Part shown: positions 1-64,000 of the stretch, piece by piece | How positions within the stretch are numbered: the stretch's first letter is position 1 | Layout: every line of letters starts with the position of its first letter | Source: Minisyncoccota bacterium | Lineage (GTDB): Bacteria > Patescibacteriota > Minisyncoccia > SW-4-49-11 | Assembly: GCA_032117235.1 (NCBI GenBank) | Contig: JAULZW010000003.1 | Location: 2,798 to 66,797 of the forward strand | Direction: 5' to 3' | Length of the DNA: 64,000 bases | Notes under the pieces: model-generated | Database searches by the model: none | The model's input: the letters and a program-made list of their open reading frames with translations, nothing else | What the model was told of the DNA's origin: nothing | Position numbers and translations under genes: made by a program

Positions 1-156
1 TTAACAGATAAATTCCCTATATAAAATAAGGATAACATACACATATTCTAATGTCTACGGTGGGTTTCATCTTGTAAATCTTTGACTAAATAATATAAAT
101 TGTATATTCTATACATAAAGTATGTGTAAAATTAATTTTAATATATCATAATTTAT

Positions 157-813
157 ATGTTTAATTTTTTTAAGATTAGTAAAGAACCTAAGGGACTGAT
201 TGCATTTTATTCTCTAGAGGATTTTTGGTTAAATGACTTTTCAGAAGAAGAACGAACATATATAGTAAAAACTTATCAACCGATGGAAGTGGGAGTGGGA
301 GTAGGTTTAGGATTAAAAAATCAACCTAAAAACAGCTTGGTAGAGGGAAACATTTCTTCTTCCTCAGAATCAGCTGCAACTTTTTTATCTAATATAGCAG
401 GTTGGTTTGATAACCCAAGAGATAGAGATATTGCTAGAAGATTAATTGATAAATCATTATCCTTGTTAGAAAAATCTAAAAACCTAGTTGATCTACATTA
501 TGCACTAACCTCAGCAATTACAATTTATTATAAAGATAGAGCTGATGAGTTAGTTATGGAAAAAATTATTGATCTTTGTTATAAACAAATTGAGATTTCA
601 AAAGAATTAATTCCTTACTTACGAAAAGAACTATATCTTACAAAAAACGAGTCCCTACCTATACATAAAGGATATGAGCAATTAGCTATAATCTTAAAAA
701 AGGAGGGTAAGTTTGAAGAAGTCATAAAAATTAGTAAAAAAGCTAAAAAAGAAGGTTGGGCTGGTGATTGGGATAAAAGAATTGAGTTTGCTCAGAAGAA
801 ATTAAAAAAGTAA
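157..813 (+). CDS. hypothetical protein (218 aa), K/E-rich, no recognisable motif
   Basis: Long ORF with typical local codon/AT bias; no family motif recognised by eye. Confidence 0.4.
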   Translation: MFNFFKISKEPKGLIAFYSLEDFWLNDFSEEERTYIVKTYQPMEVGVGVGLGLKNQPKNSLVEGNISSSSESAATFLSNIAGWFDNPRDRDIARRLIDKSLSLLEKSKNLVDLHYALTSAITIYYKDRADELVMEKIIDLCYKQIEISKELIPYLRKELYLTKNESLPIHKGYEQLAIILKKEGKFEEVIKISKKAKKEGWAGDWDKRIEFAQKKLKK

Positions 814-903
814 TACAATATTTTGAATTACAGTTTTGGCCATACCCCACAGAATATGGTATAATTGTTTTAAATTAAGAATAATTTTTGATAAGTAAAA
901 ATT

Positions 904-1770
904 ATGGCATTTGTAAAATATAATGAAGAAAGTGAATTTCCACTACCTAAAGAAGTAGTTTACTATGCAATATGTAAAGCTATTCCTACTATTAAAGGTA
1001 TGGAAATTAAAAATAGTGATAAGTTGCAAGGTAGAATAAGTGTGAGGGTATCTATTAGCTTATTTAGTTGGGGAGAATACATAACAATTCAATTAATTTC
1101 TATAAATGAAAAATTAACAAAGGTACAAATTAACTCTGCACCTAAGCATGGTATAGTTCTCGGTACTGCCTTAGATATGGAGAAAAATAGAAAAAATATT
1201 GAAGAAATTCTAAATAAAACCTCAAAAATTCTTTCATCTCAGACATCTATAGACTTACAGAATTACAACAAAGTTAGTAATCCAAATAATCATTCTAAAA
1301 CACAAAACTTTGATTTTATAGCAGATACCGTAAAAACTAAAAGACATTTTTATAAAAAATTATGGTTTATTATTTTATCAATAGTCGTTTTTTTAGTAAT
1401 ATTAACAAACTTTTCAAGAAACACTGGCAACCTGTCAGTAAATCAAACTAACCCAAATAAAGTTAAAGAATGGGCCATTGTTTATGAGTTTAATGGAAAT
1501 GGAATTAAAAAATCACCAGTATTCGAGTTGACTGGAAGTAATTCAAGATTAAAATACGAATATCAAAGTCCATCTGATAGTGTGGTTGGTACTTTTAATA
1601 TATATGTTGTTGATGAAGGAAAAGATATTATGAAAGAAGGTGCTTTTCCAGAAGTTATGACTTCAAAAAGTGTAAAAAGTGAAAGTTCAATTCAAAAAAC
1701 TGAAGGTAGATATTACTTAAATGTTAATGGAGTTGGTGATTGGAAAGTTATAGTAGAAGAAGAAAAATAA
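904..1770 (+). CDS. hypothetical protein with one central TM helix (288 aa)
   Basis: ORF; hydrophobic stretch WFIILSIVVFLVILTNF; no conserved motif recognised. Confidence 0.4.
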   Translation: MAFVKYNEESEFPLPKEVVYYAICKAIPTIKGMEIKNSDKLQGRISVRVSISLFSWGEYITIQLISINEKLTKVQINSAPKHGIVLGTALDMEKNRKNIEEILNKTSKILSSQTSIDLQNYNKVSNPNNHSKTQNFDFIADTVKTKRHFYKKLWFIILSIVVFLVILTNFSRNTGNLSVNQTNPNKVKEWAIVYEFNGNGIKKSPVFELTGSNSRLKYEYQSPSDSVVGTFNIYVVDEGKDIMKEGAFPEVMTSKSVKSESSIQKTEGRYYLNVNGVGDWKVIVEEEK

Positions 1771-1780
1771 AATCACCCTC

Positions 1781-2128
1781 CTACCCCCTCACCAGCAACC
1801 AAATATCTATGGCGGTGATGGTGAGGGTGGTGAGTATGGCGATGGCGACTATGCTAGAACCTATATCTTTAATCCTTTTGATTTGTATATTCCATTCTGG
1901 ATGTATAAAATCACAAATTAGTTCTATGGTAGTGTTGATGAGTTCTAGGATTATGACTAGGCTACCGAATAGTATGGTTTGTTTGATTAGATCCCAACTT
2001 TCTAGATATATTTCTAAGATTATTAGTAAGGCTATTATTATAAAGGTTTGTATAAATAAATTTCTATCTTTACTAAAGGCGTATTGTAGTCCTTCTAGCC
2101 AGAGTTTAGATTTTTGGAATAATTTCAT
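1781..2128 (-). CDS. dgkA: diacylglycerol/undecaprenol kinase family (DgkA-like) small membrane protein
   Basis: About 115 aa, 3 TM helices, ELINTTIE motif resembling the prokaryotic DgkA ELxNSAIE signature; the overlapping + strand ORF 1740..2153 is judged spurious. Confidence 0.55.
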   Translation of the reverse strand: MKLFQKSKLWLEGLQYAFSKDRNLFIQTFIIIALLIILEIYLESWDLIKQTILFGSLVIILELINTTIELICDFIHPEWNIQIKRIKDIGSSIVAIAILTTLTITAIDIWLLVRG

Positions 2129-2736
2129 AATATATCTTCTATTGCTTGCTTGAATTGGTGGTCTCGCCAGATGTCTTGATGTGGGTTGGGTAAATTGTAT
2201 AACGGGTAAAATTTAGCTTCTTGTCTTTGTGGTGGACATAGTCCGATTGGGATATATCTATTGAGTAATGTGGAGGTTATAAGGGCTGGATCCCACCAGC
2301 ACCAAAAGTTTATAAATTTTGCTTGGTTCGGTAAATTTGCCAAATCTAATTCTTCCCTACTGATATCTGCTTGGACGAATATGATTGTTTGGACTGATGG
2401 TGGTAATTTATAGTCTACTAAATAATTGACTAATAATCTAGCTCCTGAGGAATGAGCGATGATGGTTTTAGGCTTTTGGGACTCTAATTCTTGATATAAT
2501 CTTTGATGTTCTTTTGTGTCTTCTGTTTTGTATCTTTCTCTATAGTATAGTTGTATTTGGGCTATTAAATTATAGGGTGTGAGGAAGTTTCTCTGAACTG
2601 GTTCTGCCCAGATATATGGATAGGCTTGATTTTGAGTGATTTCATTGTCAAAGATATAGAATCCCCCGTTCTCGGGTATATCTGGCTCTTGTATGTCTAA
2701 GGCTTTACCATAGCCATGAATTAGAAAATATTGCAT
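2125..2736 (-). CDS. alpha/beta-hydrolase-like protein (putative esterase/lipase of unknown specificity)
   Basis: IIAHSSGARL nucleophile-elbow-like motif; size and hydrophobic pattern consistent with an a/b hydrolase fold; 4-nt overlap with the upstream gene suggests an operon. Confidence 0.4.
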   Translation of the reverse strand: MQYFLIHGYGKALDIQEPDIPENGGFYIFDNEITQNQAYPYIWAEPVQRNFLTPYNLIAQIQLYYRERYKTEDTKEHQRLYQELESQKPKTIIAHSSGARLLVNYLVDYKLPPSVQTIIFVQADISREELDLANLPNQAKFINFWCWWDPALITSTLLNRYIPIGLCPPQRQEAKFYPLYNLPNPHQDIWRDHQFKQAIEDIL

Positions 2737-2740
2737 AATT

Positions 2741-3058
2741 TCAAATTAACTCTAGTCCTGCTTTATTCCAATGCATAATCCCAACTTGGCTATTGATTAC
2801 CTTTAGTCCTTTTTGTTGCATAATAATTGAAGCCATCTGAGACCTACCTCCACTGCGACAATATACTATATATGTTTTGGAATGGTCTAAATTGACAATT
2901 TCTTGCATTATATTGGAGTGGCTAATGTCAAAATTAATAGCCCCCACTATATGCCCTTGCTGATATTCGGCTTCTGTCCTGACATCTAGTAAGACTTCAT
3001 CTAGTTTTAGATTATTGACTCTTTTTTGGAGTTCTTCGGTAGTTTGGATTGTTTGCAT
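2741..3058 (-). CDS. single-domain rhodanese-like sulfurtransferase
   Basis: 105 aa; active-site loop CRSGGRS (Cys-X-X-G-X-R) typical of rhodanese domains. Confidence 0.7.
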   Translation of the reverse strand: MQTIQTTEELQKRVNNLKLDEVLLDVRTEAEYQQGHIVGAINFDISHSNIMQEIVNLDHSKTYIVYCRSGGRSQMASIIMQQKGLKVINSQVGIMHWNKAGLELI

Positions 3059-3219
3059 AATCTATATTTAACTATTTATAGTATATTATAGATAGGAGAT
3101 TGTTTCAAATAAACTTACTATTATACCGCTTAAATATTGACTTATCTTGATTTTCTTGCTACTGTGCTAATAGGTATCCTTATCTGGGTACTGTCCTTTC
3201 ACAATCATCAGAGGCTATT

Positions 3220-4410
3220 ATGTCTTCCAGATTCAAAGTTGAACAATTTCTGGATCGAGCTGGAGTTGATAAAGGTATTTTTACTGCTCAGCCTAGCTTC
3301 TATAGTGGTTTTAATAACCTGTTTACACTAGGTTGGGGCAATAGATATATCAAAGGAGATTTTGAGATTGACGATGAAGCTTTAATTCATATGTTTACAA
3401 AAGTATTCCGAGCTTTTAGCTCTTGTATACAGGGTGATGACTATGCTGGGTTCAAAACTTTGAGATTCCATAAGCTGTATCAGCTGATGAATGCCACCCA
3501 GATTATAAATTGGCAACGCATCAGAGCTAAGTACTTTGCTGATATTCACTATGAATTGCCCCATCAACTTTATGTGGCGATGCTTGGTGAGTCTAGAGCT
3601 TATAGCTCTGGCTACTGGCCAGAAGGGGTTAAAACTCTAGATGAAGCCCAAAATGCCAAGTTTGACTTAATTGTCAGAAAACTTGGTCTCAAAGCAGGAG
3701 ATACCGTGCTGGACTTTGGGTGTGGCGCAGGATCACTAGGCAGATATGCTGGAGCTCTTGGTATTAAGGTCGTTGGCCTTAATATCTGCAAAGAGCAACT
3801 AGATTATGCTCGTAAGCATAATAATCAGGAAGTTCCAGCAATATATCTGGACTTCAATCTCGTGACCCAGAGTGTTGCCGAGCTCAGAGATATTCTCAAG
3901 CCATACAGGATTACAGAGTTTAATGCCGTGACATTTATCGGCTCGATTGAGCATGTAGGCTGGAAAAACTATGAAACATTGTTCAGGAAACTGAATGCTT
4001 TGCTTAAACCAGAAGGTAAAATTCTCTGCCACACGATTGGCTCATATCAGCCACTACCTGTGGCTGACCCGTACATAATGACCAAGATATTTCCCGATTC
4101 TCAGCTTGCTGTTCCCAGTATAATGACTAGCGAAACTGAGAAGGCTGGATTCCAGCTGACGGACTTTCATAACCTAGAGACAGATATTCACTCCTATGCC
4201 AAGACACTTAGATGCTGGCTTCACAACTTCCAAACCAACTGGGATAGTATTGAGCCCTTTATGCCTTACAAAGATAAGGAAGCATTTTACAGGGAATGGG
4301 TGTTCTACCTAACTCTCTGTATTGGAGCCTTCGAGTCGGACTTTGTCAATGTGGGACACTATATGTTCCGCAAAATTGGCAATAATAGCCCCTTTACTGT
4401 GGTTAGGTAA
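3220..4410 (+). CDS. cyclopropane-fatty-acyl-phospholipid synthase family SAM-dependent methyltransferase
   Basis: LDEAQNAKFDLIVRKLGLKAGDTVLDFGCGAGSLGRYAGALGIKVVGLNICKEQLDYA closely matches the CFA-synthase/mycolic acid MTase motif I region; GC content is noticeably higher than the neighbours. Confidence 0.7.
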   Translation: MSSRFKVEQFLDRAGVDKGIFTAQPSFYSGFNNLFTLGWGNRYIKGDFEIDDEALIHMFTKVFRAFSSCIQGDDYAGFKTLRFHKLYQLMNATQIINWQRIRAKYFADIHYELPHQLYVAMLGESRAYSSGYWPEGVKTLDEAQNAKFDLIVRKLGLKAGDTVLDFGCGAGSLGRYAGALGIKVVGLNICKEQLDYARKHNNQEVPAIYLDFNLVTQSVAELRDILKPYRITEFNAVTFIGSIEHVGWKNYETLFRKLNALLKPEGKILCHTIGSYQPLPVADPYIMTKIFPDSQLAVPSIMTSETEKAGFQLTDFHNLETDIHSYAKTLRCWLHNFQTNWDSIEPFMPYKDKEAFYREWVFYLTLCIGAFESDFVNVGHYMFRKIGNNSPFTVVR

Positions 4411-4556
4411 CTCTCCCACAATTTACACTATACCCCCAATCTTATGGGGGTTTTTATTTTTTACATTATCTGTTATATAATACTAATAATATATTGTTAT
4501 TTTACTTATAATATATTATGATAAAGCGGTCGTGAAAATAATAATATACTAAATAT

Positions 4557-4916
4557 ATGAAAAATTTGGGTATAGAGATTGTTGGAGATTTAAAAGGTAT
4601 TGATAATATTTTTTTGGTTCATTTGAAAACTGAGAAATTAAAGATACAAATTTCTGGTTTGATTAAAAAATATGGCTTTCATGAGCTTGGAAGTTATTAT
4701 CATTCTTTTGAGCCTGGTATTACTGGAGCGGTGGTATTGGCTGAATCCCATATTGCTTTTCATACTTGGCCGGAATTTGGATATGTAAGTTTGAATGTTT
4801 TTACTTGTAATTATACGAAAGATAATGATGACAATGCTAAAGCTTTATTTGATGAAATTGCCCATATATTCCAAGCTACTAAAATAGACAAACAAATTGT
4901 AATGAGAAATCATTAG
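4557..4916 (+). CDS. speH: S-adenosylmethionine decarboxylase proenzyme, small (class 1b, SpeH/SpeD-type)
   Basis: 119 aa; AESHIAFHTWPE matches the pyruvoyl self-processing site (E-S cleavage) of SpeH. Confidence 0.8.
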   Translation: MKNLGIEIVGDLKGIDNIFLVHLKTEKLKIQISGLIKKYGFHELGSYYHSFEPGITGAVVLAESHIAFHTWPEFGYVSLNVFTCNYTKDNDDNAKALFDEIAHIFQATKIDKQIVMRNH

Positions 4917-4925
4917 AAAGAAAAA

Positions 4926-5014
4926 GCCCCCGGTAAATGCGGAGACTGGGTTGAAAAATAAATTACTCACTTAAACTACGGGGGGGCTCCCTTGGATGGA
5001 GTACTCCATCCAAC
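4926..5014. repeat. GC-rich inverted-repeat element (gcccccgg ... ctacgggggggctccc) followed by a 22-bp perfect palindrome ttggatggagtactccatccaa (4993-5014)
   Basis: Seen directly; the core CTACGGGGG resembles the repeat family at 24.2, 25.0, 28.1, 28.2, 29.1 and 52.4-52.6 kb; likely also the speH terminator region. Confidence 0.5.
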
Positions 5015-5190
5015 AGTAGGATCTATACCTAACACCCCATAAACTGTACTCCCCGAGATGATGAGTACAAGAATCCAGATGAGGCTGGATTTTAGAAGTT
5101 TCATATGAATAGAATGAACCATACAATATTACATATATCAAAAACTACCTATTTTGTCAATATGTGACAAAATCGCTTTACGATTAATGC

Positions 5191-6015
5191 TTGCAGATGA
5201 GTAGCAAAAAGTCTATACTAATACTACTTTATATGAATATATTATCCCCTTTTCGCTATATTAAATGTTTATTTTACCCCCGTATAAGCCCATTGATTAC
5301 GGTACATATTGATGAGGCGGCTTTATTACATAATTTGAGAGAATATAGACAAGCCTATCCTGATATACAGTTTGCCCTGTACTCAAAAGCAATGCTTATG
5401 GGCATGGACTTATTCCTATTGCCCGCATATTGGACTCCCCTAAGATCCCCTTCCTTATTGTGGACTCTTATTATGAGGCTTTAACCCTGCGGCAAAATGC
5501 TATCAAATCCCCTATTCTCATTATTGGGTATATTCTGCCTGAAATTATCAAATAATCTCGCTCGATTAGGTTTGGGATTATATGGTATTAGTATGATTGA
5601 AAATAATAAACTCTCACTGAAACCCGCTCTCACACTTACTTCTATCATTAGTGGGATAAAAGTTGTCAAAAAAGGTGATACGGTCGGATATAATAATACT
5701 TTTATTGCTAAAAATGATAGGTTAATCGCAACTATTCCCGCCGGCTATGCTGAGGGAGTAGATCGTAGATTATCTAATACCGGACAGGTGGAGATAGCAG
5801 GAATATTATGCCCCATTATTGGGCGCATTAGTATGAATATTACTACTATTGATATTACTCATATGCCGAATATTCAAATTGGAGATATCGTGACTCTTAT
5901 CAGCAATGACAATTCCTCCCCTATTTCTGCTGCTAATATTGCCAAAACCTGCCAGACTATTCCCTATGAAATTCTAATTCATATTCCCTCCCATCTCAGG
6001 CGAGTGATTAAATAA
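5191..6015 (+). pseudogene. alr: alanine racemase pseudogene (frameshifted and internally deleted)
   Basis: Three frames each carry Alr segments. Frame A has the N-terminus (VHIDEAALLHNLREYRQ). Frame B has VLKSNAYGHGLIPIARILDSPKIPFLIVDSY, the PLP-lysine motif (VVKANAYGHG). Frame C has ARLGLGLYGIS ... IPAGYAEGVDRRLSN ... SMNITTIDIT, the C-terminal domain. The total is about 270 codons against about 360 expected, implying at least two frameshifts plus a deletion. Confidence 0.65.
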
Positions 6016-6025
6016 TATTCGTAGA

Positions 6026-6406
6026 TTATTTGGATAGATTAAGATCTAATTCTTTTAGCATCAATGGGTTTAGTAGAGATTCTTTAATACATTTTGCAAT
6101 GAATTCCCTTAATAAATTAGCTCCTCTGTTGTTGAGACTATATATTTTCCAATTTGGTCCTGAGGGGTTATGTTTGTCCTCATAAGTGACGAGACCAGAT
6201 TCATATAATTTTCTCAAAGCTCTATATAAGCTCATTCTGTCTATTTGAAAATTATTTTGACTGTAACTCGCCATAAATTCTTCTATCTCCTCTACTTTGC
6301 GGGGATTGGATTTTAGGCTAAATAATATCCAAAAGGTTGACATACTTTTCATAAATACTTGCTTCCAACCATTAAATAATTGCTGTTCTTGCTGTGACAA
6401 TTCCAT
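6026..6406 (-). CDS. PadR-family transcriptional regulator
   Basis: 126 aa; winged-helix segment SLYRALRKLYESGLVTYE matches the PadR LYPxLxRLEexGli signature. Confidence 0.7.
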   Translation of the reverse strand: MELSQQEQQLFNGWKQVFMKSMSTFWILFSLKSNPRKVEEIEEFMASYSQNNFQIDRMSLYRALRKLYESGLVTYEDKHNPSGPNWKIYSLNNRGANLLREFIAKCIKESLLNPLMLKELDLNLSK

Positions 6407-6418
6407 ATTATAGCTAAT

Positions 6419-7312
6419 TTACTTAAAAAATACTTCTGATTTTTTTGCACTTAGAGCTCTTTCTAAGAAAACTTTTTGAAACTCTGCTGGATTATTACCA
6501 TTCTTATACCAAACATATAATGATGTAGAAATTATAATATATGATAAAACTCTGTAAAATAATATAATTATAATTGACATTATAAATGATATAATAGCAA
6601 AGAGTAAATATACATCCCATAATTTAGTAGCCCAGCTTGTAACTCCACTCTCAATAATTACATTCAAATTTAATCCAGCATATATTGAAAACCCTCCTAT
6701 GAATAGAGCACAGAAAATTACTAACACCAATCCAAATACTATAAAAAAATCTTGATACAATTGAGATATAGCAGCATAACCACCTACTTTACCAAAAATA
6801 TCTTTATTTTCTTGTAAAGTTTGCTTGATAGACTTATTGGGATTATCTAAAATTGCAGATGGTATCAAAGAGGTTATGGCTGGTACCACAATTCCATAAA
6901 TACCACTAAATAATCCCGGTAAAATAGACCCGATTGTACCAATACCAAAACTAAATCCAGTATAGGCTAACACTTTTGAGAATGAAATCCCACCTTTTAC
7001 TTGATAATTCCAGTATTGTAGCAAAATTTTAGTAATTACAAATTCAAAATAAGTACTTACAATAGCACCCCAAATAATGGATATAATCAAAGCGATAATA
7101 GTAATGATGGAAAAACTTCCATTCCAATTACCAGCAAAAAATGCATCTATATCTGCACTAGAATATTGAGAAATTATCCAACCCCATAAAGCTATGATTG
7201 GGACTAACATCAGGGTAAAGAAAAATATTGCTTGTAGTATAATACGAGGATTGTCCTTGATGGTGCGCAAAGTAGCTTTACTAATCAGACGAACTTTGGT
7301 GAAGTTGTTCAT
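6419..7312 (-). CDS. polytopic membrane protein, unknown function, immediately upstream of the PadR gene (probable operon)
   Basis: 297 aa, about 6 predicted TM helices; 12-nt gap to the PadR gene. Confidence 0.45.
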   Translation of the reverse strand: MNNFTKVRLISKATLRTIKDNPRIILQAIFFFTLMLVPIIALWGWIISQYSSADIDAFFAGNWNGSFSIITIIALIISIIWGAIVSTYFEFVITKILLQYWNYQVKGGISFSKVLAYTGFSFGIGTIGSILPGLFSGIYGIVVPAITSLIPSAILDNPNKSIKQTLQENKDIFGKVGGYAAISQLYQDFFIVFGLVLVIFCALFIGGFSIYAGLNLNVIIESGVTSWATKLWDVYLLFAIISFIMSIIIILFYRVLSYIIISTSLYVWYKNGNNPAEFQKVFLERALSAKKSEVFFK

Positions 7313-7563
7313 AATAGATAAACTTAATTATTATACATATAGTATAATACATTTAGTACACTTTGTCAAGAGGTTGGTAGAAGGGTTGAGTTGAGAGTAA
7401 ATTTATGGTAATTTATACAGTAATATAATTACGATTTTCATACAGAATTTAAACTATTTTATAAAAACCCTAGCCAATGACGGGACTTTTACTTTAAATT
7501 AGACAATAGTTGATTATATATGATATATTATTTATATGTGAAATTAATAGATAATTAAATTTT

Positions 7564-8418
7564 ATGGATACAAATAAAAAAACCTCTAAGTCCAATAATT
7601 TACCTGTTGTTATGGTTTTGATTATAATTCCTATTTTGTTTGTTTTTGGGACAATGATTGTAATAGCGATGGTAATGACTAGTAATAGACCTGATATCAA
7701 ATTAACTTTATCTGAGCCGACTGGGATTACAGATAATTCTACTACCTTTAGTGTAGATATTGAGGGGGACAAAGATAAAATTCAAAAAAAAGGTTTTGTA
7801 TATAGCACATCTAGTAATCCTGAGCTTAAATCTAAAAATAATAATTCCAGTCCGTTTTATAATTTATTTAATGGCTATTATAATTACTCGGAGTTTACAG
7901 GAACTTATGTAGAGATATCTGAAGACAAAAATAATTCCACAGCTACTAATTTAATCCCTGAAACCAAATATTATGTAAGAGCTTATGCAATTACTGGGTC
8001 AGGAATTAATTACAGCAATGAATTGTCTTTTACAACTAAACAAAGAGTGTCTTCGGCAAATGATGACATAAGAAGAAGTGATGTTAACTTTATTTTGAAC
8101 GGATTAATAGATTTGAGGAGACAGAGACCAGATATTTTTAATAGTATAAATGGATTAACTAAAAACATAAGAACTAGTGGATTTGGAGATTGTTCTTCAT
8201 CTACCATCAGAGATTCTGACTCTGTATTATATTTTGAGCTAGTGAAATATATTGGGGCAGAGAAAATAGGATATTATATGCCAGAAGATCCTAATTCTAA
8301 GTCGTTAGGATGTTCAGATTATAGTATAACTGTAAGCTCTAACAATATTATTATAACCGCTCCTAATGCAGAGTTTGGACCTATATCTGCATCATCTAAT
8401 GAAAGAAATGAAAGATAA
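7564..8418 (+). CDS. membrane-anchored extracellular protein with an FN3-like beta-sandwich segment
   Basis: N-terminal TM helix; TKYYVRAYAITGSGINYSNELSFTT is typical of fibronectin-III-like repeats; N/S-rich. Confidence 0.4.
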   Translation: MDTNKKTSKSNNLPVVMVLIIIPILFVFGTMIVIAMVMTSNRPDIKLTLSEPTGITDNSTTFSVDIEGDKDKIQKKGFVYSTSSNPELKSKNNNSSPFYNLFNGYYNYSEFTGTYVEISEDKNNSTATNLIPETKYYVRAYAITGSGINYSNELSFTTKQRVSSANDDIRRSDVNFILNGLIDLRRQRPDIFNSINGLTKNIRTSGFGDCSSSTIRDSDSVLYFELVKYIGAEKIGYYMPEDPNSKSLGCSDYSITVSSNNIIITAPNAEFGPISASSNERNER

Positions 8419-8501
8419 GAAATAATTACTCATATTGACAAATAAATAAATAATACCTATACTTAAACAAGACCTGATTATAAAAAATTAATATTAAACT
8501 T

Positions 8502-9044
8502 ATGTTTGAAGAATTTAGTCCAAGATTTGAATCAGCTTTCCGTACATTTTTAATGCTATGGGTTGTGGGTTGGGCGATTATAAATGGATTTACAACACTT
8601 GCTAGTTACGCTCAGTTCAGTATATCTAGCTATTCCAATGATGCACAATTGTTGGAGTGGTGGTTCAGAATTATAGTCTCTATTATAGCTTTAACTCTAG
8701 GTATAATTTTACTATTCTGGTCATCTAATGTTCCTAATAGAATTAAAAAGCTAAGACCTATTACTAATATTTCTTTATTTGTTGGTTTGACAATAGTTTA
8801 TTATCTATTCCCTACAGTTTCTAATATCTTGGTTGATCTCTCTTTTAATACCGAAGGAGCTTCTGCCTTAAAATTATTTATATTTCAGACAGCTTGGTTA
8901 TTCCCTAGTATAATTGTATTGGTGTTTCATATGTTATATTATATGAATATTAAAAAATACAACGAAATGTTAGAGGAGTCTCAAAATCAGCCACAAAACC
9001 CAAGTCCAGTTCAAAATCAACAAAATTTCACAATAGAACAATAG
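8502..9044 (+). CDS. hypothetical membrane protein (4 TM)
   Basis: Hydrophobicity pattern only. Confidence 0.4.
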   Translation: MFEEFSPRFESAFRTFLMLWVVGWAIINGFTTLASYAQFSISSYSNDAQLLEWWFRIIVSIIALTLGIILLFWSSNVPNRIKKLRPITNISLFVGLTIVYYLFPTVSNILVDLSFNTEGASALKLFIFQTAWLFPSIIVLVFHMLYYMNIKKYNEMLEESQNQPQNPSPVQNQQNFTIEQ

Positions 9045-9064
9045 AAGAATATATTAAAATAAAT

Positions 9065-9865
9065 ATGAATAACTCAAACTCTAGTAAATTAAAGATAATA
9101 CTAGCTGTTCCTATAACTTTAATTGTACTATGGCTACTTGCCTCTCTATACTTGACTAGCCAATCTACTGCTTTAATTTTCGACAATAAGGTTAGTTGGG
9201 CTCCAATTCCTAATTTTGGATACAGGCTAGAGTTTTTGAGAGATTCTAAGAATAGGGCTATATCTGTTTGGACATTTGACAATACCCAGTCCAATAAAGT
9301 TATACTCTATTTACATGGAAACTCTGGTAGAATTAATGACTTTTTTATTGACTTGAAAAAATATGGGACAGTAGTATCTCCTGCCTATCCTGGTTACCAT
9401 GAGTCAGAGGGGTCTCCTGATACAAAGGGTGTATATGAAGCTGCTTTGTTAGCCTATGATAACTTAGTAAAGACTAAGGGTGTTGATCCTAAAAATATAG
9501 TGATTATGGGACATTCTATGGGAGGGTCTCCTGCTGTATATGTAGCTAGCCAAAGACCAGAAGCCAAAAAATTAATACTGATCAACACCTTTAGTAGTAT
9601 TAAAAGTATGTGTGAGAGACAGTATTCTATACTTTGTGGATTTACTGGAGATATTCTTCCTACTACAACTTATGCTCCTAAAGTTACTATTCCTGTAAGA
9701 CAATTTGTGTATAAAGGAGACCTTAGTGTGCCCCCAGCAGAAGGTAAAAAATTATTTGAAAACTTTACATCAAGTACTGATAAATTTATTTTAGAGTTAG
9801 ATAAATACACTCACACTTATCCTGACTTAAATGAAGTATTAGCACAAGCTGGAGAAGCTAATTAA
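9065..9865 (+). CDS. membrane-anchored alpha/beta hydrolase (serine hydrolase)
   Basis: N-terminal TM helix; oxyanion HGNSG and nucleophile elbow GHSMGG. Confidence 0.65.
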   Translation: MNNSNSSKLKIILAVPITLIVLWLLASLYLTSQSTALIFDNKVSWAPIPNFGYRLEFLRDSKNRAISVWTFDNTQSNKVILYLHGNSGRINDFFIDLKKYGTVVSPAYPGYHESEGSPDTKGVYEAALLAYDNLVKTKGVDPKNIVIMGHSMGGSPAVYVASQRPEAKKLILINTFSSIKSMCERQYSILCGFTGDILPTTTYAPKVTIPVRQFVYKGDLSVPPAEGKKLFENFTSSTDKFILELDKYTHTYPDLNEVLAQAGEAN

Positions 9866-9867
9866 AC

Positions 9868-10533
9868 CTACCTTTCTAATAATTTTTGTTCGCTGAGTTT
9901 ACGATATCCTCCTTCTGGGATATCGTTTAATTCTATATGTCCAATACGTATTCTGAGTAAATCTAACACACTATACCTCAGAGTCCTCGCCATACGCCGT
10001 ATTTGCCTGTTTTTGCCCTCAGTTAGGGTTATCTTGATAGTGTCATTGCTCATACGCTTGATACGACAAGGTTTGGTATGATAGCCGGTATCAATCTTGA
10101 CTCCTTCTCTTAATTTCTCAATGTCAGCTTGAGAAATGGGGCGATTGAGAGTTACTATATAATCTTTTTCCATTTGAACTTTGGGCTCTAGGAGCTTTTT
10201 GGTAATACGCCCATCATTAGTAAGTATTATAAGTCCTCGAGAATCTTTATCTAATCTTCCAACTGGGAATACTTCATCTCCAAAGTCCGTAATATCTTGT
10301 ATGGATTTTTCTCCTTCTTGGGGGCTATGGGATACGATTCCCACTGGCTTATGATAGGCATAATATTTGTATTGCTTCTCATATCCTATTACTTCCACCT
10401 TATCCCCTTCTTTGATATCTACACCAACTTCAGCGACAATTCCATTGACGAAAACTTTTCCCTCTTGAATTAATCGGTCTGCTTCTCGTCTTGAACAAAT
10501 ATCTTGGCTTGCTAAATACTTATTGATCCTCAT
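9868..10533 (-). CDS. rsuA: 16S rRNA pseudouridine synthase, RsuA family (S4 domain plus PseudoU_synth_2)
   Basis: N-terminal S4 motif (RINKYLASQDICSRREADRLI); catalytic motif GRLDKDSRGLIILTNDG. Confidence 0.8.
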   Translation of the reverse strand: MRINKYLASQDICSRREADRLIQEGKVFVNGIVAEVGVDIKEGDKVEVIGYEKQYKYYAYHKPVGIVSHSPQEGEKSIQDITDFGDEVFPVGRLDKDSRGLIILTNDGRITKKLLEPKVQMEKDYIVTLNRPISQADIEKLREGVKIDTGYHTKPCRIKRMSNDTIKITLTEGKNRQIRRMARTLRYSVLDLLRIRIGHIELNDIPEGGYRKLSEQKLLER

Positions 10534-10624
10534 AAAAATACTAGTTATATGCCAATACTAGCATATTTTGTAATTTATAGTAAGTGTATGATATAATATA
10601 TTAGTTATAAATAAACATAAATTT

Positions 10625-11446
10625 ATGCAGATTGAACCTGGAACTTCTCCAAAACATCGTTATGAGTTAATTAAAGCTACTCTTCTTGTAATTATTGGTG
10701 CTCTGATTACTATTACTGTAGTCTATGGCATTGACTATTTTAGCCCAAAGGCTGAACCCACTCCTGTGGATGTAGTGGAGCCTGTTGCTCAAACAGAGCC
10801 TATTGTGGAAGAAATATCTACCCCTTCTCCCGAATCTACACCTACTCCAGAGACACCTAAAGAAAAGGTTTATACTCAAGATGAACTTAATACTATCTTT
10901 GAGATGGATAAGAAGTCTAAAGACACTAAACTCTTTTATTCTCCTAAATTAGGTGTTGGGTTTACTTATAATTTGCTAGAAGGATTTTCACCTAATACAT
11001 ATGAAGTACCTGTATCTGAACAAGGAAATGGAGTTGTCATAGGCTATCCAGAAAAGAAGGGAACTCCCGCATCTGGAAGAAAAAGTCTACAAGTATTTAA
11101 TAAAGATCCCAAAGACACTCTCGAGCAAGCTATTACTAAAGAATTTTTGCAAGGAGTAGATTCCAAAAAATGTTTTGCCCAAAAATATGAAAAAGAAAAT
11201 CCTCAGTATAAATATGCTGAAATATTCTATACACCAACTCAAGGAGAAGAGGTTGGTATAAATAATGGTATAGAAAATTGTCCAGAGAAAATACATGATT
11301 ATGTCCGAACAAATGCTTCCTTATATTTCTTCGAGGATACTAGAGTTCCTTCTAAATATGTGTTTGTAATCCTTGGTCAAGAAAGTATAGCTTACTCAGG
11401 AATTGGGAGTGAAGACTGGTCAGGCTCTATTAGAATATTAAAATAA
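10625..11446 (+). CDS. hypothetical secreted/anchored protein with a Pro/Thr/Glu-rich linker
   Basis: N-terminal TM helix followed by a low-complexity PTPVDVVEPVAQTEP... linker and a globular C-terminal domain. Confidence 0.4.
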   Translation: MQIEPGTSPKHRYELIKATLLVIIGALITITVVYGIDYFSPKAEPTPVDVVEPVAQTEPIVEEISTPSPESTPTPETPKEKVYTQDELNTIFEMDKKSKDTKLFYSPKLGVGFTYNLLEGFSPNTYEVPVSEQGNGVVIGYPEKKGTPASGRKSLQVFNKDPKDTLEQAITKEFLQGVDSKKCFAQKYEKENPQYKYAEIFYTPTQGEEVGINNGIENCPEKIHDYVRTNASLYFFEDTRVPSKYVFVILGQESIAYSGIGSEDWSGSIRILK

Positions 11447-11460
11447 ATCTTAGCTACTAA

Positions 11461-11492
11461 AAAAGGGGAGCTAACACTCCCTTTTTTATTTT
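11461..11492. terminator. bidirectional rho-independent terminator between convergent genes
   Basis: aaaaaggggagctaacactcccttttttatttt: 5-bp GC stem flanked by an A-run and a T-run. Confidence 0.55.
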
Positions 11493-11512
11493 GTCTTAGA
11501 AAATATAACCCT

Positions 11513-13315
11513 CTAACTACTCCCTTCTTGATTTTGTATTAAATTAAGGGCGGAGTCAAAATTCTCGGCTGGAGTTAATATTCCCCCACTAATAAAAAAT
11601 ATTTGATCAGCTTTTTTGATAGTATTAAGTCTATGAGCGATAATAACTTTGGTAGTTGTATCTGGTAATTGAGACAATATGGATTGGAGATTTTGCTCGG
11701 TTACGGTATCTATATTGGCGGTAGCCTCATCCAGAATAAGGAGTTCGGGTTCTCTCAAAAGAGTACGAATAAAGGAGATAATTTGTTTTTGCCCAATACT
11801 AATACCATTGTTTTCGATTATGGTCTCTATACCATTATCAAAAGTATCCATCAGTTCAGTCAAATTATGAGATTTGAGTTTTTCTAATAACTCCTCATCA
11901 TTACTATTGAGTAATTCGCTATTACCATATCTCAAGTTATCTCCTATTGTACCCGTGAATAAGAATGGTTCTTGGAGAATAAATCCAATACTATTGGTTC
12001 GCTCTTCATCAGTATATGTTCTAATATCTCTATTTTTGAGTTCTATAATACCCTGTTGAGGATCATATAATCTTGCCATCAATGATGCTGTGGTGCTTTT
12101 ACCTCCTCCTGTTGGGCCTACTAAAGCATAGGTTTTTCCTTGTTCTAATGTAAAATTCATATCTTTAATAATTTCTTTTTCATCATATCCAAAACTGACA
12201 TCTTCGAATTCTAAAATATATTTGGTTTTTCTCCTCTGAACTCCTGATTTGTCATCTTCTAAAATTAAATTGTTCTCTAGACTAATAATCTCTTGCACTC
12301 TAGTCCAGGCTGCTAGGGCTCCTTGAAGACTACCCACTATTGTACCTAAAATTCTCAGTGGCTCGAAAAATTTCTGAACATAGGCAAGGAAACCTATCAG
12401 AAGTCCAATAGTAATACTGCCCGATAGAATGAAATTTACTCCTACTGATAGAAGAATAATCTGGGATAAGTTGGCTACAAAAGTATATAGTGGGGCTATA
12501 CTATCATTAAGAATATTAACTTGAATTTTAGTTTTGTATACAGCTCCACTGATTTTATCGAAATTAGCTTTATAATAATCTTGTATTTGAAAAGCTACTA
12601 TAGCATTGAAGTTTAATAAACCTTCTTGTACTTCTGAAGATAAGGAGCCTTGATTTTCTAAACCTACTTTATTCATTCCTTCTATAAATGGGGTGGCTAT
12701 TCTTGTAGTAATCAGAATTAAAGCTGTTAAGCTAAAGACTATACTAGCTAATTGCCAGTTTAGGTATACCATCATACAAGCTATTCCAATTAGAGAGAAA
12801 AAGAGGGAAGTAAATCTTAATACCCCTTCTGATAAAAATTGATTAATTTTATTAGTGTCATTGTTAATTCTTGAAATTAAATCTCCAGCTTTATTACGAT
12901 TAAAAAAGTCTATTGGTAAGCTCTGTAAAGAAGAAAAAACTTTAGCTCTCAAACGGAATAAAACTCTTTGTGAAACATACCCCATAATTCTAGCTTGTCC
13001 ATAAGCTGCAATTGCTGATATGATAAATAGTATTACCAACCCTAAAGACATTAGAGCCAGTGTCTGAATATCTTTATTAGCAATTGGTCCGTCAATGGCT
13101 CTAGTAATGATATAAGGGGTTACAACTCCTGTTCCAATATTGATTAAAACTGTAATTACAATAACGACTAGGTTTCTGGTCTCTCCTACAAAAAGTGGTA
13201 AGATAGTAGCTAGAGATTCTTCAAACGATGGTTTATTGTTATTAGATTGTGATAATTTATAGAGGTTATTCATATTAAGTTGTTTGTTGGCTTTGCCAGA
13301 TTTGGGCATATTCAA
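11513..13315 (-). CDS. ABC exporter, fused permease/ATPase (MsbA-like half-transporter, subunit 2)
   Basis: 6-TM N-terminal domain; Walker A GPTGGGKST; signature SIGQKQ; Walker B ILDEAT. A start at the Met at 13273 is more likely, because the upstream TAA then precedes the ATG by 1 nt. Confidence 0.8.
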   Translation of the reverse strand: MNMPKSGKANKQLNMNNLYKLSQSNNNKPSFEESLATILPLFVGETRNLVVIVITVLINIGTGVVTPYIITRAIDGPIANKDIQTLALMSLGLVILFIISAIAAYGQARIMGYVSQRVLFRLRAKVFSSLQSLPIDFFNRNKAGDLISRINNDTNKINQFLSEGVLRFTSLFFSLIGIACMMVYLNWQLASIVFSLTALILITTRIATPFIEGMNKVGLENQGSLSSEVQEGLLNFNAIVAFQIQDYYKANFDKISGAVYKTKIQVNILNDSIAPLYTFVANLSQIILLSVGVNFILSGSITIGLLIGFLAYVQKFFEPLRILGTIVGSLQGALAAWTRVQEIISLENNLILEDDKSGVQRRKTKYILEFEDVSFGYDEKEIIKDMNFTLEQGKTYALVGPTGGGKSTTASLMARLYDPQQGIIELKNRDIRTYTDEERTNSIGFILQEPFLFTGTIGDNLRYGNSELLNSNDEELLEKLKSHNLTELMDTFDNGIETIIENNGISIGQKQIISFIRTLLREPELLILDEATANIDTVTEQNLQSILSQLPDTTTKVIIAHRLNTIKKADQIFFISGGILTPAENFDSALNLIQNQEGSS

Positions 13316-14990
13316 TCGAGGATTGCAAAAGCTGTTTATGCTTACCCGTGGCTAATAAGTCTCCCTCCATAATTACTATGATTTGATCATAGTCTTGAAT
13401 TGGTTCAATTTTTTGAGTAATTGAGATTAAGGTTAAATTAGGATAATTGTGGGATAAGGCTGAGATAATTTCTTTTTCAGTTCTAATGTCTACTCTGGCT
13501 GTAAAATCATCTAGTAGCAGTATATTTGGGTTTCTAACTAATGCTCTAGCTAACATAATTCTTTGTTTTTGACCCCCTGAGAGATTTGTTCCTCGCTCAC
13601 TAATTTGAGTAGATAGCCCATTAGGAAAATTTTCTATAATTTCAGAAACATTAGCTGTATCTAAAGCTTTTTGTAATTCTGGCTCTGGTATTGTTTGATT
13701 AAAAATTATATTATCCGTAAGTGAAGAATTGAATAAAATACTTTCTTGAAATACTAATCCCATTGTTCTAAATATATATTTTGGCTCCCATTGATTAAGG
13801 GGGATGTCATCTATCAAAATCTGTCCTCCTGTGGGGTGAATAAGGCCTGTAAGAAGAGATAATATAAGGCTTTTTCCTGATCCCGTTGGACCTATAATAG
13901 CATTTTTAGTTTTAGGTTGAATTTCAAAAGAAACATCCTTTAACAGATCTTTACCATTAATTTCATACGACACTTTGTCAAAAGTAATTTTACCATTTAC
14001 TTCTTTTGTAATTAAGTTTTTGTTGTTAGTTTTTGTTTGTTCTGGAGCATTTAATACTTGCTGTATTCTAGATAGAGATACCATTCCTCTGGAAATAAAG
14101 TTACTTACAAATCCTAAAATAAAAATTGGAGTAATCAAAAGATTAAAGTATGAAATAAAAGCACTAAACTCTCCTAAAGTTAATCCTTCTATCATCACTT
14201 GCCTGCCTCCAAACCATATAATAGTAACAATGGCAAAGTTAGAGACTAAATTTATTGTAGGTATTAGACTAGAAAATAAGTTTATTATCTGAAACCCTAT
14301 ATCTCGTCCCTGTTGATTTACAGTTTTAAATTTTGCATTTTCATAATTTTGTGAATTCAGAACTCTAATTAACATAGCACCTAAGACACTTTCATTTATA
14401 ACTTTATTAATTTTGGACAATACCTCCTGTGAAGATCGGAATAATTTGGATATATTTTTAAATATAAAAGCAAAAACAGCTATAATAATTGGTAGAGAAA
14501 TAATAGCAATTAAAGCTAGTTTAACATTGATTGAAAATAATAAAATAACACTACCAATTAAAATAATCGATGCTGAGAATATACTTGCAAAACCTTGTGA
14601 GATTATATCTTTCACCTGCTCTACATCTGAGGTTATATTGGTAAAAAGCTCTGAGGAGTCTTGTTCATTAACAAAGCTAATGGGTTGTGATAATATCTTT
14701 TTAATTAAAGCATCTCTAAAGTCTCTAGCCACATTTTCAGCAACATATACTCCTATAATAGTTTGTACTAATGAAAATATCAGAACAAATGTTGTTATGA
14801 CTGCTAATATCCAGATATCTGGGGCTAATTTATAAACACTCCCACTTTGACTAAGATTATCAATACTATTTCCTAATATTCTAGGTATAAGTAAGTTTGC
14901 TCCATTAGATAAAAATATAAATATAATTAAAAGCACTGACCAGCCTATATATGGTTTTATAAATTTAAAGTCAATATTGGATTTCTGCAT
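13275..14990 (-). CDS. ABC exporter, fused permease/ATPase (subunit 1 of a probable heterodimer)
   Basis: Walker A GPTGSGKS; signature LSGGQKQRIMLARAL; 6-TM N-terminus. Confidence 0.8.
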   Translation of the reverse strand: MQKSNIDFKFIKPYIGWSVLLIIFIFLSNGANLLIPRILGNSIDNLSQSGSVYKLAPDIWILAVITTFVLIFSLVQTIIGVYVAENVARDFRDALIKKILSQPISFVNEQDSSELFTNITSDVEQVKDIISQGFASIFSASIILIGSVILLFSINVKLALIAIISLPIIIAVFAFIFKNISKLFRSSQEVLSKINKVINESVLGAMLIRVLNSQNYENAKFKTVNQQGRDIGFQIINLFSSLIPTINLVSNFAIVTIIWFGGRQVMIEGLTLGEFSAFISYFNLLITPIFILGFVSNFISRGMVSLSRIQQVLNAPEQTKTNNKNLITKEVNGKITFDKVSYEINGKDLLKDVSFEIQPKTKNAIIGPTGSGKSLILSLLTGLIHPTGGQILIDDIPLNQWEPKYIFRTMGLVFQESILFNSSLTDNIIFNQTIPEPELQKALDTANVSEIIENFPNGLSTQISERGTNLSGGQKQRIMLARALVRNPNILLLDDFTARVDIRTEKEIISALSHNYPNLTLISITQKIEPIQDYDQIIVIMEGDLLATGKHKQLLQSSIEYAQIWQSQQTT

Positions 14991-15018
14991 TATTGTTTTT
15001 AATTAAGAATATTAGAAA

Positions 15019-16674
15019 TTAACTTCTATCTATAAATTCTGTTCTGGAACATGGGTTAGGCTCAATAATGTTATTTGGCATTATTGACTTTAGTAAAAAC
15101 TCACTGTGTGAACCCAGTTTTGCTATTTTATAAGCTAAGTATCTATAATTAATGTGCCCTCCTGGTCTAACTCTAAGCTGGGTCATATAGCTAATTTCTT
15201 TTGGAGATGCATGGAAAAAACTTGTCAAAATATGAGCAAAAGGCAATAGTTGAATATAAATATATTGAGGAAACCATTCATATTCTGAACTCATATCAAT
15301 AAATTGTTGCAGTCTATTATAATATTGTTGTAGATCTTGTTCGAACTTTTGTCTAATTGTCTGTAAATCTGGATTCTCAGTTAAATAAAGTGGTAAAGTA
15401 TAACCTGTATATAATGTTTCTTTATATTTATTTGTACTAAAAGCTGGAATATATCTACCCCAAGCTCGATGTCTATTCAAATCTCGTAGTTCCGAATTAG
15501 AACAAGTCAATACAAAACTATGTGTGTTCACTCTAAACAAATTACCCATCTGATGATGATGATTAAAATCTTTAAATAAAATATTAGAAATTTGGATTTC
15601 TTGTTCTTGACTTAAATTAGATATAAATTCTAAAATAGATTTAATACTAGCATTAGGATACAAAGTTATTATGTTTTGTAATAAAATTTTATATCCAGCA
15701 CTGAGAGTAGTATCTAATAATTCCGCATCTAATTTATGATAAATTATAGTCTTTGAAGTTTCTAAACTTTGCTCTATTTGCAATTCATTTTGTAAATATT
15801 GTTGTAATGCCAACAGATTATTATTAGTAATTTTATCGGACTCTGTATGTCGAATCAAATCAGGTGCTTCTGGAGTATAGCCAATTTGCTTAGCTTTAAA
15901 ATCATCTGGAGCGAATAATATTTCTAATTGTTCGGCTAAACAAACAACATTATATTCATTAGAGGCCTTGAATACAGATATAATCCTTGCCCATTCGCGA
16001 GCAGAGGTAATATAAGCTAGAGAAGTTTTATTCATCAAACCTGATGGTAAAAAATATCTAATTGAGTCAAAAACTCTAGCCAATAAAGCTCCTGTTTCAG
16101 ACTTATTATCCTTATCTATCTTATAAACTTTAATATATTCGGCATTTAATTTATCTTTCCAATAGTGATATTTATCTAGAGAGTATTGTTGTAAGTCTAA
16201 TAAACCCTGATTTATTTTATCATAATTATCTAAGTTAGAATTTATTCCTAACTTATTCAAACCGAGTGGCTTAATATTACCGAAATCCTGATATCTAGTT
16301 GAACGCTGTTGCCCCCCTCCTACACTAGTTTCATTAAAGAAAATAGTAGAATAATGATCTGGAATTTGCTCAATATAGGCAAATAATTGCGCCATATCTG
16401 CCACCGAAGAATGACCGTAATTCCTAAATATATTAGCCAATTTTTCATTAGCATTACTGCCAGCTTGTCGAATCTCTTGAAATAACTCTTCGGCAGATAA
16501 AGCGGAGCGAGAAAATCTAGCTCCTGCAAAAGCCATAATAGATGCTGTTTGTTTGCCAGAATTTGGTAGCGCTGTTCTGACGGTATATCCTGTTCTATTA
16601 TCTGTAACCGAGACTATGACTAAATCTGTTTTATCAGGATCTGAAATACTAAATTGAAAATGTGATTTATCCAT
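15019..16674 (-). CDS. thyX: flavin-dependent thymidylate synthase-like protein with tandem duplicated ThyX (Thy1) domains
   Basis: Second half: HSFVLTCSNSELRDLNRHR ... LLPFAHILTSFFHASPKEISYMTQLR matches ThyX FxFxV..R..RHR and LP...TRFF......R.L.NF..LR. First half: AGARFSRS, YGHSS..., TIFFNETSVGGGQQRSTRY, a degenerate RHR->NET that keeps the S.RY motif. Adjacent to dcd. Confidence 0.55.
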   Translation of the reverse strand: MDKSHFQFSISDPDKTDLVIVSVTDNRTGYTVRTALPNSGKQTASIMAFAGARFSRSALSAEELFQEIRQAGSNANEKLANIFRNYGHSSVADMAQLFAYIEQIPDHYSTIFFNETSVGGGQQRSTRYQDFGNIKPLGLNKLGINSNLDNYDKINQGLLDLQQYSLDKYHYWKDKLNAEYIKVYKIDKDNKSETGALLARVFDSIRYFLPSGLMNKTSLAYITSAREWARIISVFKASNEYNVVCLAEQLEILFAPDDFKAKQIGYTPEAPDLIRHTESDKITNNNLLALQQYLQNELQIEQSLETSKTIIYHKLDAELLDTTLSAGYKILLQNIITLYPNASIKSILEFISNLSQEQEIQISNILFKDFNHHHQMGNLFRVNTHSFVLTCSNSELRDLNRHRAWGRYIPAFSTNKYKETLYTGYTLPLYLTENPDLQTIRQKFEQDLQQYYNRLQQFIDMSSEYEWFPQYIYIQLLPFAHILTSFFHASPKEISYMTQLRVRPGGHINYRYLAYKIAKLGSHSEFLLKSIMPNNIIEPNPCSRTEFIDRS

Positions 16675-16685
16675 AATAATATATT

Positions 16686-17264
16686 TTATTCTTCTTTAAT
16701 TTCAAAGTTTTTATGCATATCACTTGCTTGAACTCCTCTAGAATCATAGTATTTACTACCTAGAGAGGTTGAGCCATAAGAATTTTGGGCAGGAGTTTTG
16801 AGCTCATAAAAAGCAATCTGAGCGATTTTCATTTCTGGATAAAGCCGAATTGGTACAGTATTGGTGTTAACAAATTCTAAAGTAGCATTAAGCCTATTTC
16901 CTGGATCAATAAAACCTGCCGTAGTATGTACAATTAGTCCGTATCGAGCAAGAGAGCTTTTACCCATAATTTGGCAGGCATATTTCTCATTGCATCCAAA
17001 ATAATCTTTTGTTACACCAAGTACAAATTGACCTGGATGAATAACAAAATATTCATCTTTATCTTTTAATATAACTTTTTCCATAAATTCATGAACCGAT
17101 TTCTTGGGGTCAATATATTCAAATTTATGATTGTTAAATATCATAAATTCATATCCTAGCAAAACATCGTAACTGGCAGGTTGAAGACGAGCCTCATCAA
17201 AATCATTGATAATAATATCTCCTAATTCGATTCCCTTCTTTATATCGACATCAGATAATTGCAT
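16686..17264 (-). CDS. dcd: dCTP deaminase
   Basis: LQPASYDVLLG ... GKSSLARYGLIVHTTAGFIDPGNRLNATLEF ... KIAQIAF, the classic Dcd/dUTPase-fold motifs. Confidence 0.8.
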   Translation of the reverse strand: MQLSDVDIKKGIELGDIIINDFDEARLQPASYDVLLGYEFMIFNNHKFEYIDPKKSVHEFMEKVILKDKDEYFVIHPGQFVLGVTKDYFGCNEKYACQIMGKSSLARYGLIVHTTAGFIDPGNRLNATLEFVNTNTVPIRLYPEMKIAQIAFYELKTPAQNSYGSTSLGSKYYDSRGVQASDMHKNFEIKEE

Positions 17265-17276
17265 ATAAATTATAGG

Positions 17277-18206
17277 TTAAACTTTCAAATAACGATTAAT
17301 AGCGATCAAACTACTTCCTACTCCCAAAATAATTCCGACTATTAGTTGAGCACCTATTATAAAGAAAGCGTTTGTCAGCACATATTCACTTAATGGCTGT
17401 GATCCTGCTATAAACTCTCTTACACCTGATGATATTAATAGAACAACAACAAATAATATAAGAAAACTAATAAAGGTTCCAAAAACTCCAAATAATACAC
17501 CTTCCACGAAAAACGGTCCTTTAATTTGAGCATCACTAGCCCCCACTAATCTCATAATTTCAATTTCCTGTCTATATGAGTATAGTGTCAAACGAATTGT
17601 ATTATAGGTTATCAACACAGCTATTGTAGCCAAAACTATTATTACACTAATACCCACATTGCGAGTAACTTGAATTATATTATTTAATCTATCAATAATT
17701 TCTTTAGAGGTACTTTTTTGATAATCTGTTTCTTGAATAGTTGATTCATTATACTCTGACTTCATCAAAGTATCATTGATATTTTGATAAAATTTACTAT
17801 TCTCACCTTTAATAGTCAATGTTCTAGGAAGAGGATTCTCATCTAAAACCTGCAGAGACTGAATAATGGAAGGGTTGTCCTTATAGGTTTCTTTAAATTT
17901 CTCTAAAGCCATTTCTTTAGTAATTAAATTAACTTCCTTAACCCCTTCTATACCTTTTACATATTTTACAAAGTCATTAACTTTAGTTTCTTCTACTCCA
18001 TCTTTAATATAAACACTAATATCTACTCTATTTTGAATACCACTCAAAGCATCACTGCTAATCTGATTGATAACCATAAAAAACCCTAATCCAAATAAAG
18101 TTAATACCATTATGCTAGTAGTGGCAATGGACAGAAAGATATTTCTTCCAAAGTTTTGAAATCCATATTTAATACTGCGTATAATAGTAGAAAAGAATAA
18201 ATCCAT
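17277..18206 (-). CDS. ftsX: cell-division ABC transporter permease FtsX
   Basis: 309 aa; N-terminal TM, large extracytoplasmic loop, 3 C-terminal TM helices; directly downstream of ftsE. Confidence 0.7.
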   Translation of the reverse strand: MDLFFSTIIRSIKYGFQNFGRNIFLSIATTSIMVLTLFGLGFFMVINQISSDALSGIQNRVDISVYIKDGVEETKVNDFVKYVKGIEGVKEVNLITKEMALEKFKETYKDNPSIIQSLQVLDENPLPRTLTIKGENSKFYQNINDTLMKSEYNESTIQETDYQKSTSKEIIDRLNNIIQVTRNVGISVIIVLATIAVLITYNTIRLTLYSYRQEIEIMRLVGASDAQIKGPFFVEGVLFGVFGTFISFLILFVVVLLISSGVREFIAGSQPLSEYVLTNAFFIIGAQLIVGIILGVGSSLIAINRYLKV

Positions 18207-18224
18207 ATAATTAATGTTTATGTT

Positions 18225-18911
18225 TTATATAATATATTTACCATCAAGACTATCACGAATAATCTTACCTTTATCAAGACTAATAACTCTTTTATTAATA
18301 CTGTTTACAACTTCTTTATTATGAGTAGCAAAAATAATAGTAGTTTTAAGCTGTTCATTTATTTTAAGTAATAAATTTACAATATCCCAACTATTGAAGA
18401 CATCTAAATTTCCAGTTGGCTCATCTGCCAACAATACTTTAGGCTCATTAATCAAAGCTCTTGCAATAGCAATTCTTTGTCTTTCTCCTCCAGACATTTG
18501 ATTTGGAAATTTATTGGCTTTTGATCCCATACCAACAATGTTCAAAAATCTAGGTACTTTTCTACTTATTTCCAAATTGTCTTTACCTAAAATTTCCATT
18601 GCAAAGGCTATGTTTTCATAGGCGGTTTTACTAGGCAGTAATTTGAAATCTTGAAAAATAATCCCAAGAGACCTTCTGTGCTTAGGCATATCACTATACC
18701 TTAGGTCGTTCACTCTAGTTTTACCTAAAAAAACCTCCCCTTTATCTGGGTTCTGCTCTCCCGTAATTAGTTTCATCAGAGTAGATTTTCCAGCACCACT
18801 TTGCCCCACTAAAACCAAAAACTCTCCGTCCTCAATTTTTAAATTTATGTTTTCTATAGCAAAGGATTCTTCTTCACCATAAGCTTTAGTTACATTCTTA
18901 AATAAAATCAT
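18225..18911 (-). CDS. ftsE: cell-division ABC transporter ATPase FtsE
   Basis: Walker A GQSGAGKST; signature MSGGERQRIAIARAL; Walker B LLADEPT; H-loop. Confidence 0.8.
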   Translation of the reverse strand: MILFKNVTKAYGEEESFAIENINLKIEDGEFLVLVGQSGAGKSTLMKLITGEQNPDKGEVFLGKTRVNDLRYSDMPKHRRSLGIIFQDFKLLPSKTAYENIAFAMEILGKDNLEISRKVPRFLNIVGMGSKANKFPNQMSGGERQRIAIARALINEPKVLLADEPTGNLDVFNSWDIVNLLLKINEQLKTTIIFATHNKEVVNSINKRVISLDKGKIIRDSLDGKYII

Positions 18912-18919
18912 AATTATAA

Positions 18920-20002
18920 TTATTGTTTATCTTTTTTTATAAGTACAGAGGTGATAATTTCATCCAAATCTCCTGCCAAAATTTTATCTACATCAGTAGT
19001 TTCAAAACTACTCCTTTGGTCTTTTACCAATTTATATGGATTAACTACATAAGATCTAATATGATTTCCCCATGAAATTGAGACATCTTCGGTATGAGAT
19101 TGTTTCTCCTTTTTATGTTCAGATTGCCTTAATTCCCACAACTTAGATTTTAAGATATTAAGAGCTAAAGTTTTATTTTGTAACTGAGACCTTTCTGTTT
19201 GAATAGCAACTACAATTCCAGTTGGTATATGAGTTACTCTAACAGCTGAGTCTGTAGTATTAACACTTTGTCCTCCAGCACCTTGAGATCGATAAACATC
19301 GACTTTTATATCATTTGGATTGATTACAATGTCATTAGAACTAATTTCATCCATCTCTGGCAAAACCTGCACCATTACAAATGATGTATGTCGTAAGCCC
19401 GCTGAATTAAATGGAGAGACTCTTACCAAACGATGAACTCCACGCTCTTGGCGAAAAATTCCATAAGCATACTGACCTTTTATGTGTAACAAAGAACGCT
19501 TTATACCAGCCTCTTGGCCTTGTATATATTCTATCACATCTATTTCAAAATTTCGATACTTTGCATAAGAGATATACATTTTAGTAATAATTTCGGCAAA
19601 ATCTTGAGCATCCACACCTCCAGCACCAGCTTGAATAAACAGCAAAGCATTACCAGAATCATACTCTTCATTAAAGAATATTTCTTGCCAATAAGTATTT
19701 ACTTGTTTTTCTAAGTTTTGAAGATCGGCTTCCAGATCAGAGTCCTGCTCCAAAATTAAATGTTCTAAAAAATCTATATTTTCTGGAATGTTTTCTAAAT
19801 CTTGAAGTTTTTTTTGAGAATGTGATAGTTTTTTTAAAATACTTTGAGCTTGGTCTGGATTATCCCATAAATTAGGTTTTTCCGACTTCTCAAGATATAA
19901 GTTAATCTCTTTTTTTAACTCTTCTATATCAATACCAAGTTCAATTTGATTCCACTTTTCTTTAATTTCACCCAAAAGATTATAAACCTGTTCTTGAGTC
20001 AT
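18920..20002 (-). CDS. prfB: peptide chain release factor 2 (uninterrupted, no programmed frameshift)
   Basis: GGQ motif (SQGAGGQSVNTTDSAVRVTHIPTG) and the RF2-specific SPF tripeptide (RVSPFNSAG); 360 aa in one frame. Confidence 0.85.
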   Translation of the reverse strand: MTQEQVYNLLGEIKEKWNQIELGIDIEELKKEINLYLEKSEKPNLWDNPDQAQSILKKLSHSQKKLQDLENIPENIDFLEHLILEQDSDLEADLQNLEKQVNTYWQEIFFNEEYDSGNALLFIQAGAGGVDAQDFAEIITKMYISYAKYRNFEIDVIEYIQGQEAGIKRSLLHIKGQYAYGIFRQERGVHRLVRVSPFNSAGLRHTSFVMVQVLPEMDEISSNDIVINPNDIKVDVYRSQGAGGQSVNTTDSAVRVTHIPTGIVVAIQTERSQLQNKTLALNILKSKLWELRQSEHKKEKQSHTEDVSISWGNHIRSYVVNPYKLVKDQRSSFETTDVDKILAGDLDEIITSVLIKKDKQ

Positions 20003-20005
20003 TGT

Positions 20006-20260
20006 TTATTTATTTAAAACACTAGAAAGATGGGACGAAACCTGTGCTCCAAGTCGTGGATTAATCCTTCTTATATTATTAGAGATTTGACTACCATAAT
20101 TACGTAAATCATTAGGATTAAAAGACTTGTATTTTCCCCCTTCAGATGAACCTCCTACAACCTTATATATTTCTTCCTGTACAATTTTTGCGTCTTCACT
20201 AAATCCAGATATGCCAGCACTTCTTAGAACTTCCTTAGCATAATCTTCCATTGTTCTCAT
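20006..20260 (-). CDS. hypothetical small protein (84 aa)
   Basis: ORF packed tightly between prfB and the upstream gene; no motif. Confidence 0.3.
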   Translation of the reverse strand: MRTMEDYAKEVLRSAGISGFSEDAKIVQEEIYKVVGGSSEGGKYKSFNPNDLRNYGSQISNNIRRINPRLGAQVSSHLSSVLNK

Positions 20261-20265
20261 ATATT

Positions 20266-20541
20266 TTATCTTAATTCTAATTCTATAGCTTTGGACAGAA
20301 TTTCTATATCCTGCTCAGTTAATATGTCTTTTTTATTAGCTAATATATTAACTTTAATTTCTTCCCATTCCTCTTTAGTTATCAATTCTCTTGCTTGACT
20401 ATAAGTCTCAAAAGCATCATCAAAAAGAACTTTAATATACTCTTTTTTTTGTTCATTAGTAGCTCCAGATGAAAACATACTTGGACCCTTAAAATACAAT
20501 CTTTTGAGAATAATATCGAATCGTGATTTAGATATAGTCAT
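20266..20541 (-). CDS. hypothetical small protein (91 aa)
   Basis: ORF in the same operon-like array; no motif. Confidence 0.3.
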   Translation of the reverse strand: MTISKSRFDIILKRLYFKGPSMFSSGATNEQKKEYIKVLFDDAFETYSQARELITKEEWEEIKVNILANKKDILTEQDIEILSKAIELELR

Positions 20542-20596
20542 AAAATTATAATTTATTTATTTTTATTATAACATAGATTTAGAAATTATAAATTAT

Positions 20597-21664
20597 CTAC
20601 ACATTAAACTTAAAATGACAGACATCGCCGTCTTGGATAATATATGACTTTCCCTCTTGTCTTAATTTGCCATTTTGTCTTGCTCCTGCATCTCCTCCAC
20701 AATCTACAAAATCCTGATAAGAAATTATATCCGCCATTATAAATCCTCGCTCTATATCTGAGTGAATTACTCCCCCAGCTTGAGGAGCCAAAGTTCCTCT
20801 CTCTACAGTCCAAGCTCGGGTTTCCTGAGGCCCCGTAGTCAAAAATGATATCAAATTAAGCAAATCGTATCCGGCCCTAATCAATACATCAAGCCCACTC
20901 ATTTCTCGCCCCAACATTGCTAAATATTCAGCTTGCTCTTCAGCCTCCATTAAACAAATTTCTGATTCAATTTTAATAGATAAAGGAATAATATTATCAA
21001 ATTTAGCTTGCAGTTCTGGGCTTAGAGTATAAGTCTCATCAGTATTAGCTACATACATCATTGGCTTAGCCGTGAGAAAATTATAGGATTTTATAAGTTC
21101 TAGCTCTTCTGAGTTTAGTTTAGCTTCTCTAATTGGAGTTCCAGCTTCTATTAAAGGTAAAACTTTTTGTAAAATTGGTAGAATTTCTAGAGCTAATTTG
21201 TCTTTAGATTTAGCTTTTTTTTCCACCTGAGGTAGGGCTTTTAGAATTTGGTCTAAATCAGCTAATAATAATTCAGTGTTGATAATATCCGCATCCTCAA
21301 TTGGGTTAATTCTATTTTCAACATGAGTAATATCATCATTATGAAAAGCTCTAATTACATGACAAATAGCATCTACTTGCCTAATATTAGCAAGAAAAGC
21401 ATTGCCTAAGCCTTCCCCTTTAGAAGCCCCTTTCACTAAACCCGCAATATCTATAAATTCTATAGTGGTTGGGATAACTTTAGCTGATTTAGAAATTTCA
21501 GCTAAAACTTTCAATCGTTTATCTGGTACTGCTACCACACCGACATTCGGCTCAATAGTACAAAAAGGATAATTCTCAGCCGAGACTTGCTTTTTGGTCA
21601 AAGTTTGAAATAAAGTAGATTTCCCTACATTAGGGAGCCCCACTATCCCAATAGATAAAGACAT
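20597..21664 (-). CDS. ychF: ribosome-binding ATPase YchF (Obg-family GTPase with TGS domain)
   Basis: N-terminal G1 GLPNVGKST; conserved YchF C-terminal TGS region (AGGVIHSDIERGFIMADIISYQDF). Confidence 0.85.
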   Translation of the reverse strand: MSLSIGIVGLPNVGKSTLFQTLTKKQVSAENYPFCTIEPNVGVVAVPDKRLKVLAEISKSAKVIPTTIEFIDIAGLVKGASKGEGLGNAFLANIRQVDAICHVIRAFHNDDITHVENRINPIEDADIINTELLLADLDQILKALPQVEKKAKSKDKLALEILPILQKVLPLIEAGTPIREAKLNSEELELIKSYNFLTAKPMMYVANTDETYTLSPELQAKFDNIIPLSIKIESEICLMEAEEQAEYLAMLGREMSGLDVLIRAGYDLLNLISFLTTGPQETRAWTVERGTLAPQAGGVIHSDIERGFIMADIISYQDFVDCGGDAGARQNGKLRQEGKSYIIQDGDVCHFKFNV

Positions 21665-21776
21665 ATTCTAATAAATTATATAATATTTAACTTTAATTAT
21701 ACCATAAAATTAGCAGTTTTACTAGATAGTACATAGGACAAAAATTATAAATTATGAGTTATGAATGATTAATTAT

Positions 21777-21811
21777 GGGGAGGGTTAAGGCGACATAAGG
21801 TCGCCCCTACG
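21777..21811. repeat. GC-rich hairpin element ggggagggttaaggcgacataaggtcgcccctacg
   Basis: Seen directly; carries the CCCCTACG core shared with other repeat copies; sits in a divergent intergenic region. Confidence 0.4.
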
Positions 21812-21844
21812 AAAAGCACAAAAACTTTACAAAAATATATAAAT

Positions 21845-22285
21845 ATGCTGTGTTTTGAGAGTCCCACAAGCCCTCGGAGGCTTTTTGTTATGGCTCTTTC
21901 AAAAGCTAACCAAAAATTATTAGTAACTGGCAAAATAATTATAATGCCTATATTGGCTGCTTTAGTGTATTCATGTTTATTAGACTTTTATAATCTAAAA
22001 TCACCTTATATTCACCCTCAAGAGGCTAATTTAGTTAAATTATGTATAATAGCATTATTAATAGTGATAGGAAACATAATACTTCTTTTTAATGAGATGT
22101 CATTATTTTGGAGTATTATAGTGGTAGCAATTTTTATATTAGCTTTTACACCACTTTATTTTTATAGCATAAAGATTCTGTTAAGTGTCATATTATATTT
22201 TCTCTGCTTATATTCAATAGACATAATCATTTTTATGATGAGATTTCTCGAAAGGAGAATTCATCAAAATCACACCCCTCGCTGA
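21845..22285 (+). CDS. hypothetical membrane protein (4 TM)
   Basis: Hydrophobicity only; the stop codon TGA lies in the terminator loop. Confidence 0.35.
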   Translation: MLCFESPTSPRRLFVMALSKANQKLLVTGKIIIMPILAALVYSCLLDFYNLKSPYIHPQEANLVKLCIIALLIVIGNIILLFNEMSLFWSIIVVAIFILAFTPLYFYSIKILLSVILYFLCLYSIDIIIFMMRFLERRIHQNHTPR

Positions 22286-22305
22286 GCGAGGGTTTTTTCT
22301 TTTTG
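22274..22305 (+). terminator. rho-independent terminator
   Basis: cccctcgc-tga-gcgaggg stem followed by ttttttcttttt. Confidence 0.6.
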
Positions 22306-22322
22306 CATGGTTTTTACCAATT

Positions 22323-22817
22323 TTACAAATTTAAAGCTAATTTATACACTTTTAATATTTTACTATAATAAGAAGTATTTAATAATGCTTCTGGGTTTTT
22401 CTTCACTACACTAAAGACTTTACTTTTAGATGTTTTCTTGGGAAGTTTTAATGCTGACTTTAACTCATCCTCTAAATTTTTATCTTGCCAGACAATAAAA
22501 ATACCAGCTTCTTTTGCATCTAACTCTAAATTTTTTATATATAAATCATTGTTTAAGTCATTATTATTATATATTCTGTCAAGGTCGACAACACATAACA
22601 TAGCATCAAATTCTGTATTTTGTTTCCATTTTTTACACCCAACTAAGATTGTATGAGGATCCCCACCTTTACCTGAATTAAAATAAGATTGACAGTTATT
22701 TGTATGATATTTAAATTGACTTATTTCAACAAGATAGTCAATTATTTTGCTATCCTTTAATCCTTCCGTATAAACCCCTATTGTTTGTTTTTTACTTTTG
22801 GTATTAGGTTTGACCAT
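22323..22817 (-). CDS. RloB/AbiLii-like TOPRIM-type protein (partner of the upstream AAA_21 ATPase)
   Basis: 164 aa; N-terminal IGVYTEG (conserved Glu) and VVDLDR (DxD) arranged as in TOPRIM/RloB-like proteins; 5-nt spacing to the upstream ATPase gene. Confidence 0.5.
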   Translation of the reverse strand: MVKPNTKSKKQTIGVYTEGLKDSKIIDYLVEISQFKYHTNNCQSYFNSGKGGDPHTILVGCKKWKQNTEFDAMLCVVDLDRIYNNNDLNNDLYIKNLELDAKEAGIFIVWQDKNLEDELKSALKLPKKTSKSKVFSVVKKNPEALLNTSYYSKILKVYKLALNL

Positions 22818-22822
22818 ATAAG

Positions 22823-23995
22823 CTAAACTTTAATTTTTGGAAAACCTCCATATTTTCCAGACATATATTTTTTTACAAAATTTTCATCGGGACGAGAATT
22901 TTCAATATCTGATACCCTATAGACTTCACTTTCACCTTTATTATTCTTATCTACAATAAAAATTTGTTCACGATCTAATTTATTTAAGATATTGATTGAA
23001 TGGGTAGAAAAAATAAACTGACACATTATATTCTCACTCTCAGATAAAAAATAAGAGATTAGTTTTTCAACAGCCTCAGGATGTAATCCCATTTCTAATT
23101 CATCAATTACAACTAAACCCTTGTATTTCATCGCAAGAAATATTGGTCCTAATAGTTCATAAAGAGATTTAGTACCTCGAGATTCATACTTAAAATCAAG
23201 AGATTTGTTACCGTGAATACCTTTAATATCAAAACTTCCATTATCTTTCTTATCTATGTTAAAAGACTCTAAACCAATATCAAATTTAGATATAAATTCT
23301 TTCATTTCTTCAAAAACCTCAGGTATTTCGGTATATATCCAAGATGCTAGATAAATATTTTTATCATTGAGAGAACTTTCATTCATATTTACTTGCCATA
23401 ACAAACCACTGAACATATTTTTAATCTCTTCCATAATATCAATTTTGAATGAAATTTCACTAAAAAAAGCAATTACGGACACATTATTTTTTATATCAGG
23501 TAATTTTAACTCCAGAGCATTAATTTTATCAAAATATATTTCAGATAACTGTAATTTTCCATTACTATCTCTTTCAAAAATATTATGTAATCTTTTTCCC
23601 TTAGTTTTGACTTGCATTTTCTCCAATAATACTATATTTTTTTGAATTTTTAGAGTATAAAAAAATATTTTTTGATTTTTTTCTAATTCTAGCTTAATTT
23701 CACATATATTATCATTATTGAAAAAAGTTTTATAAGATAATGATGTTTCTTGAGAAATATTTTCCAGCTTATCTGTAGGTCTTTTTGTAATAAAGTCTTG
23801 TATAAATTTAAATAGACGAACTATATTAGTTTTACCAGAAGCATTTCCTCCAATAATTGTAGCAATTTTGCTAATTTGATACTTATCAACTTTTGACTGC
23901 ATATAATCAAAAGTATTTTTTTTGGAAGTTAAAAAAGACATTTCAAAAGAATCTTGAAAAGAGTAAAAATTTTTAAAAGAAATTTTACGAATCAT
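22823..23995 (-). CDS. AAA_21-family (ABC-like) ATPase, RloA/AbiLi-like abortive-infection ATPase
   Basis: Walker A IIGGNASGKTNI near the N-terminus; C-terminal VVIDELEMGLHPEAVEKL...IFSTHS (D-loop/H-loop of the AAA_21/OLD-like ATPase family). Confidence 0.65.
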   Translation of the reverse strand: MIRKISFKNFYSFQDSFEMSFLTSKKNTFDYMQSKVDKYQISKIATIIGGNASGKTNIVRLFKFIQDFITKRPTDKLENISQETSLSYKTFFNNDNICEIKLELEKNQKIFFYTLKIQKNIVLLEKMQVKTKGKRLHNIFERDSNGKLQLSEIYFDKINALELKLPDIKNNVSVIAFFSEISFKIDIMEEIKNMFSGLLWQVNMNESSLNDKNIYLASWIYTEIPEVFEEMKEFISKFDIGLESFNIDKKDNGSFDIKGIHGNKSLDFKYESRGTKSLYELLGPIFLAMKYKGLVVIDELEMGLHPEAVEKLISYFLSESENIMCQFIFSTHSINILNKLDREQIFIVDKNNKGESEVYRVSDIENSRPDENFVKKYMSGKYGGFPKIKV

Positions 23996-24118
23996 AGATT
24001 ATAAATTTATTGTACATATATATTACAATACTTAATAACAAAAGTCAACTTAATACAAAAATCTGTATTAAAAACATTTTAACTTCAATACATAATGACT
24101 TTAAGAAAAGTAAAACAA

Positions 24119-24180
24119 AAACTCGAGACATTGCTCGAGCTTTCATAATAATCACCAGAGCTAGGCTCTGGATCGGTAGG
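24119..24180. promoter_or_regulatory. two hairpins (ctcgagacattgctcgag; ccagagctaggctctgg) in the divergent AbiL-like/mod promoter region
   Basis: Perfect inverted repeats seen directly between divergently transcribed defence genes; candidate operator sites. Confidence 0.3.
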
Positions 24181-24249
24181 TAACCCCAAAAGTAAGATAA
24201 TTATAGAATAGTTTAGTGATAGTGTCAATAGTTGATGGTGAGGTTTTAT

Positions 24250-24287
24250 CCTCCTCCGACCTTACGGCCACCTCCTCCAAAGGAGGA
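24250..24287. repeat. GC-rich palindromic element copy (cctcctccgaccttacggccacctcctccaaaggagga)
   Basis: Shares the architecture cctcc..TACGG..cctccaaaggagg with 28189-28228 and relatives. Confidence 0.55.
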
Positions 24288-24438
24288 CAAGTAATTATCT
24301 TATATTCTATGCAAATCTTTAATTTATTGACTTTTTATCTCGTAATTTGTCTACGATCATCTAATCGAGTACATACTCTGTATTTTTATGGGATTACAAG
24401 GTATAATATAAGATATATAGAATAATAAATTATAATAT

Positions 24439-26208
24439 ATGCCAGGAATTAATTTTAGGTCAATTATATTATCAGTATTGGAGGCGGATGAGAGAATTTG
24501 GTTTCAAAATGAAGAGGGAGAGAAGGAATTAAATCAAACTTTGCTTTTGGATTTGGTAGAAAAGATTGATGATAAGATTATTAATTTATTATTACAAGAG
24601 GAGGCTTTGAGAGAGAAGTTTTTTGCTAAAATTAGTCCAGATACTACTGAGAAGCAGTCTACTTATGTCTTCAAGATGAATGACTTTAGATTCTTTATGG
24701 AGGAGAATAAAATAGATAATTCTTATACAGCTTATAAAAACAGAATAGGGCTGATAGATGGGAAGAAATTCCTCAAAGATAGTAATGATATAGTGCTAAA
24801 TTGGCCGTATAAAGATTGTATTTTGGAAGGTGGGCAAAGTAATGAGGAAGGCACGGATAATTATTTTGAATACTCCGAAAAGACAGAGCAGTACGAACAA
24901 AAACAAGCTAAAAGAAAAGAGATATTTTTTAATTCCGTTCTTGCTCCTGATGAAATTGATAGATTATTAGACCCCAAGGCCTTGGTGAATTGGAAAAGGT
25001 TTACAGATAATGGTGAAGTTTCTTTAACCCAAAAACACTCCACCCCGTCACCTACGGTGCCACCCCTCAAGAGGGGAATTGATGGTACTATTGCTGAGAA
25101 TATGATTATCAAAGGTAATAATCTACTAGCTATGCATAGTCTCAAGAAGCAATTTGCAGGTAAAGTGAAGCTTATCTATATTGACCCGCCTTATAATACT
25201 GGGAATGATGGGTTTAAGTATAATGATAATTTTAATCATTCCACTTGGCTGACTTTTATGAAAAATAGATTAGAAGTAGCAAGGGAATTGTTAAGAGAGG
25301 ATGGAAGTATTTGGATAAGTTTAGATGATAAAGAATTTGCTTATCTAAAAGTACTTTGTGATGATATTTTTGGGAAAAATAATTTTTTGAATGATGTCAT
25401 TTGGAACTCAACAAAATCAGTAACAAATACTGCAATCATATCTGTTTCACATACACATAATTTAGTTTACTTCAAAAACAAAGATTATTATGTAAAGAAC
25501 AGAACAGAATTTAGACTTGATGAAGATGGGGAAGGATTTTCTAATCCTGACAATGATCCTCGTGGAGTTTGGAAATCCGATCCTTTTCAAGTTGGAGGCT
25601 GGAGACCAAATCAACAATATGAAATAAAAAACCCAAATACTGGAGTCATTTATAAACCAAATGAAAATTGTAGTTGGAAAAATGATCTTAACAAATTTCA
25701 AGAATTATTAAAAGATAATAGAATTGTTTTTGGAGTGGATGGAAAAGCTGGTCCACAAAGAAAAAGGTTTTTATTTGAAGCAGAAGAAAGAGGTAAAGTT
25801 ACAAAAACAATATGGGATGATGTAGGAACAACTACTAATGGAACTCAGCACATAAAAAAGCTTTTCAATAAAGCTGTATTTGATAATCCCAAACCAGAAG
25901 AGTTTATAAAAAGAATTATTGAACTTTCAACAAATGAAAACGACATTGTCCTTGACTATCATCTCGGATCTGGCACAACTGCCGCCGTAGCTCATAAAAT
26001 GGGGCGGCAATATATTGGGATTGAGCAGATGGATTATGTGGAGACTATTGCGGTGGAGAGGCTCAAAAAAGTGATAGGACAATCCACCTCCCCCGCTAAA
26101 GCGGGTACTACTCAAAAGGAGAATTTTAGGAAATTAACAGCAAAAAAAAGGCAAAGTTTGCAAGATATTTTGGAGAAAATAAAAAATTCTAATAATAGTT
26201 TAGGGTAA
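24439..26208 (+). CDS. mod: Type III restriction-modification DNA methyltransferase (Mod), N6-adenine, beta-class
   Basis: ENMIIKGNNLLAMHSL followed by motif IV DPPYNTG, then C-terminal motif I LDYHLGSGTTAAVAHKMGRQYIGIE; the N-terminus resembles Type III Mod N-termini. Confidence 0.85.
   Translation: MPGINFRSIILSVLEADERIWFQNEEGEKELNQTLLLDLVEKIDDKIINLLLQEEALREKFFAKISPDTTEKQSTYVFKMNDFRFFMEENKIDNSYTAYKNRIGLIDGKKFLKDSNDIVLNWPYKDCILEGGQSNEEGTDNYFEYSEKTEQYEQKQAKRKEIFFNSVLAPDEIDRLLDPKALVNWKRFTDNGEVSLTQKHSTPSPTVPPLKRGIDGTIAENMIIKGNNLLAMHSLKKQFAGKVKLIYIDPPYNTGNDGFKYNDNFNHSTWLTFMKNRLEVARELLREDGSIWISLDDKEFAYLKVLCDDIFGKNNFLNDVIWNSTKSVTNTAIISVSHTHNLVYFKNKDYYVKNRTEFRLDEDGEGFSNPDNDPRGVWKSDPFQVGGWRPNQQYEIKNPNTGVIYKPNENCSWKNDLNKFQELLKDNRIVFGVDGKAGPQRKRFLFEAEERGKVTKTIWDDVGTTTNGTQHIKKLFNKAVFDNPKPEEFIKRIIELSTNENDIVLDYHLGSGTTAAVAHKMGRQYIGIEQMDYVETIAVERLKKVIGQSTSPAKAGTTQKENFRKLTAKKRQSLQDILEKIKNSNNSLG
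25036..25080. repeat. 45-nt GC-rich palindromic element inserted in frame within mod (encodes HSTPSPTVPPLKRG-like segment)
   Basis: cactccaccccgtcacctacggtgccacccctcaagaggggaatt; 19-nt core GTGGCACCGTAGGTGACGG is identical (reverse complement) to 28105-28123; flanks match 29071-29112. Confidence 0.6.
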
Positions 26209-26212
26209 AGAT

Positions 26213-27193
26213 ATGACTAAAAAAAGTAAAATCCAATACAGCTTAATACCTTTTAATGGAGATGAAATAATGGCAATTACCAAAGATGGTAAAAAGTTTG
26301 TAGTACCAAAACAGATTTGTGAGAATTTAGGGTTGTCATGGAGTGGTCAATTTGAAAAAATTAAAAGAGACAGTGTCTTAAAGGACGCAATTCGTGTCAT
26401 ACCAATACCGCAAAAAAACCCTTCAGGATCAGGGTTTATAAATCAAGAAACTCTAGCTTTACCACTGGAATATCTCAATGGTTGGTTATTTGGAATTGAT
26501 GATACGAGAGTAAAAGAAGCAATTAGGCCAAAAATAATTGATTATAAAAAGCAATGTTATATTGTTTTATATGAATATTTTAATAAAGGTGCAAGTATTG
26601 ATGTCAATAGATTAGAGGAGGATATTGAATTACAAGACTATATTTACCGCAAAGTTCGCCAAGCTAGAACTAGTGAAAGGAGTTTATGGGAGAGAGTTAA
26701 AAAAGCCTTTGAATATGGGAGTAAAGATTATGATAAAGATTCTGAATTAGCCAAAAAGTTTTATGCTTTAGCTCAAGATAAAATTCATTATGCGGTTACC
26801 AAAAATATAGCTTCTGAACTTATATATAATAGAATAAAAACAGATCCAGCAACAAATTTTGGTATGATTGCATTTGACCAATATAGAAAAATTAAGTTAA
26901 AAGATTTACAAGTAGGTAAAAATTATTTGCAAGAATTAGAGTTAAAACAGTATGAAAATATTGGAGAACAGCTTTTACTTAAAATCGAATTAAGATTATT
27001 AAGAGGTGGTAAAATAACTATGGAAGAATGGTTTTTTGAAATAAATGATTTATTAAAACAAAATGGATATGAAATTTTATTTGATTATTCTAAATCCAAG
27101 ATAGATCGTCAAACTGCTAATAGTAAAGCTAAAGAAATATGGAAAGAAAATAAGCATTTACTCAAAGAAGATGTTAAAAAACTAACTAAATAA
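26213..27193 (+). CDS. phage antirepressor-like protein (Bro-N/AntA/pRha-type N-terminal domain, uncharacterised C-terminal domain)
   Basis: N-terminus IPFNGDEIMAITKDGKKFVVPKQICENLGLSWSGQFEKIKRD and LPLEYLNGWLFGIDDTRVKEAIRPKIIDYKKQCYIVLYEYF resemble phage antirepressor/RhuM-like N-terminal regions. Confidence 0.45.
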   Translation: MTKKSKIQYSLIPFNGDEIMAITKDGKKFVVPKQICENLGLSWSGQFEKIKRDSVLKDAIRVIPIPQKNPSGSGFINQETLALPLEYLNGWLFGIDDTRVKEAIRPKIIDYKKQCYIVLYEYFNKGASIDVNRLEEDIELQDYIYRKVRQARTSERSLWERVKKAFEYGSKDYDKDSELAKKFYALAQDKIHYAVTKNIASELIYNRIKTDPATNFGMIAFDQYRKIKLKDLQVGKNYLQELELKQYENIGEQLLLKIELRLLRGGKITMEEWFFEINDLLKQNGYEILFDYSKSKIDRQTANSKAKEIWKENKHLLKEDVKKLTK

Positions 27194-27202
27194 GATTAAT
27201 TT

Positions 27203-27712
27203 ATGAAGAATAATCATCTACAATTAAGCAAATTTGAAATTCAACTTTTGGAAAGTTTAGGTTTTGACCCAAATTCACAGAATCTACAAGAGGAAATACA
27301 GGAAATGTTGGAAACTAGCAAAGTTGCATCACAACAAGATTTTGATACTGGAGGTATTAGTAAAGCCGTAAATTGGCAAGGTGGTGGTGATTTTATCTAC
27401 TTTGAACTAGCAAAATGGAATGAAGTTGCCAAAGAGAGAATTTTAGAGGCTGAGAGTTTAGAGCAATTGATTGAGTTTTTTGATGAGATGTATGAGAGAT
27501 ATTTCCTTAACTATAATCTCAAAATTCAAGAGTTTAGAGATAAGATTATACAGGAGGAGAGTTTTCAGAATCTGCCTTTAGCGGAGCAAAAACAGATTTT
27601 TATAGCTATGCTGGATAATAATCAGATGTATGTGAATGCTTCTGAAATGTCAGATGCTAAATTTGGTATTAGTGAGGAGGAGCAGGCTTTGACTGAGGAG
27701 TTTTATAATTAA
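27203..27712 (+). CDS. hypothetical acidic protein (169 aa), third member of the mod-res intervening cassette
   Basis: ORF begins 10 nt after the previous stop; no motif recognised. Confidence 0.35.
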   Translation: MKNNHLQLSKFEIQLLESLGFDPNSQNLQEEIQEMLETSKVASQQDFDTGGISKAVNWQGGGDFIYFELAKWNEVAKERILEAESLEQLIEFFDEMYERYFLNYNLKIQEFRDKIIQEESFQNLPLAEQKQIFIAMLDNNQMYVNASEMSDAKFGISEEEQALTEEFYN

Positions 27713-27728
27713 TTATAAATTGTGAATT

Positions 27729-28115
27729 ATGAATGATAAATTAAAAAAATCATCTAATCAAACAATAGAGTCTAGCTCAGGTATTAAGAAAAACTTAATA
27801 ACTTCTACTGGTGATAAAAAAGATAATTCAATTATTTTATTTAATCAAAAAGAAGTTCGCAGATACTGGGATGCGGATCAAGAGCAGTGGTACTTTTCGG
27901 TTGTGGATGTGATTGAAATTTTGACAGGCTCTAGTATTCCGAAAAGATATTGGAGTGACTTAAAAAATAAACTAAAAGAAGAAGGAAGTGAAGTGTACGA
28001 AAAAATCGTACGGTTGAAAATGAAAGCAGAAGATGGAACAGGGATTAATAATCTTATGTTTAAACTACAACATTATCCTTTTAACTGTCCTCCCTTGGGG
28101 GAGGTGGCACCGTAG
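27729..28115 (+). CDS. Bro-N domain protein (128 aa)
   Basis: ILFNQKEVRRYWDADQEQWYFSVVDVIEILTGS matches the Bro-N/ORF6N consensus (iRvv..dGepWFvakDVa..Lg); the C-terminus and stop codon lie inside a GC-rich repeat element. Confidence 0.5.
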   Translation: MNDKLKKSSNQTIESSSGIKKNLITSTGDKKDNSIILFNQKEVRRYWDADQEQWYFSVVDVIEILTGSSIPKRYWSDLKNKLKEEGSEVYEKIVRLKMKAEDGTGINNLMFKLQHYPFNCPPLGEVAP

Positions 28116-28130
28116 GTGACGGAGGAGGAC
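28087..28130. repeat. GC-rich palindromic element copy (gtcctcccttgggggaggtggcaccgtaggtgacggaggaggac)
   Basis: 5' half near-identical to 52427-52452; core identical to the in-frame copy in mod. Confidence 0.6.
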
Positions 28131-28188
28131 TATACATATTTTTAAATTTATCATCTATACTCCTAGTTAATAATTCTCATTTGCAAAT

Positions 28189-28228
28189 GTCCTCCCTCCC
28201 CCTACGGGGACTCCCTCCAAAGGGAGAC
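28189..28228. repeat. GC-rich palindromic element copy (gtcctccctccccctacggggactccctccaaagggagac)
   Basis: Same architecture as 24250-24287. Confidence 0.55.
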
Positions 28229-28352
28229 ATCATTCTCTTAACCTAATTAAAAGAGTATAAAACATTATAGACACTACAAGAATATAATATTATAATAGTA
28301 ATAAAATCAAGGTTTAATCTATTATTTCTACAATTCACAATTAATATAAACT

Positions 28353-31145
28353 ATGTCTGAGATCAAAAACTTATATGAGATAATCAACACTCAAAAGCAA
28401 GGATTAAAAAACTTTAATCCTGAAATTTTTGAAATCCCAGATTATATTTCTAATAATTTGAAATATAGTTTTTTTGATTGGCAAAGGGAGGCTTTGGAGA
28501 ACTTTTTATTTTATCAAAATCCAAAATCAAATTTAGCTAAATCCCCTACTCATCTAATGTTCAATATGGCGACTGGAACGGGGAAAACTATGCTAATGGC
28601 GGCTTCTATTTTGTATTATTATAAACAGGGTTATCGGCATTTTATCTTTTTTGTGAATCAAAATAATATTGTTAGTAAGACAGAGAATAATTTTATTGCT
28701 AATTTGCATAATAAGTATTTATTTCAAGACAAAATTGTGATTGATAATCAGACGGTGGAGATTAAAAAAGTGGAGGCTTTTAGTGATAATCCGACTGGTA
28801 TTGAGATTAAATTCACTTCGGTACAAAAATTATATAATGATATTCATTTACAAAGAGAAAACCAGACTACTTTACCGGATTTATGGAATAAAAATATTGT
28901 AATGTTGGCTGATGAGGCTCATCATCTCAATACGGATACTAAAAAAGCGAAATTACAGACCGCTTTACTTGACACTGAACTGAACAATAAATCTAGTGAA
29001 AATGTGGTTGAAAAGCTAGGCTGGGAGCATACGGTGATTGAATTGATTTTGAATAAAAATAATAAAAAATCCACCCCGCTGTCTAAAGACAGCACCCCTC
29101 AAGAGGGGAATTCTAACTGTAATGTCTTATTAGAATTTACGGCGACTATTCCAGCTACTGCCAGTGTGGCGAAGAAATATGAGGATAAAATTATTTATAA
29201 ATTTGATTTGAAGCAATTTTTGCAAGCTGGGTTTACGAAGCAGATTAATCTGATTTCTTCTAATCTGAATAAGCGGGATAGAATTTTGCAGGCTTTATTA
29301 TTTCATTGGTATCGGCATAAAGTTGCTCTGGATGCTGGTATTCCTAATTTTAAGCCGGTGATTTTATTCCGTAGCAAGACTATTGAGGAGTCTAAGTATG
29401 ATTATGAGGAGTTTTTGGATATGATTCAGAATTTGAGTTTGGATGATTTACAATTTTTGGATTATATTTTAGAGAACTTTAAGTTTGCTAATCATAGTTT
29501 GTATGAACAAGGTAAGAATAGGACAGAGCAATTAGTAGATTATATTCAAGTTAATAAAATTAAAAGAAGTGAGATTATTGACTTTTTGAAGCAGAATTTC
29601 CAAGCTAAAAATGTGATTATTACTAACTCTAAGAGTAATAAAACTAAAAAAGAAAAAACTGATGAGGAAATAGATAATTTATTGAATAATTTGGAGGACA
29701 AAAATAATCATATTCGAGCTATTTTTACAGTGGAGAGATTAACTGAAGGTTGGGATGTGCTGAATTTATATGATATTGTACGGTTATATGAGGGGCAGAA
29801 TACAGGAGGGTCTTATCAGAAAGGTAATAAACCTCCTGAATCTACCACCAAAGAAAAGCAGTTAATTGGTCGTGGAGTGAGATATTATCCTTTTGATTAT
29901 CCAGAAAAAGAGAGGCATCGGCGAAAATTTGATAATGATACTCAAAAACGAGAGCGAATTTTGGAGGAGTTATTCTTTTATAGTATCAATGAAAGTAGGT
30001 ATATCTCGGAGTTAAAAACCGAGCTCAAGAGGGATGGGTTTATTGATGAGAATCGTAATATTAGAACCTTTGAATTGAAGGATAGCTTTAAGAAAACCAA
30101 TTTCTATAAACAGGTTAAAGTTTGGCAGAATAAAAAAATCCCGAATCCAAATAGACGGAAGAATACTCTAGCCGATTTGAAGCAAGATAAAAATTATTTT
30201 ATGTCTGCTTATCAGGTGCCAACTTATAGTGTAAGAGAAGACGGAGTGGACTTTGAGAAGGAGGAAAAAGAATATAGATTGAATCAAATGGCTAATCCAA
30301 ACTCTAACTTTGAGATTCCTTTAGCTAAGATGGAGAAACATATTTTTTATAAAGCGATTCATATTTTATCTAAACAAAGCAATTCTTTATATCGTTTTGA
30401 TAATTTGAGGCAAGAATTGAATATTGATAGTATGGAGGATTTGTTGCAAGCGGAGTTTTTGGGAGATATTATGATACCTTTTAAGCTACCAGCTAAAATG
30501 ACTTATCAGGATTTGGATAATAAGCATAAATTACAGGCAGTGATGCAAGTTTTGACTGATATTGAGCGAAGATTAGCGGAGTCTATTAGTGAATATATTG
30601 GTAGTAAGGAGTTTTATCCAAAGAGTTTGGAGAGTATTTTTGGAGCTCCGAAAGCTAAGGCGATTGACACTTTGAATGAGCATACCGAGATGGCTGAACA
30701 AAATGATTGGTATGTTTTGAATAATTTTGTAGGCACAGATCAGGAGCAGTCTTTACTGGAGTTTATCAAAAGCTCTATGTCTGAGTTAGAGCAAAAATAC
30801 GGTGAGATTTATTTATTAAGAAATGAAGAGGTGTATGGGATTTATGATTTTGACAAAGGTAGAACTTTTATGCCGGACTTTTTGTTATTTTTGAAAACTA
30901 AGGATAAACACAATGTAGGAGTGTCTAAGACGGAACTATACTATCAGGTATTTATTGAGCCAAAAGGTGCTCAATTAGCAACTTTGGATGCTTGGAAAAA
31001 TGACTTTCTAGCTGAAATTCAATATAATTATAAATTGGAGAATATAATTCAAGCTGAAAACTCTAATTATAGATTGATTGGACTACCTTTCTTTAATACT
31101 AATCTAAGTGCCGAGTTTAGAGATAAATTCTCAGAATTAATTTAA
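28353..31145 (+). CDS. res: Type III restriction enzyme Res subunit (SF2 DEAH helicase plus C-terminal PD-(D/E)xK endonuclease)
   Basis: Motif I ATGTGKT, motif II LADEAHHL, helicase C motifs (QLIGRGVR), C-terminal MPDFLLF...YQVFIEPKG nuclease motif. Confidence 0.85.
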   Translation: MSEIKNLYEIINTQKQGLKNFNPEIFEIPDYISNNLKYSFFDWQREALENFLFYQNPKSNLAKSPTHLMFNMATGTGKTMLMAASILYYYKQGYRHFIFFVNQNNIVSKTENNFIANLHNKYLFQDKIVIDNQTVEIKKVEAFSDNPTGIEIKFTSVQKLYNDIHLQRENQTTLPDLWNKNIVMLADEAHHLNTDTKKAKLQTALLDTELNNKSSENVVEKLGWEHTVIELILNKNNKKSTPLSKDSTPQEGNSNCNVLLEFTATIPATASVAKKYEDKIIYKFDLKQFLQAGFTKQINLISSNLNKRDRILQALLFHWYRHKVALDAGIPNFKPVILFRSKTIEESKYDYEEFLDMIQNLSLDDLQFLDYILENFKFANHSLYEQGKNRTEQLVDYIQVNKIKRSEIIDFLKQNFQAKNVIITNSKSNKTKKEKTDEEIDNLLNNLEDKNNHIRAIFTVERLTEGWDVLNLYDIVRLYEGQNTGGSYQKGNKPPESTTKEKQLIGRGVRYYPFDYPEKERHRRKFDNDTQKRERILEELFFYSINESRYISELKTELKRDGFIDENRNIRTFELKDSFKKTNFYKQVKVWQNKKIPNPNRRKNTLADLKQDKNYFMSAYQVPTYSVREDGVDFEKEEKEYRLNQMANPNSNFEIPLAKMEKHIFYKAIHILSKQSNSLYRFDNLRQELNIDSMEDLLQAEFLGDIMIPFKLPAKMTYQDLDNKHKLQAVMQVLTDIERRLAESISEYIGSKEFYPKSLESIFGAPKAKAIDTLNEHTEMAEQNDWYVLNNFVGTDQEQSLLEFIKSSMSELEQKYGEIYLLRNEEVYGIYDFDKGRTFMPDFLLFLKTKDKHNVGVSKTELYYQVFIEPKGAQLATLDAWKNDFLAEIQYNYKLENIIQAENSNYRLIGLPFFNTNLSAEFRDKFSELI
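29071..29112. repeat. 42-nt GC-rich palindromic element inserted in frame within res (encodes STPLSKDSTPQEGN-like segment)
   Basis: ccaccccgctgtctaaagacagcacccctcaagaggggaatt; flanks identical to the mod copy (ccaccccg ... cacccctcaagaggggaatt), with a different internal palindrome gctgtctaaagacagc. Confidence 0.6.
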
Positions 31146-31155
31146 GGTTTAATCT

Positions 31156-32145
31156 ATGGCTGAACTATTCGCTTTTATATTCTTAATATCACTAGTTTGT
31201 TTGGTGTTGGGTTTGATTCGGCCAGCAATATTTACTAAGTTATTTCGTGATAAGCCTAAGAGGAAACAAACTGGAGTGCTTTTTGGGGTTTTGATTTTTA
31301 TTTCTATTGTTGTAATAGGGGCTAGTCCTGCTCCTGAGGTATCTCAAGATATAAAACCTGAACCAGTAGCGAAGACGGTGGAAACTACAGATGTCGCGCC
31401 TGCGGAGGACAATACTACTACTCCTGAGCCTGAGAGTGTGTCTGTGGTGCCTGTTTTACCAGCTCTAAGCCCTACTGAAGAGCAGTCTAGTATTCCACAG
31501 CCCGAGGTAAAGCAAGAGTCAAATTCTGCCCAAAATCCGACTAGAGATTTATTCAAAGTAACTGAAGTTGTAGATGGAGATACGATTAAAGTTAGTACGA
31601 TTGGGACATTGAGATTAATTGGTATAGATACTCCTGAAACAAGAGATCCTCGTAAACCAGTACAATGTTTTGGTAAGGAGGCTAGTAATAAGGCTAAGGA
31701 ATTATTAAGTGGTAAAAAGATATATCTAGAATATGACCCTGCCAACAAAATAGATAAATATGGAAGAACTTTAGCTTATGTTTATCGTGAAGATGGATTA
31801 TTCTATAATGCTGAGATGATTAAACAGGGGTATGCTCATTCTTATGTACAATTCCCCCACCCTAGATTAGATGAATTCAATACTTATCAGCAAGAGGCTA
31901 GAGAGAATAATAGAGGTTTTTGGGCGACTAATACTTGTAATGGAGATACTATTCAAGCCGTTTCGGTGAGTTCTAAAACTGCCATTCCCCTACCGATTAG
32001 CCATGAGATAAATAAAGATGGGTTTATCAAAGGTAGTTGTGCGAGTTTGATAAAATTAGGTTTAGGTAATTTTGAAAGAGGAGACCCTAATTATACTGAA
32101 TCCAGAGACCGCGATGAGGATGGTATTGCTTGTGAAATGAATTGA
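31156..32145 (+). CDS. membrane-anchored thermonuclease (SNase-like) with C-terminal Excalibur calcium-binding domain
   Basis: N-terminal TM helix, Pro/Glu-rich linker, SNase core (VVDGDTIKV...LRLIGIDTPET...YGRTLAYVY), C-terminal DRDEDGIACE Excalibur motif; begins 11 nt after res. Confidence 0.7.
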   Translation: MAELFAFIFLISLVCLVLGLIRPAIFTKLFRDKPKRKQTGVLFGVLIFISIVVIGASPAPEVSQDIKPEPVAKTVETTDVAPAEDNTTTPEPESVSVVPVLPALSPTEEQSSIPQPEVKQESNSAQNPTRDLFKVTEVVDGDTIKVSTIGTLRLIGIDTPETRDPRKPVQCFGKEASNKAKELLSGKKIYLEYDPANKIDKYGRTLAYVYREDGLFYNAEMIKQGYAHSYVQFPHPRLDEFNTYQQEARENNRGFWATNTCNGDTIQAVSVSSKTAIPLPISHEINKDGFIKGSCASLIKLGLGNFERGDPNYTESRDRDEDGIACEMN

Positions 32146-32282
32146 GAATTTATATAACCTTGCAAAAAAGCTAATTCTATGCTATTATCAATTTAATCTT
32201 TCGCCTAGTCCTTGATTGACCTAAGTTTCTAAATCTGAGTATCTACAGATTTAATGTCCATTTATTATTATTGTATAGAATA

Positions 32283-32708
32283 ATGTTATACGAAATCACT
32301 TATATCCTAAAGCCCGAGTTAACCAATGAAGAGCAGTCTAGTATTAACTCTAAAGTTGCTGATTTAATTCAGTCCCTGGAAGGAAGCACCAATACTACCG
32401 AAAGGACTTTTTCAGTAGAGAGGGGTGGGACTGATGAAAATAATCTTCGTAAATTTGCTTATCCAATTAAGCATTATAGACAAGGTTATTATTATACCAG
32501 TACTTTTGAATTAGAACCTACTAGGTTAAAAGAGTTAAACTCAACATTAGAAAGAGAAGCTAATATTCTAAGGTTTTTGATAGTAAAAGAATTTATCAAC
32601 CTCAGTGAGATACCTGTAGAGGAAAAGAAGGATGTTTCTAAAGAAGAAAAACCTTTAAAATTTGAAGGTAAATCTTATAAAGATAAGCAGTCAATCAAAA
32701 AAGATTAA
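32283..32708 (+). CDS. rpsF: 30S ribosomal protein S6 with K/E-rich C-terminal extension
   Basis: MLYEITYILKPE...LRKFAYPI...NILRFLIV matches the S6 core; the track ORF starts at an upstream TTG, but the ATG at 32283 is the more likely start; canonical rpsF-ssb-rpsR order. Confidence 0.75.
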   Translation: MLYEITYILKPELTNEEQSSINSKVADLIQSLEGSTNTTERTFSVERGGTDENNLRKFAYPIKHYRQGYYYTSTFELEPTRLKELNSTLEREANILRFLIVKEFINLSEIPVEEKKDVSKEEKPLKFEGKSYKDKQSIKKD

Positions 32709-32726
32709 TTATTAACACCAAATTAT

Positions 32727-33203
32727 ATGTATCTTAACAAAGTCTATCTTATCGGTAATCTAACTCAAGATCCTGAGTTCAAAGCTTTACCTAGTGGTTC
32801 ATCAGTTGCTAACTTTAGTTTAGCCACTAATAGAACTTGGACTGACAAGCAAGGACAGAGACAAGAAACTGCAGAATATCACAATATTGTGTCTTATGGA
32901 AAGCAAGCTGAAACCATGAGTCAGTATTTAAAAAAAGGATCTCTCTTGTTTGTGGAAGGAAGAATACAAACAAGATCTTGGGAAGCTCAGGATGGACAAA
33001 AAAAGTATAGAACTGAAATTATAGTAGATACATTTCAATTTGGACCGAAAGGATCAGGTGCAGGGAATACATCTAGTCAACCAAGGTCAGCAAATACAAA
33101 TAATTCAAGCTCTAAACCATCTCAAGTCAGCAATCAACAGGAGGATTTACCAACTGTTAACCTAGATGAAGATGAAATTGACTTAGAAGAAATTCCATTT
33201 TAA
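32727..33203 (+). CDS. ssb: single-stranded DNA-binding protein
   Basis: OB-fold N-terminus (NKVYLIGNLTQDPE...TAEYHNIVSYGKQAE...LLFVEGRIQTRSWE) and acidic tail DEDEIDLEEIPF. Confidence 0.85.
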   Translation: MYLNKVYLIGNLTQDPEFKALPSGSSVANFSLATNRTWTDKQGQRQETAEYHNIVSYGKQAETMSQYLKKGSLLFVEGRIQTRSWEAQDGQKKYRTEIIVDTFQFGPKGSGAGNTSSQPRSANTNNSSSKPSQVSNQQEDLPTVNLDEDEIDLEEIPF

Positions 33204-33221
33204 TTAATTAACTATATACTT

Positions 33222-33443
33222 ATGCGAAATAACAAGAAGAAAGTTCCTAAAGTATGCTATTTTAGCACTAATAATGTAGATATAGACTACAAGGATGCAA
33301 TTACCTTAAAAATGTTTATAACTCCTCAAGCTAAAATAGTATCATCACGAAGAACTGGTACTAGAGCTGGACACCAGAGAAATCTATCTAAAGCTATGAA
33401 AAGAGCTCGATTTTTATCAATTATCCCTTATGTAACCAGATAA
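33222..33443 (+). CDS. rpsR: 30S ribosomal protein S18
   Basis: [38 protein letters not shown] is a canonical S18. Confidence 0.85.
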
Positions 33444-33447
33444 ATCT

Positions 33448-33717
33448 ATGCCTATTACAAAATCCGCTATCAAAGCACATCGACAATCACTTAAAAAGAA
33501 TGCCGAGAATAATATAGTCAAAAAAAGACTAAGATCTACTGTTAAAGAATTTGTAGGTTATTTATCTACAGATGCTGATAAGGCTAAAGAGTTAATTCCT
33601 AAACTTTATAAAGCAATTGATAAGACTACTAAAAGAGGGATCTTGAAGAAAAACTCCGCTGCCCGTAAGAAATCTCGACTCACAGCAAAGCTTAATCAAG
33701 CATTAGCTGAGAAATAA
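33448..33717 (+). CDS. rpsT: 30S ribosomal protein S20
   Basis: MPITKSAIKAHRQSLKKNAENN...; basic alpha-helical 89-aa protein. Confidence 0.8.
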   Translation: MPITKSAIKAHRQSLKKNAENNIVKKRLRSTVKEFVGYLSTDADKAKELIPKLYKAIDKTTKRGILKKNSAARKKSRLTAKLNQALAEK

Positions 33718-33730
33718 GCCCCTCATTTAA

Positions 33731-33762
33731 AAAGCTCTCATTATAATCTGGGAGCTTTTTAG
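33731..33762. terminator. bidirectional terminator between rpsT and holA
   Basis: agctctc-attataatct-gggagct hairpin followed by ttttt. Confidence 0.4.
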
Positions 33763-34784
33763 GTTACATACCCTATCCCCAACTCTTTTAGCTTATCATA
33801 GGGATTCTTACCTTCAAATTTGATAGTATAATCTCCTTCGATGAGGTCTAGATATATTTTTTTTAAGTCTTGAGACTTCCAATTACGGATATTTTGGGCG
33901 GTTATTTGTAAAATATATGGATTGCCTTTAACATAATCAGTATATTGATGTCCTTTTTCTTGAGCTAATTTTATAATCAAAGCTGTTTTAATTTGGCTTA
34001 TAAATAATCCATACAAAGCTATTCCTTCTATGCCCATTTGTTCTAAATTTTTCAAAGCAACTAAATACTCTCCGTAATGCTGTCTATATATGTGATCCGC
34101 TAATGAAAAAACACTATCTGTACTTTCTTGTAGTAGTATAGATTGTATCATTGAGATTGTTATATTTTGTGTCTCTCCATAATAGTTATAGAGTTGATTA
34201 AATATAAACTCTATTTTATAAAAATCTATTCTAAACATAGATTTTTGTGATTTAGATTTATTGCCAATTTTTTCTAAATAGCTTTTATGTTCCTGCTTCT
34301 GATAGTTTAATAAATACATAATAGCCTCTCTTGAAATATCTATTCTTTGATCCAAACTCATTTGATGAATATAAGCTATTGCTTTTGACTCTGGTAAATA
34401 CTCGTATTGAGTTATTTTGGCTTTAAGATCTATTAAAACTTTTGTTAATGGATGAGTTTTTGGTATGTTATCTGTATCATAAAATAGCACAATGATATCT
34501 GGACTATCCTTACAATGTTGTAATGTTTTCTTAACTTTAGTGTGTAAAGTCTTAGGTAAAGCGATTAAGTCTTTAATAATAATCAGTCTTTTGTCTACAA
34601 ATAAAGAGCTTGTATTAAAACTTTGCTTTAATCTAGCCAATAGAGTCTCTTCGGTATCTGGCAATTCAATATCGTTAAAAGAAAATATTTCTTGTTTAGC
34701 TTGTTTTTGCAGACCAAGTTTTTGAATAGATTTTAGTTTCTCCCTAGAGCGATAAGTATCTGGTCCTGAAATAGATATAATCAT
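33759..34784 (-). CDS. holA: DNA polymerase III delta subunit
   Basis: 341 aa with N-terminal MIISISGPDTY and alpha-helical architecture typical of HolA; conserved synteny next to rpsT. Confidence 0.5.
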   Translation of the reverse strand: MIISISGPDTYRSREKLKSIQKLGLQKQAKQEIFSFNDIELPDTEETLLARLKQSFNTSSLFVDKRLIIIKDLIALPKTLHTKVKKTLQHCKDSPDIIVLFYDTDNIPKTHPLTKVLIDLKAKITQYEYLPESKAIAYIHQMSLDQRIDISREAIMYLLNYQKQEHKSYLEKIGNKSKSQKSMFRIDFYKIEFIFNQLYNYYGETQNITISMIQSILLQESTDSVFSLADHIYRQHYGEYLVALKNLEQMGIEGIALYGLFISQIKTALIIKLAQEKGHQYTDYVKGNPYILQITAQNIRNWKSQDLKKIYLDLIEGDYTIKFEGKNPYDKLKELGIGYVT

Positions 34785-34814
34785 AAATACTTAGTTCTAT
34801 ATAAATGTTAGGCT

Positions 34815-35954
34815 TTAATTTAACTCCCATTTTAAACTTTGGTTTGGCTCAATTACTTGTATAAAAGTCTGTCCTGGTACTAATAACATCTCTTGTCCGT
34901 CTTCTGTCCCATAAAATCTCAAAGTATCTTTAAACCCTTCTTTTTTCCAGGTTATATTTTTCTCTTGTCCATTGTGATAAATTTTACCTTCTCCTGCACC
35001 ATAAATTGAAACTTCATTGTACTGGCCTTCGATCTGTTTAGAAGAAGCTCTCATTACCACAATATTTTTAGACTTAATCTCAGAGTCTTTATTACCTCTA
35101 TCTAAATCTTTTTGTCCAGACCAATATCTGGTGTAGGTATTGTCATCTTTATTGTATTCCCAGCTAGTAGCAAATATGCCTCCAAATCCAACATATAGCT
35201 TGCCATTTTTAGCATTAGATTTTTGATCTTCAATAGATTTTTTATTCAAGAATTTATATCCTTCCAAATTAGATTCCAGAGCATACCCCCTATCTTTAGC
35301 TAATTCAATAACTTTTGGCAAGGAAACAAAGCCATTATGTGGAGCTGGGATGGTACTTTTTCTGAAAAATGGGCCGCTTGAAGACAAAGCGTCAATGTCT
35401 GCAATTTTACCTAAATCTTCTCCAGTATATCTTTTACCAGTCTTAAGCTCATCTAGTGCAAAATGTGATCCTCCCCAATGAATATACATAGCATCCCAAC
35501 CTCTAACTAAACTAATATAATCATGTCTAGCACTACGAATTGAACCTACTTCATCTGGTAGATTACAGACAAAAACCCCCATCAATCTAGTTACACTACC
35601 CGTAATTACAGGCATCTCAACCACAATTTCAGCTTGACTTAATCCTGATAATGGCCTAGCTACTGCATCTCCTGCCATCATCACAGCCACTGGTCTTTGT
35701 TTATAATTATCACATTGTACCCCGGTTAAAGGACTAGTATTGCTTAATTTTTCTTCACTAGGTTCCAAAACATTGTCTAAGGAGCTTACTTCTTGTGTTT
35801 GTTTTGAATCAATCTGAACTTGATCCTTGTTATTAATTCCGCTAAAAGCATACACTACCAATCCAATAATGCTAAATCCTATAAAAAACGCACCGACAAC
35901 TATGTATTTTTCTTTTTTGGTTAATGTATCCCATCTTTTTAAGAATGTCTTCAT
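34815..35954 (-). CDS. DUF3048-family (YerB-like) membrane-anchored protein
   Basis: N-terminal TM helix; QRPVAVMMAGDAVARPLSGLSQAEIVVEMPV..TRLMGVF...IRSARHDYISL...AMYIHWGGS matches the DUF3048 core. Confidence 0.55.
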   Translation of the reverse strand: MKTFLKRWDTLTKKEKYIVVGAFFIGFSIIGLVVYAFSGINNKDQVQIDSKQTQEVSSLDNVLEPSEEKLSNTSPLTGVQCDNYKQRPVAVMMAGDAVARPLSGLSQAEIVVEMPVITGSVTRLMGVFVCNLPDEVGSIRSARHDYISLVRGWDAMYIHWGGSHFALDELKTGKRYTGEDLGKIADIDALSSSGPFFRKSTIPAPHNGFVSLPKVIELAKDRGYALESNLEGYKFLNKKSIEDQKSNAKNGKLYVGFGGIFATSWEYNKDDNTYTRYWSGQKDLDRGNKDSEIKSKNIVVMRASSKQIEGQYNEVSIYGAGEGKIYHNGQEKNITWKKEGFKDTLRFYGTEDGQEMLLVPGQTFIQVIEPNQSLKWELN

Positions 35955-35958
35955 ATCT

Positions 35959-36342
35959 TTATGGAATTAATTTATTAATTTTAGAGACTATTTCAGTAGG
36001 AGAGTAGTGCGATTTAACAATATAATCTACAGCCCCTAGTTTGAGACATTCCATAATTTTATCTTGTTCACTTAAATTACTCATAATAATAATTTTAGGA
36101 CTGTAACTATCTGTTTTTTTCTCATTAAATTCAGATAATATTTCTAGACCTGTTTTGTTTGGTATCATTAAATCTAATAAGATGATGTTATATTTTTCTG
36201 ATAAAAGTTTATTCAGACCATCTTGTCCGTCTGAAGATTCTGTAACCTTATACTTAGACTCTCTAAGCTTTATACTCACCAATTCTCGGACAAATATATC
36301 ATCCTCTATAATTAGCAATGATTTTTTATTTTGTTCTGGCAT
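35959..36342 (-). CDS. single-domain response regulator (CheY-like receiver)
   Basis: LLIIEDD...LLDLMIP...K receiver motifs with Asp pocket; 127 aa, no output domain. Confidence 0.7.
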   Translation of the reverse strand: MPEQNKKSLLIIEDDIFVRELVSIKLRESKYKVTESSDGQDGLNKLLSEKYNIILLDLMIPNKTGLEILSEFNEKKTDSYSPKIIIMSNLSEQDKIMECLKLGAVDYIVKSHYSPTEIVSKINKLIP

Positions 36343-36463
36343 ATTATGTTAATTTATTATTAATTTGATTATAACATATTTTATAAAAATACAATAGTTT
36401 ACATTATCAATGTATTTATTTTAATAATTGTAATCCCCAAATTTAATGATATAATAGTAATAT

Positions 36464-38497
36464 ATGAATTTTAAAATCTCATCTCACTATACACCTAAAG
36501 GAGATCAACCTCAAGCTATTGACAAGCTAAGTAACGGATTGTCTCAAGGGAGAGTTCATCAAACCTTACTAGGAGTGACAGGATCCGGAAAAACCTTTAC
36601 CATGGCTAATTTGATTGAAAAATATCAAAAACCCACCCTTATTATTTCCCATAATAAAACTTTAGCGGCTCAATTATATCAGGAGTTTCGTGATTTTTTT
36701 CCAGAAAACAATGTACATTATTTTGTTTCTTACTACGATTATTACCAGCCGGAGAGTTATTTACCTTCATCTGATACTTATATTGAGAAAGAGTCAATGA
36801 CTAATGCTCAGGTAGAGAGATTACGGCATGCGGCTACCCAAAGTTTATTGTCAAACCAAGACACAATCATAATTTCATCTGTATCTTGTATTTATGGTAT
36901 TGGGTCTCCAGAAGATTATGGTAATTTATCTTTAATAATAGAGGTTGGCCAAAAAATTCTAAGGGATGACTTTATACGAAGTTTGATTGCTATTCAATAT
37001 AGTCGTAATGATATTGATTTTAAACCAGGATGTTTTCGAATTAAAGGAGATGTTGTAGAAATTCATGAACCTGGAGAAAAAAGGTTGGTTAAAGTTAGTT
37101 TTTGGGGAGATACTATTGAGACTATTTCTTATAATGAATATCAGGATTCAATTTTAGAACAACTACCTGCAAAATATATAGATGGATACAGGGTTTTTCC
37201 AGCTACTCATTGGATTTCTACAAGGAGCAAGGTTGATAATATGATTCCTTTGATTAAAGATGAAATGTTACAGAGAGTAGATTTTTTTAAAAAACATAAT
37301 AAATTAATAGAAGCTCAAAGAATTGAAGAAAGAGTAAATTATGATGTTGAAATGTTATCTGAAGTAGGTTTTACAAAAGGTATTGAGAATTATTCTAGAT
37401 ATTTGACTGGACGAGCTCCAGGAGAGCCTCCCTACACTCTAATTGATTATTTTCTAGAAGCTGATACTAATTTTCTAACTTTAGTTGATGAATCTCATAT
37501 TACTTTACCTCAAATTAGAGGTATGCATAATGGGGATGCGGCACGGAAAAAGAATTTGATTGACTTTGGTTTTAGATTGCCATCAGCCGCTGATAATAGA
37601 CCATTAAAATTTTATGAGTTTGAGTCTAAAATCCCCCATATAGTCTATGTTTCTGCCACTCCTGGAGAATATGAATTAACTCATTCTACGGATAGTTTAA
37701 TTCACTCAATTCCTGAGTTACAAAATTTTAAAGAATTGCCCGAAGGGATTGCCGAGCAAATTATTAGACCTACTGGACTCTTAGAGCCTAGTATTGAAAT
37801 TCGTCCTACCGATAATCAGATTCAAGATGTGATTGATGAAATTGGTAATGTTATTATCAAAGATGAGCGAGTTTTAATCCTAACTTTAACCAAAAGAATG
37901 GCTGAGGATGTTGCGGACTTTCTGAAAGAAAAGAATATTAAAACTGAATATTTACACTCAGATATTGACACCTTAGACAGACCTGAAATTTTGACCAAAT
38001 TAAGACAAGGTGAATTTGATGTTTTAGTTGGAATTAATTTGTTACGAGAAGGTTTGGATTTACCAGAAGTATCTCTGGTGGCAATTCTAGATGCAGATAA
38101 AGAAGGTTTCTTGAGAAATGAAACTTCTCTGATTCAGACTATTGGTAGAGCGGCCAGACATAAAAATGGAAAGGTTATTCTTTATGCAAATAAAATTACA
38201 AAGTCTATTGACCGAGCTATTGCTGAGACAGATCGTAGGCGAGCTATTCAAATGAATTATAATGCTAAACATAATATTGTACCTGAGGGGATTAAAAAAG
38301 ATATAAGATCAAGTATTGTAAAGGATAAGAAAAAAGAACTGCAAGAACAAAAGGTTGCAGCTCTAGATATATCTGAGCGAGAATTTATGATAGAAGAATT
38401 AACTAAACAAATGAATCAATCAGCTAAAGAATTGGATTTTGAGAGGGCAAAAGATTTAAGAGATGAAATTACTTTGATTAAAAACCTAGAGAAATAA
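36464..38497 (+). CDS. uvrB: excinuclease ABC subunit B
   Basis: Walker A GVTGSGKT, helicase motifs, beta-hairpin region and C-terminal UVR domain (ERAKDLRDEITLIKN). Confidence 0.9.
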   Translation: MNFKISSHYTPKGDQPQAIDKLSNGLSQGRVHQTLLGVTGSGKTFTMANLIEKYQKPTLIISHNKTLAAQLYQEFRDFFPENNVHYFVSYYDYYQPESYLPSSDTYIEKESMTNAQVERLRHAATQSLLSNQDTIIISSVSCIYGIGSPEDYGNLSLIIEVGQKILRDDFIRSLIAIQYSRNDIDFKPGCFRIKGDVVEIHEPGEKRLVKVSFWGDTIETISYNEYQDSILEQLPAKYIDGYRVFPATHWISTRSKVDNMIPLIKDEMLQRVDFFKKHNKLIEAQRIEERVNYDVEMLSEVGFTKGIENYSRYLTGRAPGEPPYTLIDYFLEADTNFLTLVDESHITLPQIRGMHNGDAARKKNLIDFGFRLPSAADNRPLKFYEFESKIPHIVYVSATPGEYELTHSTDSLIHSIPELQNFKELPEGIAEQIIRPTGLLEPSIEIRPTDNQIQDVIDEIGNVIIKDERVLILTLTKRMAEDVADFLKEKNIKTEYLHSDIDTLDRPEILTKLRQGEFDVLVGINLLREGLDLPEVSLVAILDADKEGFLRNETSLIQTIGRAARHKNGKVILYANKITKSIDRAIAETDRRRAIQMNYNAKHNIVPEGIKKDIRSSIVKDKKKELQEQKVAALDISEREFMIEELTKQMNQSAKELDFERAKDLRDEITLIKNLEK

Positions 38498-38536
38498 AAT
38501 TAATAAACAATATTTTATACTTTGTGTTATAAAAGA

Positions 38537-39205
38537 TTATTCAATATAACAGTATGTTTTTAAGTTTTTATGTGAGTATAAGTATTCTAGTGGCCAGTTT
38601 TGAAATTCAATTACATTTTTTAGATTGTTTTGTAGCTGTGTATACTTCTCTTTGCCTTTGATTAAAATTATAATTTGTTCTGAATTGTATATGTATTCTG
38701 GACTTAAACTTAGTCTATCTCTAGTCGGGTAATTTTCTGGAGCTTGGGTAATAATGGCTTTGTCTAAATTCTGTTTCTGCCAGTACTCTCCTCCTGCAAA
38801 AAGTGAGGCAAAATGACCATCTATGCCCATACCGAGTATAGTGATGCCGAGTTTTGGTGGGAGTTGGGATTTTGTTTTAGCTAATGAATCTTGAATTTGG
38901 TCTGAATATTCAAATCTAATAATTTCTCTAAAACCTACATTATCAAAACTATTGGATATACTTTGCCAATTTGACTCTGGATCAGTTTCGGATACATATC
39001 GCTCATCCACTTGGATTAAGTTAATTTTTGAGAAATCTAAACTTTGCTGAGCTAATTCCTTATAAATCATAAAAGGGGTCGCGCCACCTGATACAGCTAA
39101 ATTAGTCGTACCTATAGACTTAATTTGCTCATATAGACTTTTAGCTATAACTTCAGTGCTAGATTGTATCCAATCTTGTTCTTGAGTAAAAGTGTGTATA
39201 TTCAT
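38537..39205 (-). CDS. pgl: 6-phosphogluconolactonase (NagB/Pgl family)
   Basis: LAVSGGATP...IQVDERYV...ILGMGIDGHFASLF is the 6PGL signature. Confidence 0.65.
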   Translation of the reverse strand: MNIHTFTQEQDWIQSSTEVIAKSLYEQIKSIGTTNLAVSGGATPFMIYKELAQQSLDFSKINLIQVDERYVSETDPESNWQSISNSFDNVGFREIIRFEYSDQIQDSLAKTKSQLPPKLGITILGMGIDGHFASLFAGGEYWQKQNLDKAIITQAPENYPTRDRLSLSPEYIYNSEQIIILIKGKEKYTQLQNNLKNVIEFQNWPLEYLYSHKNLKTYCYIE

Positions 39206-39266
39206 ATTTAATATTATAACACATTCTGAATATGCTATAATATTAAAAAGGAAATATTTATTTTAT

Positions 39267-42200
39267 ATGCAAGAATTTGTTCATCTCAACACTCGTTCTC
39301 ATTACAGTATCTTAGAGGCTATCGGTTCTATTGGTGATATTATTAATAAAGCTCAAGAGTTTGGGTTTAAGGAAATTGCTCTTACTGATGTCAATAATAT
39401 GTTTGGGGCGATTGAATTTTATGAAAAAGCGACTAAAGCAAACCTAAAACCAATTTTGGGTGTCAATTTATCTGTGACTAGTCTAGACGGAGATATTTCT
39501 AAGCCTTATAGTTTAACTTTATTAGCTAAATCTTATCAGGGCTATACTAATTTGATTGAATTAGTATCATTAGTACGGATTAACTCTAATCAACCAGTTT
39601 CTATAGAGAATTTGACCAAATATAGTCAGGATTTAATTTGTTTGTCAGGGAATTATCAGTCTGAAATATCAGATTATCTTTTACATAATCCCAATCTAGT
39701 CCAAAATTGGTTGGATATTTATAGTAAAATTTTTCAAAATAATTTATATTTGGAACTTCTGCCACTCGTGAATACTCCAGATCAAGTTAAAGTCAATAGC
39801 CTTATAATTGATCTGGGTAAAAAACACAGTATACCAATAGTTCTGACAGCTCAGAGTATGTATCTTGAGCCAAATCAAAGGACTGCCCATGATATTATGC
39901 TGGCCATTAAAAATAAAACTAATATTCAAAATCTGGATAGAGTCACTTTTGTGGGAGAGGATTATTCTCTCAAGTCAGTTGATGAAATGCAAAGACTGGC
40001 TAAAGAGCTAAAGATACCAGAAGAAGCCCTAACTAATACTAGTCTAATTGCTGATAAATGTAATGTGGAAATTCCATTATACCAAATTCAGTTACCAAAA
40101 TTTGACGTACCTCCTTTAGAAAATGGAGAAATTTTAGACAATGAAAAATATCTCAAATTTTTATGTGAAAAAGGTATTCAAAAAAGATATGTTTCACAAG
40201 ATAAAAAAGAAATTTTGGAAAGGCTAGACTATGAATTTGGAGTTATTAAAAATGCTGGATATATTGACTATTTTTTAATTGTTTCAGATTTTATTACTTG
40301 GGCAAAAAATAATAATATTTTAGTTGGACCGGGTAGAGGTTCTGCTGCTGGTAGCTTAGTAGCATATCTGCTCGAGATTACAGATATTGACCCTTTAGCC
40401 TATCAATTATTGTTTGAAAGATTTCTTAATCCTGCTCGTGTTTCTATGCCCGATATAGATATTGATTTTCAAGATAATAAAAGAGAATTAGTATTAAATT
40501 ATGTAGCTCAAAAATATGGACAAGATCATGTAGCCCAAATTTGTACCTTTGGAACTATGGCTGCTAAAGCTGCAATTCGAGATACTGGTAGAGCCTTAGG
40601 GTATTCTTATGGTTTATGTGATTCTATTGCTAAATTAATTGAGCAGAAAACTATAGCCAAATCCTTAGCAAATTCTAGAGAATTAAGAGGTCGTTATGAA
40701 CAGGAAGAAAAAGTAACAACCCTTATAAATACCGCCCAACAATTAGAAGGTTCCATCCGGCACACCTCCACTCATGCTTGTGCTGTAGTGATTTCTCCTA
40801 AAAAACTAACACATTATACTCCCTTACAAACCTCTGAGTCGGGAGGAAAAACCTCTATAACTACTCAATACGAAATGCATGCTATTGAAGATTTAGGTTT
40901 ACTTAAAATGGACTTTTTAGGACTATCTAACCTCTCTACTATTGAAACAACCCTTAACTTAATTCAATCTCAAACTGGAACAAACATAGATATTAACAAT
41001 TTAGACACTACCGACAAATTAACCTACAAATTATTCCAAAAAGGTCAAACTACTGGAGTCTTTCAATTTGAGTCCCAAGGTATGAAAAAAGCTCTAATTG
41101 GACTAAAGCCATCTGAATTTAATGACCTAATTGCTATGGTCTCTCTATATAGACCAGGACCTATGGAGCTTATACCAACCTACATTGCTCGTAAACACAA
41201 AAAAGAAGAGGTGACTTATTTACATCCAAATTTAGAATCTATTTTGAAGCCAACTTACGGTATTATGATTTATCAGGAGCAATTGATGCAAGCCTCTCAA
41301 GCCGTGGCTGGATTTTCTTTACCAGAAGCCGATACTTTGAGAAAAGCTGTCGGAAAAAAGATTAAAGAATTGATGGAAGAACAAAAAATTAATATTATTG
41401 AGGGTGCTGTAAAACAAGGTATATCAAGAGAAATAGGAGAAAAACTCTGGGAATTAATCGAACCTTTTGGAGATTATGGATTTAATAAATCTCATGCAGC
41501 TTGTTATGCTATGATAGCTTATCAGACGGCTTATCTCAAAGCTCATTATCCCCTACAATTTATGGTGGCTCTACTCAATAGTGATGCTAAGGATATGACA
41601 AGAATCGCTATTGACATCACAGAGGCAAGACAATTAGGACTTATAATTAAGCCTCCTAGTGTGAATGTTAGCCAAGCTAACTTTACAGGTAGTGATAATA
41701 CTATATTCTATGGGCTTGGAAGTATCAAGAATATGAGTAGTAATTTAGCTGAATATATTGAGCAGGAAAGAAATAAAAATGGACAGTTTCAGTCTCTGGA
41801 GGATTTTATTAACCGAATTCCAGCTAAAGAATTAAATAAAAAGAATCTGGAAGCTCTTGTCAAAGCCGGAGCTTTAGATGAATTTGAGCCTAGACATATT
41901 CTAATTCATAATTTAGATAATATTTTAAGTTTTATAAAAACCTTAGCCAATCAAAATACTGATAATATACCCCAAAACTCTCTATTCGGATCTACTGTAA
42001 TAACAACTCCAAAATTAGAATTAGAGAATATAAAAACAAATCAAACCGAGAACTTAAATCAAATTCTAGAGCTAGAAAATATATATTTAGGGCTTTGGAT
42101 ATCTACTCACCCAATTAATGAATACAAAAACATACTAGAAGAGTTAAAATTACTCAATATAAAAGAAATTAAAGAAGCTAAAAGAAAATCTAATCTAATC

Positions 42201-42791
42201 TTAACTGGAGTAATTAAGGATATTAAGATTATCAATACTAAAAGTGGGGCTAAGATGGCCTTTCTCAATCTAGAAGATATCTCAGATAATATAGAGGTAA
42301 TCATTTTCCCTAGTATATACCGAACTCTTGGGGAGGAACTCAATACAGGAGCTGGTTTTGCAATAAAAGGAAAGAGGCAAGATAAAGACGGAGTGTCTCA
42401 ATTTATAGCCTCAGAGGCCAAAGTTTTAAAAGCTGAAGACATTCAAAAATGGACTACTTCCAAATCTTCAACATCCCTCAGTAATTCTGTAGAGGAGATT
42501 GGTTTTGATACTCCAGAGTATACAGAACAAGATTCTCAAGACAATATCCCCACCACCCAAGACGGAGCTGAAATAGTCGGGATAAACATAATCATACCCC
42601 CATACGCCACACCAGAAGCTTTACAAAAAGTTAAAGATATATTAACTCGTGAAGCTCGTGGCAAATGCCCAGTCTACCTCATCGCCAATTATAATACCCC
42701 AAAAATGCAAGTCAAAGCCACTAATTTCTCAGTCCATTATTCCGATGAATTAGTTGCTAGAATTAGATATATTTTGAATAATCCGGAGTGA
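39267..42791 (+). CDS. dnaE: DNA polymerase III alpha subunit (DnaE-type, PHP plus polymerase core plus OB fold)
   Basis: N-terminal PHP motif FVHLNTRSHYSILEA, polymerase core GRGSAAGSLVAYLLEITDIDP and FERFLNPARVSMPDIDIDF; start chosen at MQEFVHL rather than the track ORF's upstream ATG. Confidence 0.9.
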   Translation: MQEFVHLNTRSHYSILEAIGSIGDIINKAQEFGFKEIALTDVNNMFGAIEFYEKATKANLKPILGVNLSVTSLDGDISKPYSLTLLAKSYQGYTNLIELVSLVRINSNQPVSIENLTKYSQDLICLSGNYQSEISDYLLHNPNLVQNWLDIYSKIFQNNLYLELLPLVNTPDQVKVNSLIIDLGKKHSIPIVLTAQSMYLEPNQRTAHDIMLAIKNKTNIQNLDRVTFVGEDYSLKSVDEMQRLAKELKIPEEALTNTSLIADKCNVEIPLYQIQLPKFDVPPLENGEILDNEKYLKFLCEKGIQKRYVSQDKKEILERLDYEFGVIKNAGYIDYFLIVSDFITWAKNNNILVGPGRGSAAGSLVAYLLEITDIDPLAYQLLFERFLNPARVSMPDIDIDFQDNKRELVLNYVAQKYGQDHVAQICTFGTMAAKAAIRDTGRALGYSYGLCDSIAKLIEQKTIAKSLANSRELRGRYEQEEKVTTLINTAQQLEGSIRHTSTHACAVVISPKKLTHYTPLQTSESGGKTSITTQYEMHAIEDLGLLKMDFLGLSNLSTIETTLNLIQSQTGTNIDINNLDTTDKLTYKLFQKGQTTGVFQFESQGMKKALIGLKPSEFNDLIAMVSLYRPGPMELIPTYIARKHKKEEVTYLHPNLESILKPTYGIMIYQEQLMQASQAVAGFSLPEADTLRKAVGKKIKELMEEQKINIIEGAVKQGISREIGEKLWELIEPFGDYGFNKSHAACYAMIAYQTAYLKAHYPLQFMVALLNSDAKDMTRIAIDITEARQLGLIIKPPSVNVSQANFTGSDNTIFYGLGSIKNMSSNLAEYIEQERNKNGQFQSLEDFINRIPAKELNKKNLEALVKAGALDEFEPRHILIHNLDNILSFIKTLANQNTDNIPQNSLFGSTVITTPKLELENIKTNQTENLNQILELENIYLGLWISTHPINEYKNILEELKLLNIKEIKEAKRKSNLILTGVIKDIKIINTKSGAKMAFLNLEDISDNIEVIIFPSIYRTLGEELNTGAGFAIKGKRQDKDGVSQFIASEAKVLKAEDIQKWTTSKSSTSLSNSVEEIGFDTPEYTEQDSQDNIPTTQDGAEIVGINIIIPPYATPEALQKVKDILTREARGKCPVYLIANYNTPKMQVKATNFSVHYSDELVARIRYILNNPE

Positions 42792-43568
42792 TTACTCCTC
42801 CAACTCAGCTTTACCAGCCTTCAAATCTCTATAATATTGAGAAATTTCTAATAGTTCTGACTCGGTGTAAAATTTTAACTCTGGATAAGATGAGATTAGT
42901 GAGGTGTCTAATATTCCCACAGCTTGGTCTAGAGTTTTGAGTCTATGAGCTACTACAAAAGTAATAGAAGATTGGGATAATTCATCTATCATTTGGGTAA
43001 TTGCTTTTTCACTAATTTCGTCCAGAGATGAGGTTGGCTCATCAATCAAGATTAAACTTGGTTTATAATGTTTAGCTCTTAAATATAATCCAGCAAAATT
43101 CAATCTTTGTCTTTGGCCTCCAGATAAATTTACTCCGCCCTCTCCTATTAAGGTCTCAAGACCCTCTTTATTCTCAAAAAGACTCCATAAACCTACTCGC
43201 CTCAAGACATCAATCAAATACTCATCCTTATTTAAAACCTCATCTTCTTGAATTCCAAAAACTAAATTCTCGCGTAAAGTTCCTCTCAGAGCAGTAGCTG
43301 TTTGCATTTGTACAGCTATGATATTTCGTCGCTCTTTATCCCCCACTTTATATATATTAACTTTATCTACTAAAACTTGACCCTTTTTAGGGTTTAATTG
43401 TCCTCCTAATATAGATAATAATGTAGTTTTACCTGTTCCAGAGGGTCCAATGATTCCATATAATTTATTCTTTTGACTTTGAGCCACTTCTAAAACAAGA
43501 GCATTATTTTGAAATACTTTTGTCTTCTCATAGGAATAATATAATTTTTTTACGTGAATTGAATGCAT
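42792..43568 (-). CDS. ABC transporter ATP-binding protein (exporter-type NBD, stand-alone)
   Basis: Walker A GPSGTGKTT, signature LSGGQRQRL, Walker B ILIDEPTSSLD. Confidence 0.8.
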   Translation of the reverse strand: MHSIHVKKLYYSYEKTKVFQNNALVLEVAQSQKNKLYGIIGPSGTGKTTLLSILGGQLNPKKGQVLVDKVNIYKVGDKERRNIIAVQMQTATALRGTLRENLVFGIQEDEVLNKDEYLIDVLRRVGLWSLFENKEGLETLIGEGGVNLSGGQRQRLNFAGLYLRAKHYKPSLILIDEPTSSLDEISEKAITQMIDELSQSSITFVVAHRLKTLDQAVGILDTSLISSYPELKFYTESELLEISQYYRDLKAGKAELEE

Positions 43569-43577
43569 ATTTTTATC

Positions 43578-44597
43578 TTAAACTGGATAACTAGAATCTC
43601 CATATTCTCGAATATAGGTGTATAGGTTTTTGATTTTTTCTATATTAGAAACTAACCTTTCAACATCTCTACCCGCCAATACAATACTATAAGTTGAGAT
43701 ATACATAGTAATTAAAGCAATTGCTGTAATTACATCTAAGTCTCCTATCTTAACCAGATTTAAAATAAGTAAAGCTATGCCCATAAAGAATATCCCGTAT
43801 AAAACTCTTGGGATAAAAGCTGTTGAGATAAAACTCATCCAAACTGTTGTTTGTACTTCTCCGGTTCTAATATTAGTTTTTTTAATTTTCTTAATATGTT
43901 CTGGAGTAGCAAAGCTAGACCTAATCAGAGCAACTTGTTGCAAACTCTCCACCTCAACTTGAGATTGTATATCTGCTTGATCATTGTCTTTAGGGGTTAC
44001 CTTTTTAGCTATAAAAATCTGGCTTATTGTAGATATAGTTAACATTATTATTAAACTACCAGCAGCTATAATACCTATTGTGAAGTCATAGTATATAAAT
44101 GAGACTAGAATTACACTAATTTGAATTATAAATCGTAGTAAATTAAATGTTAGGATATCAGTGGTGTTTTCATAAGCACCTACGGCTCTATTAATTTTGG
44201 AAATAATTTTACCAGACTCTCTAGTACTGTGGTGAATTGGGTCAACTTTGACAAAGAATATATAAGCTGAATTTGAGACGCTTCCCATAATACCAGCCTC
44301 GGCCAAAACATAGCTTCTCATATGTGTCTGAACTATTATAGATAACATTATAAAAATAATTCCCAAAGATACCACTAAGGTTATGTCCTGAGTTTTAATC
44401 GCATAATTTATAATCAAAGGTAGGGTAGTAAAAAACACCCATACTATAACTTCCGCCATTAAAGAAATTCCCAATCTCACCCAATATCTCTTATAAACAT
44501 TATACCAAGGTAAATTAAAGTCTACTGGATGAATTCTGATATTCCCCACCATTCCAAATAATTTCTCTAGAAAGTTATAGACTTTCAAATTTTGCAT
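43578..44597 (-). CDS. ABC exporter transmembrane-domain protein (stand-alone 6-TM TMD partner of the downstream NBD)
   Basis: 339 aa, 6 TM with exporter-type long helices; 9 nt upstream of the NBD gene. Confidence 0.55.
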   Translation of the reverse strand: MQNLKVYNFLEKLFGMVGNIRIHPVDFNLPWYNVYKRYWVRLGISLMAEVIVWVFFTTLPLIINYAIKTQDITLVVSLGIIFIMLSIIVQTHMRSYVLAEAGIMGSVSNSAYIFFVKVDPIHHSTRESGKIISKINRAVGAYENTTDILTFNLLRFIIQISVILVSFIYYDFTIGIIAAGSLIIMLTISTISQIFIAKKVTPKDNDQADIQSQVEVESLQQVALIRSSFATPEHIKKIKKTNIRTGEVQTTVWMSFISTAFIPRVLYGIFFMGIALLILNLVKIGDLDVITAIALITMYISTYSIVLAGRDVERLVSNIEKIKNLYTYIREYGDSSYPV

Positions 44598-44757
44598 AGC
44601 CTAAAATATATTATATATAAGCCTATTATAAATTATATTTAGATTTTTGTAAAATTTTATTTGCAAAAAATTTAATTTTAGTTTATAATACGATTTAGTC
44701 TTAAATTAGACCTTATTTGTTATTGTTAACTATAAACCCTGCCTTATTTTTTGTTTT

Positions 44758-45780
44758 ATGTCAAGAAATGTTTATATAAGTTCAGTCATTAATCTAACGT
44801 CTAAAATTTTATCCACCAAAGAGAAAAATGATTCTCATAGTTCTTGTGATTCTTATCGTAATATAGAGTGGTCAAAATATTCTCAGACTTATCATAATTT
44901 ACTTTATAGCAATCCTGTATCTGAAGTATTGGGAGTGAAAAATTTTTTACATCTTGATGGAACAAAATATAAGTCAGAATATAAATATAAATTAAATTTA
45001 GATAAAATTCTAAAGGATAGTCTAGTTAAGAGACCTAAGATGATTTGGCTACCTTGTATTGATGAGAGAATACAGTATTTGACCGCTTCTCACCATGCTT
45101 TATCACTTGGAATTCCTGGTTGTGAATGTTTAATGTCAGTTGAGGAAAAATTACAAATGGCAGATAATATAATCGCTGTGTGTGAAGATAATCCAACTAT
45201 TGAGGAAATTGTAGTCTCATCTCACTCCAAATGTGGAGCTGTAGCTCATACTCTAGCTAAAAAAAGTTCTAAGCCAGTTTTGAGTAAAATTTTAGATAAA
45301 TTCCAAAATCAAGATAAAGTCCTAGATTCAGCCAGTGAGCGATATGCTTCTGGCTTTGCTAGTATTCTAACTACTAGACTACAAGAGCAAAATTCTCAAG
45401 TCTCTGTCCGAACCCATCACTTCAATTTTCAAGAATTACATTCCAAACATTTACATCATGCTTTTGGAGCAATTGTAAACTTCAACCCCCTACTCAACGG
45501 AGCTGAATTGGAAGAAAATTTAGAAGTTCCGATGTTTAACATTTATGCCGGTGGGCAAGACGCTAAACAGATTATGCAAAATATAGAATTAGCAATAGAC
45601 ATAGCTTCTAGCTCTGAAGGATTTAGTTGCGAGTATATCAATCAAGACAATCCTTTTATACTGTTGTTCGCTATCACTAAAAAAGATAAGTTATCTATGT
45701 CTAAAATTCAATCTGTATTAACACAAATTAAAGACAAAAATTATCCTTTAGAATTAGTTTATACAATTTTAGAAGGCTAG
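44758..45780 (+). CDS. hypothetical protein with a beta-carbonic-anhydrase-like zinc-site motif pair
   Basis: LPCIDERI (CxDxR) and VVSSHSKCGAV (HxxCG) spaced about 55 aa apart as in beta-class carbonic anhydrases, embedded in a 340-aa protein. Confidence 0.35.
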   Translation: MSRNVYISSVINLTSKILSTKEKNDSHSSCDSYRNIEWSKYSQTYHNLLYSNPVSEVLGVKNFLHLDGTKYKSEYKYKLNLDKILKDSLVKRPKMIWLPCIDERIQYLTASHHALSLGIPGCECLMSVEEKLQMADNIIAVCEDNPTIEEIVVSSHSKCGAVAHTLAKKSSKPVLSKILDKFQNQDKVLDSASERYASGFASILTTRLQEQNSQVSVRTHHFNFQELHSKHLHHAFGAIVNFNPLLNGAELEENLEVPMFNIYAGGQDAKQIMQNIELAIDIASSSEGFSCEYINQDNPFILLFAITKKDKLSMSKIQSVLTQIKDKNYPLELVYTILEG

Positions 45781-46020
45781 AAACTATAGTTTTAAATTTT
45801 ATAAAAATTATCATAGTGTCAAAAAAAGACAAGAGATCTCCTTACAAACTGGGCGAAGTGCCTTCATTTTTCACACATCAATTGCCTATAAAGTAAATTT
45901 ATAGAATAATATAAAATTCACAGCCCATACTGTAGATAGAACATTTCAAATAGTTTAATTCATAATTTTCATATTTCTATGCTAAAATATAATTAGTTAT
46001 AAATTTATAAAATTAAAAAT

Positions 46021-47211
46021 ATGTCTAAATATAAATCAAAAACTAAAAAATATATTATAATATCAATTATTGTACTTATTGTAATAACTTTAGCAATTTT
46101 TCTGATTAACTATACCGCTATACTTAAGACTCCTCAAATTAAAACTGGATCTAAACTAGAAGTAGATAGTAGTACTATTTCCAAAAGCATAGATTATAAA
46201 TACACATCCATAGCTTCCAATCTATATGTGCCTTGGAGTATTGTCTTCCCGACTGAGAATAGTATGTATATTGCTCAGAGATCGGGCGAGATATTATATT
46301 ACAAAAACTCTCAACCTCAACCTAATTTTTATAAATTTTCTGAGATTAGCGCGACCAATGAAGAAGGTTTGATGGGTATGGTTTTGGATCCTGACTATCC
46401 AAATTCTCCTTATATTTATACTTCTCTTGCCTATGAAGAGAATAATCAGATGTTTGTAAAAATAGTAAGATTAACAGATACAAATAATCAAGCTAAAGAG
46501 GTTAAAATACTCCTAGACAAAATTCCAGCTGCCAAATTTCACGCTGGATCCAGACTTAGATTTGGACCAGACAAAAAACTATATGTAACCACTGGAGATG
46601 CCACTAAAAAAGAAATTGCTCAAGATCTTAATTCACTAGGTGGTAAAATTCTAAGGATGAATAAAGATGGGAGTATACCAGAGGATAATCCTTTTAGCAA
46701 TTCTTATATTTATTCTTATGGGCATCGCAATCCTCAGGGTATAGATTTTGATCCTATTTCTGGAGTTTTATTCTCTACCGAGCATGGACCTTCATTATTT
46801 GACGGAGCAGCTGGAGGAGATGAGTTTAATAGAATTTTACCTGGTAAAGACTATGGTTGGCCAAAAGTCTCTCATACCGAGTCTACTCCTGAGGCTATTG
46901 ATCCCCTTCTAGTCTTCACTCCTGCCGTAGCTCCAGCTTCTGGAGTATTTTATACTGGAGATAAATATCCTGAGCTCAAAAATACTTTCTTATTTGGCGG
47001 TCTTAGAGGCGAGGGTATATTTGTAATTTATCTAGATGAATCAAGACAAGAGGTAAAGTCTTATGAGAAATTAACTATAGCCGAAGGTAGGATACGAGAT
47101 ATAGCCGTCTCACCTGATGGATATATTTATTTTTCCACCTCCAATCAAGATGGAAGAGGTAATCCAACCGATAAAAGTGATCAGATTTTCCGAATAGAGC
47201 CAGTGGATTAA
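46021..47211 (+). CDS. membrane-anchored PQQ-type soluble sugar (glucose/sorbosone) dehydrogenase family beta-propeller
   Basis: N-terminal TM helix; EEGLMGMVLDPDY, RLRFGPDKKLYVTTGDA, YSYGHRNPQGIDFDP, GGDEFNRILPGKDYGWP match the GSDH/YliI family. Confidence 0.7.
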   Translation: MSKYKSKTKKYIIISIIVLIVITLAIFLINYTAILKTPQIKTGSKLEVDSSTISKSIDYKYTSIASNLYVPWSIVFPTENSMYIAQRSGEILYYKNSQPQPNFYKFSEISATNEEGLMGMVLDPDYPNSPYIYTSLAYEENNQMFVKIVRLTDTNNQAKEVKILLDKIPAAKFHAGSRLRFGPDKKLYVTTGDATKKEIAQDLNSLGGKILRMNKDGSIPEDNPFSNSYIYSYGHRNPQGIDFDPISGVLFSTEHGPSLFDGAAGGDEFNRILPGKDYGWPKVSHTESTPEAIDPLLVFTPAVAPASGVFYTGDKYPELKNTFLFGGLRGEGIFVIYLDESRQEVKSYEKLTIAEGRIRDIAVSPDGYIYFSTSNQDGRGNPTDKSDQIFRIEPVD

Positions 47212-47213
47212 AA

Positions 47214-47250
47214 GAAAAAAGCCCGAGCCTAGTGGCGCGGGCTTAAGAAA
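47214..47250. terminator. bidirectional GC-hairpin terminator between convergent genes
   Basis: aaaaaagcccg..gcgcgggctt; A-run before, T-run after on the minus strand. Confidence 0.5.
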
Positions 47251-47273
47251 GGAAACTATTTTTTATTAACTAT

Positions 47274-47555
47274 TTACACTGGAATAGCATCAATTAAGTT
47301 TATTCCCTGAGTAGTGATTACTTGAGGTCCTCTACTTTCATCTACAAAAAGTACAGTATACTCTGTGTTTGGTTCAGGTAATGGAGTAGCTGACTGAAAG
47401 ACCACTTTTTTTCCTTCTAACATCGCAGCAAGGTTGTAATGTAGTAATTCTGGTCTTTGATTTAAGATAGACCTTCCTAAAACTTGTATCTCTTCATAAT
47501 TTTTAATATGCAATTTTGAGTATGAGGTGGAAACTAATTGTGTGGTCGATGTCAT
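47274..47555 (-). CDS. hypothetical protein (93 aa)
   Basis: ORF with a strong terminator; no motif. Confidence 0.3.
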   Translation of the reverse strand: MTSTTQLVSTSYSKLHIKNYEEIQVLGRSILNQRPELLHYNLAAMLEGKKVVFQSATPLPEPNTEYTVLFVDESRGPQVITTQGINLIDAIPV

Positions 47556-47654
47556 TGAATGGGCTGAAAAAACCTTAAATACAATACACTAATTCACACA
47601 GTTTGTAAAGTCTTTAATACTTTGTTAAAATATAAATAATTAAAACTACATACT

Positions 47655-47930
47655 ATGACTAAATTAAATTCTACCGAAATTATATCCCAAATCAACTCTA
47701 ATTGGCAATTATCCGAGAATCAAGATTTATTATCTCGTCGTTTTGAACTCAATACTTTTTCAGAGGCTTTAGATTTAGTGAATAAAATTGGAAAAATTGC
47801 AGAAGAACAAGTGCATCACCCAGATATTAATCTTGGTTGGGGTTATGTAGAAGTTTATCTTAGCACTCATGATATTGGAGGTATTTCTGAGAAAGATATT
47901 ATCTTAGCTAAGGCTATTGATAAGTTATAA
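47655..47930 (+). CDS. phhB: pterin-4-alpha-carbinolamine dehydratase
   Basis: 91 aa; LSRRFELNTFSEALDLVNKIGKIAEEQVHHPDINLGWGYVEV, the PCD signature including HHPD. Confidence 0.75.
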   Translation: MTKLNSTEIISQINSNWQLSENQDLLSRRFELNTFSEALDLVNKIGKIAEEQVHHPDINLGWGYVEVYLSTHDIGGISEKDIILAKAIDKL

Positions 47931-48276
47931 AATACTATTATTTTTGCTACTAAGTTTTGTCAAAAGTATATAATTTAGTTTGTTTTAATTATTTTGAAAA
48001 AGATAAACTTAATATAAAGTTATATTGATTAGCTTTAGCTATTAAGATTGAGATTTGAGCATTCATAAATTATCTTAAATCCTGTCAAGTTATACACATA
48101 TTTTCTTATCTATATATATAATCCCTGTAAAACATTATTTGTAAGCCATTTATTGGTGTTTTTATTGACAAATTTTTATAGATAGTATATAATAATTTCG
48201 AATCTAAAATCATTAGACAAGGTTGATTTTGAGTCAAGACTTATGTCTGTTTGTTCCGTTTTGAAGTTCGAATTCC

Positions 48277-49407
48277 TTGTATTTAGTTAAGAATCCTATT
48301 AGTACCGTTGTTTTTAAATTATCCAAAAACCAGGTGACTCGATTCATAAAAAGTGCTACTAAGCACACACAAGATAGAATTAGTTGGATTATTCTTACTG
48401 CTGTGGTAGGTATAGTTGTTTTCAGTAATATGGCCTATGCTGGCAAACTTCCAATTAGCTCTACTCTTATAAATAACAGTAATTTAGGAGGTCCATTAGA
48501 TGCATCTTTAGCTTCTGTAGGAGTTTTACAGGCTAATGGAATTTTGGGCTTGCCTAGTGATGAAAGTTTGAATTCTAATATACCAACTACAGATTCTAAT
48601 ATTATTAATGTAGTTAATGCTCCTCAAGGTTATACGGAACAGGGTTCTAATCCAATAATTAGAGAGTATATTGTACAGGAAGGTGATACCTTAGAAAGTA
48701 TTTCTAAGAAATTTAGTATCTCAATTGAGACTATCGCTATTGCAAATGGATTAAAAGATTTAAAACAAAATCCAGCAGTAAATACTACCCTTGCTATTTT
48801 ACCTAAAGATGGAATTGAAATTGGTATTAATGAATCTCAATCATTAAATCAAATTGCTAATAGATATGGGGTTTCTGAACAAGTTATTAGAGATTATAAT
48901 AATTTGCAAGGAAATATAGCTATGGGTACTAATGTTATTGTTCCTGATGCACAGGTTCCAAATAAAGAGAAACCATTCCCTACTGATCCTGTAGAAGAGC
49001 CTAAACCTAGAATATTACCTAGAAAAACTAATGTAGCTCGAGCTAGTAATTTACCTACCAATGATGGTTACTTTGCTTACCCTACTACTGGTAATAATTA
49101 TGGTAGGATTCACTCTAATAATGGGGTAGATATTAGTAACTCTTGTGGAACTCCTATTTATGCTTCTGCAGATGGTGTAGTTACAACTTCTCAAAATGGT
49201 TGGAATGGTGGTTATGGTAACTATATCAAAATAACTCATCCAAATGGAGTTGTAACACTTTATGCTCACCTTAGTTCTAGAGAATTACAAGCTGGAACTA
49301 ATGTAGCTAAAGGTCAATATATTGGAGCTATGGGAACTACAGGAAACTCTACTGGATGTCATTTACACTTTGAAGTTAGAGGAGCTAGAAACCCTTTAGC
49401 TAGGTAA
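48277..49407 (+). CDS. LysM-domain M23 metallopeptidase (peptidoglycan hydrolase)
   Basis: LysM (EYIVQEGDTLESISKKFSISIETIAIANGL) plus a second LysM-like repeat, C-terminal M23 motifs HSNNGVD ... HLHFEV. Confidence 0.8.
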   Translation: MYLVKNPISTVVFKLSKNQVTRFIKSATKHTQDRISWIILTAVVGIVVFSNMAYAGKLPISSTLINNSNLGGPLDASLASVGVLQANGILGLPSDESLNSNIPTTDSNIINVVNAPQGYTEQGSNPIIREYIVQEGDTLESISKKFSISIETIAIANGLKDLKQNPAVNTTLAILPKDGIEIGINESQSLNQIANRYGVSEQVIRDYNNLQGNIAMGTNVIVPDAQVPNKEKPFPTDPVEEPKPRILPRKTNVARASNLPTNDGYFAYPTTGNNYGRIHSNNGVDISNSCGTPIYASADGVVTTSQNGWNGGYGNYIKITHPNGVVTLYAHLSSRELQAGTNVAKGQYIGAMGTTGNSTGCHLHFEVRGARNPLAR

Positions 49408-49415
49408 ATAAAGTT

Positions 49416-49452
49416 ATAAAAAAGAAGTCTATTATAAACTTCTTTTTTTATT
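49416..49452. terminator. bidirectional rho-independent terminator
   Basis: aaaaagaagt-ctattataa-acttcttttttt. Confidence 0.55.
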
Positions 49453-50976
49453 TTAAGCAGTCTTTTCTCTGTACTGTAAAGCTTCAGCAATATGATTAAT
49501 TTTAATATCTTTAGAATTAGATAAATCAGCAATAGTTCTAGAAATTTTCAGAATTCTATTATAAGCTCTAGCAGATAAATTCATTTTACTGACAGCTTGA
49601 GATAAAAGTTGCTGAGATGCTTTATCCAAAATGCAAATCTCTTGAATTTGTTTTATATTCATTGCACTATTAGTTTTTATATCTAAATCTTGAAATCTCT
49701 GCCTTTGAATTTCTCTTGCATTTTCAACTCTTTGTCTAATTACTTCTGATGATTCTTCTAGTACTTCAGATGGTTGAATTAATTCTTCAGTTTTAACTTT
49801 TTCTATATTTATAATCATATCTATTCTATCCAAAAGTGGTCCTGATATTTTTTGCTGATATCTTACAATTTGAGCTTGGGAACAGATACACTCTCTATCA
49901 TTATCCGTAAGATATCCACAAGGACAAGGATTTTGGCTAGCAATAAGCATAAAGTCAGCAGGAAAAGTTAGCGATCCTTGGGCTCTAGAAATAGTTATAA
50001 TTCTATCTTCTAATGGTTGGCGTAAACTTTCTAAGACTAATCGCGGAAACTCTGGAAATTCGTCCATATAGAGTACTCCACGATGAGCAAGACTAATTTC
50101 TCCCGGTTTAGGAAAACTCCCGCCTCCGATTAAAGAAATAGATGATGCGGTATGGTGTGGTGCTCTAAATGGACGATTAAGAATTAATGGTTGCTCACTA
50201 TTTAAACTCCCTGCAATACTATAAAGCTGTGATACTTCTAAAACTTCATCCCTATCCATCATTGGTAAAATTGTAGGGATTGTCCTAGATAATAAAGTTT
50301 TGCCAGCTCCTGGTGGGCCAGTCATAAGGACATTGTGAGCTCCAGCAGCCGATATTTCTAAGGCTCTTTTAGCTAATTTTTGTCCCCTAATATAGGCCAT
50401 ATCTATATCACTCGTATGAAAAGTTGGCACAAAATCATACGAAGCGGTTGGTGTAATTGTGTTTGAAACTTTAGTATCAAAATGGTCTAAAACTTCTTGA
50501 ATGTGATTGATGGCAAGAATATTAATCCCTTCAACTAAAGAAGCCTCCTTAGCATTACTTGCTGGAATAATTAAATTTGGTATACCTTGCTCTTTAGAAT
50601 AAACTGTAATAGGCAAAATTCCCTGCACTGCTCTTATACTACCGTCTAAACCTAATTCTCCCAGAATTACATAATCTTTTTCTGGAAATTGAATTAACTC
50701 TAAAGCCTTCAAAATTGCAATTGCCATGGGTAAATCATAAGCAGTTCCGATTTTTTTGACTTCCGCTGGTGCTAGATTTAAGACAAATCTCTTTTGGGGA
50801 AGAACAATGCCACTATTTTTTAACCCCAATCTAATTCTTTCTTTAGCTTCATTGATAGCTGTATCTGGTAACCCAACAATAGTGATTCCAGGTAAACCCT
50901 GAGTCATATCTACTTCAATCTCTATTTTTTTACCATTAAGTCCAAGAGTTGAAGCTGATTGTACTCTAGATAACAT
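49453..50976 (-). CDS. comM: Mg-chelatase-like AAA+ ATPase YifB/ComM
   Basis: N-terminal Lon-SSD-like domain, Walker A GPPGAGKT, Walker B LYMDEFPEF, C-terminal ChlI region. Confidence 0.85.
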   Translation of the reverse strand: MLSRVQSASTLGLNGKKIEIEVDMTQGLPGITIVGLPDTAINEAKERIRLGLKNSGIVLPQKRFVLNLAPAEVKKIGTAYDLPMAIAILKALELIQFPEKDYVILGELGLDGSIRAVQGILPITVYSKEQGIPNLIIPASNAKEASLVEGINILAINHIQEVLDHFDTKVSNTITPTASYDFVPTFHTSDIDMAYIRGQKLAKRALEISAAGAHNVLMTGPPGAGKTLLSRTIPTILPMMDRDEVLEVSQLYSIAGSLNSEQPLILNRPFRAPHHTASSISLIGGGSFPKPGEISLAHRGVLYMDEFPEFPRLVLESLRQPLEDRIITISRAQGSLTFPADFMLIASQNPCPCGYLTDNDRECICSQAQIVRYQQKISGPLLDRIDMIINIEKVKTEELIQPSEVLEESSEVIRQRVENAREIQRQRFQDLDIKTNSAMNIKQIQEICILDKASQQLLSQAVSKMNLSARAYNRILKISRTIADLSNSKDIKINHIAEALQYREKTA

Positions 50977-50980
50977 AAAT

Positions 50981-52090
50981 TTAATCTCGAATAGGCATTA
51001 TTAGATAGTAAAAGTCTGGAGTGTCATCACTTTTCAAAATTACGGGAGAATCCGTATCGTTGAGATGAAATTGAATTGAACCTTCTTTGAATAATTGTAT
51101 TCCATCTAAAAGATAGTTATAATTAAAAGTAATTGTAATACCAGTATCTCCATTTATATGAACTGGTATTTTAGTTTTATTAGAACCAGTTTGAGAATCT
51201 GAGGAACTAACATTCAAGTTTTTATCATCTTGTAAATTTAATTTTACATCATTTACTGCATTTTGAGAAAATACAGAAGCTAATTTAATAGCTTGTACTA
51301 ATTCTTGACTATCACAATCAAAATTAGTTTTAAAGTTTTGAGGAATCAACCCTTCATATTGAGGAAAATTACCATCAATTAATTTAGAAACTATTTCAAC
51401 TGTATCAGCAACTAATTTAATTTGAGAAGCTCCAAATTGAATATTAACATTAGTTTCCTCTACTGCATCCAAAACTCGAATAATCTCAGCTACGGTTTTA
51501 CTAGGAATAATCACAGAAAAATTATCTCCTTCCAAATTATTTAGATTAACTTTTTTCTCACTTAATCTAAAACCGTCTGTACCTACAAAAATTAATTGAT
51601 TATCTTTTTTAGCTAAATAAACACCGGCAATTTCTGGACGGAATTCATTTTTAGGCAAAGACCCATAAACTGATTTAAAACCTTGTTTCAAATCAGTGCT
51701 AGTAATACTGATTTGATTTTCTAATTCTATTTCTGGTAAATTAGGAAAATCTTCAGCAATAATTCCCTTGAATTGAGCTTGAATATCTTGTCCTTGTTCA
51801 ATTGTCAATTCATCATTTTCTACACTCAAATTCAATTTATCCTGTGGTAGGTTTCTAATATAAGCAAGTAAAGTATCTTGAGGGATACAAATTGCCCCTT
51901 CAGAGTCCTCTTTACCACGAATATGAACTCTTATTCCAATTTCAAGATTAGTTGAGCTTATTGTAAGCGATCCTTGCTTACCTTGTAATAAAAAAGTTTG
52001 TAAAACTGGTAAGGTTGTAGCTCGTGAAGAACTCTGACGAGCTATATTCAAACCTTTTAGTAAATTTTCTTGCAAACAGGTAAATTTCAT
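50981..52090 (-). CDS. dnaN: DNA polymerase III beta sliding clamp
   Basis: 369 aa with a three-domain clamp pattern; N-terminus MKFTCLQENLLKGL typical of DnaN; adjacent to dnaA. Confidence 0.85.
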   Translation of the reverse strand: MKFTCLQENLLKGLNIARQSSSRATTLPVLQTFLLQGKQGSLTISSTNLEIGIRVHIRGKEDSEGAICIPQDTLLAYIRNLPQDKLNLSVENDELTIEQGQDIQAQFKGIIAEDFPNLPEIELENQISITSTDLKQGFKSVYGSLPKNEFRPEIAGVYLAKKDNQLIFVGTDGFRLSEKKVNLNNLEGDNFSVIIPSKTVAEIIRVLDAVEETNVNIQFGASQIKLVADTVEIVSKLIDGNFPQYEGLIPQNFKTNFDCDSQELVQAIKLASVFSQNAVNDVKLNLQDDKNLNVSSSDSQTGSNKTKIPVHINGDTGITITFNYNYLLDGIQLFKEGSIQFHLNDTDSPVILKSDDTPDFYYLIMPIRD

Positions 52091-52201
52091 ATCTTATCTA
52101 TCTTAAACTATACTTTAATTATACCCTGAATAATTTGTTTTTACTAGATTTGTATTTTTTGTTCTTTATTTATTATATATATAATAGTAGATAGTAGTAT
52201 C

Positions 52202-52397
52202 TGTGGAAAAGCTTAAAACTGGTTTTTACCCGCATAAATAGTGTATGTCAAGTGGGGATATCATTTGGGATAAGTATCTGTAAACTTTGGGGATAAGATT
52301 ATATGTAGAAAATCTCTGTGGATTAAGTTCTATTTATACACAATATTATTCACAGAAATAGAGGGATTCTGTATAAGTTATACACAGGTTATACACA
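52202..52397. promoter_or_regulatory. DnaA-box cluster in the dnaA-dnaN spacer (putative oriC core)
   Basis: Perfect TTATNCACA boxes at 52334-52342, 52346-52354, 52378-52386 and 52389-52397 (same orientation); imperfect inverted boxes TGTGGAAAA at 52202-52210 and TGTGGATTA at 52307-52315. Confidence 0.6.
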
Positions 52398-52426
52398 ATG
52401 GTAAAATATAATGTAAATAAACGATT

Positions 52427-52466
52427 GTCCTCCTTAGGAGGAGGTGGCACGAAGTGCCGGAGGTGG
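52427..52466. repeat. GC-rich palindromic element copy inside the oriC region
   Basis: gtcctccttaggaggaggtggcacgaagtgccggaggtgg; 5' half matches 28087-28112. Confidence 0.55.
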
Positions 52467-52530
52467 ATAGAGATAAAAGTTATTTATATTTTCTAATAAT
52501 ATTAAATTTTAGAATATGGACTTACTTTTA

Positions 52531-52590
52531 CCCACCCCCGCCTTTCAGGCTTCCCCCCTCCCTGCCTACCGCAGGCAGGCAAAGGGGGAC
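52531..52590. repeat. C-rich/G-rich palindromic element (cccacccccgcctttcaggcttcccccctccctgcctaccgcaggcaggcaaagggggac)
   Basis: Same cctcc...stem-loop...caaaggggg architecture; lies between the DnaA boxes and the AT-rich DUE-like tract. Confidence 0.5.
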
Positions 52591-52595
52591 AAAAA

Positions 52596-52703
52596 CATAA
52601 TGTCACAACTATAAAAAATATAAAATCATAACAAAATATAATAATAAATTAATTAATAATGCTATAGACAATAGTAAATGTTAAAAATAAATAACAACAA
52701 CTA
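52596..52703. promoter_or_regulatory. AT-rich tract, candidate DNA-unwinding element of oriC
   Basis: About 90% A+T over about 100 nt immediately adjacent to the DnaA-box cluster. Confidence 0.4.
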
Positions 52704-52732
52704 TTGACGAAATTAGGAAAATGTGGTATATA
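52704..52732 (+). promoter_or_regulatory. sigma70-like promoter TTGACG-N17-TGgTATATA
   Basis: Near-consensus -35 and extended -10 with 17-nt spacer, immediately upstream of a GC-elevated segment. Confidence 0.4.
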
Positions 52733-52740
52733 TAGTTTTG

Positions 52741-53050
52741 TAAACATCGCCGATTTTTCCATGGACGAATCAACCGAAACTGAATTTCTTTCACTGACCA
52801 GCCATGACGGGCCTGTCTACATTCGACCAGATCTGATAGTGGCTGTTTCAGAATAATATGTCGGCGGTTCGAACAACAGGACCAGGATAGATTTAAGCAC
52901 AGGGTCATCTGTTTTGGTAACACAACCAGGCGAGTCTATAATGAGAGCAATAAATGCAAAAATTGTTGAGGTATAAACAATTCATTCATTTAAATCCATA
53001 TTTTAAACTCTCCCTACACTCCTTCCATCTTGGTCGGAGTGTTTTTTGTT
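52741..53050 (+). other. GC-elevated transcription unit of uncertain nature: structured ncRNA candidate, or interrupted small CDS (71 codons with an in-frame TAA)
   Basis: GC well above the flanks, promoter upstream, hairpin plus T-run terminator at 53015-53050. The + frame reads MDESTETEFLSLTSHDGPVYIRPDLIVAVSE*YVGGSNNRTRIDLSTGSSVLVTQPGESIMRAINAKIVEV. Confidence 0.3.
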
Positions 53051-53101
53051 TAATATATTAAGTCAATTAGTAGTTTTATGTAAGTATAACGCTACTAATC
53101 C

Positions 53102-54541
53102 CTAAGAATTTACCGGATTTTCTTCATTATAGAGTTTATTTTTAATCATAGTAATATCCTGCTCCAAAGTATAGTTGGAAATTAATTCTTTTTTGATCTT
53201 ATTCCAAGCATGCATAACCGTACTATGATCTTTACCACCTAAAGCCTCACCAATATTAGGAAAGGTTAATTTCAACTCTTCACGGATTAAATACATAGCA
53301 ATTTGGCGTGGTACAGCAATATCTTTTTTACGGCTTTTAGATAATATATCCTCTTTTTTAATATTAAAGTGCCCAGAAACAATTTCCAAAATCATATCTA
53401 TATTTACAATTCTTTGAGAGTGAATTTGACCACCTTCAATCAGTTTATCTACCAATTCAGGAGTAATTTTAGTATTAAGTAACTGTACTCTAGCAATAAT
53501 TTTATTTAAAGCACCTTCTAACTCTCGCACATTGCTTTTGATTCTCTCAGCAATAACATAAATAATCTCGTCATCTAAATCAAAATGTTTTTGAATACAT
53601 TTGCTTTTCAAAATAGCCACTCTAGTTTCAAATTCAGGAATAGCTACATCCACAATCATTCCACCTTCAAAGCGAGATTTTAATCTATCATTAAGGGTTT
53701 TAATAGCACTAGGTGGTCTATCGCTAGTAAAAACAATTTGTTTATTATGAGCATATAATTCATTAAAAGTATTAAAAACCTCATATTGAGTGGCCTCTTT
53801 CCCTCCAATAAATTGAATATCGTCAATTATTAGCAAGTCCACCGCTCTATGCCTAGCTTTAAAGTCATCCATTTTCCCATTTTTGAGAGAATTCATCAAA
53901 TCTGAGATAAAAACATCCGAAGTTACATACAGAATATTTTTATTATTCTTCACCAATTTATTAGCAATAGCTTGAATCAAATGAGTTTTACCAAGTCCCA
54001 CACCACCATAAATAAATAAAGGATTATATCTAGTACCAGGCTCATTTGCTACCGATTGAGCAGCAGCATGAGCGAGTTCATTAGATGAACCTACAATAAA
54101 GTTTTCAAAAGTATAATTGTCTTTTAATAAAGAAATTCCAGTTGATTTTGTGACTTTTACAAAATTATTATTAGTCTCAGAAGTAAAGCTACCATTAGCT
54201 ATATTGACTTCAGACAGAGCTTCTCTCTGAGATTGAAGCTCCTGATCCTTTAGATTAATAACTGATTTAATAGATTTAGAGTTTGTTTTTTGGTTATTTT
54301 TAACTACATATCTAACTTTTTTTACCGAACCAGTAATTTTTTGAATAGAATTAAGAATAGTAAGGTTGAATTTATTTTCTAGCCAATTACGAGTAAAAGC
54401 ACTAGGAACACAAATTACAATCTCACTTTCATCCATACTAATAGGATAAGTGTTTTTAATCCAGGTATTAAATTGAGGTTTACTAATATTAAGTTCTATT
54501 TCACCTAATACAGAATTCCAAACTCTTTGTTTCTCGTCCAT
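53102..54541 (-). CDS. dnaA: chromosomal replication initiator DnaA
   Basis: AAA+ Walker A GGVGLGKTHL, Walker B LLIIDDIQF, sensor motifs, C-terminal DNA-binding domain IAMYLIREELKLTFPNIGEALGGKDHSTV. Confidence 0.9.
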   Translation of the reverse strand: MDEKQRVWNSVLGEIELNISKPQFNTWIKNTYPISMDESEIVICVPSAFTRNWLENKFNLTILNSIQKITGSVKKVRYVVKNNQKTNSKSIKSVINLKDQELQSQREALSEVNIANGSFTSETNNNFVKVTKSTGISLLKDNYTFENFIVGSSNELAHAAAQSVANEPGTRYNPLFIYGGVGLGKTHLIQAIANKLVKNNKNILYVTSDVFISDLMNSLKNGKMDDFKARHRAVDLLIIDDIQFIGGKEATQYEVFNTFNELYAHNKQIVFTSDRPPSAIKTLNDRLKSRFEGGMIVDVAIPEFETRVAILKSKCIQKHFDLDDEIIYVIAERIKSNVRELEGALNKIIARVQLLNTKITPELVDKLIEGGQIHSQRIVNIDMILEIVSGHFNIKKEDILSKSRKKDIAVPRQIAMYLIREELKLTFPNIGEALGGKDHSTVMHAWNKIKKELISNYTLEQDITMIKNKLYNEENPVNS

Positions 54542-54573
54542 TGCAATCGTCTAATTGATGATGTTTATAAACT

Positions 54574-54582
54574 GTGGATAAG
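54574..54582. promoter_or_regulatory. perfect DnaA box TGTGGATAA 33 nt upstream of the dnaA start (autoregulatory box)
   Basis: Exact consensus seen directly. Confidence 0.5.
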
Positions 54583-54715
54583 TTGATTTCATTATACTCT
54601 ATTAGAGAATTTTTGCAAAGATACCCCTATTAAAGATTGAGTATTAGCTATAGTTCACTTTTATTTCACTTTTGAGATTAAAGAAAAAAATCCTAGCATT
54701 TCACTAGGATTTTAA

Positions 54716-54856
54716 TTAGGGATATCGTTCTTTTAAGATGCTATCTAGATTGTGTGTAAGTTCTTTTTTATACTTTTCTTCAAAATCAGGGTGCCTAGAT
54801 TCAGGCATTCCTTCTTTAAGATGCAAATCATTTTCTTCTAACAAAGGATTTAACAT
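54716..54856 (-). CDS. small ORF (46 aa) with its own terminator, upstream of dnaA
   Basis: ATG..TAA ORF MLNPLLEENDLHLKEGMPESRHPDFEEKYKKELTHNLDSILKERYP, followed on the minus strand by hairpin aaatcctag..ctaggattt plus T7 (54682-54712). Confidence 0.25.
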   Translation of the reverse strand: MLNPLLEENDLHLKEGMPESRHPDFEEKYKKELTHNLDSILKERYP

Positions 54857-55094
54857 GTATGCATTTTGTTAAATTTTCAAAATAACAATAACATAAAAAT
54901 ATAATTTTAGCAAGTAGATGCTTCTCTTAAGAGTTACAATATAGTTAATTGTATTTTATATAAATCATATTAGATGACTTTTCCGTGTCCCATACTATAT
55001 ATCTATATAAAACAAATACTTCATACTTGTTACCAAACCTTGACTTTATGATTAAGATAGTTTATAATACTCTTTAATTATGTATTTATAAATT

Positions 55095-55229
55095 ATGATA
55101 AAGGGAGCAGCAAGTAAGAATCGTAAAAGAAATCGCCGTCACGGATTTTTGTCTCGTATGGCTACCAAAGCGGGAAGAGCTGTAATTAATCGACGAAGAG
55201 CTAGAGGAAGATCTAAGCTTTCTGTTTAA
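55095..55229 (+). CDS. rpmH: 50S ribosomal protein L34
   Basis: [44 protein letters not shown], 44 aa, canonical L34; not in the ORF track because it is under 60 aa. Confidence 0.85.
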
Positions 55230-55260
55230 TTTTTTATACAAATAAAATAAATCTTTTTTA

Positions 55261-55581
55261 ATGCAAAGGCTTCATCAGGAATCAGATATAGCCACTATGT
55301 TTGCTCAGGTAAAACCTCAATATCTGGACAAATTTCAGATATATTGCAATCCTAACAACCTATCTGACCATAGATTAGGAGTAATTATTGCAAAAAAAAA
55401 TATTCCTCTAGCAGTGAAGCGTAATCGTCTCAAAAGACAAGTTAGAGAATTATGTCGCAGAAGTCTTATTACAAAAAACAACAAATATGATATACTTGTA
55501 CTAGTGCGGACTAAAATCACTGATCAAAATAAAGCTGATTTTTTACATCAACTGCATAATTATATTAATAATTTAAATTAA
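55261..55581 (+). CDS. rnpA: ribonuclease P protein component
   Basis: 106 aa basic protein with the RNR-motif region AVKRNRLKRQVRE; rpmH-rnpA-yidC synteny. Confidence 0.8.
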   Translation: MQRLHQESDIATMFAQVKPQYLDKFQIYCNPNNLSDHRLGVIIAKKNIPLAVKRNRLKRQVRELCRRSLITKNNKYDILVLVRTKITDQNKADFLHQLHNYINNLN

Positions 55582-55590
55582 CAATCTGCT

Positions 55591-56349
55591 ATGGGATGGC
55601 TATTCAATGAAGTATTATATCGACCTTTGTTTAATTCTATGGTGTTTTTCTATAACACTATTCCGGGAGCTAATATTGGTTTAGCGATTATACTTACTAC
55701 CCTTTTGGTTCGAATTTTAATGATACCATTATATCGAGCTAGTATCAAAAGTCAGCGAGAAATTACTATTATACAGCCTATAATTAAAGAGCTACAGGTA
55801 AAATATAAAGATGATAAACAAAAGCTCTCCGAGGAGTTAATGAAAGCCTATAAAGAGCATAATGTAAATCCATTTGCGGGAATAGTATTATTATTAGTGC
55901 AACTCCCTGTACTTATTGCTATTTATCAGGTCTCTCTTAATTTATTTAAATCAGAAACCTATCCCGCCCTTTATTCTTTTGTCACTTTACCAGAAAATGG
56001 GTTTAGTACCTTAATATTTGGTGTTTTGAATATAGCTGATACAAAGAATATTATATTGGCTCTTCTCGTTGGTATATCTCAATATTATCAGATTAAGCTG
56101 ATTATGAAGCGAACTCAACCCAAAAAAGTTGAAAATAAGAAAAAGAAAAAATCTGACAAACCAGAAGAGCCAGATTTTGCAACTATACTCAATAAACAAA
56201 TGTTATTCTTAATGCCGGTACTCGTAACAGTATTTGCTTATTCACTCCCAGCATCTATGAGTCTATATTGGATTACTACAACCGTATTCACAATAGTACA
56301 AGAATTTTTCCTTATAAAAAAAGTTGACAAAGCAGAGGGGGTAAAATAA
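55591..56349 (+). CDS. yidC: membrane protein insertase YidC (short Gram-positive/CPR-type)
   Basis: 252 aa, 5 TM; the conserved TM2-TM3 region QPIIKELQVKYKDDKQKLSEELMKAYKEHNVNPFAGIVLLLVQLPVLIAIYQV. Confidence 0.8.
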   Translation: MGWLFNEVLYRPLFNSMVFFYNTIPGANIGLAIILTTLLVRILMIPLYRASIKSQREITIIQPIIKELQVKYKDDKQKLSEELMKAYKEHNVNPFAGIVLLLVQLPVLIAIYQVSLNLFKSETYPALYSFVTLPENGFSTLIFGVLNIADTKNIILALLVGISQYYQIKLIMKRTQPKKVENKKKKKSDKPEEPDFATILNKQMLFLMPVLVTVFAYSLPASMSLYWITTTVFTIVQEFFLIKKVDKAEGVK

Positions 56350-56358
56350 TACTCATCT

Positions 56359-57789
56359 ATGACATTAAATAAGAAATTAGCCCTGAATAGTATTATCCAA
56401 ATTTTAGGTAAATTTGTGATGATAGTGGTTGGGTTTATTTCTATACGAATACTCACCACTACATTGGGAGTAGAAGGATTTGGAGCTTATATTACTATTA
56501 CGAGTTATCTCATTATCGCTAGCGTAATCGCTGAATATGGATTTAATGCACTTCTTACCACCGAAATCGCAGGCAAAGATGAGAAAGAAGCCGGACATAT
56601 TGTCAATAATTTATTCACCGCCCGCCTCGTAATGGCAATATCCATAATTGGGATATTTGCCTCTTTAGCAGTATGGCTTATCCCATCCTATTCTACTGAA
56701 GTGAAATGGCTAGTGGCTCTCGGGTCAATAGGAACAATAGGATCATCATTATCGCAGGTTTTGGTAGGAGTATTTCAGACCAAACTCCGTACAGACAAAA
56801 TTACCATAGGAGATTTTATTTCTCGAATAACATTAACAGTAGGAGTTATTCTCCTCGCTTTACTTGGTACGGTGAATTTATTCTGGGTAATGGTGATATA
56901 TAGCATAGCAGGAATAGCTCAGGCTATTTTTGTTATCACCGCTACCTACAAATATTATCCTCTCAAACTCGCTATAGATTGGCCTTATTGGAAATACATA
57001 TTCAAAAAAGCCTTTCCCCTTTTTATTATTATTACCTTTAATCTTATTTATTATCGAATAGATACTATAATGCTATCTGTGATGAAGGATCAAACAGCCG
57101 TAGGACTATATGGGGCTTCATATAAAGTTTTAGAAATATCAATAGCCATCCCAGGAATGTTTATGGGATTATTACTCCCCCTCTTTGCTAAATATTATAA
57201 ACAGGACAAAGAGAGATTTAAACATATATTCCAGCAAGCCTTTAATATACTTATCACCATCGCCATACCATTAAGTATAGGAGGGATATTATTATCTAGT
57301 AATATGTTAAGCCTTATCGCAGGATCAGAATTCCTCCCAGCTACCACCACATTACAAGTATTATTTGTGGGAATAGGTTTTATATTCCTTGGTAACCTTA
57401 TGGGACATATTCTGATAGGAGCCCAGTTCCAGAATAAAAGTATGTATATTGCAATAATTGGAGCATTCTTTAATGTGGGACTTAATCTTTATCTTATTCC
57501 TAAATATTCTTATCTTGGAGCCGCTATTGCCACCGCTATCACAGAAGGATTGGTACTCATTAGCTATATGTATCTGGTGAGGCGATATATACAATGGTTC
57601 CCACGATTTCAACTAGTACATATACTGGTTATCATCGCCACCACAATGATGGGTGTCGTATTATACTTTATCAGAGACTGGAATATTTTCTTCCAAAGCA
57701 TAATAGCAGTATTAGTATTTGGGTTTACTTTTCTTCACCTTGGAATTAATCGAATAAAACAGTATTATGTCATCAATATTCAAGAATAA
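56359..57789 (+). CDS. polysaccharide/oligosaccharide flippase (Wzx/MOP superfamily)
   Basis: 476 aa with about 14 TM helices; organisation typical of Polysacc_synt-family flippases; followed by a glycosyltransferase. Confidence 0.55.
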   Translation: MTLNKKLALNSIIQILGKFVMIVVGFISIRILTTTLGVEGFGAYITITSYLIIASVIAEYGFNALLTTEIAGKDEKEAGHIVNNLFTARLVMAISIIGIFASLAVWLIPSYSTEVKWLVALGSIGTIGSSLSQVLVGVFQTKLRTDKITIGDFISRITLTVGVILLALLGTVNLFWVMVIYSIAGIAQAIFVITATYKYYPLKLAIDWPYWKYIFKKAFPLFIIITFNLIYYRIDTIMLSVMKDQTAVGLYGASYKVLEISIAIPGMFMGLLLPLFAKYYKQDKERFKHIFQQAFNILITIAIPLSIGGILLSSNMLSLIAGSEFLPATTTLQVLFVGIGFIFLGNLMGHILIGAQFQNKSMYIAIIGAFFNVGLNLYLIPKYSYLGAAIATAITEGLVLISYMYLVRRYIQWFPRFQLVHILVIIATTMMGVVLYFIRDWNIFFQSIIAVLVFGFTFLHLGINRIKQYYVINIQE

Positions 57790-58579
57790 AACCATATCCT
57801 TCATAATAGTCTCATATAAGACTAAGCATTATCTTGAAGACTGTATAAAAGCTATAATCTCATCTACCACAGAAGAATATGAGATAATACTTGTCGAGAA
57901 TAATTCGGGAGAAAATCTCGATATCCTCCGAGACTTATCCACAAAAAGAATACATATTGTGTATTCTGATAAAAATGCTGGATTTGGTGCTGGAGTGAAT
58001 ATAGGCGCGACTAAAGCTATAGGAGATTGGCTGTGTTTTATTAACCCAGATACCAAGATACAAGGAGATATCCACATGATATCCACAATAAGTGAAAATA
58101 CAGGAATAATTGGACTCGCTCTCGTGGATAACAATACAAGAATACAAGCTTATCAGTATGGCAATTTCCCCACACCACAAAGTATAATCACCAATTCAGC
58201 TAAAAAGACCTGGCAAACACCTACAGAACAGACTATAAACACCGACTGGGTAAGTGGAGGCTCACTCTGTATAGAGACTGCCTTATTCCGTAAACTTGGA
58301 GGCTTTGATGAGCAATTCTTTATGTATTATGAAGATATAGATTTATGCCACCGAGCTAAACAAATAGGCAGAGATGTGCAGTGGACTCAACAAATCACCG
58401 TCTGGCATCAAGAAGGAGGATCAGAGAGCAATATTAAGAGAACCAAGGAGAGATATTATACCGCTCAGAGAAAATATATCGCCAAATGGTATGGCAGGTT
58501 TTGGAATCTTCTCCTTATGCCTATACATTTGGGGTTATTGTTGGGGGTAAGTAATATAAAACCTAATATAGATAAATAA
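57767..58579 (+). CDS. family-2 glycosyltransferase
   Basis: N-terminal ISFIIVSYKTKHYLEDCI (GT-A fold start), FINPDTKI, YYEDIDLCHRA (GT2 ED motif). Confidence 0.65.
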   Translation: MSSIFKNKTISFIIVSYKTKHYLEDCIKAIISSTTEEYEIILVENNSGENLDILRDLSTKRIHIVYSDKNAGFGAGVNIGATKAIGDWLCFINPDTKIQGDIHMISTISENTGIIGLALVDNNTRIQAYQYGNFPTPQSIITNSAKKTWQTPTEQTINTDWVSGGSLCIETALFRKLGGFDEQFFMYYEDIDLCHRAKQIGRDVQWTQQITVWHQEGGSESNIKRTKERYYTAQRKYIAKWYGRFWNLLLMPIHLGLLLGVSNIKPNIDK

Positions 58580-58652
58580 GCTGAAATAATGTATAATATA
58601 TCTACTTATATACTTAATTAAAGTTAATATAATCAAAAATAAGTATAATATT

Positions 58653-59348
58653 ATGAGTAAATCTATGAAATCACAACCATATTTAGAAAGTATTCAATAT
58701 GGAATATTCTTCAGTAAACCCTTAGATAGATTAGATAAACTAATAACTCCAATCACTGATAAATATAGTGATGTTTTTGATACTCAACCCACTATTTTTC
58801 CATTTATAGAAGGATTAGATGAAGTTGTGACTGCTCAAGCAGGATCCACTAATACTCAATGGCAGTTAAATATATCAAGAAAGAGAGCTGATATCATATA
58901 TACTCCTTTAAAAGATAAACAATATAGATATGAGAATTTAACTAGTGAAAACAATAAGATACAAGAAATGATTCTTGCTATGGCGGATATAGTTAGAGAC
59001 TTAGAAGATCATATAATAAAAATTTCTCGTATCACTAATATTAGTACATTTATTTTTGAATGTGATAATCCTGAACAACAAATCAGTACACTATTTCTAG
59101 AAGATAAGAATAATACATATAAAGATTTAATAATTCGATTTAATAACCCCATTGAAGAGAATAGTATTAAATATAATAACTTAAAATATTATGAAGGGGT
59201 GATAGATCCTAGTACTGACATAAGGGCTTTAAGAATTCAAAACGATTTTAATACAGATATTTCTAAAAACACTCTTACTAATGAGGAGATTAAAGAGTTT
59301 TGGAATATTACTCAAAAATATTCTCACCATATCCCAGAGCTAGAATAG
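58653..59348 (+). CDS. hypothetical protein (231 aa)
   Basis: ORF; no motif. Confidence 0.35.
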   Translation: MSKSMKSQPYLESIQYGIFFSKPLDRLDKLITPITDKYSDVFDTQPTIFPFIEGLDEVVTAQAGSTNTQWQLNISRKRADIIYTPLKDKQYRYENLTSENNKIQEMILAMADIVRDLEDHIIKISRITNISTFIFECDNPEQQISTLFLEDKNNTYKDLIIRFNNPIEENSIKYNNLKYYEGVIDPSTDIRALRIQNDFNTDISKNTLTNEEIKEFWNITQKYSHHIPELE

Positions 59349-59358
59349 ATGTATTTTT

Positions 59359-60024
59359 ATGGGAAGTAATAATTGGAATGAAAAGTCATCAACAGTTCAG
59401 AATAACAGATCTTCACAATTAAGATTTAAAGCTGATTCAGAGCCTGAAACAAGTACTGAACCAGAAAGTAAAAATTTGACTTTTCAACAGCTTGATACAA
59501 TCTTTAAACAAAATATAGATAAATATACTCGAAAATATAATAAAAAGTTTGTAGATCTAAGTTATGAGTTTGATAAAAAGTTTATAAATCTAAATGAAGA
59601 ACTAACAAAGCTAACTAATGATTTGGATCCAAATAAAAAAGGTAGTGTTAGCGAAAAATTAACAAGTGATCTTGATCAAAAAATTCAAAACTCTAGTTCA
59701 CAATCAATTGCTCTATTAGCAATATTTACTACAGTATTTATATTTATTTCTGTTAATATAACTATTTTTCAAAAAGTTAAAACTGGAGTAGAGGCTGTTT
59801 TTTTTATGACAATTATTGCACTATTATGCGCAATAATTGTTTCCGTACCAATTCTTATACTACAAGCAGTTAATGGAAGTAAGATTAATTGGAAGCCAAT
59901 TATTAGTATTTTTTTATCTGGACTTTTAGGATTAATACTTATAGCCTGGATAGCACTATGGTCAAATTTCGAATTAACTACTTGTGAAGATAAACAAAAA
60001 AATTTAATTATACCTCTTCCTTAA
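59359..60024 (+). CDS. hypothetical coiled-coil protein with a C-terminal 3-TM anchor
   Basis: N-terminal charged/coiled region, then three hydrophobic helices. Confidence 0.35.
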   Translation: MGSNNWNEKSSTVQNNRSSQLRFKADSEPETSTEPESKNLTFQQLDTIFKQNIDKYTRKYNKKFVDLSYEFDKKFINLNEELTKLTNDLDPNKKGSVSEKLTSDLDQKIQNSSSQSIALLAIFTTVFIFISVNITIFQKVKTGVEAVFFMTIIALLCAIIVSVPILILQAVNGSKINWKPIISIFLSGLLGLILIAWIALWSNFELTTCEDKQKNLIIPLP

Positions 60025-60039
60025 TAATTACCAGTCAGT

Positions 60040-60282
60040 ATGACAAAAGATGAGGTGATACGTAAATTAAAGAATAAAATAGCTGAGCTTCAGCTTGAGC
60101 CCGATACATTGATTGAAAGCACAACTGATAATACCGATATATTATCTTTGGTAGATAAATATAATCTTATGGTACATATGATGAATAAAGCTGTTGATAC
60201 TCAATTAGAATATATCCCTTATGAGCCTACTATACAGGAAATAGAGGATATAATATCTAGGAATAATACTCAGAGTAATTAA
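60040..60282 (+). CDS. hypothetical small acidic protein (80 aa)
   Basis: ORF followed by a GC hairpin. Confidence 0.35.
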   Translation: MTKDEVIRKLKNKIAELQLEPDTLIESTTDNTDILSLVDKYNLMVHMMNKAVDTQLEYIPYEPTIQEIEDIISRNNTQSN

Positions 60283-60290
60283 AAACAAAA

Positions 60291-60313
60291 AAGCCCCGCG
60301 ATGTGCGGGGTTG
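60291..60313 (+). terminator. GC hairpin terminator (ccccgcg-atgt-gcgggg)
   Basis: Stem seen directly; the T-run is weak (tt). Confidence 0.4.
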
Positions 60314-60511
60314 GGTATGTTGTGAGGGCTGGGATTAACCGTCTGATTCTCCGTAACCTTCTTCAAGCTCTTCTTCCTCACAACAATTTTCGGGGTCTAT
60401 TCTCCTCACCGCTGTGATTACAATACCCACATAATTGGCACTAGAGTTAAGGTTTGGTAAGGGGGAAAAGTAAATGACATATAATAAGTTATAAAAATAA
60501 GATAATCGCTA

Positions 60512-60540
60512 TTGACAAAAATGAGAAAATATGCTATAGT
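60512..60540 (+). promoter_or_regulatory. near-consensus sigma70 promoter TTGACA-N17-TGcTATAGT
   Basis: Consensus -35, 17-nt spacer, extended -10; followed by 5'UTR hairpin taatgagc..gctcatta, RBS aaggagg and a GTG start at 60592. Confidence 0.5.
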
Positions 60541-60591
60541 CTTTGCGTAATGAGCAATTCCGCTCATTAGAACTTTTACAAGGAGGTTCCA

Positions 60592-60981
60592 GTGCATCAA
60601 TCTCAACCAGCTCAAAACCAAGAGGATAAGAATGTTAAATGGTATGAATCAGAAACATTTGAGGGAGGTATAGCAATCTTGGTATCTGGGTTAATACTCC
60701 TATTAATTTTTACCTTTCCGGAAACCTCCAAAACAATCATTTTATGGTTGTTGGTATTGTGTGGGGTTGGAGCCGGAGTTATATTTTTGCTAGAAAACCC
60801 ACCATTTCTGGCATTGACAGTAGTAATTATAATTGTAATTCTAGGATACTTTTTTACAAAGGCTGTTATAGGAACACTTTTTGTAGTACTAGGGATAATA
60901 TTTTTATTAGGCCGACCCTACTGGGTTGGTTTGGTACTCGCAATAGCGGGTGCTATAATCCTTTTTCATAAAAGCTGTTGA
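60592..60981 (+). CDS. small 4-TM membrane protein (GTG start)
   Basis: Strong promoter and RBS context; hydrophobicity. Confidence 0.45.
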   Translation: MHQSQPAQNQEDKNVKWYESETFEGGIAILVSGLILLLIFTFPETSKTIILWLLVLCGVGAGVIFLLENPPFLALTVVIIIVILGYFFTKAVIGTLFVVLGIIFLLGRPYWVGLVLAIAGAIILFHKSC

Positions 60982-61016
60982 GAGCTCGTACATAGTGCGA
61001 GCTCTTTTTCTTTTTA
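60981..61016 (+). terminator. rho-independent terminator (agagctcg-tacatagtg-cgagctct plus T-run)
   Basis: 8-bp stem followed by tttttcttttt. Confidence 0.6.
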
Positions 61017-61064
61017 CTGACCTCAGCTAGTAAGGGATCACAATAATTAAAGATATTTCTACTC

Positions 61065-61394
61065 TTACTCCTGCTCTTGTTCGGAACTTTCTCCTTCTCC
61101 TCCGATGGTGAAAGTTGAGATAATTTGTTCTCTTAAGGCGGCAATATTGGCTTGGATAATCTCCGAGACTATGTTCCCAGCTTCTTGTTGTCCTTGTTCT
61201 ATTCCTTCCTGTACAATTTTCTCACCTTCAGCTACTATTGGTTGAGAGATTTCAGCTACTGGTTGTGTGACTGTGGCTAAATTGGGTTTGATAAAACTGT
61301 TGAACACAATAACACCTCCAACAATTGATAGTACTAGAAAAACTCCAATTCCTGCAATGATGAAAGTGAAGATTTTGGGCATCATTTTAGGCAT
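61065..61394 (-). CDS. hypothetical membrane-anchored protein with acidic tail (109 aa)
   Basis: N-terminal TM helix, E/Q-rich C-terminus. Confidence 0.4.
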   Translation of the reverse strand: MPKMMPKIFTFIIAGIGVFLVLSIVGGVIVFNSFIKPNLATVTQPVAEISQPIVAEGEKIVQEGIEQGQQEAGNIVSEIIQANIAALREQIISTFTIGGEGESSEQEQE

Positions 61395-61482
61395 ATAATT
61401 ATTATTTATTGATACCTTTTTATTATAATATAGATTATTTATTTAGAAAAGAGTATAATAATGATATAAATTTTCATTTGAT

Positions 61483-62661
61483 ATGCTTGGATATTGGGTT
61501 TTGATTATTAGTGTTATCACTGGGCAAATTACTCGTATTGGGAATTTGGGGGTTTTGACGGATTTACTAATTCCTTTTTATTTGGGATATTGGCTTTTGA
61601 CTAGAGATAAAAAAAGACCACTCCCTTTTTCTAAGTCTATTTTATTAGTAGTAGTTTGGTTGTTTTATCTTTTGGGCAATCTTTTGATTAATCTTAACTT
61701 TATACCAGCGGTCGGTGGTGAGATTGGAGCTATTCTTTATTGGGTGAGACTGGCGTCTTATATGTCTCTATTGCTTCCTTTGATAGATTATAGATCTCAA
61801 AATCCAGAGCGAGTTGACAATCAGCTATGGTATATGGTTTTTGTATCTAGTGTCATATTATCTATACTTGGATTTGCTCAATTAGTTTTATTTCCAGACT
61901 TCTCTTTTATGGCTCAATATGGTTGGGATCCGCATCAAGGCAGATTACTGTCTACTTGGTATGACCCAAATTTCTTAGGAGGATTTTTGGGACTTGCATC
62001 AGTTATTATTTTGAGTCGAGTTTTAGTTTTTTTGAAAGAAAATAAATCTTGGCAAAAGCAAAACATAATTTTATTATCTGCTTGGATAATTGGGTTAGGA
62101 GTAGTGTTAGGAGCTTTGATACTAACTTATTCTAGGAGTGCTCTACTAGCTTTTTTAATCGGTGTGACTATTGTTACGATTTTGATTTCAAGAAGAACTT
62201 TTGTGTTGGTGCTTATAATTTTGTCTATTATTGTTATCTCTAATCCTAGATTACAAACTCGTATTCAGGGCGCAATTCAGGTAGATGTGACAGCTTCTCT
62301 TAGAATTCAGTCTTGGCGGGAGACTTTGGATGATATAGATAAAAATCCAATTTGGGGTATTGGATATAATACGATTAAATATCAGACAATTGTACCTTCA
62401 GAATTAAATTCAGCTTCTGGAAGGGACAGTAGTTTACTCACTCTTTGGTTGACAGGTGGGATTATTGGACTTGGGATATTTATAATAATTATTTTTAATT
62501 CTATCATTAAATCTTGGCAAAAGTTGTCTAAATCAGGTCTGGAGCGAGTTTGGGGAGTGGCTATTATTGCTGGTTGGGCTTTGATTCTGGTGCATTCGAT
62601 GTTTGTGAATAGTATTTTCTTTCCGCATATTCTTATATTTATTTTATTTTTCTTATTATGA
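61483..62661 (+). CDS. O-antigen ligase/polymerase-like (Wzy_C family) membrane protein
   Basis: About 10 TM helices, conserved ILTYSRSALLAFLIG motif and large extracytoplasmic loop. Confidence 0.6.
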   Translation: MLGYWVLIISVITGQITRIGNLGVLTDLLIPFYLGYWLLTRDKKRPLPFSKSILLVVVWLFYLLGNLLINLNFIPAVGGEIGAILYWVRLASYMSLLLPLIDYRSQNPERVDNQLWYMVFVSSVILSILGFAQLVLFPDFSFMAQYGWDPHQGRLLSTWYDPNFLGGFLGLASVIILSRVLVFLKENKSWQKQNIILLSAWIIGLGVVLGALILTYSRSALLAFLIGVTIVTILISRRTFVLVLIILSIIVISNPRLQTRIQGAIQVDVTASLRIQSWRETLDDIDKNPIWGIGYNTIKYQTIVPSELNSASGRDSSLLTLWLTGGIIGLGIFIIIIFNSIIKSWQKLSKSGLERVWGVAIIAGWALILVHSMFVNSIFFPHILIFILFFLL

Positions 62662-63893
62662 GTAGACTGTTTTTTGGATTAGGCTTGATTATACCTTTAT
62701 ATGTAATTAGATTTAAAATTTTTGGTATCCCGACTAATATTTTGGAAATTGCTATTGTGTTTATATTTATAATCTTTTTATTCAAATTTAGGGATTATAA
62801 AAGCCTATTCAAACCAGATAATTGTTGGCATAGAAAGAGTTTAGTTTTTGGAAGTTTACTAGTACTGGCTAGCCTAGGAGTTTTGGTGAGTGAGGAATTA
62901 CGATCAAGTCTGGGAATTTGGAAGGCTTATTTTGTACTGCCAATTCTGCTGATATGTATATTGTCTAAAATTAAATCAAAATATTATCTATCACTAATAA
63001 GAGGAATTATTGGTAGTGGAGTCGGAGTGTCTATTATCACCATTGCTCAGGTAGTGGTATTAGGTTTGGATGGTAGTTTTAGACCGACAGCTTTATATGC
63101 TTTAGGCTTAGACAAGGCAGTCTCTCAGGGAGGTTTTGCCAATTATATTGCAATGTATTTGGTGCCAATTTTTACCCTAAGTCTGTCTCGGCGAAATGTA
63201 CCTTTAGAGTTAAGATGGTTTGTGATAGTAGTGTTATTTAGCGGTATCATAACAACTCAATCCTATGCAGGCATTTTTGCCCTTTTAGGGGTGTTTATAA
63301 TCTGGATATTAACTAGAATATTGATTAGCCGTAAAAATAAACAAGAACTAATTACTGCCCCAGTTCTAAGAAAATATTTGATACCAATTAGCATGGCTTT
63401 GATTATAGGAGTTAGTTTGTTCGGATTTTGGCAAATTAATACTCCGAAATTCCAGAGCCTACTGAATATGGATAATAGGAATTCTATTACAACCAGAATA
63501 CAAATTTGGGATACCGCGACTACTATGATAGCTCAAGCACCTATTCTTGGTATTGGGCTTGCTGATTTTCAGCGAGTATATACCGAGACAATTCCTCAGA
63601 AATACTTCCCCCCTTATGAATGGCTAGTTCCTGAACCCCATAATCTCTATTTTGCCTTTTGGTTACATCTGGGTATTGGAGGGATTATTTGGCTTATTGC
63701 AATGTTGAGATTTACTATATCCAGGCTTATTGGTGCAATTCGCGATGGTAAATGGGAGTTGTATTGGCTAAGCCTCAGCCTTATCTCTATATTCTTGTAT
63801 GGGCTATTGGATACGCCTTTTTGGAAAAATGATTTGGCTCTATTATTCCTCGTGATTTTGTATGGAGTTGTGGGGAAAAAGAAAAAGTCGTAG
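62658..63893 (+). CDS. second O-antigen ligase/polymerase-like membrane protein
   Basis: Wzy_C-like GIGLADFQRVYTE ... EPHNLYFAFWLHLGIGG; 4-nt overlap with the previous gene. Confidence 0.6.
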   Translation: MSRLFFGLGLIIPLYVIRFKIFGIPTNILEIAIVFIFIIFLFKFRDYKSLFKPDNCWHRKSLVFGSLLVLASLGVLVSEELRSSLGIWKAYFVLPILLICILSKIKSKYYLSLIRGIIGSGVGVSIITIAQVVVLGLDGSFRPTALYALGLDKAVSQGGFANYIAMYLVPIFTLSLSRRNVPLELRWFVIVVLFSGIITTQSYAGIFALLGVFIIWILTRILISRKNKQELITAPVLRKYLIPISMALIIGVSLFGFWQINTPKFQSLLNMDNRNSITTRIQIWDTATTMIAQAPILGIGLADFQRVYTETIPQKYFPPYEWLVPEPHNLYFAFWLHLGIGGIIWLIAMLRFTISRLIGAIRDGKWELYWLSLSLISIFLYGLLDTPFWKNDLALLFLVILYGVVGKKKKS

Positions 63894-63912
63894 TATTACT
63901 ACGACTTTGGAG
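63888..63912 (+). terminator. perfect 9-bp hairpin gtcgtagta-t-tactacgac after the ligase gene
   Basis: Seen directly; followed by ttt. Confidence 0.4.
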
Positions 63913-64000
63913 TTTGAGCTAAGTCTAGCTCATAGGGGATCTGGGGTGTGAAAAAGATCCCATAATAGGTTGATATATTCTCTCATATCGGACTGATTTT

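Follow-up and report, generated by a model that had tools for sequence, protein, structure and literature searches.

A putative orphan small-protein gene, interrupted by a nonsense codon, in the strain-variable dnaN-dnaA spacer of a Minisyncoccota bacterium

The GC-rich unit beside the replication origin of this bacterium, originally put forward as a candidate non-coding RNA or an interrupted small gene, reads as a copy of a small protein gene that is specific to its lineage and is here interrupted by a nonsense codon. Comparison with its relatives suggests that it is probably a real transcription unit that codes for an orphan small protein and has been inactivated in this strain, and that it is likely to be a monocistronic protein-coding gene and not an RNA gene. 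Our best guess is that it is an accessory gene derived from a mobile element, which spread recently and is now decaying here. Throughout, the window denotes the whole stretch of 64,000 nucleotides that was analyzed, and related contigs are cited by their labels (L001, L002 and so on).

The genes dnaN (50981-52090) and dnaA (53102-54541), both on the minus strand, are separated by a spacer of 1011 bp, and the neighboring genes are dnaN itself, a comM-like gene, dnaA, rpmH, rnpA and yidC. Within the spacer, the DnaA-box motif TTATNCACA has nine matches at no more than one mismatch, four of them perfect, between 52202 and 52420; this is the densest cluster of the window and it adjoins the unit, so that the original placement next to oriC holds, although the cluster itself is context and lies outside the transcription unit. 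Between these boxes and an AT-rich tract, at 52430-52600, two GC-rich hairpin elements can be seen in the sequence, consisting of GGAGGTGGCACGAAGTGCCGGAGGTGG and of CCCCGCC...CCTGCCTACCGCAGGCAGG...GGGGG. The pair occurs in a single copy within the window, is missing from L006 and L022 or takes another form there, and is duplicated together with the whole module in L009 (copies at 69-250 and 714-890 of the reverse-complemented contig), and L001 carries a second, inverted hairpin copy at another locus (1277-1370). The pair has the appearance of a dispersed repeat of small size (MITE- or REP-like) that has inserted into oriC. The AT-rich tract (52601-52703), located directly upstream of the promoter, is 96-100% identical to that of the distant relatives L001, L004, L006 and L009 and is a candidate DNA-unwinding element; the GC content over 52600-52799 is 0.245. 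Elsewhere in the window, the two arms of a GC-rich 31-nt inverted repeat (25045-25075 and 28092-28122), 84% complementary, lie 3 kb apart in AT-rich surroundings.

The neighborhood of dnaA also differs between strains in other respects. Despite a 100% identical dnaA, the DnaA-box region (window 52212-52460) is only 76-94% identical per 50-nt bin to L002 and L011, and L012 has a 48-nt insertion, in two blocks, in the same region; the origin boxes appear to undergo fast turnover. Strain-variable insertions around dnaA occupy related loci that include window 54682-55034, L002 5017-5796, L001 4575-5333 and an 8085-8772 region. Strains of the L002 type carry an ORF of 259 amino acids upstream of dnaA (L002 5017-5796) that is missing from the window (54682-55034), L001 has an ORF of 252 amino acids within the dnaN-dnaA spacer, and the contig of P0001, L004 and L020 share a gene pair upstream of dnaA that comprises a 54-aa ORF and a PIN-domain gene.

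The promoter originally described, TTGACG-N17-TGgTATATA, was found on the plus strand at 52704-52732. Its -35 hexamer TTGACG (52704-52709) is separated by a 17-nt spacer, within the 16-18 nt required of a sigma-70-type promoter, from an extended -10 element in which TATATA (52727-52732) is immediately preceded by TGG; promoter activity is predicted from this sequence match. The pattern TTGACA-N14-TGnTATATA, allowing up to one mismatch, has two sites in 64 kb, compared with 0.06 expected by chance, and the only site besides this one lies on the minus strand at 5132-5160. A generic promoter scanner overlooked 52704-52732 because it requires a T at the last -10 position. At position 52709, the window and L015 have G, and the other seven aligned alleles have the consensus A. 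In the databases the gene is called with 90 amino acids from the TTG of the -35 box, a start that is almost certainly placed too far upstream. The two tandem modules of L009 cease to be homologous immediately downstream of the -10 box.

The unit is closed on the same strand by the hairpin and T6 of an intrinsic terminator, again as originally described, here placed at 53016-53048. The 7-bp stem with an inner 3-bp stem (53016-53042) is followed directly by T6 (53043-53048), so that a GC-rich hairpin and a U-tract stand on the transcribed strand; the predicted energy is -13.4 kcal/mol, with z = -4.9 relative to shuffled sequences. The element is conserved, its stem shows one compensatory exchange of an A-U for a G-C pair among relatives, and the same terminator ends the alternative payloads of L012, L018, L020 and L022 and of unit 1 in L009. 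A terminator scanner missed it because its apical part is longer than the loop limit of the program.

Between these signals lies, on the plus strand, the 71-codon ORF with one in-frame TAA that had been read from the sequence, confirmed here at 52761-52976 with its ATG at 52761, its terminal TAA at 52974-52976 and an identical translation. The GC content of the ORF (42.6%) exceeds that of the window (32.0%), and 200-nt windows over the ORF reach 0.41; the elevation is thus real, but the statement that it surpasses everything around was too strong, as 52400-52599 reaches 0.42 and comM (50000-50500) reaches 0.38-0.41. By codon position, the GC content declines from the first to the third (0.49, 0.42, 0.375), as is usual for coding sequences in AT-rich genomes. 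A Shine-Dalgarno-like 4-mer precedes only 3 of the 47 window ORFs of at least 150 amino acids, and its lack at this ORF is therefore normal here. The interrupting TAA, at codon 32 (52854-52856), corresponds in relatives to TTA (Leu) or TCA (Ser); the homologue P0007, for instance, reads SELY where the window reads SE-stop-Y, and the window sequence offers no in-frame restart codon between the TAA and codon 61. Recoding of the TAA, one of the original suggestions, finds no support: TAA serves as the main stop of the window (TAA 34, TAG 9, TGA 4 in the same 47 ORFs), and the codon stands in a TAA-T context. Comparison of orthologous spacers, which had been proposed as a check, yielded intact orthologues of 71-72 codons in L001-L009, and every relative found with the gene has an intact CDS at the same position; by the refuting condition set originally, this resolves the unit as an interrupted protein gene. 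With intact syntenic homologues in the dnaN-dnaA spacer and a disabling stop here, the idea of a broken small gene is borne out, and the ORF of this genome has the marks of a recent pseudogene that arose by a TTA- or TCA-to-TAA change at codon 32.

The stop itself might be an artefact of sequencing or consensus calling, or a hypervariable site might be represented here by a minority variant, the gene being intact in the organism. It falls on one of the most variable columns of the alignment (position 52855 is T, C or A among alleles, and 52852 shows all four bases), and a metagenome consensus can mislead at polymorphic sites. Moreover, the truncated product has no recorded gene call, database records having been found neither for a 50-aa nor for a 31-aa product. 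The DnaA protein of the window is encoded without change in ten contigs. Among these, L015 (Logan assembly of SRR22423862) matches the window at 100% identity over 4476 bp and has the same TAA together with the otherwise unique G of the -35 box, which speaks against an artefact, as does the position of the site outside any homopolymer. The reads behind L015 and the window may be the same, in which case the TAA could still represent an error common to both or a minority allele. On balance, we regard an intact gene behind an erroneous stop as rather improbable, and a genuine nonsense mutation as the better reading.

An alternative in which the unit encodes a structured non-coding or small RNA, its ORF-like sequence being due to chance, would account for the unit having its own promoter and terminator, for its raised GC content and for a minimum free energy of 52738-53050 that lies somewhat below that of shuffled sequences (z = -2.4). 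The Rfam scan of 52000-53200, at E-values up to 10, returned no family near its gathering threshold, the best matches being eukaryotic snoRNA and miRNA models with 15-23 bits against thresholds of 40-200, and ARAGORN detected no tRNA or tmRNA over the 64-kb window. RNAalifold on eight alleles gave a covariation term of +0.81, variable columns break the predicted pairs, and the sole compensatory pair is that of the terminator. Furthermore, the reading frame is kept in every other allele found: the only indel inside the ORF alignment is 3 nt long and in frame, and those in the flanks are 1 nt long. The RNA interpretation originally considered is thus not supported, and we rate it as very improbable compared with a protein-coding gene.

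Sequences of the opposite strand were also considered, since the antisense frame could be a real gene under purifying selection and the sense ORF its shadow. This ORF (52923 down to 52681, 78-80 amino acids; 80 in the window) is open in the window and in five of the seven other alleles; the most variable sense codon position, the second (19 of 37 columns), is its wobble position, and its pN/pS is 0.45. A low pN/pS is, however, found in any frame whose wobble falls on sense position 2, including the sense +2 frame (0.31). The antisense frame is broken by a TAA in two of the eight alleles (L004, L008), it crosses the sense promoter and the AT-rich tract, an antisense promoter was missing from the scan results, and the T-run of the terminator lies on the plus strand. 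Its composition, rich in Cys, Trp and Arg, is typical of an antisense read, and its AlphaFold model (pLDDT 54, pTM 0.32) is poorer than that of the sense product (73, 0.56). On the basis of the two broken alleles, the overlap with the sense promoter and the poor model, the antisense ORF was rejected as a gene; a role for it is extremely unlikely, and the sense ORF is retained as the payload of the unit.

To characterize the product, the read-through translation was compared with protein, profile and structure databases. The search recovered seven protein clusters, 83-90% identical and all without the stop, whose members add two further variants. All homologues of the gene lie in the same dnaN-dnaA spacer, and one is found in a GTDB representative genome labeled Candidatus Paceibacteria bacterium (L009; sample label ME2015-09-13); the 71-aa gene is found only in a few freshwater Paceibacteria. 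Neither the window product nor the seven intact homologues had a usable match in Pfam, at E-values up to 10, or in PHROGs, PADLOC or PDB sequences; a HMMER profile run against 1.84 billion cluster representatives retrieved only its own cluster, and tblastn and blastn against phage genomes, as well as scans of IMG/VR, gave no sequence match. By these searches the gene family appears to be a true orphan.

The AlphaFold model, built on an input alignment of only seven near-identical sequences, predicts five β-strands and a C-terminal helix, with the moderate pLDDT and the pTM given above. Foldseek against BFVD returned many phage proteins of 60-75 amino acids (TM 0.65-0.76, E 1e-3 to 1e-2), several of which are named 'Flagellar and swarming motility protein' (TM 0.67-0.70, E 2e-3 to 2e-2), although many unnamed proteins score equally; PDB structure matches were weak, with LytTR, PH-like and chemokine folds all at E > 0.02 and no solved FlbD structure among them. 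The suggested resemblance to small FlbD-like proteins may therefore hold at the level of the predicted fold but fails at that of the family. Like FlbD/SwrD (PF06289) and the phage proteins so named, the product has about 70 amino acids, predicted β-strands followed by a C-terminal helix, and the loose sequence pattern noted originally. Unlike them, it lacks a match to the PF06289 HMM at E up to 10 and to any phage sequence searched, its fold agrees equally well with many unnamed phage proteins and weakly with the PDB folds above, and its gene sits between dnaN and dnaA, away from any flagellar operon or flagellar neighbors. The likeness to FlbD/SwrD is thus at most one of modeled fold, and family membership is not indicated.

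The gene forms part of a block of about 600 bp (52462-53060) that seems to have been exchanged laterally, with 88-100% identity per 50-nt bin and mostly 94-100%. The genomes sharing this block (L001, L004, L009) have a dnaA that is only about 80% identical to that of the window (dS 1.2-1.35, dN 0.11), which agrees with the original notion of a recent acquisition: species in which synonymous sites of the flanking genes have reached saturation share the block in near-identical form. Conversely, the dnaA genes of the window and L002 show no difference in 482 codons, and the 26 mismatches and 5 gaps in the aligned region 52426-54682 relative to L002/L011 all lie outside dnaA; 16 mismatches fall in the ORF in the comparison with L002. 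The window allele is closest to that of L009 (7 differences), whose dnaA is distant, and all four gametes occur at 11 of 28 informative site pairs, indicating mosaic alleles. These patterns suggest that the cassette spread recently between species by recombination.

Within the ORF, changes relative to the consensus comprise 41 nonsynonymous, 6 synonymous and 1 stop. The 6 synonymous changes among 48 compare with 12.4 expected (expected fraction 0.26; binomial p = 0.02 for eight recombining alleles), and the mean pN/pS of the ORF is 2.1, likewise from eight alleles with recombination present. A single stop against 1.8 expected under neutrality matches neutral evolution, so that this count gives no statistical sign of selection for an open frame. 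Variable columns number 37 in 213 nt of ORF (10, 19 and 8 at codon positions 1, 2 and 3), seven of them with three or four states, compared with 13 in the approximately 160 nt of the upstream flank. An initial picture of a hypervariable core in invariant flanks weakened upon counting, as the flanks vary too (0.08-0.14 changes per site, compared with 0.23 in the ORF), and a rough estimate puts none of three measures (count of multi-state columns, length of the longest run without variation, rate heterogeneity among sites) clearly beyond chance. The ORF seems to have evolved in a non-purifying, probably diversifying manner, for which support in terms of dN/dS > 1 is modest (p = 0.02).

Diversity-generating retroelements are common in this bacterial radiation, and the ORF might conceivably be the variable region of such an element or of another targeted hypermutation system. 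This would fit the strong localization of the differences outside an unchanged dnaA, the several columns with three or four states, and the concentration of changes at codon positions 1 and 2. The 64-kb window, however, contains no second, template-like copy of the ORF and no ORF with reverse-transcriptase motifs, and an invariant 31-mer gave one match in the genome-contig scan, in the 8 kb of the GTDB representative that were returned (L009). Variation is not restricted to adenines, as 13 of the 37 variable columns never contain A and the seven A's of the invariant 31-mer never vary. A TNA codon able to become a stop is atypical of such templates, differences occur outside the ORF as well, and the sharing of alleles across species fits recombination. 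Targeted hypermutation is consequently hardly credible here, and recombinational spread of the cassette is the reading that we carry forward.

The 71-aa gene is one of at least three alternative payloads in the same slot. In L012 and L018, whose DnaA protein is identical to that of the window at 99.3% DNA identity, the slot holds another gene, encoding an unrelated two-helix membrane protein of about 76-84 amino acids, between a related promoter and the same terminator. This family (P0017-P0021; 71-84 amino acids, two helices) is found only in the dnaN-dnaA spacer, at L012 4097-4351 (minus strand), in L018, at L020 3501-3716 and at L022 1913-2143. Its dN/dS of about 0.4, at dS of 0.2-0.7, suggests that it behaves like an older resident under constraint. 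The third payload occurs in L009, where the whole module of hairpins, AT tract, promoter, payload and terminator is duplicated in tandem (1-1392 of the reverse-complemented contig); unit 1 encodes a hydrophobic peptide of 39-46 amino acids (MKLPSSTRVMVTVAMIIATPLALIHILFFRQDKADKVVN), and its mRNA may be leaderless, since its ATG lies a few nucleotides past the -10 box. By analogy, this peptide resembles a type I toxin.

Several known systems share features with the slot, and a literature search returned nothing on this type of locus. As with the accessory genes of flexible islets and integron-like cassettes, unrelated small genes occupy one fixed slot in near-identical strains, can be stacked in tandem (L009) and are exchanged as alleles between species. 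In contrast to integron-like cassettes, the surroundings of the slot showed neither an integrase nor an attC-like site, each cassette brings its own promoter and terminator, and the slot lies inside the oriC region; the conserved cassette ends, i.e. promoter and terminator, are likely to serve as recombination arms. Similar to type I toxin-like peptide genes, the alternative payloads are short, hydrophobic and membrane-directed, with strong promoters (39-46 amino acids for L009 unit 1, 71-84 for L012, L020 and L022), and one of them stands in tandem with the 71-aa gene. The payload of the window differs from these in being soluble, acidic and β-rich, an antisense RNA partner was not detected, and PADLOC returned nothing. 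In Escherichia coli, mioC and gidA are transcription units that flank the replication origin. The present unit resembles them in having a strong promoter beside an AT-rich tract and DnaA boxes that fires away from the origin, but it encodes small proteins of its own and varies between strains, and an effect on the origin is not implied by the likeness.

The position of the unit suggests another alternative, in which only transcription matters: the promoter would fire away from the AT-rich unwinding region of oriC, the terminator would protect dnaA, and the payload would be nearly free to vary, to be exchanged or to contain stops. Promoter and terminator are indeed kept across three unrelated payloads, the upstream flank is less variable than the ORF by the counts given above, the ORF is without purifying selection, a nonsense allele persists in the population, and the unit adjoins the DnaA-box cluster and the AT-rich tract. 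Nevertheless, all three payloads are filled by an ORF near the predicted transcription start, for which chance is an improbable explanation at 32% GC. The membrane-protein payload is constrained as a protein (dN/dS of about 0.4), the sense product has a credible predicted fold, and synonymous sites of the ORF change less than nonsynonymous ones, unlike the neutral prediction. Weighing both sides, we consider a purely transcriptional role unlikely, and a gene for a small protein remains the favored explanation.

In the mechanism that we propose from the sequence, the strong sigma-70-type promoter at the edge of the oriC AT-tract would initiate transcription away from the origin, giving an RNA of about 300 nt. 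This RNA would have a leader of about 20 nt without a Shine-Dalgarno sequence, as for most genes here, would contain the 71-codon ORF and would stop at the intrinsic terminator, shortly before it reaches the 3′ end of dnaA, which is transcribed towards it. The encoded product would be a cytoplasmic, slightly acidic protein with five predicted β-strands packed by a C-terminal helix, a fold that is common among phage proteins of 60-75 amino acids, including ones named FlbD/SwrD-like. In this strain, the TAA at codon 32 would disable the gene, leaving at most a 31-residue fragment, in addition to the unique A-to-G change of the -35 box. The gene fills a promoter-payload-terminator slot in the dnaN-dnaA spacer where close strains carry other small genes, and the cassette would have spread between species by recombination, its mostly amino-acid-changing substitutions pointing to diversifying or at least non-purifying selection. 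For the product, our best guess is a small protein that binds or acts as an adaptor, derived from a mobile element, dispensable to the cell and, speculatively, engaged in genetic conflict.

A more far-reaching version, in which the spacer is a dedicated swap slot, made up of a conserved promoter and terminator at the origin, for cross-species small-protein cassettes and the 71-aa FlbD-fold protein is a recently swept, positively selected conflict factor with a functional placement at oriC, seems doubtful to us. If it were true, the protein might, for example, come from a phage and modulate replication initiation or a defence system, and the oriC site would provide maximal dosage or coupling to origin unwinding. 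As a pseudogene the locus is ordinary; its moderate interest lies in being a strain-variable, laterally exchanged small-gene slot beside oriC in a bacterial group that is not yet culturable. The origin region of these tiny genomes appears to undergo fast, local turnover, with different genes in the slot next to an identical DnaA protein and a 600-bp cassette almost unchanged among species whose neighboring genes are saturated at synonymous sites. If functional, the slot would tie accessory small proteins, or their transcription, to the biology of the replication origin.
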